Assembly: GCA_046290465.1 (NCBI GenBank)
Contig: JBKAGP010000001.1
Span: 2,432,001-2,496,000 of the forward strand
Direction: 5' to 3'
Length of the DNA: 64,000 nucleotides
Source: Planctomycetota bacterium
Lineage (GTDB): Bacteria; Planctomycetota; UBA1135; UBA2386
Part shown: one piece after another, positions 1-64,000 of the stretch
Layout: every line of letters begins with the position of its first letter
Position numbering within the stretch: position 1 is the stretch's first letter
The notes under the pieces: model-generated
The model's database searches: none
Told to the model about the DNA's origin: nothing
Seen by the model: only the letters and a program-made list of their open reading frames with translations
Position numbers and translations under genes: made by a program

Positions 1-14
1 AGAAGGCCGAGGAG

Positions 15-1256
15 GTGCCCGACCTCCAGCTCGAGAAGGTCGTCACGGTCCCCGAGCTCGACACCAAGATCCTCGCGGCAACCAAGGACGCGACCCGCAG
101 CGACCGCCTGCAGGTCGAGAAGGAGCCGCTCGCGCACCTGCTCGCCGAGGCGATCGACGTCGGCCCGAGCGTCGCCGCCGCACTCGACGTGCCGGCCACG
201 ATGGTGCCGGTCGCCGACATCCGCGCACGGCTCGACGACTGGCGCTACCGCTGGCTCTGGTACGAGGGCAAGCTGCTGCAGCTGCTCGGCCCGCGCGCCG
301 GCCACCCGATCGACGGCTACTCGATCTACGAGGCGACGGTGCAGCTGGCCGACGGCGAGACCGTGATCAGCTCGTTCTCGATCCCGGCTCGGGACGGCGT
401 CCAGGTCGGGGATTGGGTTCGCGTCGAGGGCTACCTGTTCAAGCTGCGCGACGTCACCTACCCGGAAAAGCACGACAACGTGCCGATGCTGGTCGGGCGC
501 ACGATCGAGCGCGACTACGAGGACTGGCCGGCCGTGACCGAACTCGACCCGGCGATGCTCGAAGGGCTCGCCGACGACACGCTGTGGCCCGGCGACCTCG
601 CGATGCGCGACGTCGAGGACGACCAGACGCCGGCGCTCTGGCATCTCGGCGCGTTCGTGCGCGACACCGCCGACCAGTGGAACCTGAAGAAGTGGCGCCA
701 GGTCGAGCCGCTCTCGGTCGCCGACCCGTACGATCGCCTGGTCGCCGGCGAGATCGAACGCGGCGAACCGATGCGGGTGTTCGGCACGTTGATCCGACGA
801 CGCACCATCGCGGCGCCGGCCAACCCCGCCAACATCCGCTACTGGACGTCCGCCTGGGTGCAGGTCAGCGGCTTCGGCGGCCACCTCGTGCCGATCTGGG
901 TGCCTGGCCGCGTCGGCGAACTGCCGATGCGCGCGCAGCTCGAGGTCAAGGGCTTCTACTACCGCTGGTACGTCTACGACAGCCAGCAGGGCAAGCGCTA
1001 CCGCGTGCCGCTGTTCCTCGCCGCCGACCTCGACCAGTTCGAGCTGAAGACCGGCGAGACCATGAAGACCATCGGCATCTGGCTGAGCGGCGTCGCGCTG
1101 CTGCTGGTGATCGGCCTGCTGTGGAGCCAGCGCCGCGCCCACCAGGCCGCGCTCGCCCACAGCCGCGACATGGACGCCCGCCGCCGCAAGCGCCGGCTGG
1201 CGGCGGCCAGCGAGCCGATGGCCGCGACCGTCGACGACGAAGCCACCGGTCGCTGA
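15..1256 (+). CDS. Hypothetical membrane-anchored protein (possibly 5'-truncated by the window edge)
   Basis: Long ORF with host-like GC3 codon bias, two similar OB-fold-like segments (V.V.GY.FK.., L.VKGFYYR), and one C-terminal TM helix followed by a basic tail. Confidence 0.7.
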   Translation: MPDLQLEKVVTVPELDTKILAATKDATRSDRLQVEKEPLAHLLAEAIDVGPSVAAALDVPATMVPVADIRARLDDWRYRWLWYEGKLLQLLGPRAGHPIDGYSIYEATVQLADGETVISSFSIPARDGVQVGDWVRVEGYLFKLRDVTYPEKHDNVPMLVGRTIERDYEDWPAVTELDPAMLEGLADDTLWPGDLAMRDVEDDQTPALWHLGAFVRDTADQWNLKKWRQVEPLSVADPYDRLVAGEIERGEPMRVFGTLIRRRTIAAPANPANIRYWTSAWVQVSGFGGHLVPIWVPGRVGELPMRAQLEVKGFYYRWYVYDSQQGKRYRVPLFLAADLDQFELKTGETMKTIGIWLSGVALLLVIGLLWSQRRAHQAALAHSRDMDARRRKRRLAAASEPMAATVDDEATGR

Positions 1257-1349
1257 GCGGCCCGGTTTCGCGAAGACCGGTCTCGAGAGGACCGGCCCCG
1301 CGGCGGCGACGCCCCCGTCAGGCGCTCTACCGTCTGGCGCTCTGCCGCC

Positions 1350-3107
1350 TCAGGCCGTTCGTTCGCGCACCGCGAGCGCGGTGAAGAAGCCGGGGAAGTA
1401 GCGGCCGTGCTCGAGCAGCGCGCGACGCGAGCGTCGTTCGTAGTCGTGCTCGAGCGCGAACAGCGCGTCCTCGTCGTCGCACGGCCCGAACCGGTTGATG
1501 CTGGTGCTGCGCAGCCGCAGGCCGGCCTTGGCGAACCAGCCACAGACCTCACGCAGCGTGTGGCACGACTCGTGCGGGTGCAGCACCTGGTCGCGGAACC
1601 ACGACCGCGCCAGCACCTCGTCGCCCCCGCGCACGCCGTCGAGCGCCCGGTACTGCGCGAACGCCGCATTCTCGCCCTGCTCGGCGACGAGCGCGGCGAA
1701 GTGTTCGAGGAACGGCCGCCGGCCCGGCTCGTGGTAGAGGCCGACGTAGATCGCGCCGCCCGGCGCCACCAGCTGCTGCACGTGCGCGAACGCCGCGCCG
1801 GCGTCCTCGGTGTGGTGCAGCACGCCGACGCTGACGACCAGGTCGCACGGCTCCGCGGCGAACGCGTGCAGGTCCGACTCGACGAACTGCACGCGGTGCT
1901 CGACACCGAGCGCACGCGCGACCAGCGCGGCGCGCTCGAGCGCCTTCGGCGTGAAGTCGACCGCGGTCACGTCGACGCCGTAGTGGTGCGCCACCGTGCA
2001 CGCCAACCAACCGGCGCCGCAGCCGAGTTCGACCATGTGCCCCACGGCCGCATCCCGCAGGTGCGCGTGCAGATCCGGATGGCTCGCGGCGAGGTCGTGC
2101 TCGCGGATCGACCGCGCCGCCGACGCCACCGAGCCGTGCAGGTTGAACGGCATCACGTCGTAGAACGACCGCACGCTGCGGCCGACGGCCCCGGCGCCGC
2201 GGCGCTCGCCGACCACGGCACGGAGCCGGTCGTCGGCCCCGGCCGCCACGATGCGCTGCCAGACCGAGTCGGCGATGCGCTCATGCACGCCTTCACCGAA
2301 GTGCACGCCATCGGCACCTCGCTCGGTGCGCGCGTGCCGTTCGCCGTGGGTCTGCAGGAAGTCACGGTCGAGCAGCGCGAGCAGCGGTTCGAGCGCGTGA
2401 CCGCGCCGTGCGCCGACGTCGGGCAGCTGCTCGGGCCGGCAGGTCGCGAACGCCGGCACGCCGCGGCGCAGCAGGTGCTCCTGCATCCACAGCAGCGCGC
2501 GCAGGCTGGCGAGCAGGTCGTGCTGTGGGTCGCTGAACTGCAAGTAGTGATGTCCCCCCGCGAAGACGCGCCGCGGCCAGTCGTCGCCGCGCCGCGCCGC
2601 CATGCGCTCGACCTCCGCCGGCGCCTCGTCGTGATCGAACCACGGCCCGACATGGTACCACTGCCCGTCGCACAGCCCCTCGGTGCGGCGATGCTCGGCC
2701 ACGTTGACCAGCACCAGGTCCGGGCGCACCGCCTCGCACTGGCACAGCAGCTGGCGCGCGATCGCTTCGTTGCCGATGCCGCAGTCGGCGATGTTCAGCA
2801 GCGCGACGTCGCCCGCGCCGAGGCCGAGCTGCCGCCGCAGCCGTTCGACCACGCGCACCGGCCAGGCGTGCTGCCACGCGACCCCGAGGCCGAACGCGTC
2901 GCTCTCCCCCGCCACCAGCACCCGCAGCGGCGCATCCGGATCGAACGACGGTCCGCGGAAGCCGAGTTCGTGGAACGCGTAGCAGATCTCGTCGGTGTGA
3001 TCCGGCCCGTAGCCACGCTGCTGGTGGCAGCGGCCGAGCTGCCGCATGCGGCGTTCGTCCGGGCCTTCGTACGGCCGCGGCCCGGCGACCCTCCGGTCGT
3101 CCGGCAT
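1350..3107 (-). CDS. SGNH/GDSL hydrolase-like domain fused to class I SAM-dependent methyltransferase
   Basis: N-half has GFRG..VLVAGES-AFG-GV and DGVHF (SGNH blocks I and V). C-half has VELGCGAG, VDFT and SVGVLHHT methyltransferase motifs. Confidence 0.8.
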   Translation of the reverse strand: MPDDRRVAGPRPYEGPDERRMRQLGRCHQQRGYGPDHTDEICYAFHELGFRGPSFDPDAPLRVLVAGESDAFGLGVAWQHAWPVRVVERLRRQLGLGAGDVALLNIADCGIGNEAIARQLLCQCEAVRPDLVLVNVAEHRRTEGLCDGQWYHVGPWFDHDEAPAEVERMAARRGDDWPRRVFAGGHHYLQFSDPQHDLLASLRALLWMQEHLLRRGVPAFATCRPEQLPDVGARRGHALEPLLALLDRDFLQTHGERHARTERGADGVHFGEGVHERIADSVWQRIVAAGADDRLRAVVGERRGAGAVGRSVRSFYDVMPFNLHGSVASAARSIREHDLAASHPDLHAHLRDAAVGHMVELGCGAGWLACTVAHHYGVDVTAVDFTPKALERAALVARALGVEHRVQFVESDLHAFAAEPCDLVVSVGVLHHTEDAGAAFAHVQQLVAPGGAIYVGLYHEPGRRPFLEHFAALVAEQGENAAFAQYRALDGVRGGDEVLARSWFRDQVLHPHESCHTLREVCGWFAKAGLRLRSTSINRFGPCDDEDALFALEHDYERRSRRALLEHGRYFPGFFTALAVRERTA

Positions 3108-3206
3108 CTAGAACAGCGGGTAGATGTTCGGGCTCTCGGCCTTGCGGCGGCGGAACGGGCGCAGGCACGCGCCCAGCAGCGAACGGATGCGACGAAGCAA
3201 CTTCAT
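3108..3206 (-). CDS. 32-aa small protein MKLLRRIRSLLGACLRPFRRRKAESPNIYPLF
   Basis: Start overlaps the Rieske gene stop (ATGA); its TAG directly abuts the next ATG; it fills the intergenic gap exactly; C-terminal PxIYxLF motif. Confidence 0.65.
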   Translation of the reverse strand: MKLLRRIRSLLGACLRPFRRRKAESPNIYPLF

Positions 3207-4588
3207 GGGACTGGCGACGAGGGTGGTTCGGGCTTGCCGGGCGGGGGCGCGCCGGTCAGCCGACGATGCAGTGCGGCAAGCGCCGTGCCACCGAGGGCAC
3301 AAACGACCGCGGCGGCGGCGGCCGCGACGCGCCACCAGCCGTCGAGCAGCGCCGCTGCCGCCAGCAGCGCGACGATCGCGACCGGAGTCCAGCCGTGCAT
3401 CACGGCCGCCACCGCGACCGCACGCCGACACGACGCGCAGTGCCGCGCGTGCAGGTGCCAACGGTCGATCGGCCCGTCCGGAGCCGCCGCGCCGACGGCG
3501 TCGCCGCGCGTGCGCAGGCCGAGGTGATCCGGACGCTCGGCGTCGTGTTCGTCGATCCAGCTCCGGTAGGCGACCACCAGCGCATCGCTGCTCTTGAGCG
3601 GCAGCCACGCGTGGCCGAGCGTCTCGCGGCCGCGCGCGAGGTTGTCGCTCTGGCCGACGACCACCGCCATGTCCTGTTCGAGCAGGTGGCACTGGTGGCC
3701 GTGCTCCCAGAAGCGCGGCCGCAGCCGGTCGCGCAGCGTCCAGAAGTTGCTGTAGGCGCGGTAGAGCAGACGACAGCGGCCGCGGTCGAGCGGCAGCGAG
3801 TAGAGCAGCAGGCCGGCGACGCGGGGCGCGCCGCCGCCGCGTTCGTAGACCGACTGATAGTGCACCAGCCCCGGCGCCTCGAACGTCACCTCGGCCGCCC
3901 GGAGCGCGCCGGAATCCAGCCGACCGTCGGCGGACCGACCGATGTGCGCCGAGAAACCGTCGGTGTCCCGACGGTCGAACGCGAACGCGAGCGGGCCGGC
4001 CAGCGCCGCGTGCCCCCCACCGCGCACGCCGTCGTGTGCGATGTGGATGTGGGCATAGTCGAGCACGTTCTCGATCAGGAACTCCTGCGCGTAGGGCAGG
4101 TCCATCGCGAAGTCGATCGTGCGGCAGCCGTCGCGCTCGAGCGCGTCGCAGACCGGAATCGTCGCCGGATCGACGCCGGCATCGTCCCCGCCGTGCAGCC
4201 AGACGATGCCCTGCCGCACGGCCGTCGCTGCGGCGCGCGCACAGGCCGCCGCAGGGATCGCCTGGCCGGCTTCGAGCTGCGGGATGTGCCGGCAGGTTCC
4301 GTCGCCGTCGAAGCGCCAACCGTGGTACAGGCACTCGAGCCGGCCGTCGCGCACGCGGCCGTCGGACAGCCTGGCGGCCCGGTGCGGGCAGCGATCGCGC
4401 AGCGCGCGCAGCTGGCCCTCGCCGTCGCGGAACAGCGCGTAGGCCTCCCCCCACACCTCGACGCGCACCGGCCGGTCGGCCGGCACGTCCTGCGCGAACG
4501 CCACCGGGAACCAGTGGTCGCGCCACGATGGCACGGTCGCGTCGACGCCCGTAACGGGCGCCGTCGATGCGGGAATGCGAGACGTCAT
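3203..4588 (-). CDS. Rieske non-heme iron oxygenase, pheophorbide a oxygenase (PaO/Tic55)-like
   Basis: Rieske C-P-H-R...C-L-Y-H, mononuclear Fe site ENVLDYAHIHIAH, PaO-type DRWHLHARHCASC motif, two C-terminal TM helices. Confidence 0.85.
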   Translation of the reverse strand: MTSRIPASTAPVTGVDATVPSWRDHWFPVAFAQDVPADRPVRVEVWGEAYALFRDGEGQLRALRDRCPHRAARLSDGRVRDGRLECLYHGWRFDGDGTCRHIPQLEAGQAIPAAACARAAATAVRQGIVWLHGGDDAGVDPATIPVCDALERDGCRTIDFAMDLPYAQEFLIENVLDYAHIHIAHDGVRGGGHAALAGPLAFAFDRRDTDGFSAHIGRSADGRLDSGALRAAEVTFEAPGLVHYQSVYERGGGAPRVAGLLLYSLPLDRGRCRLLYRAYSNFWTLRDRLRPRFWEHGHQCHLLEQDMAVVVGQSDNLARGRETLGHAWLPLKSSDALVVAYRSWIDEHDAERPDHLGLRTRGDAVGAAAPDGPIDRWHLHARHCASCRRAVAVAAVMHGWTPVAIVALLAAAALLDGWWRVAAAAAAVVCALGGTALAALHRRLTGAPPPGKPEPPSSPVP

Positions 4589-4787
4589 GGGCAGGCCGGG
4601 CCTTCCTCCAGCTCGGATTGTGTCCGGACCCAGCAGGTCGTCAAGGCACCCCGAGGGCCCAGTCGCCACGAGCCACGTCGGCTCCGGGCCCCGCCCCCCC
4701 CCCACATCCGCTGGCGGATGCTGCTAGCATGCACCGACACAGGCATCCGCGGATGCCGCGCACCGGACTCGTGAAGGAGGAGCCACC

Positions 4788-6236
4788 ATGCAGAGATCGC
4801 TGACCCGTTGTCTCGCCGCCCTGTCGCTCTGCGGCGCAGTGTCGGCCCAGAACGCCGTCGTCGTGCCGCTGTCGCAGGGACCCGACGCGGCCCGCCGCGC
4901 CACCTCGCTCGCGGTCGTCGGCGGCGACGCACTGGTCGGCGGCCAGCTGGTCGGTCCGACCTTCGACGCCGCCCTGTGGCGCATCGATGCGACCACCCAG
5001 GCGATCGCGACGCAGGGCTTCCCGGTGCCCGGCGGCGCGTCGGTGATGGCGGTCTCGTCGGACGGCACCCGCGTCGGCATCACCGACACGCTGAGCTTCA
5101 GTTCGTGGGCCGATCCCGCCAACCCGACGCTGCAGCCGATCGGCGTCGCCGCGCTGACCGCGATCGAACGGATCGGACCCGAGACGCGCGCCACCGGCTT
5201 CACCCACGTCGGCTTCACGACGCCGAAGTTCTATTCGAGCATGGGCCTGTTCGGCGGCTGGCAGACCCTGGCCGGTAACCAGGGCAACTTCCGCCAACCC
5301 CGTGCGATCAGCGCGTCGGGCAGCCGCGTGCTGGCGGGCGACCTCTACTGGAACTACGGCGGCAGCGGCTACGGCGTCGGCATCGACGTGCCGGGCAACG
5401 ACGACGCCGAGCACCTGTCGCCGGACGGCCGCGAGTGGGTCGGCTTCGGCAGCCGGCCGTTCCCGTTCCCGAACTTCGGCGGCGTGAACTACACGTGCAT
5501 CTGGAGCGAGGACCACGGCCTGCGCCGGACGTTCCTGCGCATGCCGGACGCCAGCTTGGCGGTGGCGCTCGGCCAACGCATCACCGACGACCGGACCGTC
5601 GGCGGCAGGCTGACGCTGCCGGGTGGGATCGAGGCCGGCATGATCTGGCACCCGAGCATGGGCAGCCTCTACCCGCAGCGCTTCGACGACTTCGTCGCGA
5701 GCCACGGCGGCCCGGCGATCGCGCCGGTCTCGTCGCTGCTGGGCATGGTCGACGACGGCACCCACCTGCACTTCCTGTTCGAGGACGCGAGCGCGCAAGA
5801 CCCCGAATACCACTACGTGCGCACGCCGAACTTCTCGACGCCGGCGAGCCCGTTCTCGGTCTACGGCACCGGCCGGGGCGACGAGCCGTTCTTGCCGCCG
5901 CACCTCTACGGCGAGGTCGACACCGGCACCGGCGGCCCCGGCGACACGGTGACGTTCCACGCTGCCGAGATCGAGTCGCCGAACCTGCCGTTCGGCGTGA
6001 TCGCGTTCGCCACGGCGGCCGTCGGGACCCCGGCGCTGCTGGTCGACCCGCAGGCGCTGATCACGACCGAGCTGGTCACGCTGACGCAGCCGCAGAGCCT
6101 CGCTCAGGACCACGGCAGCTACCAGTGGACGATTCCGGCCGGCACCAGCGGGCTGTCGCTGTTCGCGCAATACGTCGGCTTCGGCACCACCAGCGAGCTG
6201 GTGTTCAGCAACGGCCTGCGGCTCGACATCCAGTAG
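4788..6236 (+). CDS. Secreted hypothetical protein with conserved C-terminal domain (..FAQY....SNGLRLDIQ)
   Basis: Strong RBS AAGGAGG upstream, signal peptide ending in VSAQ, beta-rich body. Confidence 0.8.
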   Translation: MQRSLTRCLAALSLCGAVSAQNAVVVPLSQGPDAARRATSLAVVGGDALVGGQLVGPTFDAALWRIDATTQAIATQGFPVPGGASVMAVSSDGTRVGITDTLSFSSWADPANPTLQPIGVAALTAIERIGPETRATGFTHVGFTTPKFYSSMGLFGGWQTLAGNQGNFRQPRAISASGSRVLAGDLYWNYGGSGYGVGIDVPGNDDAEHLSPDGREWVGFGSRPFPFPNFGGVNYTCIWSEDHGLRRTFLRMPDASLAVALGQRITDDRTVGGRLTLPGGIEAGMIWHPSMGSLYPQRFDDFVASHGGPAIAPVSSLLGMVDDGTHLHFLFEDASAQDPEYHYVRTPNFSTPASPFSVYGTGRGDEPFLPPHLYGEVDTGTGGPGDTVTFHAAEIESPNLPFGVIAFATAAVGTPALLVDPQALITTELVTLTQPQSLAQDHGSYQWTIPAGTSGLSLFAQYVGFGTTSELVFSNGLRLDIQ

Positions 6237-6325
6237 CGATCCGTTGGCGCGGGCGCGCGGTTGACGACCCCGAACGTCCCCGCGATGCTGCGCGCGGCCG
6301 ACCGCCCGGCCGCAAGCGCTTCCCC

Positions 6326-7495
6326 GTGAACACGATCAAGAACCTCGACGGCGTCCGCGGCATCGCGATCCTGCTCGTCGTGTTCTTCCACCTGCCCAAG
6401 CAGGCGGGCTGGGGCGGCGCAACGAGCCTGACGACGCTGCCGTTCGGCTGGATGGGCGTGCAGCTGTTCTTCGTGCTGTCGGGCTTCCTGATCACCCGGA
6501 TCCTGGTCGGCACCAAGGACCACGGCTTCGGCAGCTACCTGAAGCGCTTCTACGTGCGGCGGGTGCTGCGCATCTTCCCGCTCTACTACGGCTTCCTGCT
6601 CGCGCTCGGCCTGATCTGGGCGGTGACCTCGCTGCCTCCGCAGCTCGAACGGTACTGGCCGTACCTGGCGACGTTCACGTGGAACTGGACGCGCGCCGAC
6701 GTGACCTGGGAGGAGAGCACCTGGTTCGTGCACCTGTGGTCGCTGTCGGTCGAGGAGCAGTTCTACCTGGTGTGGCCGTTCGTCGTGTTCCTGCTGCCGC
6801 GCCGCGGCATCGTGCTCGCGTCGCTGGTCGCCGTGCTCGCGTGCCCGTTCGTGCGCATGGCGTTCGCCGACCACTACGCCGCCCGCGGCCTGCCGCCGTT
6901 CACCGTCTACGACGCGACCTACTGGAACACGCTCGGCCAACTCGACGCCTTCGCGTGGGGTGCACTGCTGTCGCTGGCGCCCTCCGACCTGCTGCAGCGC
7001 ATCCCGTCGGGCCTCACGCTGCTCGGCGGCGCTGCGCTGTTCGTGGCCGGTGGCATCGGCATGCAGCTGTTCGCCGTCGACGTGCCGGCGCCACTGGTCG
7101 ACATGCATCGCGAGGTCGCGCTCGCGACGGCCGGCTACTGGTGGCCGCTCGGTCTGCCGATCCCGCTGGTCGAGACCGCCAGCACGCGGCACGTCTGGGG
7201 CTACACGGTCATCAACGTGTTCTTCGCGACGATCATCCTGTTCGCGATCACGCGCCGCGCCACCTGGCTGCTCGCCAACCGGCCGCTGGTCGACGTCGGC
7301 AAGGTCAGCTACGGCATGTACGTGCTGCACCTGCCGGTGCTGGTGATGGTGACGCACTACGGCGCCGGCCACCTCGACATCCACTCGTGGCTCGGCGCAG
7401 GCGTCTACGTCGCGACGCTCTACCTGCTCAGCAAGCTGGTGTTCGCGTTCTGGGAGCGGCCGTTCCTGCGCCTCAAGGATCGCTTCGCCCCGTAG
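6326..7495 (+). CDS. Acyltransferase_3 (OafA-like) membrane O-acyltransferase
   Basis: LDGVRGIAILLVVFFH, GVQLFFVLSGFLIT, RRVLRIFP, HLWSLSVEEQFY, SYGMY.LH; GTG start. Confidence 0.92.
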   Translation: MNTIKNLDGVRGIAILLVVFFHLPKQAGWGGATSLTTLPFGWMGVQLFFVLSGFLITRILVGTKDHGFGSYLKRFYVRRVLRIFPLYYGFLLALGLIWAVTSLPPQLERYWPYLATFTWNWTRADVTWEESTWFVHLWSLSVEEQFYLVWPFVVFLLPRRGIVLASLVAVLACPFVRMAFADHYAARGLPPFTVYDATYWNTLGQLDAFAWGALLSLAPSDLLQRIPSGLTLLGGAALFVAGGIGMQLFAVDVPAPLVDMHREVALATAGYWWPLGLPIPLVETASTRHVWGYTVINVFFATIILFAITRRATWLLANRPLVDVGKVSYGMYVLHLPVLVMVTHYGAGHLDIHSWLGAGVYVATLYLLSKLVFAFWERPFLRLKDRFAP

Positions 7496-7566
7496 CGATC
7501 TGCAACGGCACTGCGATCTGCAACGGCACGGCGATCCACGACGGCGCTACGATCAACGACGGCGCA
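7495..7566. repeat. Four degenerate tandem 18-bp units between convergent genes
   Basis: GCGATCTGCAACGGCACT / GCGATCTGCAACGGCACG / GCGATCCACGACGGCGCT / ACGATCAACGACGGCGCA. Confidence 0.8.
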
Positions 7567-8191
7567 CCGTCGCGGCACCGATCGCGGCGAACGCGCAGCC
7601 GAGCAGCACCGTGAACGCCATCCAGAAGCACAGCTGCGCCTTGGTCAGCATCCAGATGCGCGCGTCGGCGTCCATGCCGGCGAGCTCTTCCGGGACCTTG
7701 CCGTAGTGCGTCTGCCAGCCGTTCTGGATGTCGAGGTACTGGATCAGCATCACCGGCACGCGCGCCAGCATCCAGTAGGCCACCATCGCGACGAACGCGC
7801 GCGGCCAGACGAACAGCGCCAGCAGCGACAGCACCGGCGCACCGAGCATCACGTAGCCCATCGCCTCGACCAGCTGCTCGCCTTCGAAGTAGTTGTTGAC
7901 CGAAACGATCGACGCCATCAGCACCGAGAAGCCGAACATCGGCACGAAGAAGCCGGCGACGAACTTCGGCGCGCCGCCCCCCTGGGCGAGCCGGCGCCCG
8001 AACAGCAGGCCGGCCACCGGCACCAGCCATACGATGCCGAACGGGTTCATCGGGCTGCCCGCGTCGGTCGAGAACCAGGTCGGGTTCCACCCCTGCAGTT
8101 CGCCGACGAGGCGCACGACGGTGACGACCAGCGTCAACACGCCGAACACGAGCAGCATCGGCAGCACCCTCGGGCGATAGTCGTCGGCCAT
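7553..8191 (-). CDS. Hypothetical multi-pass membrane protein
   Basis: About 6 hydrophobic helices, host codon bias. Confidence 0.75.
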   Translation of the reverse strand: MADDYRPRVLPMLLVFGVLTLVVTVVRLVGELQGWNPTWFSTDAGSPMNPFGIVWLVPVAGLLFGRRLAQGGGAPKFVAGFFVPMFGFSVLMASIVSVNNYFEGEQLVEAMGYVMLGAPVLSLLALFVWPRAFVAMVAYWMLARVPVMLIQYLDIQNGWQTHYGKVPEELAGMDADARIWMLTKAQLCFWMAFTVLLGCAFAAIGAATVRRR

Positions 8192-8343
8192 GCGCGCATC
8201 GTGCCGTGGCGCCGTCGCCATACAACCTTAGGTCGCCTCAGGGCCGCTGGGATCCGATCCGACCGTGTCTCGCGGAGGCAATTCGAACGGCAGGACGGAA
8301 CCTCGGTGCGCTGGGCGGACGTCGGCTCTGTTGGAGGTTTCCA

Positions 8344-8697
8344 ATGGCAAACCGGTTCGAAGTCGTGCTCGAGCACGACGACACGTTCCTCTTCCAGCTG
8401 CGCACCAAGGACGGCGACGTCGTGCTGCGCGGTCTGGGCAGCCCGAGCAAGATCATGACGCAGAACGAGATCTTGCACCTACGCAACTCGCTGCGCGACG
8501 ACGCACGGCGGGTCCCGCACGAGAGTGCGGACGGCGAGCACTTCCTCGTGATCAAGGATCGCGACGGATCGGTCCTCGCCAAGAGCCCGAGGGTCGCCTC
8601 GAAGGAGGCCCTCGAGGGGCTCGAACAACGCATCCTCGACGCCTGCGGCGCGCCGATCGTCGACCTGACGAAGCGCAGCCGTTCGGCGGCCGGATGA
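8344..8697 (+). CDS. YegP/DUF1508-like protein
   Basis: GGAGG RBS; two DUF1508-like halves (FEV....FLFQLRTKDG; HFLVIKDRDGSVLAKS) and terminal IVDLT. Confidence 0.7.
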   Translation: MANRFEVVLEHDDTFLFQLRTKDGDVVLRGLGSPSKIMTQNEILHLRNSLRDDARRVPHESADGEHFLVIKDRDGSVLAKSPRVASKEALEGLEQRILDACGAPIVDLTKRSRSAAG

Positions 8698-8713
8698 CGC
8701 GACCGACGGTCGA

Positions 8714-9469
8714 TCAGCGGCGCAGCGCCGACAGGGCTCGACCGAGCCCGTCGGCCATGCGCACCCCGTGCCAGCAGAAGTCCCGCCCGTCACACAGCAC
8801 GATCGGGACGTCTTCGAACACCCGCGCCGCGGCGAGCTCGTCGCGCTGCGCCTCGTCGAACGCCCACGGCTCGCTCGCGAGCAACACGCGTTCGACGCCG
8901 CGTGACAACGCGTCGCGCGGATCCATCGCCGGATAGCGATCGTGCGCATCGGCGGCGACGCTGTGCGCTCCGCACAGCTTGAGCACGTCGTGCACGAACG
9001 TGTCCGCGCCGATCGTCATCCACGGCTTGCGCCAGATCGCGTAGTAGACGCGCAGCGGCCGCCGATCCAACGCGTCGACCTCGGCCGCCGCGATCCGCGC
9101 CTCGATCCGCAGCAAGAACGGCTCGGCCGCGTCGAGCCGATCGAGACGCGTCGCCAGCACGCGCAGGTCGTTGGCCGCTTCGACCACCGAACGCGGCGTC
9201 TGCACCAGCGTCGGCACGCGCGCCGCCAGCTGCTCGAGGTCCTCGGCGCGGTTCTCCTCGGCGTTGCCGAGCACCAGGTCCGGCTCCAGCGCCAGGATCG
9301 CCGGCAGGTCCGGGTTCTTGGTGCCGCCGATGCGCGGCACGTGTGCGAGGTGGGCCGCCGGCTCGGTGCAGTACCGCGTGCAGCCGACCAGCCGGTCGGT
9401 CGCACCGAGTTCGCAGACCGACTCGGTGGTGCTGGGGACCAGGCTGACGATCCGCTGCGGCGCGCTCAT
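8714..9469 (-). CDS. BtuF-like helical-backbone cobalamin/metal receptor (no evident signal peptide)
   Basis: RIVSLVPSTTE..LG...LVG.T.YC..P, IGGTKNPD, PDLV..N.EEN. Confidence 0.85.
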   Translation of the reverse strand: MSAPQRIVSLVPSTTESVCELGATDRLVGCTRYCTEPAAHLAHVPRIGGTKNPDLPAILALEPDLVLGNAEENRAEDLEQLAARVPTLVQTPRSVVEAANDLRVLATRLDRLDAAEPFLLRIEARIAAAEVDALDRRPLRVYYAIWRKPWMTIGADTFVHDVLKLCGAHSVAADAHDRYPAMDPRDALSRGVERVLLASEPWAFDEAQRDELAAARVFEDVPIVLCDGRDFCWHGVRMADGLGRALSALRR

Positions 9470-10248
9470 CGCGGCCGCGGCCCGCCGCGGAACGCGCGCG
9501 GCACGAACCGCCACCAGCCGAGCCCGTACCAACGCTGCAGCGTGCGGCGGTCGATCGTGTGCGCGTGCAGCGGCATGCCGTCGCCGTCGGCGTGCTCGGT
9601 GCCGATCGGGCACGCCTTGCGCGAACCGCAGCCGGTCTCGCAGCCACCGTCGTCGCGATGGCTCGCGCAGCGCTCGCGGTCGGCGCGACCGAGGTCGACG
9701 TGCACCTTGGGCGGGCACGCCTCGACGCACGGACGGTCGCACGTGCAGCACGGCTTGAAGCGATCGGTGATCGACGCATCGTCGACCTGCCCGAACGGCC
9801 GCCCCTCGATCAGCAGCGCGGCGCGCACCCGCAGCCACGGACCGTAGGTCGGGTTGAGCAGCATGCCGGAGACCGGCGAGACGATGCCGAAGCCGGCCGC
9901 CTCGGCGAGCCTGCCGAAGTTCAGTCGCGGCCAGCGCGCGTCGACCTTGGTCCAGCGCAGGCCCGCCTGCTCGAGTTCGTCGGCGACCGCGTCGACCGAG
10001 CTGGCGACCAGCTCCTCGACCTCTTCGCAGGTCGGACGTTCGGACAGCCCGCGGCCCTGGCGCTGGAACTCCAGCCAGAACGACTGCCCCGCCGTGCCGA
10101 GCACGAGGATCGTGCCGCAGCCCGGCAGCACGGAGGTGCTGCGCTGTTCACAGGGCTGGCAGCCGTCGAACCGCTGCGCATCGACGAGACCGAACAGGTT
10201 CAGGCCGTTGCGCGCGGCCCGCTGTTGCAGGGGACCGAGCAGGGACAT
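9466..10248 (-). CDS. QueG/CblC-like 4Fe-4S protein (putatively cobalamin-associated)
   Basis: LAEAAGFG..SP..ML.NP.YGPW...RAALL, CxxCxxxCxxxCP and a second Cys cluster ending CPIG. Confidence 0.7.
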   Translation of the reverse strand: MSLLGPLQQRAARNGLNLFGLVDAQRFDGCQPCEQRSTSVLPGCGTILVLGTAGQSFWLEFQRQGRGLSERPTCEEVEELVASSVDAVADELEQAGLRWTKVDARWPRLNFGRLAEAAGFGIVSPVSGMLLNPTYGPWLRVRAALLIEGRPFGQVDDASITDRFKPCCTCDRPCVEACPPKVHVDLGRADRERCASHRDDGGCETGCGSRKACPIGTEHADGDGMPLHAHTIDRRTLQRWYGLGWWRFVPRAFRGGPRPR

Positions 10249-10324
10249 GGGAAACCGCACAAGGGCGAAGGCACCCGTGTTTTCGGACGAGAGCCCCGCC
10301 GGAGCAACCCCTTGCCCCGACCGG

Positions 10325-10492
10325 GGCGCGCCGGTACCGTGCGAAAGCTCCTCACGGGGAAGTCCGGTGTGAATCCGGCGCTGTCCCGCAGCTGTATCCG
10401 GGGACGAACGTCCATCAGCCACTGGCGACGCCGCGTCGGCAAGCCGGGAAGGCGGACCAGTAGGTCGATCCGGGAGCCAGAACATCCGCGTC
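10325..10492 (+). promoter_or_regulatory. Cobalamin (B12) riboswitch
   Basis: GGGAAGTCCGGTGTGAATCCGGCGCTGTCCCGCAGCTGT (10357-10395), GCCACTGG (10418-10425), GGGAAGG (10446-10452) and B12 box GAGCCAGAA (10474-10482) in canonical order; ends approximate. Confidence 0.92.
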
Positions 10493-10710
10493 GAGCCGGT
10501 CTCATCGAGGCCGCCATCGCCATTCCTTCGCGGCGCGCAAGACGCCCGGTTGGCTCATGACCCACGGACTCCGAGGCCGCGCTGCGTGCGCGTGCCGCTG
10601 GCTGCTGGTGCCCCGCGCGGGCACCGCGTGGGCGCATTCCTCCAGCGAAGGCAGGCACCCCCGGTCGCCCGCGCGACCTGCCGCGCCCATCCGGCGCGCT
10701 GCGTGATCGC

Positions 10711-12015
10711 ATGCTTCGCTCCCCCATCCTGCTGCTGGCCGCCACCGCGGGCATCTGCCTTCCCGCCCAACAGGTCGCCGATGGCTACGCCCAGACCACC
10801 GCGACGCTGCCCGCCGGCGCCGGCAGCTTCCTCGAGACCACCTTCGGAACGGTCTACTTCGACGGCTTCGACCTGATGCTCGATCCGGGCACCGGCGGCA
10901 CGTCGCTGCTGACGTTCCCGTCGTTCACGTTCGGGTCGTTCTCGGCGCCGATCGGCGCCACCGAGGTGCTGTTCGGCGAGAGCAGCAACGGCGGCATCTG
11001 GACCGTGCCGCTCAACGGCCTGCCGGCGCAGCTGGTCGCCAACGTGCCGTTCAACTACGACGCCGTGCTGCTCGACGACGACCGTGCGCTGGTGTCGGCC
11101 AAGACCGGCGGCTTCTCGGCGCCGGACAACGACGTGATGTTCGTCGACCTGCTGACCGGCCAGACCCAGCTGCTCGCCCAGTTCCCCGGCGCATCGGGTC
11201 CGCTCGCGATCGACGCCAACGGCGACGTCTACTACGCGACCTCGCCGGCGGTCTTCCCGGCCCCCGCCGGCACCGTCGAGGTGCTGCGGCTGCCGCGCGC
11301 GGTCGTCGATCTCGCCATCAGCAACCAGACGGTGCTCGGCGTCGCCGACGCGACCGTGGTGATCGCGGGCCTCGACGCCGCTGGTGACCTGGCGTTCGAC
11401 GACGACGGCGACCTGTTCTTCGTCGACTGGTTCAACGGCACCATCGGCGAAGTCGACGGCGCCGACGGCGGCCAGGCGACGCTGGCGCCGACGCTGATCG
11501 ACTACGCCGGCACCGGCCTGAGCGGCAGCGTGCTGCAGTTCGCGCCGACCGCGGCGCCGGTGCCGCAGGTGTTCGAGCCGTTCCAGCCGGCCGGCGCCGC
11601 GCTGCTGGTCCACGAGACCGACTACGTCAGCATCAGCCAGGTCCGCAGCCTGGTCGCGGCCCCGCCGCAGCTGTCGGCCTCGGCCGCATCGCCGATCCCG
11701 GCCGGGGTCTTCACGCTCGACACCACCGGCGGCCCGGCCACCGGCCTCGGCCTCTTGCTGTTCGCCCCGGCGACCGGCCTCGGCCCGGTGACGCTGTCCG
11801 TGCCGGGCTTCGAGCAGCCGCTGTTCGTCGACGGCGCGCTGGCGCCGGCCCCGGTGATCCTGCCGATCAGCTTCGATGCCGCCGGCCACGCCTCGTTCCC
11901 GGTCACCAATCCGGGCTTCGCCCAGGCCTTCGATGCCATCGCGCAGACGGTCGTCGTGTCGACCTCGGGCGCGATCGGCGCGAGCGCCGCGCTGCCGCTG
12001 CAAGTCGGGCAGTAG
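10711..12015 (+). CDS. Secreted beta-propeller-like protein with conserved C-terminal domain; probably B12-regulated
   Basis: Signal peptide ending LPAQ; repeats SGPLAIDANGDVYY and AGDLAFDDDGDLFF; first same-strand ORF after the riboswitch. Confidence 0.8.
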   Translation: MLRSPILLLAATAGICLPAQQVADGYAQTTATLPAGAGSFLETTFGTVYFDGFDLMLDPGTGGTSLLTFPSFTFGSFSAPIGATEVLFGESSNGGIWTVPLNGLPAQLVANVPFNYDAVLLDDDRALVSAKTGGFSAPDNDVMFVDLLTGQTQLLAQFPGASGPLAIDANGDVYYATSPAVFPAPAGTVEVLRLPRAVVDLAISNQTVLGVADATVVIAGLDAAGDLAFDDDGDLFFVDWFNGTIGEVDGADGGQATLAPTLIDYAGTGLSGSVLQFAPTAAPVPQVFEPFQPAGAALLVHETDYVSISQVRSLVAAPPQLSASAASPIPAGVFTLDTTGGPATGLGLLLFAPATGLGPVTLSVPGFEQPLFVDGALAPAPVILPISFDAAGHASFPVTNPGFAQAFDAIAQTVVVSTSGAIGASAALPLQVGQ

Positions 12016-12132
12016 GAGGGCGTTCGCACCAAGCCCGTCGCGGTGCACAGCTGTTACAGCGACTATCTGTCGGCAAACCCGGGGGGTGGACGTAATGGCG
12101 CACCGTGGCCCGGGCGGGCCGCCCACTACGCA

Positions 12133-15100
12133 ATGCAAAAGCAAACCGTCGTCCTCCTGCTGGTCGCGCTCGTCGCGATCGCCGCCGGAGCCCTCCTCGT
12201 CCCCAAGATGTTCGACGAGTCCCCCGCTCCGGTCATGCACTGGGACACCGAGGACGAGGTCGAAGGGGCCGAAGAGCAGCAGGCCGATCCCGGCGCCACC
12301 GAGACGGCGGCATTCGAACGCACCGAGGCCGAACTGTCGCCGACGGTCGCGCCGGTCTCCAACGAGCCGCGCGTCGACGCGATCCTGCGCGGCCGGGTGG
12401 TCGACAAGTTCAACGCGCCGGTCGCCAACGCCAAGGTCTGGCTCGAGATCGGCCGCAGCCGCCAGCAGAACGGCGGCCAGCCCGGCCGCGGCGGGCGCGA
12501 CCGCGGCGGCCGCGGCGGTGGCCGCTCGCGACGCATCCCGGAGCCGGTCATCACCAACGCCGAGGGCCTGTTCGCCTTCCAGGGTGAGACGTTCCGCAAC
12601 CTGCGCGTGACGCTGCAGGTCAAGAGCAACCAGCATGCGGTCGGCCTGTTCGAGAAGGACGTCGGCGACATCCAGGCCGGCCAGGCGGCCGCGGCCGAGA
12701 TCGAGGTCGCGCTCGGCGACCTGGCGCTGAAGTCCGGTGGCCTGGTCCGCGGCCGCGTCACCGACCTCGACGGCAACGCCGTCATCGGTGCCGAGGTCAC
12801 GATGGAGCCGGACTTCCGCAACCGCCTGCGCTGGCAGCGCAACCGCACCGAACTGCTGCCGCCCACCAAGACCGACGCCAACGGCTTCTACGCCTACGCC
12901 AACGTGCCGGAGGGGCAGTTCGCCGTGACGGTGCTCGCCAAGATGCACACGCCCGGTCGCTCGGACGGCTTCGAGGTCACCGAGGACGCCGAGGTCCAGG
13001 TGCCCGACATCGCGCTCGGTCCTGGCTACGAGGTCACCGGCTACGTCAAGGACGCGCAGGGTGAGCCGATCGCCAAGGCCAACGTGCGCCTGCGCGCCTC
13101 GCTGAGCGCCAACGCCCAGCCGGCCGAAGGGCGCGGCGGCGACCGCGGCGGGCGTGGCCGCGGCCGCGGCCGGGGCGGCTTCGGCGGCTTCGGCGGCCGC
13201 GACCACCGCACCGAGACCGACGAGCAGGGGCGCTTCTTCCTGGAGCACCTGCCGAGTTCGCTGATGGAGATCCAGGTCGACGCGCGCGGCTTCCTCGACT
13301 ACGAGGCCGACGAGATCGACCCGAAGGTCGTGCGCCCGATCTACGTGACGCTGCAGCCCGGCCTCTACATCGCCGGCATCGTGCAGACGCCGGACGGCCT
13401 GCCGCTGACCAAGTACTCGGTCCGCACGCGCCGCCTGCGCGGCCTGCCGGACCCGAACCAGCCGCAGGTCGACTTCAACGAACTGATGGCCAAGTTCCGC
13501 GACCCGAACCTCACCGACGAGGGGCGCCGCGAGCTGATGCGCACGATGCGCGACGTTCGCGACCAGTTCACCAGCCAGTTCCGAGGCCGCGGCGGCGACC
13601 GGGGTGGCCGTGGCGGCGACCGCGGCGACCGCGGCGGCGACCGCGGTGGCCGCGGTGGCGACCGCGGTGGCCGCAACGACCGTCAGGAACAGCACGACGG
13701 CGGCCGCTTCCGCGAGGACGGGCTGCAGGAGGGCGTCTACGAGGTCACCATCGAGGCGGACAACTACGCGCGCTTCACCTCGGCCGAGATCCAGGTGCGC
13801 CGCGACGCCGCGCCGCCGGAGCTGACCATCACGGTCGACCCGGGCGTCTACGTCGGCGGGGTCGTGCTCGACGCCTACGGCGATCCGATCGCCAACGCCG
13901 AGGTCACGCTGCGCTCGGCCACGCTCGACGACAACACCCCGCCGACCATCCCGGGCGGCGGCCGCGGTGGCCGCGGCGGTCGCGGCGGCTTCGACGTCAA
14001 CCGCATGGCCCGCGACTGGATGCGCGGCATGAACAGCTCGCCGCTGCGGCTGACCGCCCGCACCGACCAGGACGGCCTGTTCATCGTCAAGAACGTGCAG
14101 CGCGGTGTCTACTCGCTCAGCGCCACGGCCGACAACTTCGCCACGGCGAACGTCGAGCCGTTCCAGCTCGATCGCGAACGTTCGGACTTCGAGATGCGCC
14201 TCGATCCGCTCGGCGTGATCGTCGGCAAGGTGACCGGCTTCCGCCCCGAAGAGGCCGGTGAGGTGCAGGTCATCGCGCTGCTCGTTCCCGAGGACGGCAA
14301 CATCATGGGCTCGCTGATGCGCGGCGGCATGCGCGGTCGCGGTGGCCGCGGCGGCGGCCGTGGCGGCAGCACGTTCCGCAACGTCAACATCGAAGCCGAC
14401 GGCAGCTACCGCATCGAAGGCCTGTCGGCGGGCGACTACTTCGTGCGCAGCGCCACCGGCGGCATGCGCGACATGATGCGCATGTTCGGCTCGACCGCCA
14501 TGAACGGCACGATGGCCGCGGACGTCACCGTGCGCCCCGGCACCGAGTCGCGCTGGGACATGCAGATGACCCGACCGCAGTACGGCGTCGTCGCCGGCAC
14601 CGTGATGCACAACGGCGAGAGCGCCGCGGGCTTCCGCGTCGAGCTGCGTCGCCAGGACAACAACCCCGGCAACGGTGGCGGCCAGCAGCCGGGCGGCATG
14701 TTCGGCCGGATGATGAACTTCGGCCGCAGCCAGTCGGACACGGTCGAGAAGGACGGCACGTTCGAGGTCAAGGACGTCACCGCCGGCCTCTACCGGCTGC
14801 GGGTCACCGCCGGCCGCCGCGGCGGCGTGCTCTACGAGGAGCAGGTGCAGGTGGTCGCCGACGTGACCCTGCAGCGCAACCTGTCGCTGACGACCGGCTC
14901 GGTGAAGGGCTCGATCACGACCGACGACGGCACCGACCCGAAGGCGATCGGTGGCCGCATCTCGCTGGTCCAGGGCCTGATCGAGATCCCCGAGGACCTC
15001 AACCGCTACCTGCGCGAGAACACGTCGTTCGACGCGCGGATCCGCGACGGCGCGTTCGAGATCGAGTCGATCCCGCCCGGCACCTACATGCTGATCTTCC

Positions 15101-15210
15101 AGGCGCGCAACCGCGAGCGGACCACGCAGACCGTCGTCGTCAGCGGCACCGAGAACATCACCGTGCCCGCAGGCAAGGCGACGCCCCAAAACGGCGGCGC
15201 GCCGAAGTAG
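12133..15210 (+). CDS. Membrane-anchored protein with repeated carboxypeptidase-regulatory-like (prealbumin-fold) domains and RGG-rich inserts
   Basis: N-terminal TM; repeated GRVVD..G.P..A.V...TD..G.F units; GGRGG/GGDRGG tracts. Confidence 0.85.
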   Translation: MQKQTVVLLLVALVAIAAGALLVPKMFDESPAPVMHWDTEDEVEGAEEQQADPGATETAAFERTEAELSPTVAPVSNEPRVDAILRGRVVDKFNAPVANAKVWLEIGRSRQQNGGQPGRGGRDRGGRGGGRSRRIPEPVITNAEGLFAFQGETFRNLRVTLQVKSNQHAVGLFEKDVGDIQAGQAAAAEIEVALGDLALKSGGLVRGRVTDLDGNAVIGAEVTMEPDFRNRLRWQRNRTELLPPTKTDANGFYAYANVPEGQFAVTVLAKMHTPGRSDGFEVTEDAEVQVPDIALGPGYEVTGYVKDAQGEPIAKANVRLRASLSANAQPAEGRGGDRGGRGRGRGRGGFGGFGGRDHRTETDEQGRFFLEHLPSSLMEIQVDARGFLDYEADEIDPKVVRPIYVTLQPGLYIAGIVQTPDGLPLTKYSVRTRRLRGLPDPNQPQVDFNELMAKFRDPNLTDEGRRELMRTMRDVRDQFTSQFRGRGGDRGGRGGDRGDRGGDRGGRGGDRGGRNDRQEQHDGGRFREDGLQEGVYEVTIEADNYARFTSAEIQVRRDAAPPELTITVDPGVYVGGVVLDAYGDPIANAEVTLRSATLDDNTPPTIPGGGRGGRGGRGGFDVNRMARDWMRGMNSSPLRLTARTDQDGLFIVKNVQRGVYSLSATADNFATANVEPFQLDRERSDFEMRLDPLGVIVGKVTGFRPEEAGEVQVIALLVPEDGNIMGSLMRGGMRGRGGRGGGRGGSTFRNVNIEADGSYRIEGLSAGDYFVRSATGGMRDMMRMFGSTAMNGTMAADVTVRPGTESRWDMQMTRPQYGVVAGTVMHNGESAAGFRVELRRQDNNPGNGGGQQPGGMFGRMMNFGRSQSDTVEKDGTFEVKDVTAGLYRLRVTAGRRGGVLYEEQVQVVADVTLQRNLSLTTGSVKGSITTDDGTDPKAIGGRISLVQGLIEIPEDLNRYLRENTSFDARIRDGAFEIESIPPGTYMLIFQARNRERTTQTVVVSGTENITVPAGKATPQNGGAPK

Positions 15211-15240
15211 GATGCACGGCTCCCCGACGGAGCCGACACC

Positions 15241-16041
15241 ATCCGCACGCTCGTTTCGATCCTGATCTCCCTGCTGATCGCAGTCGCGCTCGGCACCGTG
15301 CTCTACGCGCTGGTGCTGGCGGTCGGCCGCGATCCGCTGCCCGGTGCCGAAGAGCGCTTCGTGGTCGCACCGCCGACGCAACTGCCTGCACCGACGCGGC
15401 TGGCGCCGATCCCCGGCATCGAGACGTCGCAGGTCCCCGACACCAACATCGGCGCCGTGGCGACGCGCGTGACGGTGCCGGTGCACATCTCCGACCTGCC
15501 GGAGTCGTTGCGCAACGGCACCGCCGGCGTCGCCACCTACCACACCGACACCGGCGGCGACTTCCGCTGGTATCCGCTCGACGAGGCCATCCCGGGGCAG
15601 CGCGGCGGGCTGCTGATCACCGCGCAGGCGCCGCAGGGGACCCGGCTGACCGTGACGTTCTCGGCGCGGCGCGAACACGCCCGGCGCGGCTACCTCGATC
15701 GCCACGAGTTCGAGGTCGACGCGACCGACACCGGGGCGACGCCGATCGTCGAACTCGACGGGGCGGTGCACGCCGTGCGCTTCGACCTGCCGACCGACGT
15801 CGACCAGGCCGGCCCGCTGCGGCTGCAGCGCGTCGACGACCGCCAGTGGCTGCCGATGCTGCACAGCACCGCCGGCCTCAAGCTGCGCAGCGGCACGGAG
15901 CTGACGCTGCAGCTCGGCAGCGGTGCCTACGAGCTGCAGGACCCGCTCGCGCCCGAACGCGCGCAGCGCTTCGAGGTGCCGGGCACGCCGGCGGTGACGG
16001 TCACTGCGGCGCTTCCACCGGCTCGAGACGGCCGTCTCTGA
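15241..16041 (+). CDS. Hypothetical membrane-anchored protein; start uncertain (ATC at 15241 or GTG at 15298)
   Basis: Open frame from 15211; the hydrophobic N-terminal helix begins upstream of the first canonical start; GGAG lies 8 nt before the ATC. Confidence 0.65.
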   Translation: MRTLVSILISLLIAVALGTVLYALVLAVGRDPLPGAEERFVVAPPTQLPAPTRLAPIPGIETSQVPDTNIGAVATRVTVPVHISDLPESLRNGTAGVATYHTDTGGDFRWYPLDEAIPGQRGGLLITAQAPQGTRLTVTFSARREHARRGYLDRHEFEVDATDTGATPIVELDGAVHAVRFDLPTDVDQAGPLRLQRVDDRQWLPMLHSTAGLKLRSGTELTLQLGSGAYELQDPLAPERAQRFEVPGTPAVTVTAALPPARDGRL

Positions 16042-16858
16042 CCCGGAACAGCTTGCCCGAGACCGGGTGCGGGGCGCGGTCGGCCAGGTCCTCGGTCGCC
16101 GACATCAGCGCTTCGATGTTCTGCCCCTCCTCGGGGCCGGCCCACAGCGTGTCGCGGTCGGGGACCGCCACCAGCAGGCCCTCCTGCTGGTCGAGCAACA
16201 GCACGCGCGAGGCGTCGAAGCCGTCGCCCGACTGCAGCAGCACCGACTCGGCACAGGCCTCGTCGATGCCGTTGCGCCCCAGGCGGGCGAGGTTGGCCAG
16301 CGCCAGGTTGTGCAGGTCCTCGGCCGTCTTCTGCCAGCGCTGCAGGTGCGCGCGGCACAGGAACACCATGCACGAAGCGTCGTCGACGACGTAGACCGTG
16401 ACCAGCTCGTCGTTGAGCGGCGTGTGCACGAGCCCCGAGTCGCCGAACGTGCCCTGCTCGTCGAGCCAGGCGCGGCTGCGCACCTGCGGCATCAGCAGCT
16501 GCGCGGCGGTCGCGAACTCGAGGTCGTCGCAGCGATCGAGGCCGACCTCGCGGATGTCCTCGACCAGCTGGGCGACCATGCGCGGGAACGCTTCGGGAAA
16601 CGCTTCGGCGTGGCGGAATGCCTCGTGCAGGCCAACCGGGGTCTCCTGGCCGTCGACGGACAGCAGGCAGGCGAAGCGGTCGGGCAGCATGCCGAGGAAG
16701 CGGACCCGCGGGTGCGCGGCGATCAGTTCGTTCTCCAGCTGGAGCACGAACGCGGCGACCTCGGGCGGATACCGCGAGGAGCGTTGCCGCAGCCGGTGGT
16801 GCACCACCACGCCCGCGAGCGCCAACATCGACCAGCCGAGACCGACCCACAGCCACAT
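16001..16858 (-). CDS. DUF1444 (YtpQ)-like protein with N-terminal TM helix
   Basis: L.TVYVVD...M.FL...L..W.....L...AL.NL, GDGFDASRVLL, LVAVPDRDTL, P.P.S..LF. Confidence 0.75.
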   Translation of the reverse strand: MWLWVGLGWSMLALAGVVVHHRLRQRSSRYPPEVAAFVLQLENELIAAHPRVRFLGMLPDRFACLLSVDGQETPVGLHEAFRHAEAFPEAFPRMVAQLVEDIREVGLDRCDDLEFATAAQLLMPQVRSRAWLDEQGTFGDSGLVHTPLNDELVTVYVVDDASCMVFLCRAHLQRWQKTAEDLHNLALANLARLGRNGIDEACAESVLLQSGDGFDASRVLLLDQQEGLLVAVPDRDTLWAGPEEGQNIEALMSATEDLADRAPHPVSGKLFRVRDGRLEPVEAPQ

Positions 16859-17134
16859 GCAGGCGCTATCGGCCGTTCGCGGCCGCGGCTTCAGGCCGGG
16901 CGCCCAATCGAGGCACACGCGCCGAGGCACACGCGCCGGGGCGGCGCCGTCGACGGTCTGGGGAGTGACTCCCCGGGGGGATGCCCACGCCAGGACGACT
17001 TGACGCTCCTTCCTCTGCTTGCAGAGGCTACGGACGAACTGACAAACCGACAAGTGCGAGGCACCGATTTCCGAACGCTCCCCACCACCTTGCACAAACC
17101 CTCCGGAAATCGGAGACTCTGCGCTGCCCCCACG

Positions 17135-18877
17135 GTGCAGAAGGTGACGACGACCACGCAAGAAGCCCACTTCCGGCTGCTGATCCTGGGGGACGGATCC
17201 GTCCGCACCATCCCGCTGACCGGCAGCCGGTGGACCATCGGCCGCTCGCTGGACTGCTCGATCACGCTGCGGGATCCGACCGTCAGCCGCCGCCACCTGG
17301 TGCTCGAGCGCGACGGCAACACGTTCCGCTTCCAGGACCTGGGCAGCGCCAACCCGCCGGTGCTCGACGGCCGCTCGACGCGCCAGGCGGTGCTGGCGCC
17401 GGGCCAGCAGCTGACCATCGGGCTGACGCGGCTGGTGCTCGAGGAGCGCCGCCGGCCGGCACCGATCGCCACCAACCAGGTCAGCACCGTCATCCTGTCG
17501 CGCGAGGTCATCGACGAAGAGCTGCCGCACGACGAGGACCCCGGCGCGTTCACGACGACCGCGTCCAAGGTGCTGCAGAGCATCGAGTGGACGTTCGCCG
17601 ACCTCGGCGATCTGGCCGACGCCGCCGAGCCGCTGCTCGAACTGGCGCTCAACCTGTCAGGCCGGCGCAGCGGCTGGCTGGCGCGGTTCCCGACGCCGAC
17701 CACGATCGAGACGCTGGCGGCGATCAGCGCGACCGGCACCCCGTCGGTGCCGAGCCTGCCCGAGAACGCGCTCGAAGACGCCCGGCGGATCCCCCACCCC
17801 CACCTGCTGCGAACCCGCGAGGACGAGTCCGAACGGGAACGGCTGCTGGTCCCGCTCGGGGACGCCAGCGCCGGCCTGCTGGTGCTCGAGGACCCGGTCG
17901 ACGCGGCCCCGCACGGCCAGGAGCTGCTGCGGCTCGCCCAGTCGCTGGGCAAGGTCGTCTGGCACCGCCTGCAGGAGACGATGGAGCGGCTGCGGCTCCG
18001 CGACGAACTCGAGCGGCTGCGCTTCCACGGCACCGACGCGCACAACGCGCTGCTGACCAGCGTGCGCCTGCAGGCCGCGCGCGAGCGGATCCGTTCGCGC
18101 GCCGCCGACCAGCAGGGCGTGCTGCTGATCGGCGAACCCGGCACCGAGCGCGAGGACCTCGCCCGCTTCCTGCACGCCGAGAGTGCCCGCCGCGCCGCCC
18201 CGTTCGTGGCCTGGGACGCGAGCTCCGATGCCAGCTCCGCGAGCGACCTGCTCGGCGACGACGACCAGCTCGGCGCCCTGCAGCGAGCCGCCGGCGGCAC
18301 GCTGTTCCTCGACGAGACCCCGACGATGCCGGTCAAGCTGCAGGCGCGGCTGGCGGCGGCGATCGCCAGCGACCGGCACGACGTGCGGTTGGTGATGGCG
18401 TGCTGCGAGGACGGCTCCGGCTGGTCGCCGGCGCTGCGCAAGCTGGTGACCGGCGAACCCGTGCAGATCCCGCCGCTGCGCGACGACGCGCGCGACGTGC
18501 TGGCGCTCGCCGAGCTGATCCTGTCGGGCCTCGGCACCTGCCCCGACGGCTCGCCGCGCCTGATCACCGAACGCGCCAAGCGCGTGCTGACCACGCACAG
18601 TTGGCCCGGCAACGTGCGCGAACTGCGGCTGACGCTCGAGGCGGCGGCCGCGCGCGCCGGCAACCACGCGATCGCGCCGCGCCACCTGCCGATCGACCAT
18701 GGCGGGGACGGCGCCCGCGACGCCGCGCCGCTGCCGACGCTCGAGGACGTCGAGCGCGAGCACATCCAGGAGGTCATGCGCCGCACCGGCGGCGTGCGCG
18801 CGCGCGCCGCGCAGGTGCTCGGCATCGCCAGCTCGACGCTCTACGAGAAGCTCAAGCGCTACCAGATCGACGCCTGA
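17135..18877 (+). CDS. FHA domain + degenerate sigma54-type AAA+ domain + Fis-type HTH regulator
   Basis: FHA (IGRS..C.I.L.DPTVSRRH...DLGSAN), GGTLFLDE, PPLR, WPGNVREL, AAQVLGIASSTLYEKL; start approximate. Confidence 0.85.
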   Translation: MQKVTTTTQEAHFRLLILGDGSVRTIPLTGSRWTIGRSLDCSITLRDPTVSRRHLVLERDGNTFRFQDLGSANPPVLDGRSTRQAVLAPGQQLTIGLTRLVLEERRRPAPIATNQVSTVILSREVIDEELPHDEDPGAFTTTASKVLQSIEWTFADLGDLADAAEPLLELALNLSGRRSGWLARFPTPTTIETLAAISATGTPSVPSLPENALEDARRIPHPHLLRTREDESERERLLVPLGDASAGLLVLEDPVDAAPHGQELLRLAQSLGKVVWHRLQETMERLRLRDELERLRFHGTDAHNALLTSVRLQAARERIRSRAADQQGVLLIGEPGTEREDLARFLHAESARRAAPFVAWDASSDASSASDLLGDDDQLGALQRAAGGTLFLDETPTMPVKLQARLAAAIASDRHDVRLVMACCEDGSGWSPALRKLVTGEPVQIPPLRDDARDVLALAELILSGLGTCPDGSPRLITERAKRVLTTHSWPGNVRELRLTLEAAAARAGNHAIAPRHLPIDHGGDGARDAAPLPTLEDVEREHIQEVMRRTGGVRARAAQVLGIASSTLYEKLKRYQIDA

Positions 18878-18918
18878 CGGCGCCGGCAGGTGCGATCGAT
18901 CCGCTAGGATTTCGGGCG

Positions 18919-20886
18919 ATGACCCGCCGCCTGATCCTGCTCCCGCTGCTCGCCGCGACCCTGGCCGCGCAGGAGGTCCCCGAGCGCTTCCGCGACCTCT
19001 ACGAGGACGTCAGGGACAACGCCTACATGCAGCAGCAGCTGGCGTTCCTGTTCGAGCACATGCCGCAGCAGGACCGGGAGACGCTGGCGGTCGAGACGCT
19101 GCGCGACAACGTCTTCTACGCGATCGCCGCCCGCGGCGCCCACGGCTGGGCGATGGGCGTGCCGAACGAGCTGTTCCAGAACTACGTGCTGCCCTACGCG
19201 CAGGCCGACGAGAAGCGCGAGAACTGGCGCAAGGCGATGTACGAGCGCTGCGCGCCGCTGGTCGCGGACTGCAAGACGCCGGGCGAGGCGGCGAAGGTGC
19301 TCAACGAGCAGCTCTTCGACCTCGTCGACGTGCACTACTCGACCAGGCGTCGCCGGGCGCTGCAGGCTCCCGGCGAGTCGATCGCGCAGGGTCGCGCGAC
19401 CTGCACCGGCCTGTCGATCCTGCTCGCCGACGCGTGCCGCTCGGTCGGCGTCCCCGCGCGCATCGTGTCGGTCAAGTGGCCGCACAAGGCCGGCAACCAC
19501 ACCTGGGTCGAGATCTGGGACGGCAACCGCTGGCGCTTCTGCGGCGCCGACGAGCCGGACCCGAAGGGCTTCGACCGCGCCTGGTTCGTCGGCGACGCCC
19601 GGCAGTGCGACGTCGAGGACAAGCGCAACCGGATCTACGCGGTCTCGTTCGCGAACACGGGCACGACGTTCGTACCGGGCTGGAGCGCGACCACGCTGTC
19701 GGGCACCGACGTCACCTGGCGCTACGACGGCACCCTGCCCAACGACACCAACGCGCCGCTGCTGGCGCAGCTCGGCCGCTACTTCGGCAGCGAGCCGCGC
19801 CGCCAGCGCGAGTTCGAGTTCGACCGCAACCTCGACGAAGAGCTGCGCACCCGAGCCGGTGACGCGCGGCTGCGCGCGCTGGTGTGGCGCGCGCTGCGGG
19901 AGTTCGAGCACGCGTCGCTGCGCGAGGGCCACGCCGACGGCCGGCTGCAGGTCGCGGGCAAGACCACGACGTTCGCGCTGCGCGAGGTCGGCGAGGAGCC
20001 CGACGGCGGCTGGCCACTCGTGATCACGCTGCTCGGCGATGGCAAAGCGGAGGCAGGCTACTTCCACGACGCACCGAAGGCCGGCGGCTACCTGCGCTGC
20101 GACCTGCAGGCGCCCGAGGACCGCGACGCAATCGCGCCGACCATCGAGCGGCTGATCCGGCAGTGCGTGATCTGCAGCGGCGTCGATCCGGGCCGCGTGG
20201 TCCTCGTCGGCCACGGCGCCGGCGGCGACGCGGCGATCCTCGCGGCGACGCGGATCCCGCACCGCTTCGCTGCGGTGCACGCCAGCGCCGCCGCCCCCCG
20301 ACTCGAACGAGGGGCCGCGCTCAGCCTGCACTCCCTGCCGCTGACGCTGGTGACCAGCGCCGAAGACACCACCGAACGGTTGGCCCGCACCCGCACGCTG
20401 CGCGACGAGCTGGCAAAGCTGCGCGCCATGTTCGAAGGGGAGGAGCCGAAGCTGTGGACCGCCGCGGTCACGCTGGTCGACGGCCGAGACCGGCGCGACC
20501 TCGGAGATCGGGACATGCTCGCGAAGCTCGTCTCGGCCCGCCGCGGCGCCATGCGCAACCCGCCGGCGATGCTCGCGGGGCCGCACGCGCAGCACCACTA
20601 CAACCTGCACGTCGAGACCACCGCGTCCGGCGTGCGCATCGAGTCCACCGTGGCCGACGGCATGTGGACCTTCCGTCCGTCGCAAGCCGCTGCGGTATCC
20701 GGCTGGTTCGACGCCCGCACCCTCGACCTGTCGCGGCCGTTCTCGTTCGTCGACGAGTCCGAACGGCCGTCCGGGCACTACGGGCCGCGCGACCCGAGCC
20801 CGTCGCTGCGGGTGCTCTGCGCGACGATGCAGCAGGTCGGCGATCCCTGGCTGGCCGCGACCTGGATCCCGCGCAAGATCCCGTAG
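18919..20886 (+). CDS. Secreted transglutaminase-like domain protein with C-terminal alpha/beta-hydrolase-like region
   Basis: Signal peptide; ATCTGLSILLADACRSVGVPAR, NHTWVEIWD; later VDPGRVVLVGHGAGG. Confidence 0.8.
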   Translation: MTRRLILLPLLAATLAAQEVPERFRDLYEDVRDNAYMQQQLAFLFEHMPQQDRETLAVETLRDNVFYAIAARGAHGWAMGVPNELFQNYVLPYAQADEKRENWRKAMYERCAPLVADCKTPGEAAKVLNEQLFDLVDVHYSTRRRRALQAPGESIAQGRATCTGLSILLADACRSVGVPARIVSVKWPHKAGNHTWVEIWDGNRWRFCGADEPDPKGFDRAWFVGDARQCDVEDKRNRIYAVSFANTGTTFVPGWSATTLSGTDVTWRYDGTLPNDTNAPLLAQLGRYFGSEPRRQREFEFDRNLDEELRTRAGDARLRALVWRALREFEHASLREGHADGRLQVAGKTTTFALREVGEEPDGGWPLVITLLGDGKAEAGYFHDAPKAGGYLRCDLQAPEDRDAIAPTIERLIRQCVICSGVDPGRVVLVGHGAGGDAAILAATRIPHRFAAVHASAAAPRLERGAALSLHSLPLTLVTSAEDTTERLARTRTLRDELAKLRAMFEGEEPKLWTAAVTLVDGRDRRDLGDRDMLAKLVSARRGAMRNPPAMLAGPHAQHHYNLHVETTASGVRIESTVADGMWTFRPSQAAAVSGWFDARTLDLSRPFSFVDESERPSGHYGPRDPSPSLRVLCATMQQVGDPWLAATWIPRKIP

Positions 20887-20944
20887 CGCCCGGCATCGCC
20901 CGCATGCGCCCGCCAAGCCGGGCGAACAACCCCGGGCCAGGCCG

Positions 20945-20976
20945 TTGACGCCATCACTTAACTGGTTAAGCTTAAG
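20945..20976 (+). promoter_or_regulatory. Putative sigma70 promoter with overlapping BlaI-type operator palindrome
   Basis: TTGACG (20945) - 16 nt - TAAGCT (20967); near-perfect palindrome CTTAACTGGTTAAG (20957-20970) in an AT-rich patch. Confidence 0.6.
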
Positions 20977-21010
20977 CCCATCGTCGACCGAAGAGGTCCC
21001 TGCCTCTACC

Positions 21011-21415
21011 ATGCCGACCATGAGCGACATCGAGCCGACCGAACGCGAACTGCAGATCCTCAAGGTGCTCTGGGAGCGCGGCGAGGCGACCGTGCGCGAG
21101 GTCTACGAGAGCCTGCGCGGACAGCTGCCGATCGTGCAGAACACCGTGCAGGCGTTCTTGCGGATCATGGAGGAGAAGGGCCTGGTCACGCACACGACGC
21201 GCGGCCGCTCGTTCGTCTACACGGCGAAGAAGCCGCGCGACGAGACCAGCGAGAAGCTGCTGTCCGGCGTGCTCGACGGTGTCTTCGACGGCGCGCTCGA
21301 CGCGCTGGTGGCGTCGGCGTTCGCGCTGAAGAAGCCGAACGGCGCCGAACTCGAACGCCTGCGCGAGCTGCTCGCGCAGCACGAGGAGAAGCAGAAGAAC
21401 CGGAGGAAGCGATGA
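21011..21415 (+). CDS. BlaI/MecI/CopY family transcriptional repressor
   Basis: PTERELQILKVLWERGEATVREV...TVQ.FLRIMEEKGLV...GRSFVY. Confidence 0.92.
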   Translation: MPTMSDIEPTERELQILKVLWERGEATVREVYESLRGQLPIVQNTVQAFLRIMEEKGLVTHTTRGRSFVYTAKKPRDETSEKLLSGVLDGVFDGALDALVASAFALKKPNGAELERLRELLAQHEEKQKNRRKR

Positions 21416-23718
21416 GCACGTTCGAAGCCTTCGTAGCGTTCCTCGTCGAGCATGGGCTGGCGCTGCTGGTCGGCACGACGATCGTGCTCGGTGCGTTCTC
21501 GCTGCTGGTGCTGTGCCGCCGCTCGCTGCCACAGCAGCACCGGCTGGCCGGCACGGCGATGTTCGCCGTCGCCGCCTACGCCGCCGTCGCGCTGGTGCCG
21601 CTGCCGCGCTGGAGCGCCGAGGGCGGCCTCGAAGCGACGACGCAGGCAACCGCCCGAACCGAGCAGCCGATCTCGACCGAGCAGCCGATCCCTGTGGCGC
21701 AGCCCCAAACGGTGGCGCAGCCGGGCACGCCCCCGGCAGCCGCCGAACGGAGCACCCCGCCGGGCGCTCCCACCGCGCACGAAGCGCTCGACGCACCCGA
21801 CGCCGCCAAGGCGAACGAAGCGAGCGAGCCGGCCGAGTCGCCGCTGGTGCTGGCGCGACACGAACCGGAGGAACCGACGCGCCTGAGCGGCGACGCGCCC
21901 CGACCACGAGCCGTGCGGCAACGGCCGGCCGCAGCCGCGCACCCGTTCCCGTGGCGCGCGGTGGCCGCCGGTGCGCTCGCGCTCGGCGCGCTCGGATTCG
22001 CGCTGCAGCTGCTGTGCGGCTGGTGGCGCCTGCGCCGCGTGCTGCGCAACACGGCCGCTGCGCCCGACGAGATCCAGACGCTGGTGCCGCTGCCGCGCCG
22101 CGCCCGCGTGCGAATCGCCGACGAACGCGTGCAGCCGTTCTGCTTCGGCACGCTGCGACCGACCATCGTGCTGCCGCGACACCTGGCGCAGGCGACCGAC
22201 GAGACCCGCTTCGTGCTGCTGCACGAACGCGCCCACCTCGACGCGCGCGATCCGGCGACGCGGCTGGTCGCGGCGCTGCTGCGGCCGCTGCTGTTCTGGC
22301 ACCCGCTCTACTGGTGGCTGCAGAAGAAGCTGCGCTTCACCGGCGAACTGCTCGCCGACGACGCGGCCGCCAGCGGGTCCGTGGCGCAATACGTGCGCTG
22401 CATGATGACCCTGTCCACCCACCCCGATCCGGTCGCTGGCGACGTGCTCGCGGCCACGATCTTCCGACGTAGGTCCGAGTTGTTTCGGAGGCTCGAGATG
22501 ATGCTGCAGAGAGACGAGACGATCACCCGTTCCCAATCGCGCACCGGCCGCCTCGCGCGCGCCGCCGCGACCACCCTGCTGGTCGGCCTGTGCGCCGGCG
22601 CGTTCGGCGTCGAACGCGCGGTCGCACAGGACCCGGGTCAGGAGAACGCCCGCGCCCAGACGCGCGCGCTGAAGGAGGAGATCAACCGGCTGCGCGCCGA
22701 GATCTCGAGCCTGCAGGAGCAGGCGCGTCAGGTCGGCCGCGACCGGCAGCCAGAACCGGCCGCCACCCCGCAGCCGGACTTCCGCGGGTTCCCGAGCGTC
22801 GGCAGCGGCAGCGGAGGCGCCGCGCGCCGTTCGTTCCGCAGCTACAAGGTCAAGAAGGGCGACACGCTCGCGCAGATCGCGCGCCGCCACTACGGCGACT
22901 CGAGCCGCACCGACCTGATCCTGAAGGACAACCCGAAGCTCGACGTGCGCCGCCTGCACGTCGGCCAGAGGATCAAGCTGCGTGACTCGCGGTCGGGTCG
23001 GTATGGCATCGCCACCGCCAACTCCGCCCCTCGGGGGCTGCGCGCCCCGCAGGAGCCGGCCGCGCCCAACACGACGGCCCCCGAACCGGCGCCGCTGCCG
23101 CGTGCGACGATGCGTTCGCTGCCCGGCGCAACGGCCGCCGCGCCGTCGACCTCGGCGATGGAACCTGGCCGCGACGCCCGCTTCCCTGGCGCCACCGCCG
23201 AAGCACCATCGGCCTCGGCCCTCTCGCCCGGCCAGGGCGCCCGCGCGCCTGGCGCTGGCCAGCCGCCCCGCGCCAACCGAGCATCCAATCCGATCGCCAG
23301 CACCACTCCCCGGGCATCCGGCCTGACCCGCCTCGACGCGCCGGTTTCCGCACGCAGCCTGCCGCCGGTTGCGCAGCAGCCGCGCGTGGCCGGACAGGCA
23401 CGGGCCCCGCGCTCCGACAGCCTGTCGGGCCTCGCCGACCTGATGACGCGCTGCATCGAGCTGCGCGGTGAGATCGAGATCGCCAAGATCGACATCGAGT
23501 GTGCGACCACCGAGCGCGACCGGCGCGTCGCGCAGATCCGCATGCGTACCAAGGAGGAGCAACTCGACGCGATGCGCTCGATGCTCGGGACCGAACTCGA
23601 GACCGCGGAGATGAATCTCGCGCACGCCGCCAAGCTGCACAAGAACGGCTTCGTGTCGGAGCAGGACGTTCGGGCTGCCGAGCGTCGCGTGTTGATGCTC
23701 AAGCGCGCTCTGCGCTAG
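21412..23718 (+). CDS. M56 (BlaR1/MecR1-like) metallopeptidase with LysM domain, Pro/Ala linker and C-terminal coiled coil
   Basis: LLHERAH..RD, FWHPLYW...ELLADD; LysM YKVKKGDTLAQIARRHYG...N......LHVGQRIKL; ATGA overlap with blaI. Confidence 0.88.
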   Translation: MSTFEAFVAFLVEHGLALLVGTTIVLGAFSLLVLCRRSLPQQHRLAGTAMFAVAAYAAVALVPLPRWSAEGGLEATTQATARTEQPISTEQPIPVAQPQTVAQPGTPPAAAERSTPPGAPTAHEALDAPDAAKANEASEPAESPLVLARHEPEEPTRLSGDAPRPRAVRQRPAAAAHPFPWRAVAAGALALGALGFALQLLCGWWRLRRVLRNTAAAPDEIQTLVPLPRRARVRIADERVQPFCFGTLRPTIVLPRHLAQATDETRFVLLHERAHLDARDPATRLVAALLRPLLFWHPLYWWLQKKLRFTGELLADDAAASGSVAQYVRCMMTLSTHPDPVAGDVLAATIFRRRSELFRRLEMMLQRDETITRSQSRTGRLARAAATTLLVGLCAGAFGVERAVAQDPGQENARAQTRALKEEINRLRAEISSLQEQARQVGRDRQPEPAATPQPDFRGFPSVGSGSGGAARRSFRSYKVKKGDTLAQIARRHYGDSSRTDLILKDNPKLDVRRLHVGQRIKLRDSRSGRYGIATANSAPRGLRAPQEPAAPNTTAPEPAPLPRATMRSLPGATAAAPSTSAMEPGRDARFPGATAEAPSASALSPGQGARAPGAGQPPRANRASNPIASTTPRASGLTRLDAPVSARSLPPVAQQPRVAGQARAPRSDSLSGLADLMTRCIELRGEIEIAKIDIECATTERDRRVAQIRMRTKEEQLDAMRSMLGTELETAEMNLAHAAKLHKNGFVSEQDVRAAERRVLMLKRALR

Positions 23719-23857
23719 AGGCGGGCCGCCGCGATTCGGGGGCTTCGGCAGGCACGCAGACGGTTCGCGGCGCGGCAATCCACTTGTCCGCGCCCACCAC
23801 CAGGGCTCAGGGCTCGGCCGCAAGCCACCCCATCCCCCTGCAACGAGCCGAAGCCCC

Positions 23858-24595
23858 ATGAGCACCCAACTCACCCAAGTCGTCGTCATCACCGGAGCCA
23901 GCAGCGGCATCGGCGAAGCCACCGCTCGCATGCTGGCCCAGGACGGCGCCAAGATCGTCGCCGTCGCGCGCCGCAAGGAGCGCTTGGACCAGCTGGTCCG
24001 TGACATCGAGGCCGCCGGCGGCAAGGCGATCGCCATCGAGGCCGACGTGACGTCCATCGAGGACATGAACCGCGTCGCCCAGACCGCCAAGGACACCTAC
24101 GGCAGCCTGGACGTCTGGGTCAACAACGCTGGGGTGATGCCGCTGTCGCCGATGGCGATGAACCGCATCGAAGAGTGGCGCTGGATGGTCGACGTCAACA
24201 TCAACGGCGTGCTGAACGGCATCGCGGCGGCGCAGCCGATCATGCTCGAGCAGGGCTCGGGCCAGTTCGTCAACGTCAGCTCGGTCGCCGGCCACAAGGT
24301 GTTCGGCGGTGCCGCGGTCTACTGCGCGACCAAGTTCGCCGTGCGGGCGCTCGGCGAAGGCATGCGGATGGAGTCCGACGGGACCATCCGCGTGACCAAC
24401 ATCAGCCCCGGCGCGATCAAGACGGAGCTGACCGACCACATCGCGGTCCCGGAGGTCAAGGAAGGCGTGCAGGCGTTCGTCGACATCGCGATCGAGCCCG
24501 AGGCGGTCGCCCGCACCATCCTCTTCGCGATCGCCCAGCCGGCCGACGTCGACATCAACGAGATCACCGTCCGGCCGTCCCGGCAGGAGCTGTAG
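23858..24595 (+). CDS. SDR family oxidoreductase
   Basis: TGASSGIG, NNAG, YCATK. Confidence 0.93.
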   Translation: MSTQLTQVVVITGASSGIGEATARMLAQDGAKIVAVARRKERLDQLVRDIEAAGGKAIAIEADVTSIEDMNRVAQTAKDTYGSLDVWVNNAGVMPLSPMAMNRIEEWRWMVDVNINGVLNGIAAAQPIMLEQGSGQFVNVSSVAGHKVFGGAAVYCATKFAVRALGEGMRMESDGTIRVTNISPGAIKTELTDHIAVPEVKEGVQAFVDIAIEPEAVARTILFAIAQPADVDINEITVRPSRQEL

Positions 24596-24682
24596 GCCCC
24601 GCTCGGGGGCCGGCTTGCGATCGGCACCGATCGCACCGAATCCACGGTTCACCTGCGCCCCCACATTGGCCATGATCCGGGG

Positions 24683-25915
24683 ATGACCGGCGCCCGCCGC
24701 ATCTACCTGGACAACGCTGCGACGACGCGCCCCTCGCGCCTCGTCGTCGATCGCATGGCCGACGCGCAGCGTGAGCTGTTCGGCAACCCGAGCAGCCCGC
24801 ACGCCTTCGGCCCACCCGCCAGACGCGCCCTCGAGGACGCGCGCGAGTTCTTGCGCGGCACCGTCGCCGCCCACCGCGTGGTGTTCACGTCGGGCGGCAG
24901 CGAGGCCGACTACCTCGGCATCGTCGGCGCCGCGGCGACCCGGCCGTCGGGCCGCGTGCTGATGAGCAAGGCCGACCACCCGGCGCTGCTCAAGTGCGGC
25001 GGCCTGCTGGCGCGCTATCGCCACCACGTCGCCGAACTGGACGTCACCGAGGACGGCGACATCGCCCCGGAGACGCTGTTCGACGCGCTCGGCAGCGACG
25101 TTCGCGTGGTCGCGCTGATGTACGGGCACAACGAGCTCGGCACGCTGTGCAAGCTCGGCGAACTGATCGAGCTGACCCGCCGCTCGGCGCCGCAGGCCCA
25201 CATCCACGTCGACCTGGTGCAGACCTACGGCAAGCTGCCGTTCGACTTCGACGAGTTCGACGTCGACTCGATCGCGGTGTCGGGCCACAAGTTCCACGGC
25301 CCGCGCGGCGCCGGCTTCCTGGCGCTCGCCGCCGAGGCCAAGCTCGCGCCGCTGCAGGAGGCCGGCGGCCAGGAGGGCGGCCTGCGCGGCGGCACCGAGA
25401 ACGTCGCCGGCGCGGTCGGCCTCGCGGTCGCGGCCGAGGAGATGCTGACGCACCAGTCGGAGACCGAGGCGCACACGCGCGATCTGTGCGACCGCGTGTT
25501 CGACATCGTCGCCGACGCCGTGCCCGGCGCCGAGCGGCTCGGCCACCCGACGCGCCGCCTGCCGCACATCCTGTCGCTGCGCCTGCCGGGCGTCGTCGGC
25601 GAGACGCTGATGACGCGCTGCAACAAGCACGGCGTCGCGTTCTCGATCGGCTCGGCGTGCCACGGCGCGGACGACCCCAAGGCCGAGCCGAAGAAGAAGC
25701 CGCGCAAGCACAAGGGTCCCGACAACCACGTGCTGGCGGCGATCGGCATGACGCGCGAGGAGTCGCGCGAAGTCGTGCGGCTGTCGTTCAGCGGTGAGAC
25801 CGGCGTCGACGACGCCGAAGACGCGGCCGACATCGTCGCCGACGAAGCCGTGCGCCTGCTCGAGTCGGCGCCGAAGCCGCGCAAGCAGCCGGCCGGCCGG
25901 GAGCAGGCTCGGTGA
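24683..25915 (+). CDS. Cysteine desulfurase (IscS/NifS family)
   Basis: YLDNAATT, GNPSS.H, FTSGGSE, SGHKFHGPRG, R.GTEN, GSACH. Confidence 0.9.
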   Translation: MTGARRIYLDNAATTRPSRLVVDRMADAQRELFGNPSSPHAFGPPARRALEDAREFLRGTVAAHRVVFTSGGSEADYLGIVGAAATRPSGRVLMSKADHPALLKCGGLLARYRHHVAELDVTEDGDIAPETLFDALGSDVRVVALMYGHNELGTLCKLGELIELTRRSAPQAHIHVDLVQTYGKLPFDFDEFDVDSIAVSGHKFHGPRGAGFLALAAEAKLAPLQEAGGQEGGLRGGTENVAGAVGLAVAAEEMLTHQSETEAHTRDLCDRVFDIVADAVPGAERLGHPTRRLPHILSLRLPGVVGETLMTRCNKHGVAFSIGSACHGADDPKAEPKKKPRKHKGPDNHVLAAIGMTREESREVVRLSFSGETGVDDAEDAADIVADEAVRLLESAPKPRKQPAGREQAR

Positions 25916-28515
25916 GCGGCACCAAGGCGAAGGGCAAGACGCCGGCGATGAAGCAGTTCGACGCCGCCAAGGAACAGCATCCGGACGCGATCCTGTTCTT
26001 CCGGATGGGCGACTTCTACGAGCTGTTCCACGACGACGCCAAGGTCGCGGCCAAGGCGCTCGGCATCACGCTGACCGCACGCGGCAAGGGCGAGAACGCG
26101 ATCCCGATGGCCGGGGTGCCGGTGCGCGCGGTCGACGGCTACCTGCGGCGGCTGGTGCAGATGGGCCACCGCGTCGCGATCTGCGAGCAGATGCAGGACC
26201 CCAAGGAGGTCAAGGGCGTCGTCGAGCGCGCGGTCGTGCGCGTCGTCACCCCTGGCACGCTGACCGAGGACAACCTGCTCGACGGCCGCCGCAGCAACCA
26301 CCTCGCGGCGGTGTGCTTCTCGAAGGAACGCTGCGGCATCGCCTGGGTCGAGCTGTCGACCGGCGCGTTCTACGTCGTCGAGGTCGAGCACCATCGCCTC
26401 GCTGACGAACTGGCGCGCATCGAGCCCGCCGAGCTGTTGCTGGCCGAGGACCAGCGCGGCAAGGACCAGAGCTGGCTGCCGCAGACGCGCACGCCGATCG
26501 CCTACCGCGCCGGCTACGACTTCGGCGCCGAGGGCGGCACGCGGCTCCTGCAGGACCACTTCGCGGTCAAGACGCTGCGCGGCTTCGGCATCGACGACGC
26601 GCCGCTCGCGATCGGCGCGGCCGGCGCGCTGCTGGCGTACCTGCAGGAGACCCAGCAGGGGGCGCTGCCGAACCTGCGACGGCTCGAGCTGTGGCGCGAC
26701 GGCACGTTCCTCGGCCTCGATCGCACTACCAGGCAGAGCCTCGAGCTGGTGCAGACGATGCGCGGTGGCGAGGGCACGCCGCTGCTGTCGATCCTCGACC
26801 GCTGCGACACGCCGATGGGCGCGCGCCGGCTGCGCGCGTGGCTGCTGTCGCCGCTGGCGCAGCTCGACGCGATCCAGGCGCGGCAGGACGCCGTCGCCGA
26901 GATCCACGCCGACTCCGAGCTGCGTTCGCTGGTGCGCGACCGCCTGTCCCAGGTGCTCGACCTCGAACGGCTGTCGTCGCGCGCCGCGTTCGGCCGCGCC
27001 AACGGCCGCGACCTGGTCGGCCTGCGGCTGAGCCTCGAGCAGCTGCCGATCCTGCGCGAACGGTTCGCGTCATGCGCCAGTCGGTTGCTGCGCGAACTCG
27101 GCGAGGCGCTGGACCCGCTGCCCGAACTCAACCAGGCGATCGCCGCTGCGATCGTCGACGAGCCGCCGACGACCATCAAGGAGGGCGGCGTCATCCGACG
27201 CGGCTACCACCAGGAGCTGGACGAGCTGCGCGACCTCGCCAAGGACAGCACCGAGTTCCTGGCGCGCTACCAGCAGCGGCTGGTCGAACAGACCGGCATC
27301 TCGACGCTCAAGGTCGGGTTCAACCGCGTGTTCGGCTACTACATCGAGGTCACGCACACGCACAGCGACGTCGAGCTGCCGGCGGAGTTCGTGCGCAAGC
27401 AGACCACCAAGAACGCCGAGCGCTACATCACCGACGAGCTGCGCGAGCTCGAGACCAAGATCCTCAAGGCCGAGGAGAACAGCAAGGCGCTCGAATACGA
27501 GCTGTTCAACGGCCTGCGGGACCAGGTCGCGCAGGCCGTCGACCGCCTGCAGGCCACCGCGCACGCGGTCGCCGACGTCGACGCGTGCAGTTCGCTGGCG
27601 ACGGTCGCGATCGAGCGTGACTACTGCCGGCCGACGCTCGACGAGTCGCGCACGCTCAAGCTCGAGGACGCGCGCCACCCGGTGCTCGAGGCCACCCACG
27701 CCGCCGGTTCGTTCGTCGCCAACGACACCGACCTGGAGCCGCCACAACGCCGGCTGGTGCTGCTGACCGGCCCCAACATGGCCGGCAAGTCGACGTGGAT
27801 CCGCCAGAACGCGCTGGTCGTGATCATGGCGCAGATCGGCAGCTACGTGCCGGCCAAGAGCGCGCACATCGGGCTGTGTGACCGCGTGTTCACGCGGGTC
27901 GGCGGCGCCGACGACATCAGCCGCGGCGCGTCGACGTTCATGGTCGAGATGACCGAGACGGCCAACATCCTCAACAACGCGACCGACCGCAGCCTGGTCG
28001 TGCTCGACGAGGTCGGCCGCGGCACCAGCACCTACGACGGCATGTCGCTGGCGTGGGCGATCGCCGAGGACCTGCACGAGCGCATCGGCTGCCGCGCGCT
28101 GTTCGCGACCCACTACCACCAGCTGATGGACCTGGCCGGACCGGACCGCGGCATCGTCAACTGCCGCGTCGCGGTCCGCGAATGGGGCGACGAGATCGTG
28201 TTCTTGCACCGCATCGAGCAGGGCGGCACCGACCGCAGCTACGGCCTGCACGTCGCGCGCCTCGCGGGCATCCCCAAGCCCGTTCTCGAGCGCGCCCAGA
28301 CGGTGCTCACCAAGCTCGACGACGAGGGCGACGAGGTCCGCGAAGCCCTGGTCGCCGAACCGGCCCGCCACAAGGCCGGCCCCCAGCAGCGCGAACTGTT
28401 CGCGCCAGCCCCCGAACCGGTGATCGAGGACCTGCAGAACCTCGACCTCGACGACATGACCCCCCGTCAGGCCGTCGAATGGCTGCGCGACCAACAGTCC
28501 CGCCTGCGAAAGTAG
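25912..28515 (+). CDS. mutS: DNA mismatch repair protein MutS
   Basis: FRMGDFYELF, TGPNMAGKST, STFMVEM, DEVGRGTS, SYGLHVA.LAG. Confidence 0.97.
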   Translation: MSGTKAKGKTPAMKQFDAAKEQHPDAILFFRMGDFYELFHDDAKVAAKALGITLTARGKGENAIPMAGVPVRAVDGYLRRLVQMGHRVAICEQMQDPKEVKGVVERAVVRVVTPGTLTEDNLLDGRRSNHLAAVCFSKERCGIAWVELSTGAFYVVEVEHHRLADELARIEPAELLLAEDQRGKDQSWLPQTRTPIAYRAGYDFGAEGGTRLLQDHFAVKTLRGFGIDDAPLAIGAAGALLAYLQETQQGALPNLRRLELWRDGTFLGLDRTTRQSLELVQTMRGGEGTPLLSILDRCDTPMGARRLRAWLLSPLAQLDAIQARQDAVAEIHADSELRSLVRDRLSQVLDLERLSSRAAFGRANGRDLVGLRLSLEQLPILRERFASCASRLLRELGEALDPLPELNQAIAAAIVDEPPTTIKEGGVIRRGYHQELDELRDLAKDSTEFLARYQQRLVEQTGISTLKVGFNRVFGYYIEVTHTHSDVELPAEFVRKQTTKNAERYITDELRELETKILKAEENSKALEYELFNGLRDQVAQAVDRLQATAHAVADVDACSSLATVAIERDYCRPTLDESRTLKLEDARHPVLEATHAAGSFVANDTDLEPPQRRLVLLTGPNMAGKSTWIRQNALVVIMAQIGSYVPAKSAHIGLCDRVFTRVGGADDISRGASTFMVEMTETANILNNATDRSLVVLDEVGRGTSTYDGMSLAWAIAEDLHERIGCRALFATHYHQLMDLAGPDRGIVNCRVAVREWGDEIVFLHRIEQGGTDRSYGLHVARLAGIPKPVLERAQTVLTKLDDEGDEVREALVAEPARHKAGPQQRELFAPAPEPVIEDLQNLDLDDMTPRQAVEWLRDQQSRLRK

Positions 28516-28599
28516 CGGTACGCGACGCGGTCATCCTCCAACTTCCGCGCGCCGCGCGCGGAAGTTGGAGGATGACCGCGTACCGTACCGCTACTTTCG
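28507..28599. repeat. Long palindromic REP/REPIN-like element, copy 1
   Basis: Near-perfect inverted repeat with core TCATCCTCCAACTT...AAGTTGGAGGATGA and GCGGTAC/GTACCGC arms; related copy at 51054-51145. Confidence 0.85.
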
Positions 28600-28633
28600 T
28601 GAGTCTGTGGGGGCGCGTGCCGATACCCTGCAG

Positions 28634-29635
28634 ATGCCGATGGCTGCTCCGATCACGATCCGCCCCTACCGACCCGGCGACGAGGCCTCGCTGCTCGCCG
28701 GCCACAACCAGATCTTCCCCGAGCGCTCGATGGCGCACTGGCAGTGGAAGTTCGGCAACAACCCGACGGGGCAGGTCCACACGATGGTCGCCGCGCACGA
28801 GGACGAGGGCATCGTCGGCGCCTACGTGACGCTACCGGTGCACTGCAAGGTGCAGGACCGGACGCGCATCATCGGCCAGTGCGTCGACCTCTGGGTGCTA
28901 GAACGGCACCGCCGCCACGGCCCGCGTCCGGGCCTGTTCGTCAACCTCGCGCTGGCGCACTACGAGGAGTGGGGCGGCAAGGGCGAACACCAGAACTCGT
29001 TCCACCACGGCTGGCCGATCGCGACCTGGCGCATCGGCCAGAAGTACCTGAAGTACGAGATGGTGCGCGACTGGGACTTCCTGTTCCGCGAGATGGAGCC
29101 GGGCGGCTTCCGGCCGCGCGCGACGTCGGCCGACCTCGAGGTGCGCAAGGTCGATCGCTACGACGCGGACGTCGACGAGCTATGGGCCGCGTTCTCCAAG
29201 GAGACCGAACTGGCGATCGTGCGCGACCAGCGCTACCTCAACTGGCGCTATGCCGACGCGCACGACGTCGAGTACGAACTCTACGAGTGCCGCGAACGAT
29301 CGACCGGCAAGCTGCGCGGCATCGCGGTCTTCGGCAAGCGTGACTTCGTGATCCCGAACACGTGCTTCGTGATCGACTGGATGGTGCCCGCCGACGACCA
29401 GGACGCGACGCTCGCGCTGGTCGCCAAGGCCGAAGAACGCGCCTCCGCGCTGCAGGCCAGCGCGCTCGCCACGCTGTTCCAGCACCGCGACCCGCGGTTC
29501 CTCGGCTTCCAGAAGCTCGGCTTCCTGGTCTACGGCACGATCTACTTCCAGGTCGTGATCCCGTTCGACCGGCACGACACCCACTTCTACAAGGAGCAGT
29601 GGTACCACACGCTCGGCGACTCCGACCTGCTCTGA
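28634..29635 (+). CDS. GNAT family N-acetyltransferase (two-domain)
   Basis: IRPYRPGDE..W.WKF..NP, D.WV...HRR..GLF, VRD..YLNWRY. Confidence 0.8.
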   Translation: MPMAAPITIRPYRPGDEASLLAGHNQIFPERSMAHWQWKFGNNPTGQVHTMVAAHEDEGIVGAYVTLPVHCKVQDRTRIIGQCVDLWVLERHRRHGPRPGLFVNLALAHYEEWGGKGEHQNSFHHGWPIATWRIGQKYLKYEMVRDWDFLFREMEPGGFRPRATSADLEVRKVDRYDADVDELWAAFSKETELAIVRDQRYLNWRYADAHDVEYELYECRERSTGKLRGIAVFGKRDFVIPNTCFVIDWMVPADDQDATLALVAKAEERASALQASALATLFQHRDPRFLGFQKLGFLVYGTIYFQVVIPFDRHDTHFYKEQWYHTLGDSDLL

Positions 29636-29636
29636 A

Positions 29637-30596
29637 CTAGCCGCCCTTCCGCACGGGCTCGCCCGGCATCATCAGCGGCATCAGCAGGGCGGCCAGCTGG
29701 CCGACCGCGTTGCGCACCCGGCCGAGGTCCATGCGCACCACCAGGTCGGTGCCGTGGGTCTCGAACTGCGCCCCCTTCATCACCTTGCGAAGCGACAGGA
29801 ACCGGCGGTCTTCAGCCAGCGCCGCGACCCGCGCCTCGGCCGCCTGGCGGCTGATCGCGAGGCCGTCGCCAGCGCGGGCGTGCCGCAGCGAGACCTCGAC
29901 GACCAGGTGCGGATCGTCCTCGTCACCGCGCACCAGCACCTGCATCCCGAAGAACGTCGGTTCGTCGTTCTCGGGCCACTCCGGCTCCTCGAGCAACGCA
30001 CCGAACTGCCGCCGCACGTTCGGGTGCGACATCGAGCCGACCATGTAGGCGAGGCGGTCCTCGCGCCCCGACAGCATCGACATCACGTCCGCCGACGGCA
30101 GGCCGACGTGCCGCTCCTTCTCGAGGATCGGCTGCAGCACCGCCAGCGAACCCTCGACGTGCACGTGCGGGTGCGGCACGTAGAAGATGCGACCCGAGTC
30201 GAAGCGCTCGCGGTAGCGAACCTGCTTGCCGCCGACCTCGCGGTCCTCCCAGATGCCGCCGGTGACGCGCGGCGGCAGCGCCAGCGGCTGGTTGCCCTCG
30301 GTGACGAACACCTCGAGCGAGTCGCGCACGAAGTCCTTCGACCCCTTCGGCATCCGGGTGGCGACCGTGAACCGATCGACGGCGTCGAGTTCGAAGCCCG
30401 ACTCCTTCTCGATCATGCCGAACAGCATCTTCAGCGCCGACGCCTGCAGCTCGTCCCAGACCTCGCGCTCGCGCATGCGCTTCAGGTCGACGGACATCGT
30501 GTTCTCGTAGCTGGAGAACAGGAAGTCCTTGGCGGTCGGCGGCTGCTGGGCCACGGCCAACGACACGCACGATAGCACCGCAGCGACGAGGCGCAC
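29637..30596 (-). CDS. Secreted hypothetical protein, paralog A
   Basis: Signal peptide; collinear similarity to the adjacent 30598-31677 ORF. Confidence 0.75.
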   Translation of the reverse strand: MRLVAAVLSCVSLAVAQQPPTAKDFLFSSYENTMSVDLKRMREREVWDELQASALKMLFGMIEKESGFELDAVDRFTVATRMPKGSKDFVRDSLEVFVTEGNQPLALPPRVTGGIWEDREVGGKQVRYRERFDSGRIFYVPHPHVHVEGSLAVLQPILEKERHVGLPSADVMSMLSGREDRLAYMVGSMSHPNVRRQFGALLEEPEWPENDEPTFFGMQVLVRGDEDDPHLVVEVSLRHARAGDGLAISRQAAEARVAALAEDRRFLSLRKVMKGAQFETHGTDLVVRMDLGRVRNAVGQLAALLMPLMMPGEPVRKGG

Positions 30597-30597
30597 G

Positions 30598-31677
30598 CTA
30601 TCGGCCTCCGCCCTGCTTCTTGCCGGGGCCCTTCTCGGCCTTCGGCGTCTCGGCCTGCGGCTCCTCGACCGCCTCTTCCTCGACCACCTCGACCGCCTCG
30701 AGTTGCGCCGGCATCGCCTGCGCCGCGCGGGCTACGAACAGGAACGGCGCCATGCCGCCGAACATGCCGCCCGCGTTGCGCGCGCGGCCGATGTCCGTGC
30801 GCCAGACCGCGTCGCTGCCGCTGCGTTCGTGCTCGATGTGCTTCAGCATCGGCCGGAACATGCGCGCCTCCGGCATCTTTCGCAGCTCGTCGAGCCTGGC
30901 TTGCACCGCCTTCTCGGTCACCGCGAGCCCTTCGCCCGGCGTGCCGTGGCGCAGCACCATCTCGACGGTCAGGTGCGGGTCGTAGTCCTCACCGGTCGCG
31001 CGCACGCGGAAGCACGCCATCAGCGGCCGGTCGCCCTCGGGCCACTCGGTGTCCGGCAGCGCCTCGGCGAGCATCTTGCTGGGGCCGTCCTCGACGGTCA
31101 GGTCGAGCACGCAGTAGGCGACGACGTCCTTGTGCCCGGCGGTGAACGCCATCACGTCCGCCGACGGCAGCCCGGTGCGCGGCTGTCCGTCAATCACCTC
31201 GCGCAGCAACCGCTGCGGCCCGTAGACGTGCAACTTCGGCGAGACGATGGCGAGGTCGTCGCTCCACCCCCAGCGATGCGAGTAGAGCTCGCACGCGCCG
31301 ACGTCTTCGCGCTCGTATTGGTCGAGGTCGGTCGGCCGGTCGAACGGCGCGTTGCCCTCGATGACGACGACTTCCTCGAAGGCCGCCGGCTCGCCGGCCG
31401 GCTGGTAGCGGCCCGCGGTCATCGTCACGGTGTCGAGCTCGTCCGGCGAGAACCCGAGCTGCTCCTGCATCATGCCGAACACCATCTTCATCGTGGCGAT
31501 GTTCAGTTCGTCCCAGACGCCGGTACTGCGCAGCTTGCGCATGTCCAGGTGCACGACGGTCCGGTAGTCGTCGAACAGGAACTGGCGCGCGGTCGGGGGC
31601 TTCTGGGCGGCGGCACCAACACCGAGGGCGCAGACACCGAGGGCGCAGGACGTGACAAAGGTCAGGGCTCGCATCAT
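30598..31677 (-). CDS. Secreted hypothetical protein, paralog B
   Basis: Shares PPTA..FLF, VWDEL, GLPSADVM, DPHL.VE..LRH and D.GR.RNA with paralog A. Confidence 0.75.
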   Translation of the reverse strand: MMRALTFVTSCALGVCALGVGAAAQKPPTARQFLFDDYRTVVHLDMRKLRSTGVWDELNIATMKMVFGMMQEQLGFSPDELDTVTMTAGRYQPAGEPAAFEEVVVIEGNAPFDRPTDLDQYEREDVGACELYSHRWGWSDDLAIVSPKLHVYGPQRLLREVIDGQPRTGLPSADVMAFTAGHKDVVAYCVLDLTVEDGPSKMLAEALPDTEWPEGDRPLMACFRVRATGEDYDPHLTVEMVLRHGTPGEGLAVTEKAVQARLDELRKMPEARMFRPMLKHIEHERSGSDAVWRTDIGRARNAGGMFGGMAPFLFVARAAQAMPAQLEAVEVVEEEAVEEPQAETPKAEKGPGKKQGGGR

Positions 31678-31927
31678 GGTCGTTTCGGGCGCGCATTGCG
31701 CGCGACCCGCAAGACTATTCGATGCGAGCCCCAGGACGGTGCGCCAACCCTCTACTTCGCAGCAAACAGCCGTTCTCGGGCTACTTCAGAGAGGTCTGAT
31801 TGTGACGAACTGTCTCCGGCATTCCGTTTAGGCTGCCGGTTGCCCCCACTGCTCGCGCAGTTCGACGCGACGCGGTGCTACCGCATCTGGAAGGCTAGAC
31901 GGACGGGCGTCGGCGACCGTGAGCCGT

Positions 31928-33218
31928 AGCGCAACGGGGCCGCGTGCTCGCGCACGCGGAAGGTCGAACCACCGGAGTAGAACACCACCCCAGAAGCCGA
32001 AGCTTCAACGGGGCCGCGTGCTCGCGCACGCGGAAGGGTGCCCGGTGTGCGTGTTGGAGCTGGCATCGCTGGCGCTTCAACGGGGCCGCGTGCTCGCGCA
32101 CGCGGAAGGGCCCCGGCATCGTGTCGGCCGGGATGGTGTAGCCGTAGCTTCAACGGGGCCGCGTGCTCGCGCACGCGGAAGGTTCAAGGTGCTCGAGGGG
32201 GCGGCGGGGAACACGCCGGTGCTTCAACGGGGCCGCGTGCTCGCGCACGCGGAAGGGCCGAGGCGATGCCGGGCGGCATCCTGATCGACCCGTCGCTTCA
32301 ACGGGGCCGCGTGCTCGCGCACGCGGAAGGCAGCAGGAACAGGGCGACGAGCGCCCACTTGATGCGATGGCTTCAACGGGGCCGCGTGCTCGCGCACGCG
32401 GAAGGGTCGATGACGACCTCGAAGCTGCGCGCCTCGACCTCGCGGCTTCAACGGGGCCGCGTGCTCGCGCACGCGGAAGGCGGCCGGCTGATCTCCTGCA
32501 GGTGCGGCGGCAGGTGCTCGCTTCAACGGGGCCGCGTGCTCGCGCACGCGGAAGGCTCGTCGATGGCTGCCGCTACCACGAGGAAGTGCTCGGGCTTCAA
32601 CGGGGCCGCGTGCTCGCGCACGCGGAAGGTCGGCCGCGAGGCCGCGTCCGTAGAGCAGGAGACCAAGCTTCAACGGGGCCGCGTGCTCGCGCACGCGGAA
32701 GGCATCGCTGCGGCATCCAACGAGTGGATGAAGTTGGGGGCGCTTCAACGGGGCCGCGTGCTCGCGCACGCGGAAGGAAACCGTCGAGGAGTCGATCGAG
32801 AGCGTGATCGATCAGCTTCAACGGGGCCGCGTGCTCGCGCACGCGGAAGGCCCCCGACGCTGCGGGAGGCGGTGGCCGGTGTCCTGGCTTCAACGGGGCC
32901 GCGTGCTCGCGCACGCGGAAGGTTGCGCTCGACTTCCTCGCGATCTTCCTCGCCCATCAGGCTTCAACGGGGCCGCGTGCTCGCGCACGCGGAAGGTAGT
33001 TCGCCTTCAGGTTGATGAAGTGCCACCCTTCCTCGCTTCAACGGGGCCGCGTGCTCGCGCACGCGGAAGGCTTCGAGCAACTTGCGCAGCGCAACCGTGG
33101 TCTCTTGCGCTTCAACGGGGCCGCGTGCTCGCGCACGCGGAAGGCACCACGCCAGCTCGATGGCGGACCAGTCGAGCATGTCGCTTCAACGGGGCCGCGT
33201 GCTCGCGCACGCGGAAGG
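31928..33218 (-). CRISPR. CRISPR array: 18 repeats (36 bp; CCTTCCGCGTGCGCGAGCACGCGGCCCCGTTGAAGC on minus strand) and 17 spacers of 36-39 bp
   Basis: Repeats start at + coordinates 31928 (degenerate), 32002, 32074, 32147, 32221, 32295, 32370, 32445, 32520, 32594, 32667, 32742, 32815, 32887, 32961, 33035, 33109, 33183. Internal hairpin CCGCGTGC/GCACGCGG. TTGAAGC 3' end and the degenerate trailer repeat give the orientation. Confidence 0.99.
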
Positions 33219-33404
33219 AGCCCGCCCAGTGTCACCCATGGCAGCGCCGTTTCCGCAGCGTACCGCGAGCGACCCTTGCCGGGCGAGCCGGGCAAGGTGT
33301 CGACAAGGTTGCCAGACAATGTGTAACCCATGATTTCACAGATCGTTCGAGTGACAGCCGGTGATTCGACACCGCGCTACCGCTCGATCTGCCGACCGCC
33401 CCTG
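33219..33404 (-). promoter_or_regulatory. CRISPR leader
   Basis: Non-coding, more AT-rich segment between the cas2 stop and the first intact repeat; opposite end from the degenerate repeat. Confidence 0.75.
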
Positions 33405-33710
33405 TCATACCACGAAACGCCGTCCGGGCGGAGCATAGGGTTGTCCCAAGACCTCGATCTGATCGAGTACCGGATGCGTCGCCAGTCCGAGTCCCACGAG
33501 CATGACCTGGTCCTCGGTCTGGTGGATCAGACCCCGCAGGTGCTCGCGCAGTTGCACGAGTTCACGTCGGTCCAACTCGCAGACGAACACGCTGTACTGA
33601 ACGTGGTTACCGAAGTCGCGACACGTCTCGAAGACCTTGTTGCGACGTTTGTCGTCACGGATGTCGTACGCCACCAACACATGGTGGCGGCTCGTCGTTC
33701 GATGGCTCAT
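33405..33710 (-). CDS. cas2: CRISPR-associated endonuclease Cas2
   Basis: LVAYDIRDDKRR..V...C.DFG.HVQYSVF.C.L; overlaps the cas1 stop. Confidence 0.95.
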   Translation of the reverse strand: MSHRTTSRHHVLVAYDIRDDKRRNKVFETCRDFGNHVQYSVFVCELDRRELVQLREHLRGLIHQTEDQVMLVGLGLATHPVLDQIEVLGQPYAPPGRRFVV

Positions 33711-35434
33711 CGCGTCACCATCCCGTGGTAATCCGGCATATCCCCACGCAACCACCGAGCGAAGAGACGCACCTGCATCCGGACGATGGACCGCCACGAG
33801 CACCGGTAGCCGAACAGCGGATGCGTCACCAGCAGGTCGAGGCGAGCCTCGAACGCGCGGATCATCGCCTTGCGGGTGCCGGGGAGCATCATGCAGGCTG
33901 CCTTCGACTGCCGAAAGCCCTTCGCTCCGACCATGCCCGTGTTGACTGCGGACAGCACCGCGCTGTCCGCGATCAGCGGACGGAACTCCTCCATCAGGTC
34001 GAGCGCCAGCGACGGTCGCCCATGCCGGGGTCGGTGGTACAGCCCCCACCAAGGATCGAGCCCCTCCGAGAGGATCGCGACCGTCAGTTCCTTGGCGAGC
34101 AACGCGTACGTGAAAGACAGCATGGCGTTGATTGGATCGCGCGGCGGGCGCCGGTTTCGATGCTCAAACTCCCATTCCGTGCTGAGGTCACGCGGCTTGA
34201 GCATGCGACCGAAGTGGCGGAAGTAGATCGCTGCGCCGTTGCCTTCAAAGCCGAGCAGGCTATCTACCGAGGTGACCTTCTCCACGTCGCGTAGCACCTG
34301 AGCGAAGTCGCTGACTACGTGCGCCGGCAGGTCGACCGCGTTGCGTCGCAACAGCGTGCGTTGGTTCGAGACCTTTGCGGCGACGACCTGCCGTGCGAAG
34401 CGGAGCGCACGGTCCGCGTCACCGGCCACGGCGAACTGCGCGGCGCGGTCGTATGCGTTGCGCAGGTTCATGCCGTGAGTTACGCCGTAGAACCAGTGGC
34501 CGCGCGACAAGTAGACGACCGGGATCCCCGCCTCGCACAGCACGTGGAGGGTCTGCGTCGTGACCTGGACGTTTCCGCACACGACCAGTTGGCTCACGTC
34601 GATCAATCGGAACCTGCCCAGTTGCCCGTCGCGGTTGCGGACCACGAGGCTCTTACCGGATTTGCCGACCGTTGCCCCCTGCTCCTGGACGTAGAGCGGC
34701 ACGGCTTCGTCTCGGACCGGATAGAGGCGCCTGGGCTCTGCCGCGCCTTCCGGCGGAGCGCCAGCCGCCAGCGCCAGGGTCTCGTCCGGAAGGCAGATCC
34801 CGCTGAGGGAGCATCCGTTGCACTTCGGGCTGTCTTCGAGCGGCACCGGTAGCGAAGTAGCCGCCGCGGCCAGACGAGCCCGCTCGATCCAATCCAGGGT
34901 CGACGCCTCGAGTTCGGACGTGAAGGGGATCACGACGCGCGTGCGGCTGGCTCGGAAGTAGAGGTAGCCGTGGGTGCATACGTATCCGTGCTCGCGTAGC
35001 AGCAGGCCCTGGGCCATCAACTGGACCCGCTCGGGCTCATACGAGCGATCAGGCACATCAGGAACACGGCCGCGCTTGGTCTCGACCGGCACGGCCTCGT
35101 CCTCGACGGTCGAGACGAGGTCCAGTTTGGCAGACAGGCCCAACGTGTCACTGGACAACGACACGGAGCGACTGATCGTCGGCGGGTCGTCCCCACTCGC
35201 CTCGAGACCCTCGTCGCCCCCTGCACGACCTGTCGCGTCGGGGAGAACGTGCTCGAAGTCGTCCACTCGCCGATGAGCAGCCTGCCCTTCGAGTGTGTAG
35301 TGGTTGTCCTCCCAGCGCCCCTCCACATGCATCAGATGGAACAGCCGCGGGCAGTACACGAACTCGTTCAGCATACGGACCGGAATCACGCCCGGACCAG
35401 CCTGCTCCGCTCCCTGTGTCATTCCACGCTCCAT
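33707..35434 (-). CDS. cas1: Cas4-Cas1 fusion (type I-G)
   Basis: Cas4: YCPR, KLD...PVETKRG, CNGCSLSGICLP. Cas1: LLGFEG..A..YF, RRPPRDPINAMLSF.Y, LALDLMEEFRP. Confidence 0.96.
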   Translation of the reverse strand: MERGMTQGAEQAGPGVIPVRMLNEFVYCPRLFHLMHVEGRWEDNHYTLEGQAAHRRVDDFEHVLPDATGRAGGDEGLEASGDDPPTISRSVSLSSDTLGLSAKLDLVSTVEDEAVPVETKRGRVPDVPDRSYEPERVQLMAQGLLLREHGYVCTHGYLYFRASRTRVVIPFTSELEASTLDWIERARLAAAATSLPVPLEDSPKCNGCSLSGICLPDETLALAAGAPPEGAAEPRRLYPVRDEAVPLYVQEQGATVGKSGKSLVVRNRDGQLGRFRLIDVSQLVVCGNVQVTTQTLHVLCEAGIPVVYLSRGHWFYGVTHGMNLRNAYDRAAQFAVAGDADRALRFARQVVAAKVSNQRTLLRRNAVDLPAHVVSDFAQVLRDVEKVTSVDSLLGFEGNGAAIYFRHFGRMLKPRDLSTEWEFEHRNRRPPRDPINAMLSFTYALLAKELTVAILSEGLDPWWGLYHRPRHGRPSLALDLMEEFRPLIADSAVLSAVNTGMVGAKGFRQSKAACMMLPGTRKAMIRAFEARLDLLVTHPLFGYRCSWRSIVRMQVRLFARWLRGDMPDYHGMVTR

Positions 35435-35683
35435 GGTCGCCTACCGTTCTGGTTTCGCGAACAATCGGCACGGGAGTCATGCGGCCTCATACGCCGAGTG
35501 GCGAATCAAGCCTGCCGCAATGTCCGGCGTCGATACAGATCAGGCACACCACATGACTTGAAGGCGGGCCGGACGTAGCTATGCTTCCGTCGGTCTCGGC
35601 TACTGCCGCACGACGCAATTTGATATGGGAACGAGGACGGACACGACCACGCCAGGTCACCGCACGTGCGCGGGGTGCCATCC

Positions 35684-38285
35684 ATGACCGTGGCCACCCA
35701 ACGCAACACCTGGTTGCGAGCTGCACTGGGCGGCCGCGAGCCACTTCCGTGGCAGGATCGCCTGCTGTCCCGCATGGAGCGAGGTGACCTTCCTTGCGCA
35801 CTCGACCTGCCTACGGGGTTGGGCAAGACGTCGGTCATGGCCATCTGGCTCGTGGCTCGTGCTCTCGGGGCCCCGGTGCCGCGCCGCCTGGTCTACGTAG
35901 TGGACCGCCGAGCTGTCGTGGATCAGGCGACCGAGGTCGCCTCGGAGCTACGGGAGCTCGTCGATGCCGCCCCCCAACTGCGGGACGCCCTGGGACTGGA
36001 GGGCCCTCTCCCGATCTCGACCCTGCGCGGCCAGTTCGCCGACAACCGACGCTGGCTCGCGGACCCGTGCGCACCGGCGATCATCGTCGGAACCGTCGAC
36101 ATGGTGGGGTCCCGACTGCTGTTCGAAGGCTACGGCGTCTCGCGTCGCATGCGCCCCTTCCATGCCGGCATGCTCGGCGCCGACACGCTCTTGGCGCTCG
36201 ACGAGGCGCACCTCGTCCCTCCGTTCGAACGGCTCGTCACCGCGATCGCGAACGGCGCGGAGACCTTTGGTCCAGTGCAGGCCGACCTGATTCCAGCGCT
36301 CCGTGTCATGTCGTTGTCGGCCACCGGGAGCACGTGGGATCAGCCCCTCGTACTCGACGACGCAGACCGTGCCCACGACGTCGTGAAGCAGCGGCTCGGC
36401 GCAGCGAAGCACCTCGTCGTGCGCGACCCGGTCGAGCAGAAGGGACTCGTCGACCGACTCGCCGACGAGGCTTGGGAGCTCTGCCACCGAGGATCCCGTC
36501 CGGCTCGCTGTCTGGTCTTCACCAACGGCCGTCTCGTTGCCCAGCAGGTCCGCGATGCGCTCGTCAAGCGGACCGGTTGCGATGTCGGCCTGTTCGTCGG
36601 TGCACGCCGCGTCTTCGAGCGGCAGGCGGCGGCAAGCTGGCTCCGGCATCACGGCTTCCTCGCCGGATCGAGCGACCCGCCGGACAAGCCGGTGTTCCTG
36701 GTCGCGACAGCGGCGGCCGAAGTCGGTGTCGACCTCGACGCGACCCACATGGTGTGCGATGTCGTCGCCTGGGAGCGCATGGTGCAGCGGCTCGGGCGCG
36801 TCAACCGACGCGGGACCGGAACCGCGCAGATCGTCGTCGTCTCGGAGATCCGCAAGGACGACGATCGCACTCCTGGTGTTCTGGCGCTGTTGGACGAGCT
36901 CCCCGTCCACGATGACGGTAGCCGCGATGTCAGCCCGGGAGCGCTCGTAGACCTCAAGGCCGGCGCGAACGACAAGCTGCTGCGCCGGATCGCGCAGGCC
37001 AGCACCACACCGCCGCTACACCCACCGCTGACGCGCGCCGTCGTCGAGTCCTGGTCGATGACGTCCCTCGAGGAGCACACCGGACGTCCAGATGTGGCAC
37101 CGTGGATCCGTGGCTGGATCGAAGACGACGTCCCACAAGTGAAGCTCGTCTTCCGGAGCCACTTGCCGATCGATGCAACCGGCCAGCTCTTGCCAGAGCA
37201 CTCCGTCGAGGCCTACCTGGAGGCCGCACCTCCGCACTTGAAGGAAGTGCTCGAGACCGACACGTCGCTGGTCGTCAAGTGGCTCGACTCGAGACGGAAA
37301 CGGCTGGCAAAGAATCGGCGGGCCGATGACGAAACCGCGCACGACATCGACGACCTCTCGATCGTCGGACTGCTCATCGGCCGCACGCCGTCCCTGCGAA
37401 GGCCGATCACGCTCGGTGCGGTGGCGGGCTCGAAGAAGGACCTCGAACGCGACCTCGCCGGCGGCACGCTGCTGCTCGACGCGCGCATCGGTGGCCTGAC
37501 GGACGGACTGCTCGACGATTCCTCCGACGAAGCCACCGATGTAGGCGAACTGGACGAGAACGGTGCGCGCGCCCTGCCGTTCTCGATCGTGCGTAGCGGG
37601 GAGCCGATGCTCGACGACGACCTGCGCGAAGAAGCTCGCATCCCGACGGCGTGGCACGAGGGCGACGAGACCGAATGGTTGCTGATCGGCAGCCTGCGTG
37701 AGGTTTCGGCAGAGTCCGAAGACGGTCGCTCCGTCGCGCCCCGCCGCGCACAGTTGCTCGACGAGCACCAGGCCTGGACCGAGACCATCGCCACGGAGTT
37801 GGCGCAGCGCCTCGGACTGCCCGAACCGTTGGCGCGCACCCTGAAGCTGGCGGCGCGGCTCCACGACGAAGGCAAGCGCGCGCACACCTGGCAGCGCGCC
37901 TTCGGTGTCCGTGAGGACCAGCTGAAGCGAGGCGAGGTCTACGGCAAGACGACGTCACGACCCAATCTCGCGCTGCTCGCCCGCTACCGGCACGAGTTCG
38001 GCTCGCTGCCGCGGGCCGAGGAGGATCCCCGGATGGATCTGCCGCCGGATCTTCGCGAGCTGTGCCTGCACCTGATCGCGGCACACCACGGCTTCGCGCG
38101 CCCGCTGATCCGCACCGACGGCGCCGAGGGTCCACCGTCCACGCTGACCCACCGAGCCCGGGAGGTCGCACTTCGCTTCTCGCACCTCGAACGCACGTGG
38201 GGGCCGTGGGGCCTGGCGTGGCTGGAGGTGCTGTTGCGCGCTGCCGACCAGCAGGCGTCACGCCGCAACGACGAGGAGGGCGCGC

Positions 38286-38293
<8 letters not shown>
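35684..38293 (+). CDS. cas3: Type I-G Cas3 helicase with C-terminal HD nuclease
   Basis: PTGLGKT, YVVDRR, GTVDM.GSRLLF, DEAH, QRLGRVNR; C-terminal LHDEGK, RHE, HHG, RAADQ. Confidence 0.95.
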
Positions 38294-40255
<1,962 letters not shown>

Positions 40256-40256
40256 G

Positions 40257-42395
40257 ATGAGCCGATACCTCGTCCTCACTCTGCACCTGCACGACCGGTT
40301 CCACGGAATGGCTCCGGACGGACCGGAGTGGCCACCGTCACCGGCTCGGGTGTTTCAGGCCCTCGTGGCAGGCGCCTCGCGCGGCTGCGGCGTCCCCCCC
40401 GCGGTCACACGCGCACTGCAATGGCTGGAGTCGTTGCCGCCTCCTGTGATCGCTACGCCGCGCGCTACGCTGGGCAGCCGCTTGCATCTGTTCGTGCCGA
40501 ACAATGATGCCGACACGCTGCGAGATCCGCGCGACGTCGGCGACATCCGCGTGCCGAAGCTGGTGCACCCGCGACTGCTCGAATCGGGCACTCTCCTCTA
40601 CGCCTGGCAGATCGACGCTGACCCCGAAGCTCATGCGCAAGCGGTCATCGCTACGTCCGAGCAGCTCTACCAACTGGGCCGCGGAATCGACATGGCGTGG
40701 GCATCAGCCGAACTGCTCGACGAGAAAGCCCTCACCGAACGCCTGGACTCTTTCCACGGCGACATCCATCGACCCGAGCCGCGCAGCCAGACGAACTCGC
40801 TGGCCTGCCCGGCACCGGGCACGCTGAAGAGCCTCGAGAGCCGGCACTCCGCGCAACGGATCCGAACCGAACCGGCGGGACGCTCGACGCAGAGCTACTT
40901 CACCAACGCGCCCAAGGCCCGGTTCCGACAGGTCGGCTACGCGCTGACAGTCCGCAGGCTTGTCTACGACCTGCGGCGCAGCGACGAGCCGAGCAGGGCG
41001 ATCGCGATCCGCCCTTCGCAAGCCACCACGCTCGTCGAGCGTGTCCGCGACGCCGCAGCGCTCCGCTTGCAACGCGCCGCCCCCCACCAGACCCCAGACG
41101 TCGAGCGGTGCCTGATCGGTCGCAAAGGGCACGAAAACGGTGGCGGCTCCCCCGCCGACCGGGTCCGCATCGTCCCTCTACCCTCGATCGGCTCGCCTCA
41201 CGCCGATCGTGGCATCCGACGCATCCTGGTCGAGATCCCCGGCACAGCGCCACTGCCACCCGACGACGTCGAATGGGCTTTCTCCGGCGTTTCGCCTGTC
41301 GATCGCGCGACCGGCGAGGTCGACGCCAGGGTCGTGCTCGTGCGGGCGGATGACGGCAAGATGCTGCAGCACTACATCACGGCCTCCACCCGGTGGCGCA
41401 CCGTGACTCCAGCCGCCCTGCCAGAACGTGCGTCGCGGCGCCGGATCGCACCCGACAGGATCGACGAACAATCGAAGGGCGCGACGGAGCGCCGCGCCGA
41501 AGAGGCGCGCGCGCTCGTAGCGGTGCGCGACGCGCTCCGCCACGCCGGTGTCCGCGCATCCGTCATCGGGGCCCACGTCCAGCGGGAGCCGTTCGAACCC
41601 AGGGGACTCCGTGCCGAGCAGTTCGCGCACGCACCGCGATTCGTCAAGGAGCGGCTCTGGCACGTCGAACTCGACTTCGGCGAACGCGTCGATGGGCCGC
41701 TCGTCCTGGGTGACGGTCGGTTCCTCGGCCTGGGTGTGATGGCACCCGCTGATGAGCCCCGATGCGGCGTCTACGCGTTCGGAGCCGATATCGACTCCGG
41801 CACCCCGGAAGGCCTGGCGCGCGCGCTGCGACGCGCGGTCATGGCGCGGGCACAGCAGGCGCTCGGCAGGCGCCCCCTGCCCCCGAGCTTCAGCGGTCAC
41901 GAAGCCGACGGATCCCCAGCCCGTGGAGGCCGGCACCTCGCTTTCCAGGTCGATCTCGTCAACGATCGCCTGCTCGTTGTGGCCCACGAATCGACCAAGA
42001 GGAGCGACATCGATCTGCTCGAAGCGGCGCTCGACGGACTGTCGGTGCTCAAGGCCGGCGCCGCCGGAACGCTGCGGTTGCACCGGCAGGCCATGACCGG
42101 CGAGGACCCGGTACTTCGCCCTTCACGGTGTTGGGCGTCGGCCAACGACTACACCGTCACGCGCCACACGAAGGGCTCGGACCCCGAGCAAGCCCTGAAG
42201 GACGACGTCGTGCGAGAGTGCGTGCGCCGCGGCTTGCCTACTCCCTTGGTCAACATCTCGAGTCTTCTTGGCGTACCGAAGCGCGGACTCTCGGGTCGGC
42301 TGGAGTTGACTTTCTCGCGCCCCGTTCATGGCCCGGTTCTTCTCGGGCGAACACGGCACCGTGGAGGAGGACTGTTCGTGGCAGGGCAGCAATAG
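40257..42395 (+). CDS. csb2: Csb2 (Cas5-Cas6 fusion), extended ~712-aa form
   Basis: EWPPSPARVFQALVA, WLE.LPPP.I, FVPNND, LGRG; two G-rich Cas6-type loops. Confidence 0.92.
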   Translation: MSRYLVLTLHLHDRFHGMAPDGPEWPPSPARVFQALVAGASRGCGVPPAVTRALQWLESLPPPVIATPRATLGSRLHLFVPNNDADTLRDPRDVGDIRVPKLVHPRLLESGTLLYAWQIDADPEAHAQAVIATSEQLYQLGRGIDMAWASAELLDEKALTERLDSFHGDIHRPEPRSQTNSLACPAPGTLKSLESRHSAQRIRTEPAGRSTQSYFTNAPKARFRQVGYALTVRRLVYDLRRSDEPSRAIAIRPSQATTLVERVRDAAALRLQRAAPHQTPDVERCLIGRKGHENGGGSPADRVRIVPLPSIGSPHADRGIRRILVEIPGTAPLPPDDVEWAFSGVSPVDRATGEVDARVVLVRADDGKMLQHYITASTRWRTVTPAALPERASRRRIAPDRIDEQSKGATERRAEEARALVAVRDALRHAGVRASVIGAHVQREPFEPRGLRAEQFAHAPRFVKERLWHVELDFGERVDGPLVLGDGRFLGLGVMAPADEPRCGVYAFGADIDSGTPEGLARALRRAVMARAQQALGRRPLPPSFSGHEADGSPARGGRHLAFQVDLVNDRLLVVAHESTKRSDIDLLEAALDGLSVLKAGAAGTLRLHRQAMTGEDPVLRPSRCWASANDYTVTRHTKGSDPEQALKDDVVRECVRRGLPTPLVNISSLLGVPKRGLSGRLELTFSRPVHGPVLLGRTRHRGGGLFVAGQQ

Positions 42396-42545
42396 CACTG
42401 AGCGGGCGGATCGCATCGGACCACACCGGTAGCAGTTCTACAGCTCTACGTGCCCGGCCCGCACCACCACTTCATGGCCGTGGTGACGTCCAACACGTTA
42501 GCGATGAACCCAAGGCCGTAGTTTTGGGCGAACAACCGTTCTCCC

Positions 42546-42659
42546 TCAGCGCCCCGCCATCACCACGATGAACCAGGCGGTCACCGCCACGATCAGCGTC
42601 ACGGGGATGAGGATGATCCAGCCTGGGCGGCGGCCTCGGTTTGCGGCGTCTTCGGTCAT
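42546..42659 (-). CDS. 37-aa single-TM small protein coupled to lptG
   Basis: ATGA overlap with the lptG stop; MTEDAANRGRRPGWIILIPVTLIVAVTAWFIVVMAGR. Confidence 0.45.
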   Translation of the reverse strand: MTEDAANRGRRPGWIILIPVTLIVAVTAWFIVVMAGR

Positions 42660-43735
42660 GAGCGGGTGCTGCCGAACAGTACGACGCCGAGCGACCCGAA
42701 CACAATGGTCGGAGTCCACGCCGCGACGATCGGGTGCAGCCATTCGCGCTGGCCCAGCCGCTGGCAGACCAGGTCGAGCAGGAAGTAGCCACCGCACATC
42801 GCGATCGCGGCCAGGATCCGGTCGATGCGGCTGCCGCGCTCGTAGCGCACCGCCATCGGCAGCGCCAACAGCAGCAGCAGCAGGTTGGCCAGCGGATAGG
42901 TGATGTGGCGATGCAGCGCCAGCCGCACGTCGGCGCGGTTCGGGCGGGCCTCGATCAGTTCGACGAGGTCCGTGTAGGACATCGTCTCCGGATCGACGGT
43001 CTCTCGCGACTGCTGCAGCAACACCTCCGGCGTCACGTCGGGACGTTCGAGCCAGGTCTGGTCGTGGCGACCGTCACGGCGATCGAGGCGGCCGTCCTCG
43101 AGCGACCAGTCGCCGCGCTCCGCGTCCCAGGAGCCGAGCCGGGCGCTGATCAGCGTCGCGTCGGCCGCGAGCGTCCCCTGGATCAACAGCCGCACGTCGT
43201 GCATCTGCTTGTTCACCGGGTCGTACTCGCGCACGTACATGTACTGGCTGACCTCCTCGTGGCTCTCGTGCACGAGGAACTTCTGCATCGAACTGCCCTG
43301 CCGCAAGAACGTCTCGTTGGTCGCCAGCGCCGCGCCGACGTGCGGCACCACCCACTGCCAGCTCGACACCATCAGGATCGCGCCGAGCGCGCCGCACCAC
43401 AGGATCGGCGCGAGCACCCGATGGATGCTGCGGCCGACGAACAGCATCGGCACGATCTCGTTGGCGCCGTGCAGCCGCGCCACCGCGAACATGCCGGCGA
43501 TCACCGTCGCGAACGGCGTCACCGTCGTGACCAGCACCGGCAGCAGCTTGACGTAGTAGAGGCCGAGGTAGGCCGCCAGTTGCATGCCGCCGAGGTCTTC
43601 GCTGGCGGCGCGCTCGGCGTAGCGCGGCAGGTTGTTGAGCAGGTCGACGAGGATCGACAAGAACAGGAAGAACAGCAGCGACGCGAGGAACGCGCCGAGC
43701 ACGATCTTGCCGACGTAGCGATCGAGGCGGCTCAT
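42656..43735 (-). CDS. lptG: LPS export permease LptG family
   Basis: MSRLDRYV, 3+3 TM layout, NEIV.M...G.S..R, LHPIVAAW.P. Confidence 0.85.
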   Translation of the reverse strand: MSRLDRYVGKIVLGAFLASLLFFLFLSILVDLLNNLPRYAERAASEDLGGMQLAAYLGLYYVKLLPVLVTTVTPFATVIAGMFAVARLHGANEIVPMLFVGRSIHRVLAPILWCGALGAILMVSSWQWVVPHVGAALATNETFLRQGSSMQKFLVHESHEEVSQYMYVREYDPVNKQMHDVRLLIQGTLAADATLISARLGSWDAERGDWSLEDGRLDRRDGRHDQTWLERPDVTPEVLLQQSRETVDPETMSYTDLVELIEARPNRADVRLALHRHITYPLANLLLLLLALPMAVRYERGSRIDRILAAIAMCGGYFLLDLVCQRLGQREWLHPIVAAWTPTIVFGSLGVVLFGSTRS

Positions 43736-44808
43736 CGACGCAGCTGCCTCCACACCAGCGGCACGCCGATCGCGGTCAGCAGCACCACCGGCATCCAGCC
43801 GCACCACGGGTTCTTGGTCGAGATCAGCAGCCGCGCGCCGAGCACCTCCCCGAGGTAGAACATCGCCAGCGGCACCAGCGCCATCACCAGCGCGACGACG
43901 CGGCCACGGAAGCGCGCCATCTCGGCGATGCAGAAGCCGATCGGCGCCAGCAGCGCCGGCATCAGCGCGAAGCAGCAGCGGCGGAACAGCGTGTAGGTCG
44001 CCTTCTCCGGTTCGCGGTGCACGCCGCGCATGACCTCGGCCAGCAGCTGGTCGCTGCGCACGTCGTCGTCCTTCTCGGCGCGTCCGCCGCTCGAGCCGAT
44101 CTCGTCGAGTGGCACCTGGAACTCGAGCGTGTCCGGCGACATCCCGCCGATCGGGTCGCGCACGCCCGACAGCACGATGCTCAGATCGCTGTTGACCGCC
44201 GACTCGTCGAGCGGCGGCACCGATACGCGGTCGACGTAGACGATCGGCGATTCGAGGTCCCTGCCGATCGGCTTCGGCGAGTAGATCGTGCAGTCCAGGT
44301 AGTCGCCGGTCTCCTTGTCGCGTTCGCGGAACGTGACGATGTAGCCGGTGTCGAGCACCTTGATGCGGTCGCCGCCGAGGTTGAGGTTCATGAACGCGCT
44401 GCGCACCACGTCGGCGATCACGCGGTACTTGCGGAAGTGCACCTCGGGGATCAGGTAGTGGTTGGCGAACGACGCAGCCACCGACAGGAAGATGCCGATC
44501 AGCACCGCCGACAGCATCGGCACGCGCGGCGAGATCCCGGCGGCGCGGATCGCGATCAGCTCACGGTCCTGGGCGGCCCGCGTGAACGTCATCACGGTCG
44601 CGATCAAAAACGCGATCGTCAGCAGGTGCGGCAGCGCGTCGAGCGCGAAGAACAGCGTGATCAGCGCCGCGTCGAGCAGGCCGCCGCCCTGCGAGCGCTG
44701 GATGCCGCGGTAGACCAGCGAGATCAGCACCACCGCGAACATCACGGTGAACGTGATCGACGCGTTGACCGCGAGTTCCTTCAGGTAGTATCGGTGCAGC
44801 CGCCACAT
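43732..44808 (-). CDS. lptF: LPS export permease LptF family
   Basis: LHRYYLKEL, DRELIAIRAAGIS; coupled to the lptG-like gene. Confidence 0.85.
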   Translation of the reverse strand: MWRLHRYYLKELAVNASITFTVMFAVVLISLVYRGIQRSQGGGLLDAALITLFFALDALPHLLTIAFLIATVMTFTRAAQDRELIAIRAAGISPRVPMLSAVLIGIFLSVAASFANHYLIPEVHFRKYRVIADVVRSAFMNLNLGGDRIKVLDTGYIVTFRERDKETGDYLDCTIYSPKPIGRDLESPIVYVDRVSVPPLDESAVNSDLSIVLSGVRDPIGGMSPDTLEFQVPLDEIGSSGGRAEKDDDVRSDQLLAEVMRGVHREPEKATYTLFRRCCFALMPALLAPIGFCIAEMARFRGRVVALVMALVPLAMFYLGEVLGARLLISTKNPWCGWMPVVLLTAIGVPLVWRQLRR

Positions 44809-44819
44809 CGCTCCGTTCC

Positions 44820-46349
44820 ATGGTTCCGCAACGCCCGACGCCGGGCAACCAAGCTCTGACGCATTCCTCGACCGCCGCTGGCGGCGCCGACTTCCGCGCG
44901 GCGCCCGAGGTCGCCGAACCGCTGGCAGAACTGTTGCGCCACGACGTCGCCGGATGGCAGGAGCATGGCCTGACCCGCATCAAGCAGCGCACCGTGCGCC
45001 GCGTGTTCCGGGGCCGGCTCGGCGACACGGCGGTGCACGTCAAGGTGTTCCGCGCCGACACGATCGCAGCCAGGGCGCGCGACGGGCTGCGCGGCCAGGG
45101 CAAGGGGGAGCGCGAGGCGAACCACCTGCTGCAGGCCCGCGACGCCGCGCTGCCGGCGGTCGAGCCGCTGGCGCACGGCTACGCCCACGAGGGCGGCCAG
45201 CCATGCAGCTTCGTCGTCACCCGCAGCGTCTCGGCCGTTCCGTTCGCCTTCCCGTGCGACGACGCCAGCTCCCACGCGGCCGGAGTCCTGGTCCGTGACG
45301 TGCATGACCGCGGCCTGCAGCCCGGCGACCTGCACCCCGGCAACCTGCTGGTCGGCGAACGCGGCGAGCTGTGGCTGTGCGACCTGACGTCGATGCAGCG
45401 GGTCGGCGACCTGTCGATGCGCCGCCGCGCCCAGGGGCTCGCGTTGTTCTGCAACCCGATCGACGGCGGCCCGCTCGACCCGACCACGCGCGCGTTCCTG
45501 CGCGGCTACCTGTCGCGCGGGGCGATGCCCGACGGCTTCCGCAACGAACTGGCCCGGGCGACGCGACAACTGCGCGCGACCGCGCTGCGCTCGTTCGGGC
45601 GCCGCAGCAGCCGCTCGTGCCGCCACACCGACGCTGAGCCGCGGCGCCGCGGGCAGCCGCGCTGGTTCTGGTTCGTCGACGACGACGGGGTCGACGATCC
45701 GCTGCGCGAGGTGCTCGCCGGGTTCGACCCCGCGCAGCACCAACCGCGTCGCTCCGGCCGCCGCGGCGCCGTCTGGCTGCGCGACGCGTTCGCCGTCAAG
45801 GACCGCGACGCCGGCAAGGCCAGGAAGCTGTGGCTCGCGCACTACTGGCTGCGGTTCGCCCGGGTGCCGACCCCCACCCCGCTGGCCCTGCGCCTGCACG
45901 GCGGGCGCGGCCGCGTGTTCGTGCGCCGGCTGCCGAGCGACGACCTGGCCGCCGAACTGCGCGACGGCCGCCTCGACGACGCCCGCATTGCCGCGTGCGC
46001 CTACGCGCTCGGCGCCGCGGTCGGCCGGCTGCACGGCCACGGGCTGCGCAACCGCGACCTCAAGTTCGAGAACCTGGTGCGCGTCGACGACGGCGCGGCG
46101 CTGGCGATGGTCGACCTCGACGGGGTCACGCTGCACGGCGCCGAGGACACGCGCGGGTGCGGGCGTGATCTCGGCCGGCTGCTGGCCGCGTGGGCCGACT
46201 CCGGCCACCCCGGAGGCGACGCGACCGTGCAACGGTTCATCTACGCATATGTGCGCATTCGCCGGCGGCTGCTGCAGCAACCCCCTGTCAGGCGGATCCT
46301 TGCGCACGCCGAGCGGCGGGCCGGAGAATGGCGGAAGCGGCACGCCTGA
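44820..46349 (+). CDS. Tandem-domain lipopolysaccharide kinase (Kdo/WaaP/InaA family); start uncertain
   Basis: Two kinase units: VHDRG..PGDLHPGNLL..LCDL and LHGHG.RNRDLKFENL..VDLD. Confidence 0.8.
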   Translation: MVPQRPTPGNQALTHSSTAAGGADFRAAPEVAEPLAELLRHDVAGWQEHGLTRIKQRTVRRVFRGRLGDTAVHVKVFRADTIAARARDGLRGQGKGEREANHLLQARDAALPAVEPLAHGYAHEGGQPCSFVVTRSVSAVPFAFPCDDASSHAAGVLVRDVHDRGLQPGDLHPGNLLVGERGELWLCDLTSMQRVGDLSMRRRAQGLALFCNPIDGGPLDPTTRAFLRGYLSRGAMPDGFRNELARATRQLRATALRSFGRRSSRSCRHTDAEPRRRGQPRWFWFVDDDGVDDPLREVLAGFDPAQHQPRRSGRRGAVWLRDAFAVKDRDAGKARKLWLAHYWLRFARVPTPTPLALRLHGGRGRVFVRRLPSDDLAAELRDGRLDDARIAACAYALGAAVGRLHGHGLRNRDLKFENLVRVDDGAALAMVDLDGVTLHGAEDTRGCGRDLGRLLAAWADSGHPGGDATVQRFIYAYVRIRRRLLQQPPVRRILAHAERRAGEWRKRHA

Positions 46350-46448
46350 CGGCCGTGCGGCGCCGTCCGGCGAACGCGTACCGGTTTGGGGCGGTTTCGA
46401 TTGAAGCCGTTGGGAGAGGAACTTAACTCGGGCGCGCCGCCTCCTACC

Positions 46449-48122
46449 GTGTCGAAATCCACTGCCAGACCGTGGCAGCAGTACGCAAGGCTGCTGCGTC
46501 CCGAAGCGCCCGACCTGCGCACGATCGTCGTCTACGGCGCGGCGTCCGCCGTGCTGACGCTGGCCGTGCCGCTGACCGTCGATGCGCTGATCAGCAACAT
46601 CACGTTCAGCACGCTGCTGGCGCCGCTGGTCGTGCTGGTCGGCGTGCTGCTCGGCTGCCTCGTGCTGCAGGGCGTGCTCGGCGCGCTGCAGGCATGGATC
46701 GCCGAAGTGATCGAACGCCGCATCTTCGTCCGGGTCGTCGGCGACCTCGCGTGGCGCCTGCCGCGGGTCGAGATCGGCGCGTTCGACCGCGCCCACGGCC
46801 CGGAAAAGGTCAACCGGTTCTTCGACACCGTGACCGTGCAGAAGAGCAGCTCCAAGCTGTTCCTCGAGGTCACCAACATCGTGCTGACCACCGGCGTCGG
46901 CATGACGGTGCTGGCGTTCTACCACCCGTTCCTGCTGGTGTTCGTGCTGGCGCTGCTCGCCGCGATCACGGTGCTGGTGTTCGTGTTCGGCCTCGGCGGC
47001 GTGCGTTCGGCGGTCGACGAGTCGGTCGCCAAGTACGAGGTCGCGGCATGGCTGCAGGAACTCGCCAGGCACACCACCGCGTTCTGCACCAAAGGCGGCG
47101 CGGACTTCGCGCGCCGCCGCGCCGAACGGCTGGTCGGCAGCTACGTGTCGGCGCGCAAGCGCCACTTCCGGGTGCTGTTCCGGCAGATCTGCAGCGCGCT
47201 CGGCCTGCAGGTGGTGGCGAGCACCTCGGTGCTCGCGATCGGTGGCTGGCTGGTCATCGACCAGCAGCTGACGCCGGGCCAGCTGGTCGCCAGTGAGCTG
47301 ATCGTCACTGCGGTCGTCGCCAACATCACCAAGCTCGGCAGCGTGCTCGAGAGCTGGTACGACGTCTGCGCGGCGTCCGACAAGCTCGGGCATCTGTTCG
47401 ACCTGCCGCTCGAGCGCCAGACCGGCGCCGAGCCGGAGTTCTCCGGGGACGGAGTCGCCCTCGAACTCAACGACGTGCGCTGCGCGCTCGACAACGGCCA
47501 GGACCTCGGCGACCTTCGCGACCTGTCGCTCGACGTCAAGCCGGGCGAGAGGATCGCCCTGACCGGCCCGGCCGGCGGCGACGCCAGCCTGCTGCTGGAC
47601 GTGCTCTACGGCCTGCGCCAGCCCGTTCACGGCCACGTCACGGTCGACGGCCTCGACCTGCGCCAACTGCGCCTGGACCGCACCCGCGACGAGTTCGCGC
47701 TGGTGCACGGCACCGAGATCGTCGAGGGCACGCTGCTCGACAACCTCAAGTTCGGCCGCGACGACGTCAGCATCACCGAGATCCGCGACGCGCTGCGCGA
47801 CGTCGGGCTGTGGGACATCGTGCTGGCGCTGCCCGACGGCCTCGAGACCCGCATCGCGACCGGCGGCCAGCCGCTGACGCCGAGCCAGGCCAGCCAGCTG
47901 ATGCTCGCCCGCGCGATCCTTGCCGAACCGCGCCTGCTGCTGCTCGACGGCGCGCTCGATCGGTTGACGCCAACGCTGCGCCGTCGGGTCATCGCACACC
48001 TGTTCGACGAGAAGCACAAGTGGACGATGCTGGTCGCGACCAACGAACGCGACGTGATCGCCGCGTGCGACCGCAGCCTCGACTGTGACACGGCCGCCTG
48101 CGCGGTCGAAGGAGATGCGTGA
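46449..48122 (+). CDS. ABC exporter, permease + NBD with degenerate ATPase motifs
   Basis: ABC TMD, LTPGQLVASEL, LPDGLETRI.TGG.PL, LMLARAIL..PRLLLLDG. Confidence 0.88.
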   Translation: MSKSTARPWQQYARLLRPEAPDLRTIVVYGAASAVLTLAVPLTVDALISNITFSTLLAPLVVLVGVLLGCLVLQGVLGALQAWIAEVIERRIFVRVVGDLAWRLPRVEIGAFDRAHGPEKVNRFFDTVTVQKSSSKLFLEVTNIVLTTGVGMTVLAFYHPFLLVFVLALLAAITVLVFVFGLGGVRSAVDESVAKYEVAAWLQELARHTTAFCTKGGADFARRRAERLVGSYVSARKRHFRVLFRQICSALGLQVVASTSVLAIGGWLVIDQQLTPGQLVASELIVTAVVANITKLGSVLESWYDVCAASDKLGHLFDLPLERQTGAEPEFSGDGVALELNDVRCALDNGQDLGDLRDLSLDVKPGERIALTGPAGGDASLLLDVLYGLRQPVHGHVTVDGLDLRQLRLDRTRDEFALVHGTEIVEGTLLDNLKFGRDDVSITEIRDALRDVGLWDIVLALPDGLETRIATGGQPLTPSQASQLMLARAILAEPRLLLLDGALDRLTPTLRRRVIAHLFDEKHKWTMLVATNERDVIAACDRSLDCDTAACAVEGDA

Positions 48123-49531
48123 TGGCCGCCTCGCTCAGTGACCCCGGCACCCAGATCGCCTACCCGGCGCTCGAACTGGAGGCTCTCGACGCCGCCGGCA
48201 AGCGCCGCGTCACCCGACGCTTCGGCCGCATCCTGCTGCTGCTGCTGGCGATCACGCCGTTCGTGCTCGCGTTTGCACCGTGGCAGCAGAACCTGGCCGG
48301 CCAGGGCCGGGTGATCGAATTCGACCCGGTCAACCGCCCGATGCCGATCCAGGCGCGCACCGACGGCAACGTCATGCGCTGGCACGTGCAGGAAGGTCAG
48401 TACGTCGAAGCCAACGACCCGATCGTCGACCTCGCCGACAACGATCCGGAGATCCTCGAACGGCTCAAGGAGCAGCTGGCGGCCGCCGAACGCAAGCGCG
48501 ATGCGGCGATCGCCAAGCGCGACCAGTACGAACGCCAGGTCACCGCCGCCGAGGAGGCGCGCAAGGCCGCGATGCAGCTGGCCGACGACGAGATCGCGGC
48601 GGCCGAGCAGGACGTCAAGGTCAAGCAGCAGGCGGTGGCAGTCGCCAAGCAGAAGCTCGAGCTCGCGGTGTTCGCGCTCGAGATGTACGAGGGCCTGGTC
48701 GCCGATCGCATCGGCGCCGGCTTCGACCTGCAGAAGGCGCGGCAGGAGAAGGGGGTCGCCGAGGCGGACCTCGCCGCCAAGGAGGCGGCCGTGGTCGGTG
48801 CGAATGCCTACCTGCGCGCGGCACGCAGCAAGAAGGAGCGCGTCAGTCGCTCGGAGACCGTGAAGATCCAGGACGCGAAGGCCAAGCGCGACGCTGCGGC
48901 AGGCGATGTCGCGACCGCCGAGGGTTCGATCCCGAAGCTGAAGCGCGACCTGACCCGGCAGAAGCAGCAGCAGCTGGTCGCGCCGATCGCCGGGTTCGTG
49001 CAGAACCTGGTCGCCAACGGCCAGGGCGGCGGCTTCGTCAAGCAGGGCGCGACGCTCGCAGTGCTGATCCCGGAGTCGAGCCAGCTGGCGGTCGAACTGC
49101 TGGTCGACGGCAACGACGTGACGTTCATCGACGTAGGCCGGCACGTGCGGCTGCAGTTCGAGGGCTACCCGGCGATCCAGTGGGTCGGCTGGCCGTCGGC
49201 GGCGATCGGCACGTTTGGCGGCAAGGTCGCGTTCGTCGACCGGTTCGACAACGGCAACGGCAAGTTCCGCGTCATGGTGCTGCCCGACGAACGCCCGTTC
49301 GTCGAGCACGAAGGGCCGGTCATCGACTGGCTGCGCAGCGTGCTGACGTTCGAGAACGTGCACAAGGCCGACAACCCGCATGCGTGGCCGCGCGACTTCC
49401 TGCGCCAGGGCGTGCGCACCAAGGGCTGGGTCGTGCTCGACCGGGTGTCGCTCGGCTTCGAGGTCTGGCGTCAGCTGAACGGCTTCCCGCCGACGGTCGA
49501 GCGCCCGAACAAGACCAAGGAGAAGAAGTGA
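48119..49531 (+). CDS. HlyD family membrane fusion protein
   Basis: PWQQN..G.G.V, long coiled coil, GRHVRLQFEG.PAIQ..GWP....GTFGG, GFEVWRQLNGFPP. Confidence 0.92.
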   Translation: MMAASLSDPGTQIAYPALELEALDAAGKRRVTRRFGRILLLLLAITPFVLAFAPWQQNLAGQGRVIEFDPVNRPMPIQARTDGNVMRWHVQEGQYVEANDPIVDLADNDPEILERLKEQLAAAERKRDAAIAKRDQYERQVTAAEEARKAAMQLADDEIAAAEQDVKVKQQAVAVAKQKLELAVFALEMYEGLVADRIGAGFDLQKARQEKGVAEADLAAKEAAVVGANAYLRAARSKKERVSRSETVKIQDAKAKRDAAAGDVATAEGSIPKLKRDLTRQKQQQLVAPIAGFVQNLVANGQGGGFVKQGATLAVLIPESSQLAVELLVDGNDVTFIDVGRHVRLQFEGYPAIQWVGWPSAAIGTFGGKVAFVDRFDNGNGKFRVMVLPDERPFVEHEGPVIDWLRSVLTFENVHKADNPHAWPRDFLRQGVRTKGWVVLDRVSLGFEVWRQLNGFPPTVERPNKTKEKK

Positions 49532-51054
49532 CGCGCCGCGCCCCGCTGTGGTTGGCGGCCGCGCTGGCAGCGTGCGCTCCCGCCCGCTTCGTCCCGAGGG
49601 ACGTCGACCACGGACTCGCGGTGCCGTCGGGTGCAGCCGCGCTCGAGGCGCCGCGAACGGTCGCCGAGGCGCCGGGCATGTCGGCTCCCCCGGAGCCGCC
49701 CGCACCGGACGAGGCGCAGGCCTTTGACGGTTCGCTGCAGCTCGCCACCGTGCTCGCTTCGGTGGTCGACCGCTACCCGCCCTACCTCGCCAAACTGCTG
49801 CAGCGCGACCTCGCGTCGGGCCGGCTGACGCAGGCGATGGGCAACTTCGACTCGTACTTGTCTGCCAAGGTCGGCGGCCGGCTGCAGGGCTTCTACGAAT
49901 CAACGGTCGCGCAGGGCCTGATCGAACAGCCGCTCGCGACCGGCGACACGATCTACGGCGGCTACCGGGTCAGCGACGGGTTCCTGCCGGACTACTACTC
50001 GGACCGCACCCAGGACGACGGCGAGTTCGTGTTCGGCGGACGGATCCCGCTGCTGCAGAACCGCAGCATCGACGGCCGCCGCGCCGACGTGCGCATCGCC
50101 GAGATCGGCGTGCTGCTGGCCGAGCCGGAGATCCGCGGCGCGCGCATCAAGTTCGTGCGGAAGGCGACGGCCAGCTACCAGAAGTGGCTCGCGACCGGGC
50201 GCAAGCTGGCGATCGCGCGCGAGCTGCTGAAGCTCGCCAACGATCGCGACGCCGGCCTGCGGCGGGCGGTCGAGCGGCAGTTCCTGGCGCCGATCGCGCT
50301 GACCGACAACGAACGGCTGGTGGCGCAACGCAGCATCTACGTGGTGCAGGCCGAGCGCGCCTTCCAGCGGGCCGCGCTGGAGCTGTCGCTGTTCCTGCGC
50401 GACGACGACGACCTGCCGATCGTCGCCGGCGAAGCCAACCTGCCGCAGATCCCCGCCGACGAACTCGCCGAGCCGAGCACGTCGCTCGACACCGACCTCG
50501 CGGTCGCGGTGCAGCAGCGACCCGAACTCGAGGAGGTCCAGCTGCGCATCGAGCAGGCCCGCACCGAGGCAGAGCTGGCGTCGAACCAGACGATGCCGCA
50601 GCTCGACGTCATCGTCGAGGGCGCCGCCTCGCTGAGCGAAGGCCCCTACAAGGATCGCGAGGACCTCGAACTGTTCGTCGGCGGCGAGCTGAAGGTCCCG
50701 ATCCAGCGACGCAAGGCGAAGGGCAAGCAGCAGCAGGCCGAGGCCAAGTGGAGCAAGCTGCGCCTCGAGCAGGGCTTCTTGCGGGATCGCATCAGCAACG
50801 AACTGCTGGACGCGCGTTCGGCGATGCGCGCCGCGAAGGAACAGTTCGGGCTCAACGAACTCAACGTCGAGCGCGCCGAACAACTGGTGCAAGCCGAGCA
50901 GCGCAAGTTCGACCTCGGCCTCAGCAACCTGCTCAACGTGCAGATCCGCGAGGGCCAGCTCGCCTCCGCCCGCGCCCAACGCATCGACGCCCGCCTCCGC
51001 TTCGAACTCGCCCGCGCCGCCTACCGCGCCGCCCTGGGCCACACCGGCGAGTAA
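49528..51054 (+). CDS. TolC family outer membrane efflux protein
   Basis: Lipobox-like LAAC, QQRPEL, AEQRKFDLG.S.LL.V..RE; GTGA overlap with hlyD. Confidence 0.9.
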   Translation: MTRRAPLWLAAALAACAPARFVPRDVDHGLAVPSGAAALEAPRTVAEAPGMSAPPEPPAPDEAQAFDGSLQLATVLASVVDRYPPYLAKLLQRDLASGRLTQAMGNFDSYLSAKVGGRLQGFYESTVAQGLIEQPLATGDTIYGGYRVSDGFLPDYYSDRTQDDGEFVFGGRIPLLQNRSIDGRRADVRIAEIGVLLAEPEIRGARIKFVRKATASYQKWLATGRKLAIARELLKLANDRDAGLRRAVERQFLAPIALTDNERLVAQRSIYVVQAERAFQRAALELSLFLRDDDDLPIVAGEANLPQIPADELAEPSTSLDTDLAVAVQQRPELEEVQLRIEQARTEAELASNQTMPQLDVIVEGAASLSEGPYKDREDLELFVGGELKVPIQRRKAKGKQQQAEAKWSKLRLEQGFLRDRISNELLDARSAMRAAKEQFGLNELNVERAEQLVQAEQRKFDLGLSNLLNVQIREGQLASARAQRIDARLRFELARAAYRAALGHTGE

Positions 51055-51145
51055 CTTGCGGTACGGTACCTGGTTCATCCTCCAACTTTCGCGAGCGCGA
51101 GCGCTCGCGGAAGTTGGAGGATGAACCAGGTACCGTACCGCAAGT
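51054..51145. repeat. Long palindromic REP/REPIN-like element, copy 2 (possible bidirectional terminator)
   Basis: Perfect arms ACTTGCGGTACGGTACCTGGTTCATCCTCCAACTT / AAGTTGGAGGATGAACCAGGTACCGTACCGCAAGT filling the gap between convergent stops. Confidence 0.88.
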
Positions 51146-52185
51146 CAGGCGAACTGGATGGTGGCGAGGCGGTCGCGGAGTTGGTTGTTGCCGCCGTCGA
51201 GCACGTCGAGGGTCTTGGCGTCGCGGTAGTGACGTTCGACGTGGTATTCGACCGTGTAGCCGAAGCCGCCGTGGATCTGGATGGCCTCGTCACTGGCGAG
51301 CACCATCGCGTCGACGGCGGCGATGCGGGCGTCGATCGCGGCGTCGGTCGCGTCCTGGCCGAGGTCGGCGAGGCGCGCGGCGTGCCAGGCGAGCTGCTGG
51401 GCCGCCGACGCGGCGCGGCCACTCTCGACCAGCTTGCGCTGCACGGCGTCCTGCACCAGCAGCGGCTTGCCGAACGCGATGCGCTCCCCGGCGTGCTTCT
51501 TGGCGGCCTGGATCGCACCGATCGCGCCGCCGACGCCGGCGGCGGCCACGCCCAGGAACGCGACCAGTTCGGCCCGCGCGATCGCGGCCTCGGCATGCTC
51601 GAGCGTGGCGCCGGCGACCCCGTCGCAGGTCACCCGCCCGCACGCGGCACTGTTGAGCCCCAGGGTGTGCAGCGCATCGCGCTGGCACGCCGCGGCATCG
51701 ACCTGCACGAGCACCTGCGCATCCCCGTCCTTGGCGGCGACCAGCAGCAGGTCGGCCTCCATCGCCGCCGGCACCAGCTCGGCCGTGCCGCTCAGCTTGC
51801 CATCGGCGAACGTGAAGCCGTTCTCCGGGCCGACGAACACCGCCAGCTTGCTGCCCGCGGCGACCTCGTCGAGGTCGGCGCCGGCCTGCTCCATCGCGAG
51901 CACGGCCTGCATCTGGCCGATCCACAGGCGGGCCAGCGAACCGCTGTGCTCACCGATCGACTCGAGCGCGGCCACGAACGGCACCAGGCCCATGCCGGCG
52001 CCGCCGTGGTCCTCGGCCAGCGACAGGCCGTAGACGCCGAGCTCGGCGAGGCCGTCGAACCACTCGCGGACGAACGTGCGGTGCTCGTCGAGTTCTTGCA
52101 CCTTGGGAGCGACGGTGTCGGCCACCATCTTGCGGACGGTGTCGACGACCATCTCCTGGTCTTCGGTCAGTTGCAGATTGTGCAT
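51145..52185 (-). CDS. Acyl-CoA dehydrogenase family, short degenerate subunit
   Basis: LTEDQEM, ERIAFGKPL, IQIHGGFGY..EY.VERHYRDAK; lacks the C-terminal catalytic Glu. Confidence 0.85.
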   Translation of the reverse strand: MHNLQLTEDQEMVVDTVRKMVADTVAPKVQELDEHRTFVREWFDGLAELGVYGLSLAEDHGGAGMGLVPFVAALESIGEHSGSLARLWIGQMQAVLAMEQAGADLDEVAAGSKLAVFVGPENGFTFADGKLSGTAELVPAAMEADLLLVAAKDGDAQVLVQVDAAACQRDALHTLGLNSAACGRVTCDGVAGATLEHAEAAIARAELVAFLGVAAAGVGGAIGAIQAAKKHAGERIAFGKPLLVQDAVQRKLVESGRAASAAQQLAWHAARLADLGQDATDAAIDARIAAVDAMVLASDEAIQIHGGFGYTVEYHVERHYRDAKTLDVLDGGNNQLRDRLATIQFA

Positions 52186-52211
52186 GATGTGGGTGCGGTT
52201 GCGGCGGGCGC

Positions 52212-53336
52212 CTAGCGGCCGCCCTGCCAGTAGTAGAGGAAGCGGGGACCGGTCGACGACGTCAGCAGACGGTCGACGGCCGACCCGTTGGTCTCGGGCG
52301 CGAACGCGCCGAACAGCAGATCGGAGAACGTCGGTCGACGACGCCGTTCGACCACCGTGACCTCGTGGCCGAGCTTCTGCTCGAACCACGACACCGCGGT
52401 CTGGTAGTCCCCGATGTCGTCGACGAGGCCGAGGTCGAGCGCCTGCCTGGCGGTGTAGATGCCGCCGTTGGCGGCGCGCTCGACCGACTCCTTGTCCATG
52501 CCGCGCCCCTCCATCACGACCGCCACGAACTGGTCGTAGAGCTCGTCGACGATGCTGGTCAGCATCGCCCGTTCGCCGTCCGTCATCGGCCGCGTCGGCG
52601 ACAGCATGTCCTTGTACGGCGTGCGGTCCGACTTGATCGCGATCTGCTCGACGCCGAACTCCTCCGCCATCTTGGCGAAGTTCCAGGCCGACATGATCAC
52701 GCCGATGCTGCCGCTGATCGAAGTGCGACGCGAGATGATGTGTTCGGCCGCCGCGGCGATGTAGTAGCCACCCGACGCGCACATGTCGCCGTAGAGCGCG
52801 GCGACCGGCAGGTCCGGGTTCTCGTCGCGGAACGCGCGCAGCATCTGGTAGACGCGATCCGAGTCGGTGACGCCGCCACCCGGCGAATCGATGTAGAGCA
52901 GCACGCCCTCGACGCCTTCGGCGCGCGCGTAGCGCAGCGCCCGGCGCACCGAGCTGACGGTGCCGCCCGAGGCCCCCATCAGCGGGTTGGCGCCCTCGGA
53001 GATGGCGCCGCGGATCGCGATCTGCAGCACCTTGTGGTCGCCGCCGCGCTCGCCCGCGACGAACATCTCGTCGTAGTTGGCGCTGCCCGGATCGGCGAAG
53101 CCACCGCCGGCGAGGCTGCCGACGCTCAACAGCAACAGCAGCACGTTGAGGCCCGCCGACGCGAGCAGCAGGATGCCGAGGAAGATCGCGACGAAGAACG
53201 CCACCCCGCGCGGCTCGCGCGGTTGCACGCCCGGCGGGACCGGCCACTGCGGCTGCTGCGGCGGCACCCCGGGCGGCGGGCTCGTCGAGCCCCCGGCCGG
53301 GTTCGGCTGCGGGTCGGGCGGCGGCGTCTGGCTCAT
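52212..53336 (-). CDS. sppA: Signal peptide peptidase SppA (S49)
   Basis: IDSPGGGV, ASGGYYIA, GSIGVI, YKD, A.GGIYTARQA..LGLVD. Confidence 0.9.
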   Translation of the reverse strand: MSQTPPPDPQPNPAGGSTSPPPGVPPQQPQWPVPPGVQPREPRGVAFFVAIFLGILLLASAGLNVLLLLLSVGSLAGGGFADPGSANYDEMFVAGERGGDHKVLQIAIRGAISEGANPLMGASGGTVSSVRRALRYARAEGVEGVLLYIDSPGGGVTDSDRVYQMLRAFRDENPDLPVAALYGDMCASGGYYIAAAAEHIISRRTSISGSIGVIMSAWNFAKMAEEFGVEQIAIKSDRTPYKDMLSPTRPMTDGERAMLTSIVDELYDQFVAVVMEGRGMDKESVERAANGGIYTARQALDLGLVDDIGDYQTAVSWFEQKLGHEVTVVERRRRPTFSDLLFGAFAPETNGSAVDRLLTSSTGPRFLYYWQGGR

Positions 53337-54502
53337 GCGAGGAGGCCGCGCGCGATGACCAGGCGCTGGATGTCGGTGGCGCCTTCGTAGATCTCGGTGA
53401 TGCGCGCGTCGCGCAACAGGCGCTCGGCCGCGCTGGCGCCGCTGGCGCCCTTCTGGCCGAGGATCGAGACCGCCGCCCGCGCCGCGCGGTTGGCGAGACG
53501 CGACGTGGTCGACTTGGCCATCGCGGCCTCGGTGCCGCAGCGTTCGCCGGCATCGCGCATGACCGCCGCACGCCAGGTCAAGAACCGGTAGGCGTCGAGC
53601 TCCGACGCGAGGTCGGCGAGCTCCCACTGGTCGGGCTGCGAACTGTTCGGACGACCCTTGTGGTCGACCTGGGCGCCGAGGTGCTCCTTGATCAGGTCGA
53701 TCGAGGCGCGCGCGATGCCGAGCGCCTGCGAGGCGATGCCGAGGCGGCCGCCGTCGAGCGTGTCGAGCGCGATCGTGAAGCCCTGGCCCTCCTCGGCGAG
53801 CAGGCAGTCGGCCGGGACCTTGACGTCCTCGAGCACGATCTCGGTCGTCGGCGAGCCCTTCAGGCCGAGCTTGCGCTCCTTCTTGCCGACGCTGACACCC
53901 GGCAGCGAACCCTCGACGACGAACGCCGAGATGCCCTTGACGCGATCCTCACCGGTGCGCGCGAACACGACGAACAGGTCCGCCTCGCTGCCGGTCGTGA
54001 TCCACAGCTTGGCGCCGTTCATCACGTAGTGGTCGCCGTCCTTCTTGGCCTCGCAGCGCAGCGCCGCCGCGTCCGAACCGGAGAACGCCTCGCTCAGGCA
54101 GTAGGCGCCGAGCCACTCGCCGGTGACCATCTTCGGGAACCAGCGCTTCTTCTGCTCCTCGTTGCACCACTTGCCGAGCAGCGAGTTCACCAGCGAGTTG
54201 TGCACGCTGATGGTCACGCCGGTCGACACGCAGACCGAGTTGATCTCCTCGAGCATCACGCAGCTGGCGAGGTTGCCGAGGTCGGTGCCGCCGTATTCCT
54301 TGGCGACGGTCGTGCACAGCAGGCCTTCCTTGGCGGCGGCCGCGACGGCCTCCTTCGGGAACTTCGTCTCGCGGTCGTAGACGGCCGCGTCCTTCAGGTT
54401 GGCCTCGCAGTAGGCGCGGATCTTCTGCTGGAACTCGACGAGTTCCGGCGAGAGGCGGAAGTCGGAGACCTGCACTCCGGCGCCGGTGGTGGTCGTGGTC
54501 AT
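53333..54502 (-). CDS. Acyl-CoA dehydrogenase family, catalytic-type subunit
   Basis: AYCLSEAFSGSD, NGAKLWIT, KLGLKGS.T, LDGGRLGIA, RDARITEIYEG. Confidence 0.92.
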   Translation of the reverse strand: MTTTTTGAGVQVSDFRLSPELVEFQQKIRAYCEANLKDAAVYDRETKFPKEAVAAAAKEGLLCTTVAKEYGGTDLGNLASCVMLEEINSVCVSTGVTISVHNSLVNSLLGKWCNEEQKKRWFPKMVTGEWLGAYCLSEAFSGSDAAALRCEAKKDGDHYVMNGAKLWITTGSEADLFVVFARTGEDRVKGISAFVVEGSLPGVSVGKKERKLGLKGSPTTEIVLEDVKVPADCLLAEEGQGFTIALDTLDGGRLGIASQALGIARASIDLIKEHLGAQVDHKGRPNSSQPDQWELADLASELDAYRFLTWRAAVMRDAGERCGTEAAMAKSTTSRLANRAARAAVSILGQKGASGASAAERLLRDARITEIYEGATDIQRLVIARGLLA

Positions 54503-54506
54503 GCTG

Positions 54507-55388
<882 letters not shown>

Positions 55389-55405
55389 TGGTCTCTCTCG
55401 ATGGC

Positions 55406-56590
55406 TCAGATGCGCTCGACGCCCATGACGACCGCGTTGCCGCCGCCGAGGCACAGGCCGGCGATGCCGGTGGTCTTGTCGTGGCGCTGCAGGGCGTGCA
55501 GCAGCGTCACCAGCACGCGCGTGCCCGAGCAGCCGATCGGGTGGCCGAGCGCGACGGCGCCGCCGTGCACGTTCCACTTCGCCGGGTCGGCCTCGAGCTG
55601 GCGCTGCAGCGCGACCATCTGCACCGAGAACGCCTCGTTCATCTCGATCAGGTCGAAGTCGCCGACACCGACGTTGAGCAGCGAGCACAGCTTCTTGGTC
55701 GCGACCTCCGGGGCCATCATCACCCACTCGGGCGCCAGGCCGCCGGTGGCGTAGCCCATGATGCGCGCGATCGGCTTGAGGCCGTGCGCCTTGGCGAAGT
55801 CCTCGTCGCAGACGATCGTCGCGGCGGCGCCGTCGTTGATCGAGCTGGCGTTGCCGGCGGTCACGGTGCCGCCGTCGCGCTTGAACGCGGGACGCAGCTT
55901 CGCCAGCGCCTCGGGCGTCGAGTCGGCGCGCGGGCCGTCGTCCTTGCAGAACTGGATCGGGTCCTTCTTCCGCTGCGGCACCTCGACCTGGAAGATCTCG
56001 TCGTCGAACGCGCCGGACTGCTGGGCCGCGACCGCCTTCTTGTGGCTGTCGGCGGCATACGCGTCCTGCTCCTCACGGGTCACGCCGTACTTCTCGGCGA
56101 CCAGCTCGCCGGTGTTGCCCATGTGGAAGTCGTTGTAGTGGTCCCACAGGCCGTCCCAGACGATGCCGTCGAGCGCCTGGCTGTGGCCGAGGCGGGCACC
56201 GGCGCGGGCCTGCGGCAGCAGGTAGGGCGTGTTGGTCATCGACTCCATGCCCCCGGCGACGGCGCACTTCAGGTCGCCGGCCTTGATCGCCTGCGCGGCG
56301 AGCATCACGGTCTTGAGGCCCGAGCCGCAGACCTTGTTGATGGTGACCGCGGCCTGGCTGTCCGGGATGCCGGCGGCGCGCAGGGCCTGGCGGGCCGGGT
56401 TCTGGCCGAGGCCGGCCTGCAGCACGTTGCCCATCAGCACCTCGTCGATCTGCTCGGCCGGCACGCCGCTGCGGCGCAGGGCCTCGGTGACGGCCAGGCC
56501 GCCCAGTTGCGGCGCGGTGAACGGCGAGAGCGCACCCTGGAACTTGGCGATGGCGGTGCGGCAGGCGCTGACGATGACGGGTCGACCCAT
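55406..56590 (-). CDS. Acetyl-CoA C-acyltransferase (thiolase)
   Basis: [36 protein letters not shown]. Confidence 0.95.
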
Positions 56591-56761
56591 GCTGGTTTCG
56601 TGCGTTCGGAGCGGTTTGCGGCCGGGCGACGACGCGATTCGCGGCAGCCCGGTCGGTTCTCGGGGCAAATAGTGTAGCGACCGACAGGGCAACGACCATG
56701 GCCAGGCCGCCTTTCGTGCAACCTGTCGCGATCGCGTCGCGGCGCCACCGGGCCATTCGGC

Positions 56762-57409
56762 CTAGCGGACTTCGTCCCTGTCGGCCTCCGCCGCAAGCTC
56801 CGAAAACACCGAATCCGGCAACCCCTGTCCGAGCCGTGCGAGCGCCCGCCGGTAGCGCTTCGACAGCGCGTCGCGCGTGATCCCGAGGCGCTCGGCGACC
56901 ACCTCGGCGTCCTGCTGCTCGATCCCGCGCAACAGCAGCACCTCGCGGTCGTCGTCCCCCAGTTCGTCGAGCACCTCGCGCACCTTGCAGACGCGCTCGC
57001 GGCGGACGACGCTCGAGACGACTTCGCTGCGCGGACCGGCCAGCGCCTCCGGCGGTGCCGCCGCCGGCAGCGCATCGAGCGACGCCGTCGCGCGGCGGAC
57101 CTCGCGTCGCAGCAGGTTGCGGACCTTGCCGAGGATCGTGCTGCTGAGGAACTTCAGCAACACCGGCGTCAACCGGCCGTCGCGCGGTTCGACCCCGGCC
57201 AGCCGCGGCAGCAGCACCATCCACGCCTCCTGCACCACGTCGCGCGGATCGTGGCAGCGGCGCAGCACCGGCCCCATCCGCCAGTCCGCCTGCGCGACCA
57301 GCAGCGGCGTCAGCCGTTCGACCAACCACGCCACGCTGCCGTCGTCGCCGTCGGCGGCGCGGCGCGCGTGCAGGGTGGTCAGGGCTCCGGGGTCGGGCAC
57401 GTCCGTCAT
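56762..57409 (-). CDS. ECF sigma-70 factor
   Basis: DVVQEAW (region 2); LDEL..DDREVLLLR.......VAERLGI...A..KRY.RAL (region 4). Confidence 0.88.
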   Translation of the reverse strand: MTDVPDPGALTTLHARRAADGDDGSVAWLVERLTPLLVAQADWRMGPVLRRCHDPRDVVQEAWMVLLPRLAGVEPRDGRLTPVLLKFLSSTILGKVRNLLRREVRRATASLDALPAAAPPEALAGPRSEVVSSVVRRERVCKVREVLDELGDDDREVLLLRGIEQQDAEVVAERLGITRDALSKRYRRALARLGQGLPDSVFSELAAEADRDEVR

Positions 57410-57419
57410 CGTGTTCGGT

Positions 57420-60080
57420 TCACTTGCCGTAGCGCTCGGCCAATGCGGCGAAGTCGGCGCGCTGACGGAACACGTCCATCTCTGCGAGACCGAACAGCTG
57501 CGGACGAAGGCTACCATCCGCGGCCGCCGCGCGGACCAGTGCGACAACCTCGCCACCCAGCTCGTCGAGAACCCCGTCGAGCCCCGCCACCCGCGCGGCC
57601 TCGGCGCAGTGCGCCAGCGCCACGACCACGCTCATGCGTCCCTGCACCGGCTGTCGGTCGAGCAGGCGCCGGGCGGCGGTGGCCGCCGCGTCGAGGTCGT
57701 GCAGGCGCAGCTGGGCGAACACGAGCTCCCGGGTCAGCGTGCGCAGGTACGAACGCGACGTCTGGTCGCTCGGCTCCACCTGCAGCGCGGTCTCGAGCGC
57801 GGTGCGCGCGTCGACCAGCAGCGCGACCACGGCCTCGTCGTCGACGGTGCCGCGGCGTGCGATCGCGAGGTTGCAGAGCGCGCCGCCGAGGGCACCGTGC
57901 AGCGTCGAGGACGGCGGCGTCGTCGAGACCAGCGCGCGGAAGCCGTCGACCGCCTCGACGAACGCAGCCTCGCCCTCGGCCCTGCGCTCCAGCTTCATCC
58001 GCGCCACACCGAGGGAGTTGACCGCCTCGAACCGTCGGAAGCGCAGGCTGCGCTGGCCCGGGTGCCGTTCGAGGCCGTCGTCGAACACGCCGATCGCCTC
58101 GTCGAGCGCGCGCACGGCGAGGTCCGGTCGGCCGGTCCCGCGCATCGCGTCCCCGAACTGCGACAGCGCCGAGCCGAGCATCAGGTAGGCGACGGCCTGG
58201 TCGGGCCAGAGCTGCAGCAGCCGGCGGCTCAGCTCGACGCGCTGCTGGATACGCACCAGGGACTCCTGACCGCGCTTGCGCAGCAGCAGCACGCGACCGA
58301 GGTTGCCGAGCACCGGCACCGTCGCGGAGATCAGCGGACCGTTGTCCTGATCGCCCCGCGCCGCGACCAGCAGCTCGTCGGCGACCCGGGTCAGTTCGTC
58401 GAGCACGTCCTCGCCGGCCCGCGCGTCGAGCATCAGGATCTGCCCGCGCGCGACCAGCGTGTGCCAGCGCGACAACTCGACGCGCGAGCCGCGGTCGCGC
58501 GCGGCGACGTCGGCGAACCCGTCGCGCGCCAGCTCGGCGTGGTGACGGGCGGCGGCCACGTCGCCGAGTTCGCTGTGCAGGCTCGACAGCCGGAGGTGGC
58601 TGAGCGCGACGAAGTAGCGCAGGCGCGGCTGGTCGCCGCGCAGCTCGACGAACCGCTCGAAGTAGTCGTTCGCCTTCTGCAGCAGCTTGCGCCGGACGGG
58701 GTCCGAGCCGTCCCCGACGTTGGCGCCGTGCAGGCCGATCGCGCCGAGCAGTTCGTCGCCGGCGCGGATCGCGAGTTCGAAGTTCTCCTCGGCCTCGACC
58801 ATGCGATCGCCGGCCTCGCGCGCGTGCACGACGCTGGTGACGAGGCCACCCGACAGCGCCACCAACGCGACCAGCATGGCGCCGGCGGCGAGCGCGTTCC
58901 GGCGTCCCCACTTGCACAGCGTCGAGAACCAGCCGCCCGCGTGCGCGCGGACGACGCGCGACTCGAGGAACGCGCGCAGGTCCTCGGCGAGCTCGCTGGC
59001 AGACGCGTAGCGACGCCGCGGATCGCGCTGCATCGCACGTTCGCAGATGCTGACCAGCTCGGCGGGCAGCGTCCGGCCGCGACGCGGCAGCGCCGCCGGC
59101 GGCCCGTCGAGCACCCGCGCCAGCGTCTCCTTGGTGCCACGCGTCTCGTCGGCCCCCAGGAACGGCGGGTGTCCGGCCAGCAGCTGGTAGAGCATCGCGC
59201 CCAGCGAATAGACGTCGCTGGGCGGACCGACGGCGTCGAGTTCGCCGCGAGCCTGCTCGGGGGCCATGTAGGCGGGGGTCCCGACGACCTCGCCGTCGGC
59301 CGTTCGCAGCAGGTCGTCTCGCAGACCACTGAGCGGCGAACCGTCGGCCGTGCCCGGCTCGCCGCTCGCGCCGAGCTCGTCGCCGGACATCCGCGCCAGC
59401 CCCCAGTCGACGACGTAGGTGGCGCCGTCGGTGCCGACCATCACGTTGGCCGGCTTGAGGTCGCGGTGCACGACCCCGCGCGCATGGGCGTGCGCGACCG
59501 CCTCGCAAACGCGGGCCAGCACGCCGACCGCACGCACCAGGGTCCAACGCGGATCGCCGGCCACCATCGCCGCCGCGACCCGCTGCAGGTCGAAGCCCTC
59601 GACGACCGGCATCGTGAAGTACGGCATGCCGCCGGCATCGAGTCCGATCTCGTGCACGGTCACGATCCCGGGGTGCTGCAGGCGCGCGAGCACCTTGGCT
59701 TCGTGCAGGAACCGCCGCAGGCGCCGCGGAGACGGCGCGACCCCGTCGGTCGCGAGCGACTTCATCGCGACGTCCCGGCCGAGCGCCGGGTCGAAGCAAC
59801 GCACGACGCGCCCCATGCCGCCGCGGCCGATCTCGCCGCGTAGCTGGTAGCGTTCGGCGCGTCCGGGCAGGGCGGCGTCCTCGGGCGACCCGGGGCCGCC
59901 GACGTCGTGCCGCACCGCCGCGAACTCGGCGGCGACGGCCGCCTCGTGCCCCGGGAACATGGCCTGGTACTCGGCCAGGTCGCGGGTGCGTCCGGTCGTC
60001 TGGTCGTCGAGGTAGACCTGCAGGAACTCGACGGCGACCGCGGAGGACGGGTCGCCGGCGGGCGGTTGGGGGCTGGGCAT
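57420..60080 (-). CDS. Hanks-type Ser/Thr protein kinase with TM helix and TPR-like C-terminus
   Basis: IGRGGMG.V, VAMK, HRDLKPAN, DWGLA, GTPAYMAPE, DVYSLG. Confidence 0.93.
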   Translation of the reverse strand: MPSPQPPAGDPSSAVAVEFLQVYLDDQTTGRTRDLAEYQAMFPGHEAAVAAEFAAVRHDVGGPGSPEDAALPGRAERYQLRGEIGRGGMGRVVRCFDPALGRDVAMKSLATDGVAPSPRRLRRFLHEAKVLARLQHPGIVTVHEIGLDAGGMPYFTMPVVEGFDLQRVAAAMVAGDPRWTLVRAVGVLARVCEAVAHAHARGVVHRDLKPANVMVGTDGATYVVDWGLARMSGDELGASGEPGTADGSPLSGLRDDLLRTADGEVVGTPAYMAPEQARGELDAVGPPSDVYSLGAMLYQLLAGHPPFLGADETRGTKETLARVLDGPPAALPRRGRTLPAELVSICERAMQRDPRRRYASASELAEDLRAFLESRVVRAHAGGWFSTLCKWGRRNALAAGAMLVALVALSGGLVTSVVHAREAGDRMVEAEENFELAIRAGDELLGAIGLHGANVGDGSDPVRRKLLQKANDYFERFVELRGDQPRLRYFVALSHLRLSSLHSELGDVAAARHHAELARDGFADVAARDRGSRVELSRWHTLVARGQILMLDARAGEDVLDELTRVADELLVAARGDQDNGPLISATVPVLGNLGRVLLLRKRGQESLVRIQQRVELSRRLLQLWPDQAVAYLMLGSALSQFGDAMRGTGRPDLAVRALDEAIGVFDDGLERHPGQRSLRFRRFEAVNSLGVARMKLERRAEGEAAFVEAVDGFRALVSTTPPSSTLHGALGGALCNLAIARRGTVDDEAVVALLVDARTALETALQVEPSDQTSRSYLRTLTRELVFAQLRLHDLDAAATAARRLLDRQPVQGRMSVVVALAHCAEAARVAGLDGVLDELGGEVVALVRAAAADGSLRPQLFGLAEMDVFRQRADFAALAERYGK

Positions 60081-60201
60081 GGGGCGAGGTTCGGGAGGGT
60101 TCCGAGGCCCCAGTGTCGCATCCCCCGCGCCGAGGACAGGCCCGGCGGCAGAAATTCGCAGCGAGCTGTCCATGCGCAGCCGGTCGCGACACCGGCAGAG
60201 C

Positions 60202-62337
60202 ATGAACCTCCCCCACCTCCGCCTCCTCCTCCCGCTGCTGGCCGCGCTCGGCCTGATCGGCGCCGCGCGCGCCCAGGACGTTCGCGAACTCTCGGTGCCG
60301 ACGGCCCATCAGCAGCTGCTCAACGTCACCCAGGCGACCATCACCGGCGTCGTCAACAGCGGCTACCGGATCGTCGACCTCGAGTACCGCAGCGGCAGCG
60401 GCGCGTCCTCGCGCTTCCACGCAGCCCTGGTGCGCAACACCGGCAGCTATGCGACCAGCTGGTGGTGGTACCACAACCTGTCGGGCAGCCAGGTGCTGAG
60501 CCTTGCCACCAGCAACAACGCGCGCCTGATCGACCTCGAGTCGTACGTCGACTCGAGCGGCAGCCACCGGTTCGCCTGCGTGATGGTCAGCAACACCGGC
60601 GCCAACCAGAAGGCGTGGTGGTTCTACTACAACACGTCGATCAACGGCCTCAGCCAGCAGCTGGCCAACAACAACGCGCGCCTGGTCGACTTCGACGAGT
60701 ACGTCGTCAACGGCGTCACCTACTACCTCGGCGTGATGATCAGCAACACCGGCGCCGACCAGCGCAACTGGTGGTGGTACGTCGACCGCACGCCGGCCCA
60801 ACTGACCTCGCTGATCGGCAGCAACAGCGCGCGCCTCTACGACCTGGACCGCCGCGCGAACGGCAACTGGAACTGCATCATGATCCAGGACGTGCAGCCG
60901 ACCAACTGGCACTGGTGGTACAACGCGACCGCGAGCGACGTCGACTTCCTGGTCAACAACTACGGCGTGCGCCTCATCGACATCGAGTCGTACGTGGTCG
61001 GATTCTCGACGCGCTACGCGCTGCTGACGATCAACAACAGCAACGCGCTGACGACCAGTGTCGGCGCCGCGATGCGCGCCCGCACCGACGGCCAGGTCGG
61101 CTGCTGGCTGCAGGAGATCGGTGGGGCCAACCTCGCCGCGCTCAACAGCGCCACGCCGTTCGAGCCCGCCAGCACCATGAAGACGCTGCACCACGTGCAC
61201 GCGATGCGGCGCGTCGCGATCGGCGCGGTGCCGCTCAACCAGGGCCTGACCGTCTACACCGGCTACTCCGCGATCGACCCGAGCTGCCCGGTCGACGTCA
61301 ACCCGATCTTCCAGGGTCTGCAGACGGTGCTGCAGCTGATGATGGAGAACTCCGACAACGCGCGCACGCAAGCGGTGACGGCCTACTTCGGCCAGGGCGC
61401 GATCAACTCGACGGCGGCCGGGCTCGGCATGTCCGACACCAGCCTCAACCACCGCCTCGGCTGCGGCGCCGTGGCGGTCGCCAACCCCAACCGGACGACG
61501 CTCGCGGACCTGCACGAACTGCACGAGGCGGTCTCGAACGGCTACCTCGGCAGCTACCGCAACACGTTCTACAGCCTGATGCTCGACGACATCGCCGACC
61601 TGGGCGTGGCCGCCATGATCCAGTCCGAGGCCAACCAGCTCGGGCTCTCGGCGGCGACCGTGCAGACGTTCACGAGCTTCGTGCGGCTGGCGCACAAGGG
61701 CGGGGACTACGGCCTGCACAACGGCGGCCCGCTGTGGTTCGAACGCGCCGAGTTCGGCTGGCTGACGCTGCCGTTCGTCAGCGGTGGCGCGATCACCGAG
61801 CGCGAGTACACGTTCGGCGCGTTCGTCAACGACGCCAGCAACGGCCCGGTCGCCAGCGATGCGATCTACGTCGACGCGCTGCCCGGCATGCTGCGTCCGA
61901 CGATCCGCGCCGCGCTGACGACCTGGGGCAACAACCTCGCCGGCGTCGCCAGTCTGGGCTCCGGCTGCGGCAGCCCGCAGCACCTGCAGTCGGTCAGCGG
62001 CCTGCCGCGCATCGGCACGACGCCCGACTACATCGCGGTGCAGGGCTACCCGAGCGCGCTCGGCGCGTTCACGATGGGCCTGTCGGACAGCTGGTGGAAC
62101 GGCGTGCCGCTGCCGGCCTCGCTGGCCGCGATCGGCGGGGAGCCGGGCTGCCAGCTCTACCACGACGTCATCAGCGCGGACTTCTTCGTGTCGACCGCGG
62201 CGGGCGGAACGAGCTTCGCGTTCCCGATCCCCAACGACACCAACCTGCTCGGCTTCGAATACCTGTCGCAGTTCTGGTCGTTCGGCGCCGGCACGCTGAA
62301 GACGAGCAACGCGCTGCGCAGCACGGTCGGGCTCTGA
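60202..62337 (+). CDS. Secreted serine beta-lactamase-fold hydrolase with five N-terminal ~50-aa repeats and conserved C-terminal domain
   Basis: Signal peptide; repeats WWWY.N......NARL.D.E.Y; motifs STMK, SDN, HKGG; ends SNALRSTVGL. Confidence 0.85.
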   Translation: MNLPHLRLLLPLLAALGLIGAARAQDVRELSVPTAHQQLLNVTQATITGVVNSGYRIVDLEYRSGSGASSRFHAALVRNTGSYATSWWWYHNLSGSQVLSLATSNNARLIDLESYVDSSGSHRFACVMVSNTGANQKAWWFYYNTSINGLSQQLANNNARLVDFDEYVVNGVTYYLGVMISNTGADQRNWWWYVDRTPAQLTSLIGSNSARLYDLDRRANGNWNCIMIQDVQPTNWHWWYNATASDVDFLVNNYGVRLIDIESYVVGFSTRYALLTINNSNALTTSVGAAMRARTDGQVGCWLQEIGGANLAALNSATPFEPASTMKTLHHVHAMRRVAIGAVPLNQGLTVYTGYSAIDPSCPVDVNPIFQGLQTVLQLMMENSDNARTQAVTAYFGQGAINSTAAGLGMSDTSLNHRLGCGAVAVANPNRTTLADLHELHEAVSNGYLGSYRNTFYSLMLDDIADLGVAAMIQSEANQLGLSAATVQTFTSFVRLAHKGGDYGLHNGGPLWFERAEFGWLTLPFVSGGAITEREYTFGAFVNDASNGPVASDAIYVDALPGMLRPTIRAALTTWGNNLAGVASLGSGCGSPQHLQSVSGLPRIGTTPDYIAVQGYPSALGAFTMGLSDSWWNGVPLPASLAAIGGEPGCQLYHDVISADFFVSTAAGGTSFAFPIPNDTNLLGFEYLSQFWSFGAGTLKTSNALRSTVGL

Positions 62338-62416
62338 GCGCCCTGGGGCCGGTTACGGGGCCTGGGCGCGGGGGGCTGGACGCGGGGGGCTCCGAGGCCC
62401 TGCGGCGAAAGAAATG

Positions 62417-62449
62417 CGGCCCGTCGGACCAGGTCCGACGGGCCGTTTT
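62417..62449. terminator. Hairpin terminator between the hydrolase gene and the tRNA
   Basis: CGGCCCGTCGGACC-A-GGTCCGACGGGCCG followed by TTTT, with an A-rich run on the other side. Confidence 0.7.
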
Positions 62450-62454
62450 CCGTC

Positions 62455-62530
<76 letters not shown>

Positions 62531-62576
62531 GTAGGGGGGCGGCTACGCTAGCGAGTCGAAGCCCCTCGGTAAAGGG

Positions 62577-63695
62577 TCAGCGTGCGAGGAATTCGAGCGG
62601 GCCCGGACGCGGCAGACCGCGCATCTCGAAGGCGGTCAGTTCGGCCCTTCCGGACGGGAACGCCCACTCGGCCGACGCCTCGCGCAACAGCCGACCATCC
62701 GCCCCGGCGGTCAGCACACCGCGCACCGCCAGCGGCCCGCAGACGATCGCGCGAGACTCCAGCCGCAGTTCGCCCGCGACCAGCAGGGCCGCATCGCAGC
62801 GCAGGATCCGGTCGCAGCCGGGCGAACCGAGTCGCACACCGCCGCCGCCTTCGACCGCGCCGACGAACTGCACCGCGTCGACCAGGGTGTCGCCCGGGGA
62901 CCACCCGCCGCTGCCGTCGAGGTCGCGGAACACGACGTCGCCGTCCGACCGCTGCGTCAGCACCACCAGGCGCCCGGCGCCGCGCACGCGCAGCGACGCG
63001 CGCAGGTAGACGTTGCCGTGCACGACCACCACCAGGTCGCGCGGCAACTCGAGCGTGCAGTCGCGAACCAACCACAGGTTGCCCGGCACGCGCAGCAGGC
63101 CAGCGTCGACCGAGAACGGTCCCGGCGGCGGCTCGAGCACGTAGTCCTCCCGGTCCGTGCCCGACGAGAACGTGCGCAACGCGACCTCGGGGTCGCGGCG
63201 CAGGCCGAGCAGGCGGGTCGCGCACGCCGCGGTGCGCAGGGCTTCGGCGCGCAGCCGCGGCCAACGGCCCGCCGGCAGCCGGACGGCGCCGTCGAGCGCC
63301 TCGATCACCTCGTCGCCGCAGGCCGATCGCTGCACCGAGAGCGCCCGCGGCGAGTCCCCGGGGAGCATCGCGGCGACGACGCCGACCTGCTGGTCGCCCC
63401 CCACCGTGGTCACACGCAGGCGTTCTCCCAGCGTGTCGACCTCGTAGGTGCGCGCGCCGACCTCGACGCGGCGCGGCAGCGGCAGGCCGGGAGCGTGCGC
63501 GAGCAGCGCGGTGTCGGCCGCGAGCACGAGACGGGCGCGCTCGACGCGTTGCTGCACGGCGACGGCGTCGCGCACCAGACCGACGTGGCGGACGACCAGG
63601 GCGGACGCACACAGCAGCGCCGACAGGGTCACCAGCAGTGCCGGCGAGACCGCGCGCAGCGTGCAGGCCAGCAACGACGGGCGAGGCGCGTTCAC
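62577..63695 (-). CDS. Hypothetical protein with N-terminal TM (possibly PilX-like)
   Basis: N-terminal hydrophobic helix; beta-helix-like VPGNL/VHGNV repeats; coupled to the upstream ORF. Confidence 0.5.
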   Translation of the reverse strand: MNAPRPSLLACTLRAVSPALLVTLSALLCASALVVRHVGLVRDAVAVQQRVERARLVLAADTALLAHAPGLPLPRRVEVGARTYEVDTLGERLRVTTVGGDQQVGVVAAMLPGDSPRALSVQRSACGDEVIEALDGAVRLPAGRWPRLRAEALRTAACATRLLGLRRDPEVALRTFSSGTDREDYVLEPPPGPFSVDAGLLRVPGNLWLVRDCTLELPRDLVVVVHGNVYLRASLRVRGAGRLVVLTQRSDGDVVFRDLDGSGGWSPGDTLVDAVQFVGAVEGGGGVRLGSPGCDRILRCDAALLVAGELRLESRAIVCGPLAVRGVLTAGADGRLLREASAEWAFPSGRAELTAFEMRGLPRPGPLEFLAR

Positions 63696-63991
63696 CGCGG
63701 CAGCACCTCCGCGAGCGGGTCCGGCGCGTCACCGCCGCCGGCGAACACCAGGAACACCGCGTCCCCGCGCCGTTCGGCGTCGAGGCGCATGCCATCGAAC
63801 AGCGACTCCAGCTCCCCGAGTTCTGCTCGGGTCGGCAGGGCGCCGCCGCGACAACGGGCGCGGATCCCGTCGAGGCGATCGAGCGCCACCTGACGTTCGC
63901 AGAGGGTGCGGTGCGCGGCTGCCTGGCGCTGCAGGACGACGCCGCCGATCGCGAGCAGGGTCGCCGCCGCCGACATCGTGACGGCGGCCAT
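63692..63991 (-). CDS. Small hypothetical membrane protein, possibly extending beyond the window
   Basis: Hydrophobic N-terminal stretch; 4-nt overlap with the downstream ORF. Confidence 0.4.
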   Translation of the reverse strand: MAAVTMSAAATLLAIGGVVLQRQAAAHRTLCERQVALDRLDGIRARCRGGALPTRAELGELESLFDGMRLDAERRGDAVFLVFAGGGDAPDPLAEVLPR

Positions 63992-64000
63992 GCGAGCCCG

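Follow-up and report, generated by a model that had tools for sequence, protein, structure and literature searches.

Two kinds of small phage protein described as nucleotide sponges are relevant to the family examined here: the Acb2/Tad1 hairpin proteins, which belong to Pfam family PF24729, and Acb4. The former are homo-hexamers that sequester cyclic nucleotides or gcADPR. Validated Acb2 homologues are reported to share about 24% identity, and Y11 and K26 are named as the ligand residues of PaMx33 Acb2. According to the corresponding preprint, Acb4 of phage SPO1 is a 96-residue member of PF13876 that binds 3'3'-cGAMP as a tetramer, with three antiparallel strands flanked by helices in each chain and a dsRBD-like fold (Chang et al., bioRxiv 10.1101/2024.12.30.630793).

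For the CRISPR locus itself, the closest process is primed adaptation by type I systems, in which an older spacer that pairs imperfectly with a related phage can lead to two same-strand spacers from one short target stretch. The PAM given for type I-G by Shangguan et al. is TTN, on the 5' side of the protospacer.

Our analysis concerned a 64,000-nt stretch of a Planctomycetota genome (the window) that contains a type I-G locus. Two spacers of its array match a single family of small phage proteins. The reading that we favor, with a probability of roughly 0.6 for all of its parts together, is that these spacers are ordinary I-G memories of one phage gene, that they arose as a primed pair in a local event, and that the gene belongs to a sister family of known sponges.

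A type I-G locus and two spacers against one phage gene family

The array and its cas genes occupy the following positions, counted from the first letter of the window:

31929..33218, minus strand: CRISPR array, 18 repeats of 36 nt and 17 spacers of 36-39 nt
33219..33404 (about), minus strand: putative leader, assigned by position as the interval between cas2 and the first repeat
33405..33706, minus strand: cas2 (TIGR01573, E 1.9e-10); the ORF as listed extends to 34052
33707..35434, minus strand: cas4g/cas1g fusion (NF049935, E 3.9e-211, 702 bits against a cut-off of 560)
35666..38293, plus strand: cas3g (TIGR02621, E 1.1e-182)
38286..39179, plus strand: cas8g2 (Csx17; TIGR04106, E 2.5e-52)
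39176..40255, plus strand: cas7g (Csb1; TIGR02570, E 2.6e-39)
39921..42395, plus strand: csb2, a Cas5-Cas6 fusion (TIGR02165, E 7e-89)

The locus is a complete type I-G system. All six members of the gene set (Cas3g, Cas8g, Cas7g or Csb1, Csb2, the Cas4-Cas1 fusion and Cas2) are recognized by subtype-specific NCBIfam models. Two of the listed ORFs probably start too early. Because the Cas2 match spans only residues 125-188 of its ORF, the true cas2 start is probably internal, and because the Csb2 match begins at residue 116, csb2 probably starts near 40266.

Seventeen repeat copies are exact instances of GCTTCAACGGGGCCGCGTGCTCGCGCACGCGGAAGG, which reads CCTTCCGCGTGCGCGAGCACGCGGCCCCGTTGAAGC on the minus strand, and one degenerate copy is located at 31929, the left end of the array. 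Three features indicate that the leader end is the one next to cas2: the adaptation genes (cas4/cas1-cas2) are oriented towards it, the degenerate repeat sits at the opposite end, and in 45 of 80 related I-G loci the arrays are positioned downstream of cas4/cas1 and their repeats end in TTGAAGC, just like this repeat when read on the minus strand.

The closest relative of the Cas4/Cas1 protein is found in a Planctomycetota MAG (76% identity), in keeping with the phylum given for the host, and the exact repeat has no match in the genome_contigs database. A filter for GC3 of at least 0.85 is passed by the flanking genes and by no ORF of the array and cas region (31677-42656). From this contrast with its flanks, the I-G locus may have been acquired horizontally. 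Downstream of csb2, at 41762-42903, are two ORFs of 269 and 111 aa that have no NCBIfam match.

The two spacers of interest are as follows:

32481..32519, minus strand: spacer 8, 10th from the leader; frame 0 of the reverse complement encodes EHLPPHLQEISRP, the N-terminal motif of the family
33071..33108, minus strand: spacer 16, 2nd from the leader; frame 1 of the reverse complement encodes QETTVALRKLLE, the start of the family's second helix

Both are thus read on the same strand. A profile HMM of the family scores these frames at 18.3 bits (spacer 8) and 17.9 bits (spacer 16), and the remaining 100 frames of the 17 spacers reach at most 0.5 bits. Shuffled spacers gave a maximum of 5.8 bits in 20,400 frames. 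A control that used 38-mers from the window, array included, had top scores of 16.5 and 12.5 bits; in a repeat with the array excluded, the maximum in 30,000 frames was 6.3 bits. The match of exactly two spacers to the phage family is beyond chance.

Partial blastn matches of the spacers point to short genes, annotated as hypothetical, of four named phages: Bradyrhizobium phage ppBeUSDA76-1, Labrenzia phage vB_LagS-V1, Mesorhizobium phage Cp1R7A-A1 and Ruegeria phage RpAliso. The first-pass annotation of this DNA had quoted two motifs and claimed that these spacers, placed 10th and 2nd from the leader, correspond to both conserved ends of a single family of small phage proteins. The claim is borne out. 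The products of all four phage genes carry both motifs, as does an alignment of 34 family members, and the positions in the array are correct; the second spacer, too, is read from the reverse complement, which had been left unstated.

Bases 3-22 of the reverse complement of the spacer at 32481-32519 also occur, as an exact 20-nt match, in gp48/49, a gene annotated as hypothetical, of nine Mycobacterium phages among the records listed. For the other 15 spacers, isolate phages gave no match, and matches in any fetched locus do not exceed 13-18 nt.

A large family of short phage proteins with a predicted helical fold

Members of the targeted family have 57-70 residues, and the gene that the spacers would target has about 65 codons. 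The family comprises 5,555 clusters at 90% identity and 6,561 representatives at 50% identity (E up to 0.001). It is present in 317 of 50,697 isolate phage records, whose phage names most often point to Vibrio (99), Erwinia (48), Acinetobacter (45), Brevibacterium (32) and Gordonia (30) as hosts. All features listed carry the annotation "hypothetical protein." The family is distributed over tailed phages that infect Proteobacteria or Actinobacteria, and it occasionally turns up in genomes of the phylum to which the host belongs. A strong copy occurs in 2 of 400 other genomes of that phylum (L012 in G357 and L013 in G392), presumably within prophages, and the host genome itself has neither a family member nor a protospacer.

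The family matches PHROGs 1761 and 5120, both annotated as function unknown, and it has no Pfam family and no NCBIfam model. NCBIfam likewise has no model for T4 Vs.4 or JBD67 Acb2. We found no paper on phrog_1761 or phrog_5120 in a literature search.

Conservation within the family is high. Twenty-two columns are invariant among the 34 aligned members, which share the motifs HLPxxLQxxSxPF and ALRKLLEAKDxxVRA, and tblastn identity is 44-66% across phages of Vibrio, Acinetobacter, Gordonia and Mycobacterium. An AlphaFold2 model (pLDDT 91) is all-helical, with helices at residues 4-9, 16-35 and 40-64; the predicted fold has a short helix at the N-terminus and, after it, a hairpin of two helices. 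Single natural proteins with tandem duplicates of the domain (P0129, P0170, P0176, P0194 and P0224) fit a self-associating unit. Among 26 long members, two (P0192 and P0236) carry a fused Clp_N domain, and no other partner scored above the cut-off.

Relation to known sponge proteins

The first-pass annotation had associated the family with anti-defence nucleotide sponges of the Acb4 type. Acb4 resembles the family in being a small, widespread phage protein. However, it is a 96-residue, dsRBD-like tetramer, whereas the family is all-helical in the model. PF13876 was matched by none of the four phage members (E up to 1), none of the 34 aligned members (E up to 10) and none of six diverse members (E up to 10). 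We therefore reject the Acb4 identity, because the family has no PF13876 match and its predicted fold differs from the alpha/beta fold of Acb4.

The broader idea of a sponge has gained support, since the family is probably a sister of the Acb2/Tad1 hairpin sponges. This kinship, which we regard as likely from the sequence comparisons that follow, is not apparent from the Pfam model: the same sets of 4, 34 and 6 family members contain no protein above the PF24729 gathering score of 27 bits. The best score below this threshold belongs to gp27 of Brevibacterium phage AGM1 (16.4 bits, E 0.011), and T4 Vs.4, used as a positive control, scores 71 bits. PF24729 is also absent from five phage records that carry the gene.

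The clearest connection is with a clade of short proteins that have the motif F-[ST]-Y-H-P-P-T. A scan of IMG/VR for this motif produced 35 loci and, after longer, shorter and out-of-frame matches were left out, 15 unique proteins of 55-95 residues, every one of which is a PF24729 member (43-88 bits). With the family HMM, the eight highest-scoring proteins reach 11.7-16.1 bits, whereas 750 shuffles give no more than 7.4 bits; the alignment (profile positions 20-53) falls outside the motif by which the proteins were selected. When the two alignments were compared with hhalign, the probability was 93.3% (E 2.8e-7) over 51 columns, and the aromatic-x-H-L-P of the family was paired with the Y-H-P-P of the clade. 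The conserved aromatic residue of F-x-Y/F-x-H-L-P is thereby aligned with the Tyr of F-[ST]-Y-H-P-P-T. By the same method, the clade is linked to T4-type Acb2 with a probability of 67% and to JBD67-type Acb2 with 0.7%.

Other comparisons point in the same direction. A structure search of BFVD returned the family's own members and then, at ranks between 7 and 34, 11 proteins that bear the name "Acb2/Tad1 hairpin domain-containing." In the ESM Atlas, a neighboring cluster has PF24729 in 18% of its members, and a weak match to phrog_1454 is common to the family and T4 Vs.4. The topology of the Acb2 protomer as outlined in a review agrees with the helix topology predicted for the family, although this fold is simple and common.

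With Acb2/Tad1 proteins (PaMx33 and JBD67 Acb2, T4 Vs.4 and the short clade), the family shares a small size, a phage origin, a short N-terminal element in which H and P come after a conserved aromatic residue, and, in the model, two long antiparallel helices. It differs from them in being shorter (57-70 aa) and far more conserved, in having motifs of its own, and in remaining below the Pfam cut-off. Its similarity to T4-type and JBD67-type Acb2 is below detection: HMM and hhalign comparisons with these proteins gave nothing above shuffles, and the narrow profiles used are insensitive, as T4-type and JBD67-type Acb2 match each other by HMM with an E of about 1e-7 and reach a probability of only 7.5% by hhalign.

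Searches of experimentally solved structures were negative within their scope. No sponge was found among PDB sequences by single-sequence or profile search, and Foldseek against the PDB returned no match with E below 1.8. VIA-align, in a wide search and a second look, gave only generic helical matches (Z up to 7.3 and up to 6.2, respectively), with no Acb2 chain among the matches listed. A reciprocal search of BFVD with a model of JBD67-type Acb2 is uninformative, because its top 50 matches include no family member and just one PF24729-named protein.

Five motif strings of the family were absent from the 9,141 Acb2 homologues in Table S1 of Hadary et al. The same table includes one Tad1 homologue from IMG/VR (homologs_Tad1, row 2249) to which the family domain is fused C-terminally. 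For the contig of this Tad1 fusion, two back-translated patterns gave no match.

These data also bear on another account of the family, by which it would not be a sponge but a small helical adaptor for a universally conserved host protein or nucleic acid, its likeness to the hairpin proteins being that of a shared simple fold. Such an adaptor would explain why conservation is unusually high for sponges (44-66% tblastn identity, compared with the figure of about 24% reported for Acb2 homologues), why the family is missing from the 9,141 Acb2 homologues of Hadary et al., and why it falls short of the Pfam threshold; helical hairpins, moreover, give many generic structural matches. However, the hhalign probability of 93% was obtained with a bona fide PF24729 clade over 51 columns that include the N-terminal aromatic-H-P motif, the BFVD neighbors are enriched for PF24729 proteins, and a Tad1 homologue in the table of Hadary et al. 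carries the family domain. We therefore consider the adaptor account somewhat unlikely, and a sponge function, judged from sequence relationships, is plausible.

If the family is a sister of the hairpin sponges, its product would probably form a homo-oligomer that sequesters a nucleotide immune signal. A signal of this kind could be made by the host, whose genome (6.59 Mb, one contig) includes, at a distance of about 0.8 Mb from the array, a CBASS operon:

G000:C1:1620718-1623115 (L017 946-3343), outside the window: CBASS operon, adjacent ORFs for a cyclase, an E2 protein and a 1TM effector

The three ORFs are identified by PADLOC models (cyclase PDLC00777, E 6.9e-115; E2 PDLC00867, E 6.6e-42; 1TM effector PDLC00666, E 7.8e-22), and the cyclase also matches Pfam SMODS (29.3 bits, cut-off 26.5). 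This CD-NTase has an N-terminal extension of 146 residues. A search of the host for CBASS or Thoeris, which the first-pass annotation had proposed, was hence successful for CBASS, and no TIR_2 or ThsB_TIR match was present in the genome. Because the host carries this operon, an anti-CBASS sponge would profit a phage that infects it. A functional coupling of CRISPR and CBASS, as had been suggested, is not supported.

Origin of the spacer pair

An exact search of IMG/VR with the spacers revealed no protospacer. Near-perfect protospacers were not found either, and patterns that allow synonymous codons recovered only relatives with 3-10 mismatches. A scan of metagenomes for genes that encode QETTVALRKLLE produced 21 loci, which constitute a "QETT" subgroup and often encode the first motif as well. 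Both spacers can be aligned with single genes of this kind: spacer 8 with 3 mismatches (36/39) and spacer 16 with 7 in L023, with 4 (35/39) and 8 in L022, and with 4 (35/39) and 10 in L011. The two sites in these genes share a strand and are separated by 14 codons, such that the protospacers are about 41 nt apart. Both spacers can therefore stem from a single gene. For spacer 16 the best matches (4 mismatches, 34/38) are in L030 and L034, two loci that differ from spacer 8 at 14 positions. Because the best matches of the two spacers are in different contigs, two related source phages are possible.

We propose that both spacers are memories of one phage gene of the "QETT" subgroup, whose sense-strand sequence would be carried by the crRNAs. 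Spacer 8, the older of the two, most likely primed the uptake of spacer 16. The trigger would have been infection by a phage whose version of this conserved gene was related to the first but matched the spacer imperfectly. More generally, a spacer against a very conserved gene would pair imperfectly with the corresponding gene of many related phages, and priming may then draw in neighboring spacers from the same strand. Because priming would have acted within one gene, the spacer pair would be a local, non-independent event.

The locus resembles primed adaptation in other type I systems in three respects: two same-strand spacers would derive from one short target stretch, the older one can pair imperfectly with related phages, and the array belongs to a type I system that is complete and includes both Cas3 and Cas4-Cas1. 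It differs in that priming is here deduced from sequence. Priming is not known to have been demonstrated in type I-G. Against a single source with priming it can be argued that the closest DNA matches of the two spacers are in different contigs, that seven spacers separate the pair, and that a TTN flank is rare beside the sampled relatives. Of the 23 rows for protospacer 8 in these relatives, 16 have TAC or TAT on the 5' side and only 2 have TTC; beside protospacer 16, TTC occurs in 1 of 23 rows.

Spacers of related systems were collected from the best 80 of 585 loci that encode relatives of the Cas4g/Cas1g fusion, with one genome per species. Arrays were present in 45 of the 80 loci (50 segments, 1,222 spacers). 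When translated in all six frames, none of these 1,222 spacers matched the family; the maximum, 6.0 bits, is at the level of the controls. The difference between 2 of 17 spacers here and 0 of 1,222 in the related arrays (Fisher p = 1.8e-4) is best seen as a linked, clustered event in one array. A general enrichment of spacers against the family is not supported. The first-pass annotation had inferred that spacers against conserved anti-defence genes may be preferentially retained, a proposal that this null result does not support; among the papers listed by a literature search on spacers and anti-defence genes, none addressed it. Primed neighbors in one phage with no wider enrichment, the outcome that the same annotation had set against its own proposal, are close to what the data favor.

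The principal competing explanation for the pair is that the two spacers were acquired independently and without priming, from two different phages, and that both were retained since a spacer against a conserved anti-defence gene would guard against many phages and deprive them of their counter-defence. This explanation accommodates the different contigs in which the closest DNA relatives of the spacers are found, the distance of seven positions in the array, the high conservation of the gene across phages, and the presence of CBASS in the host. A difference in codon style had earlier been taken as a sign of separate source phages. The contrast is real but weak, with GC3 in 13 of 13 codons of spacer 8 versus 9 of 12 of spacer 16, and it is not significant (Fisher p = 0.096); the claim of different phages is weakened further by the single genes that hold both motifs. 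The absence of family matches among the 1,222 related spacers also argues against independent acquisition. In addition, the count of 2 in 17 is partly a matter of ascertainment, as the recognizable spacers are only those that fall in very conserved genes. We regard independent acquisition as improbable.

A bolder version of the priming proposal, which we consider quite improbable, is that the family is an ultra-conserved, minimal branch of Acb2/Tad1 with an immune-signal ligand of its own, found in phages of at least three bacterial phyla. One spacer against such a gene would cross-prime on many unrelated phages, and CRISPR memory would home in on it repeatedly. It is very unlikely that two unrelated spacers fell into the same 200-bp gene by chance: even though the family is extremely common in phages, so that many source phages would carry the gene, 200 bp is about 0.4% of a 50-kb phage, 17 spacers would give ~0.07 expected hits with P(≥2) of roughly 0.002, and the two sites share a strand at a distance of 41 nt, with 0 of 1,222 hits among other spacers.

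The CRISPR part of these observations is ordinary: a phage gene is matched by spacers, and primed adaptation yields two neighboring spacers. The null result in 1,222 spacers of related arrays lends no support to the notion that CRISPR retains spacers against anti-defence genes by preference. The value of the finding lies instead in the phage protein family, which is very large, is annotated as hypothetical in every record examined, and likely belongs beside the Acb2/Tad1 sponges. Its members are short enough for quick testing. Should they bind an immune signal, the family would be among the most widespread and most conserved of phage counter-defence proteins.

Follow-up and report, generated by a model that had tools for sequence, protein, structure and literature searches.

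We identified a CRISPR spacer in a planctomycete genome that reads, in frame and over its entire length, as a conserved block of the single-subunit RNA polymerases of the T7 family. The spacer, here called S7, very probably derives from the polymerase gene of an unsampled, GC-rich, T7-like tailed phage, virulent or temperate, that entered this host or a recent ancestor. S7 occupies 32703..32741 on the minus strand of the window (the whole stretch of 64,000 nucleotides that was analysed), is 39 nt long, and is the seventh of 17 spacers counted from the cas2 or leader side. It is flanked by two identical 36-nt repeats, also on the minus strand (32667..32702 and 32742..32777). The reverse complement of the spacer is GCCCCCAACTTCATCCACTCGTTGGATGCCGCAGCGATG, which translates as APNFIHSLDAAAM. 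An earlier sequence-only reading of this region had given the same coordinates, sequence and translation, which are correct, and the spacer falls exactly between two repeats.

The array that carries S7 (31928..33218, minus strand) comprises 18 repeats of 36 nt, separated by 17 spacers of 36–39 nt, each of which is unique within the array. The repeat reads GCTTCAACGGGGCCGCGTGCTCGCGCACGCGGAAGG on the plus strand and is identical in 17 of the 18 copies; the degenerate copy is the leftmost, at 31928, at the far end from cas2. The host genome consists of one contig of 6,594,045 bases with 70.2% G+C, and no other array with this repeat was found in these 6.59 Mb. Between cas2 and the first repeat is a putative leader (33219..33404, minus strand), in which G+C dips to 0.56–0.59. 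A scan of this interval for sigma-70-type promoters found none, and a scan of the array flanks for promoters and terminators likewise found nothing. The minus-strand repeat terminates in GTTGAAGC, and Rfam gave two CRISPR-DR16 matches on the same strand, both below threshold (19.1 bits against a gathering score of 35). The degenerate repeat far from cas2, the repeat end and the strand of the CRISPR-DR16 matches together suggest a minus-strand reading of the array, and transcription is predicted from this strand. With this orientation S7 is seventh from the leader, and its crRNA would carry the sense sequence of the source gene. Long arrays with resembling repeats are present in four other genomes of the same phylum (G311:C2:20192-23716, G280:C20:50592-54509, G218:C190:56368-61039 and G296:C23:12865-14400), with 64–77% identity over array-length alignments, so that this family of repeats occurs more widely in the phylum.

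The genes beside the array, judged by their profile matches, make up a complete type I-G (formerly I-U) system. Two are on the minus strand immediately upstream of the array, namely cas2 (33405..33713; PF09827 at 1.9e-20, TIGR01573) and a cas4g/cas1g fusion encoding the adaptation nuclease-integrase (33707..35434; NF049935, 702 bits against a cut-off of 560), in which the Pfam models for both Cas1 and Cas4 are matched. Four are on the plus strand: the helicase-nuclease gene cas3g (35666..38293; TIGR02621, 610 bits against a cut-off of 400), cas8g2 of the GSU0052 family (38286..39179; TIGR04106, 178 bits against a cut-off of 125), csb1/cas7g (39176..40255; TIGR02570, PF09617) and csb2, a Cas5/Cas6 fusion (39921..42395; TIGR02165, 299 bits; PF09609). 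The true start of csb2 is probably near 40250, since the open reading frame matches the profile only from its residue 116 onward. All six models score above the curated NCBIfam cut-offs, and the Pfam matches are concordant. Housekeeping genes border the CRISPR-Cas island, with mutS on the left (25912-28515, plus strand) and lptF/lptG-type permeases on the right (42656-44808, minus strand). To the left of the array, on the minus strand at 29637-31677, are adjacent open reading frames of 319 and 359 amino acids that look like tandem paralogues, having several segments in common at ~74% identity and 1057–1069 nt apart. A Pfam search matched neither of them.

The evidence for the origin of S7 begins with its peptide. 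A pattern fixing all 13 residues and leaving the wobble positions free was searched in IMG/VR, where this 39-nt pattern matched no contig, in the JGI metagenomes, where it matched one contig (L001), and in the GTDB genomes, where it matched two contigs from Mucispirillum (L002 and L003). In each of these three records APNFIHSLDAAAM is encoded in frame within a single-subunit RNA polymerase gene, and the polymerase open reading frames are called phrog_414 by PHROGs (E 2e-191 in L001 and 2.5e-247 in L002). With 13 of 13 residues identical in L001, L002 and L003, the spacer is upheld as an in-frame piece of a block conserved among the single-subunit RNA polymerases of the T7 family. At least 119 IMG/VR contigs encode the shorter PNFIHSLDA.

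The nucleotide sequence leads to the same genes. BLASTn against viral metagenome databases had been proposed as a check in the sequence-only reading; with the 39-mer and 50,697 phage records BLASTn gave matches in 29 records, and the partial matches concentrate in RNA polymerase genes. Twelve of the 20 rows listed are inside annotated RNA polymerase genes, from phages of Synechococcus, Mycobacterium, Caulobacter, Sphingomonas and Aeromonas, and a thirteenth, the unannotated H1, translates as polymerase. The top listed row (29/32 nt) is in Ralstonia phage YO103_7, an unannotated member of the Autographiviridae, whose translation at the match, GMAPNFVHSMDAAHL...HDDYGT, is that of a polymerase. 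All of the good partial matches are in polymerase genes and in the frame given above, so neither another gene nor another frame, either of which the sequence-only reading had named as counting against it, has come to light. In a tblastx comparison of the full set of 17 spacers with 36 loci containing T7-like genes, only S7 scored (E 1e-4). None of the other 16 spacers, which served as a control, fell below E 0.05, and the best of them (E 0.054) involved a low-complexity stretch. In the polymerase frame the G+C of S7 is 7/13, 6/13 and 11/13 at the first, second and third codon positions, the pattern typical of coding sequence from a GC-rich genome, and the third-position value fits a source as GC-rich as the host.

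These results also bear on the idea that an unrelated sequence merely happens to translate like the polymerase block. A full-length protospacer was not found in the collections searched, which is in favor of such an accident. Nevertheless, we consider it very unlikely, given that all 13 residues match three polymerase genes at the homologous site, that the matches at the nucleotide level fall mainly in polymerase genes, from phages unrelated to each other, that the codon-position G+C fits the polymerase frame, and that 0 of 16 control spacers behave like S7.

The position of the block within the T7 enzyme was established through the L001 polymerase, which aligns with T7 RNA polymerase (chain 1aro_P) at E 1.9e-95. 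In this alignment glAPNFIHSLDAAAMrmtt of L001 pairs with giAPNFVHSQDGSHLrktv of T7, and when residues are numbered backward from Asp812 in HDSFGT, the block comes to lie at positions 779–791 of T7. By way of L001, the spacer peptide can be aligned without gaps to this segment of the gene 1 product, APNFVHSQDGSHL, with 8 of 13 residues identical; the T7 sequence quoted in the earlier reading is correct according to the same alignment. The block holds His784 and Asp787, and Asp812 is located 25 residues after Asp787, outside the spacer. The sequence-only reading had named the block motif C and placed it around the catalytic Asp. This is wrong, and we rejected the label for S7: motif C of T7, HDSF with the catalytic Asp812, is downstream and is absent from the spacer, which covers just 39 nt. 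According to a review, D537 and D812 coordinate the catalytic Mg2+, and H784, which hydrogen-bonds the ribonucleotide 2'-OH, is highly conserved in phage-like RNA polymerases (PMC11617373). The related claim that the spacer targets an essential catalytic motif is sound in that the block is conserved and close to the active site, and fails in that the catalytic Asp812 is not encoded. The conserved target site is most simply a by-product of PAM position, rather than of selection for an "essential motif".

Phage-type polymerases are also found in organelles, and the block of mitochondrial RNA polymerase likewise reads PNFIHSLD. Over this region the two kinds of enzyme are homologous, with E values of 1e-67 to 1e-74 for the L001 polymerase against mitochondrial chains. 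S7 might in principle derive from a eukaryotic organellar phage-type RNA polymerase gene, or from a mitochondrial linear plasmid, by way of environmental DNA. However, organellar enzymes probably have Pro for the first Ala and SSHM for AAAM, the exact peptide was seen in phage-like contexts only, and type I adaptation samples DNA replicating inside the cell. An organellar source is thus as improbable, in our judgment, as a chance resemblance, and a phage gene is the preferred origin.

The sequence-only reading had taken the host for a probable planctomycete, and this is supported by three features that characterize the group: a 16S signature, the absence of FtsZ and an expansion of PSD1/DUF1553 proteins. 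The host 16S genes contain the target of probe PLA886 with no mismatches and that of PLA46 with one mismatch. No FtsZ/tubulin domain (PF00091) was found in the one-contig genome, which is 94% complete by marker count, whereas 13 of 14 control genomes were positive. The genome encodes 13 PSD1/DUF1553 proteins. A search for DUF1559 gave no match in it, but also none in any control, and is uninformative as a phylum marker. The two 16S copies (G000:C1:47076-48633 and 3302736-3304293) differ at 3 of 1558 positions. Their EUB338 target region, ACTCCTACGGGAGGCTGC, has one mismatch to EUB338-I and two to the planctomycete variant EUB338-II, so that neither standard probe would match perfectly.

A protospacer for S7 was sought in viral, plasmid and cellular sequences. 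The nucleotide sequences of L001, L002 and L003 share just 29–31 of 39 nt with the spacer, and the closest PNFIHSLDA locus in IMG/VR, among the at least 119 matches listed, shares 33 of 39. The exact first 21 nt of S7 occur in one IMG/VR contig that diverges thereafter (APNFIHSLDQTAM), the exact middle 23 nt in six contigs (with at most 32/39 nt), and the exact last 24 nt in none. BLASTn against 72,556 plasmids gave chance-level matches only (E 6 or worse), none of them in an annotated polymerase. In the host genome, with up to three mismatches allowed, S7 is present solely as the spacer itself, which indicates that the source was foreign and that S7 is neither a self-target nor a piece of a resident prophage. 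Nor was a long self-match of any spacer of the array found among the host matches listed. When the whole array was compared with 400 genomes of the phylum, S7 was unmatched among the 150 of 314 rows listed. Against five GC-rich viral records the array gave matches to S7 only, and against the phage collection no spacer besides S7 did better than E 1e-2. Amino-acid-level patterns for S1, S3 and S15 had no matches in IMG/VR. With no match above 33/39 nt, neither a phage nor a gene order or PAM can be assigned, and the host-virus link drawn in the sequence-only reading is not shown.

A TTN PAM has been reported for type I-G in a preprint (bioRxiv 10.1101/2022.08.08.503147). Together with a minus-strand crRNA, such a PAM would require the codon before the first Ala of the block to be TTN. 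The residue preceding the block in the 119 listed IMG/VR relatives is most often Ile (46), followed by Ala (21), Ser (17), Val (17) and Thr (13), with Leu (3), Gly (1) and Met (1) being rarer. Within the phylum, the polymerase of genome G143 does have TTC (Phe) ahead of the block. The codon after the block is CAA in some of the listed relatives, which would fit a plus-strand reading only. With TTN before the block in 0 of 119 relatives and CAA after it in 15 of 119, we rejected inference of the PAM from relatives as uninformative.

Around the polymerase genes with the identical peptide the gene order is T7-like. In L001, L002 and L003 the polymerase is followed by a gp2.5-like single-stranded DNA-binding protein, an endonuclease or RusA, and a primase-helicase, and in L002 an exonuclease and a T7-type portal come after the primase-helicase. 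For the gene-order and PAM check suggested earlier, a T7-like order was seen in these three records, which at 29–31/39 nt are not the protospacer, and no PAM is readable. The modules of L002 and L003 are inside Mucispirillum contigs of 54 kb and 116 kb (at ~470-12300 of L002) and include an Ant-like anti-repressor. The gene content of the Mucispirillum module with the exact APNFIHSLDAAAM suggests a temperate T7-like phage.

T7-like elements are also visible within the phylum of the host. Of 401 genomes of the phylum, 12 gave a match to the polymerase domain PF00940 (RNA_pol); it was found in neither the host genome nor the 23 searched genomes of its order. In G343 (L158, C168) and G391 (L159, C229) the polymerase is beside a T7-type portal (PF12236, phrog_449). 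In G175 (L161, C1:1262000-1281999), on a closed 3.4 Mb chromosome, genes for helicase, primase, polymerase, portal and major head protein occur together, and by its gene content this module looks like an integrated T7-like prophage. T7-like modules are likewise present in the closed genomes G139 and G209. The polymerase blocks of the phylum are variants of that in S7 (APNFVHSIDAAHM, PNLVHSLDAAHM and others). T7-like elements can thus already be seen in the phylum, and none of those found is the source of S7.

One of these loci raises the question of whether the polymerase gene need have come from a phage. In G249 (L156, C22:66000-80869) the polymerase adjoins a serine recombinase and a tyrosine integrase, cell genes (TetR, AcrB) are nearby, and no phage structural gene is present in 14.9 kb. 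S7 could accordingly have been taken from a mobile element with a T7-type polymerase, such as an integrative element or a plasmid, rather than from an infecting podophage. We regard this as unlikely, although less so than the chance and organellar explanations. The exact-peptide records have T7-like replication genes, and a portal in the case of L002; in G343, G391 and G175 the neighbors of the polymerase include T7-type portal or capsid genes; and the search of 72,556 plasmids gave matches at chance level only. A T7-like tailed phage is therefore retained as the preferred source.

S7 is a real and ordinary spacer, very probably a trace of past infection by a phage that was not found in the collections searched. 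Based on the genes present, the following course of events can be proposed. The Cas4g/Cas1g-Cas2 complex would have excised a PAM-flanked prespacer from the DNA of the phage and integrated it next to the leader; with six further spacers acquired since then, it would now occupy seventh place. If the system is currently active, as we infer, the array would be transcribed on the minus strand and Csb2 would cut the repeats. The predicted S7 crRNA has a 5' handle ending ...GAAGC, followed by GCCCCCAAC. This is the sense sequence of the polymerase gene, so the crRNA would be complementary to the template strand of the DNA rather than to the mRNA. A type I-G Cascade of Cas8g, Cas7g and Csb2 would then form an R-loop at the template, and Cas3g would degrade the phage DNA. 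As the target is the protein-constrained His784 block, escape by the phage would be largely limited to synonymous or PAM changes.

The spacer is a pointer to a kind of phage, T7-like and GC-rich, that attacks bacteria with almost no cultured phages, and it may be of use in guiding phage isolation or the mining of metagenomes. A literature search on phages infecting Planctomycetes found little, which is consistent with few described phages in the phylum and is not proof of it. We lean slightly toward the view that S7 is the first trace of unsampled high-GC T7-like podophages infecting the FtsZ-less, 70% GC planctomycetes of the host's order. If so, T7-like phages, some of them temperate, would be a regular component of the planctomycete virome, a reading based on S7 and on the polymerase-portal modules in ~3% of the genomes of the phylum, including apparently integrated copies in closed chromosomes. 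The understanding of CRISPR and of T7-type polymerases is unchanged by S7.

Phages have already been assigned to Planctomycetes by spacer matches (PMC9040852). The logic applied here is the same as in such spacer-protospacer assignments, where a spacer records a past encounter. The link provided by S7 is protein-level homology to a gene family with no phage genome, and hence it names a kind of phage, not a phage. The T7-like elements of the phylum (G175, G343, G391, G143, G249 and others) have a variant of the same polymerase block, in several cases beside T7-type portal or capsid genes. In contrast to the exact-peptide records, they share only 26–28 of 39 nt and 8–10 of 13 residues with S7, and none is in the order of the host (0/23). 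A TTN/TTC PAM has been reported for other type I-G systems; no protospacer was found here with which to compare it. The set of cas genes is the same as in the type I-G systems of Geobacter sulfurreducens, Thioalkalivibrio sulfidiphilus and Methanosarcina barkeri, with Cas3g, Cas8g2, Csb1/Cas7g, Csb2, Cas4g/Cas1g and Cas2 being common to both. The repeats are alike as well: the 36-nt repeat described here ends in GTTGAAGC, and that of the M. barkeri type I-G system ends in ...ATTGAAGC (PMC10504553).
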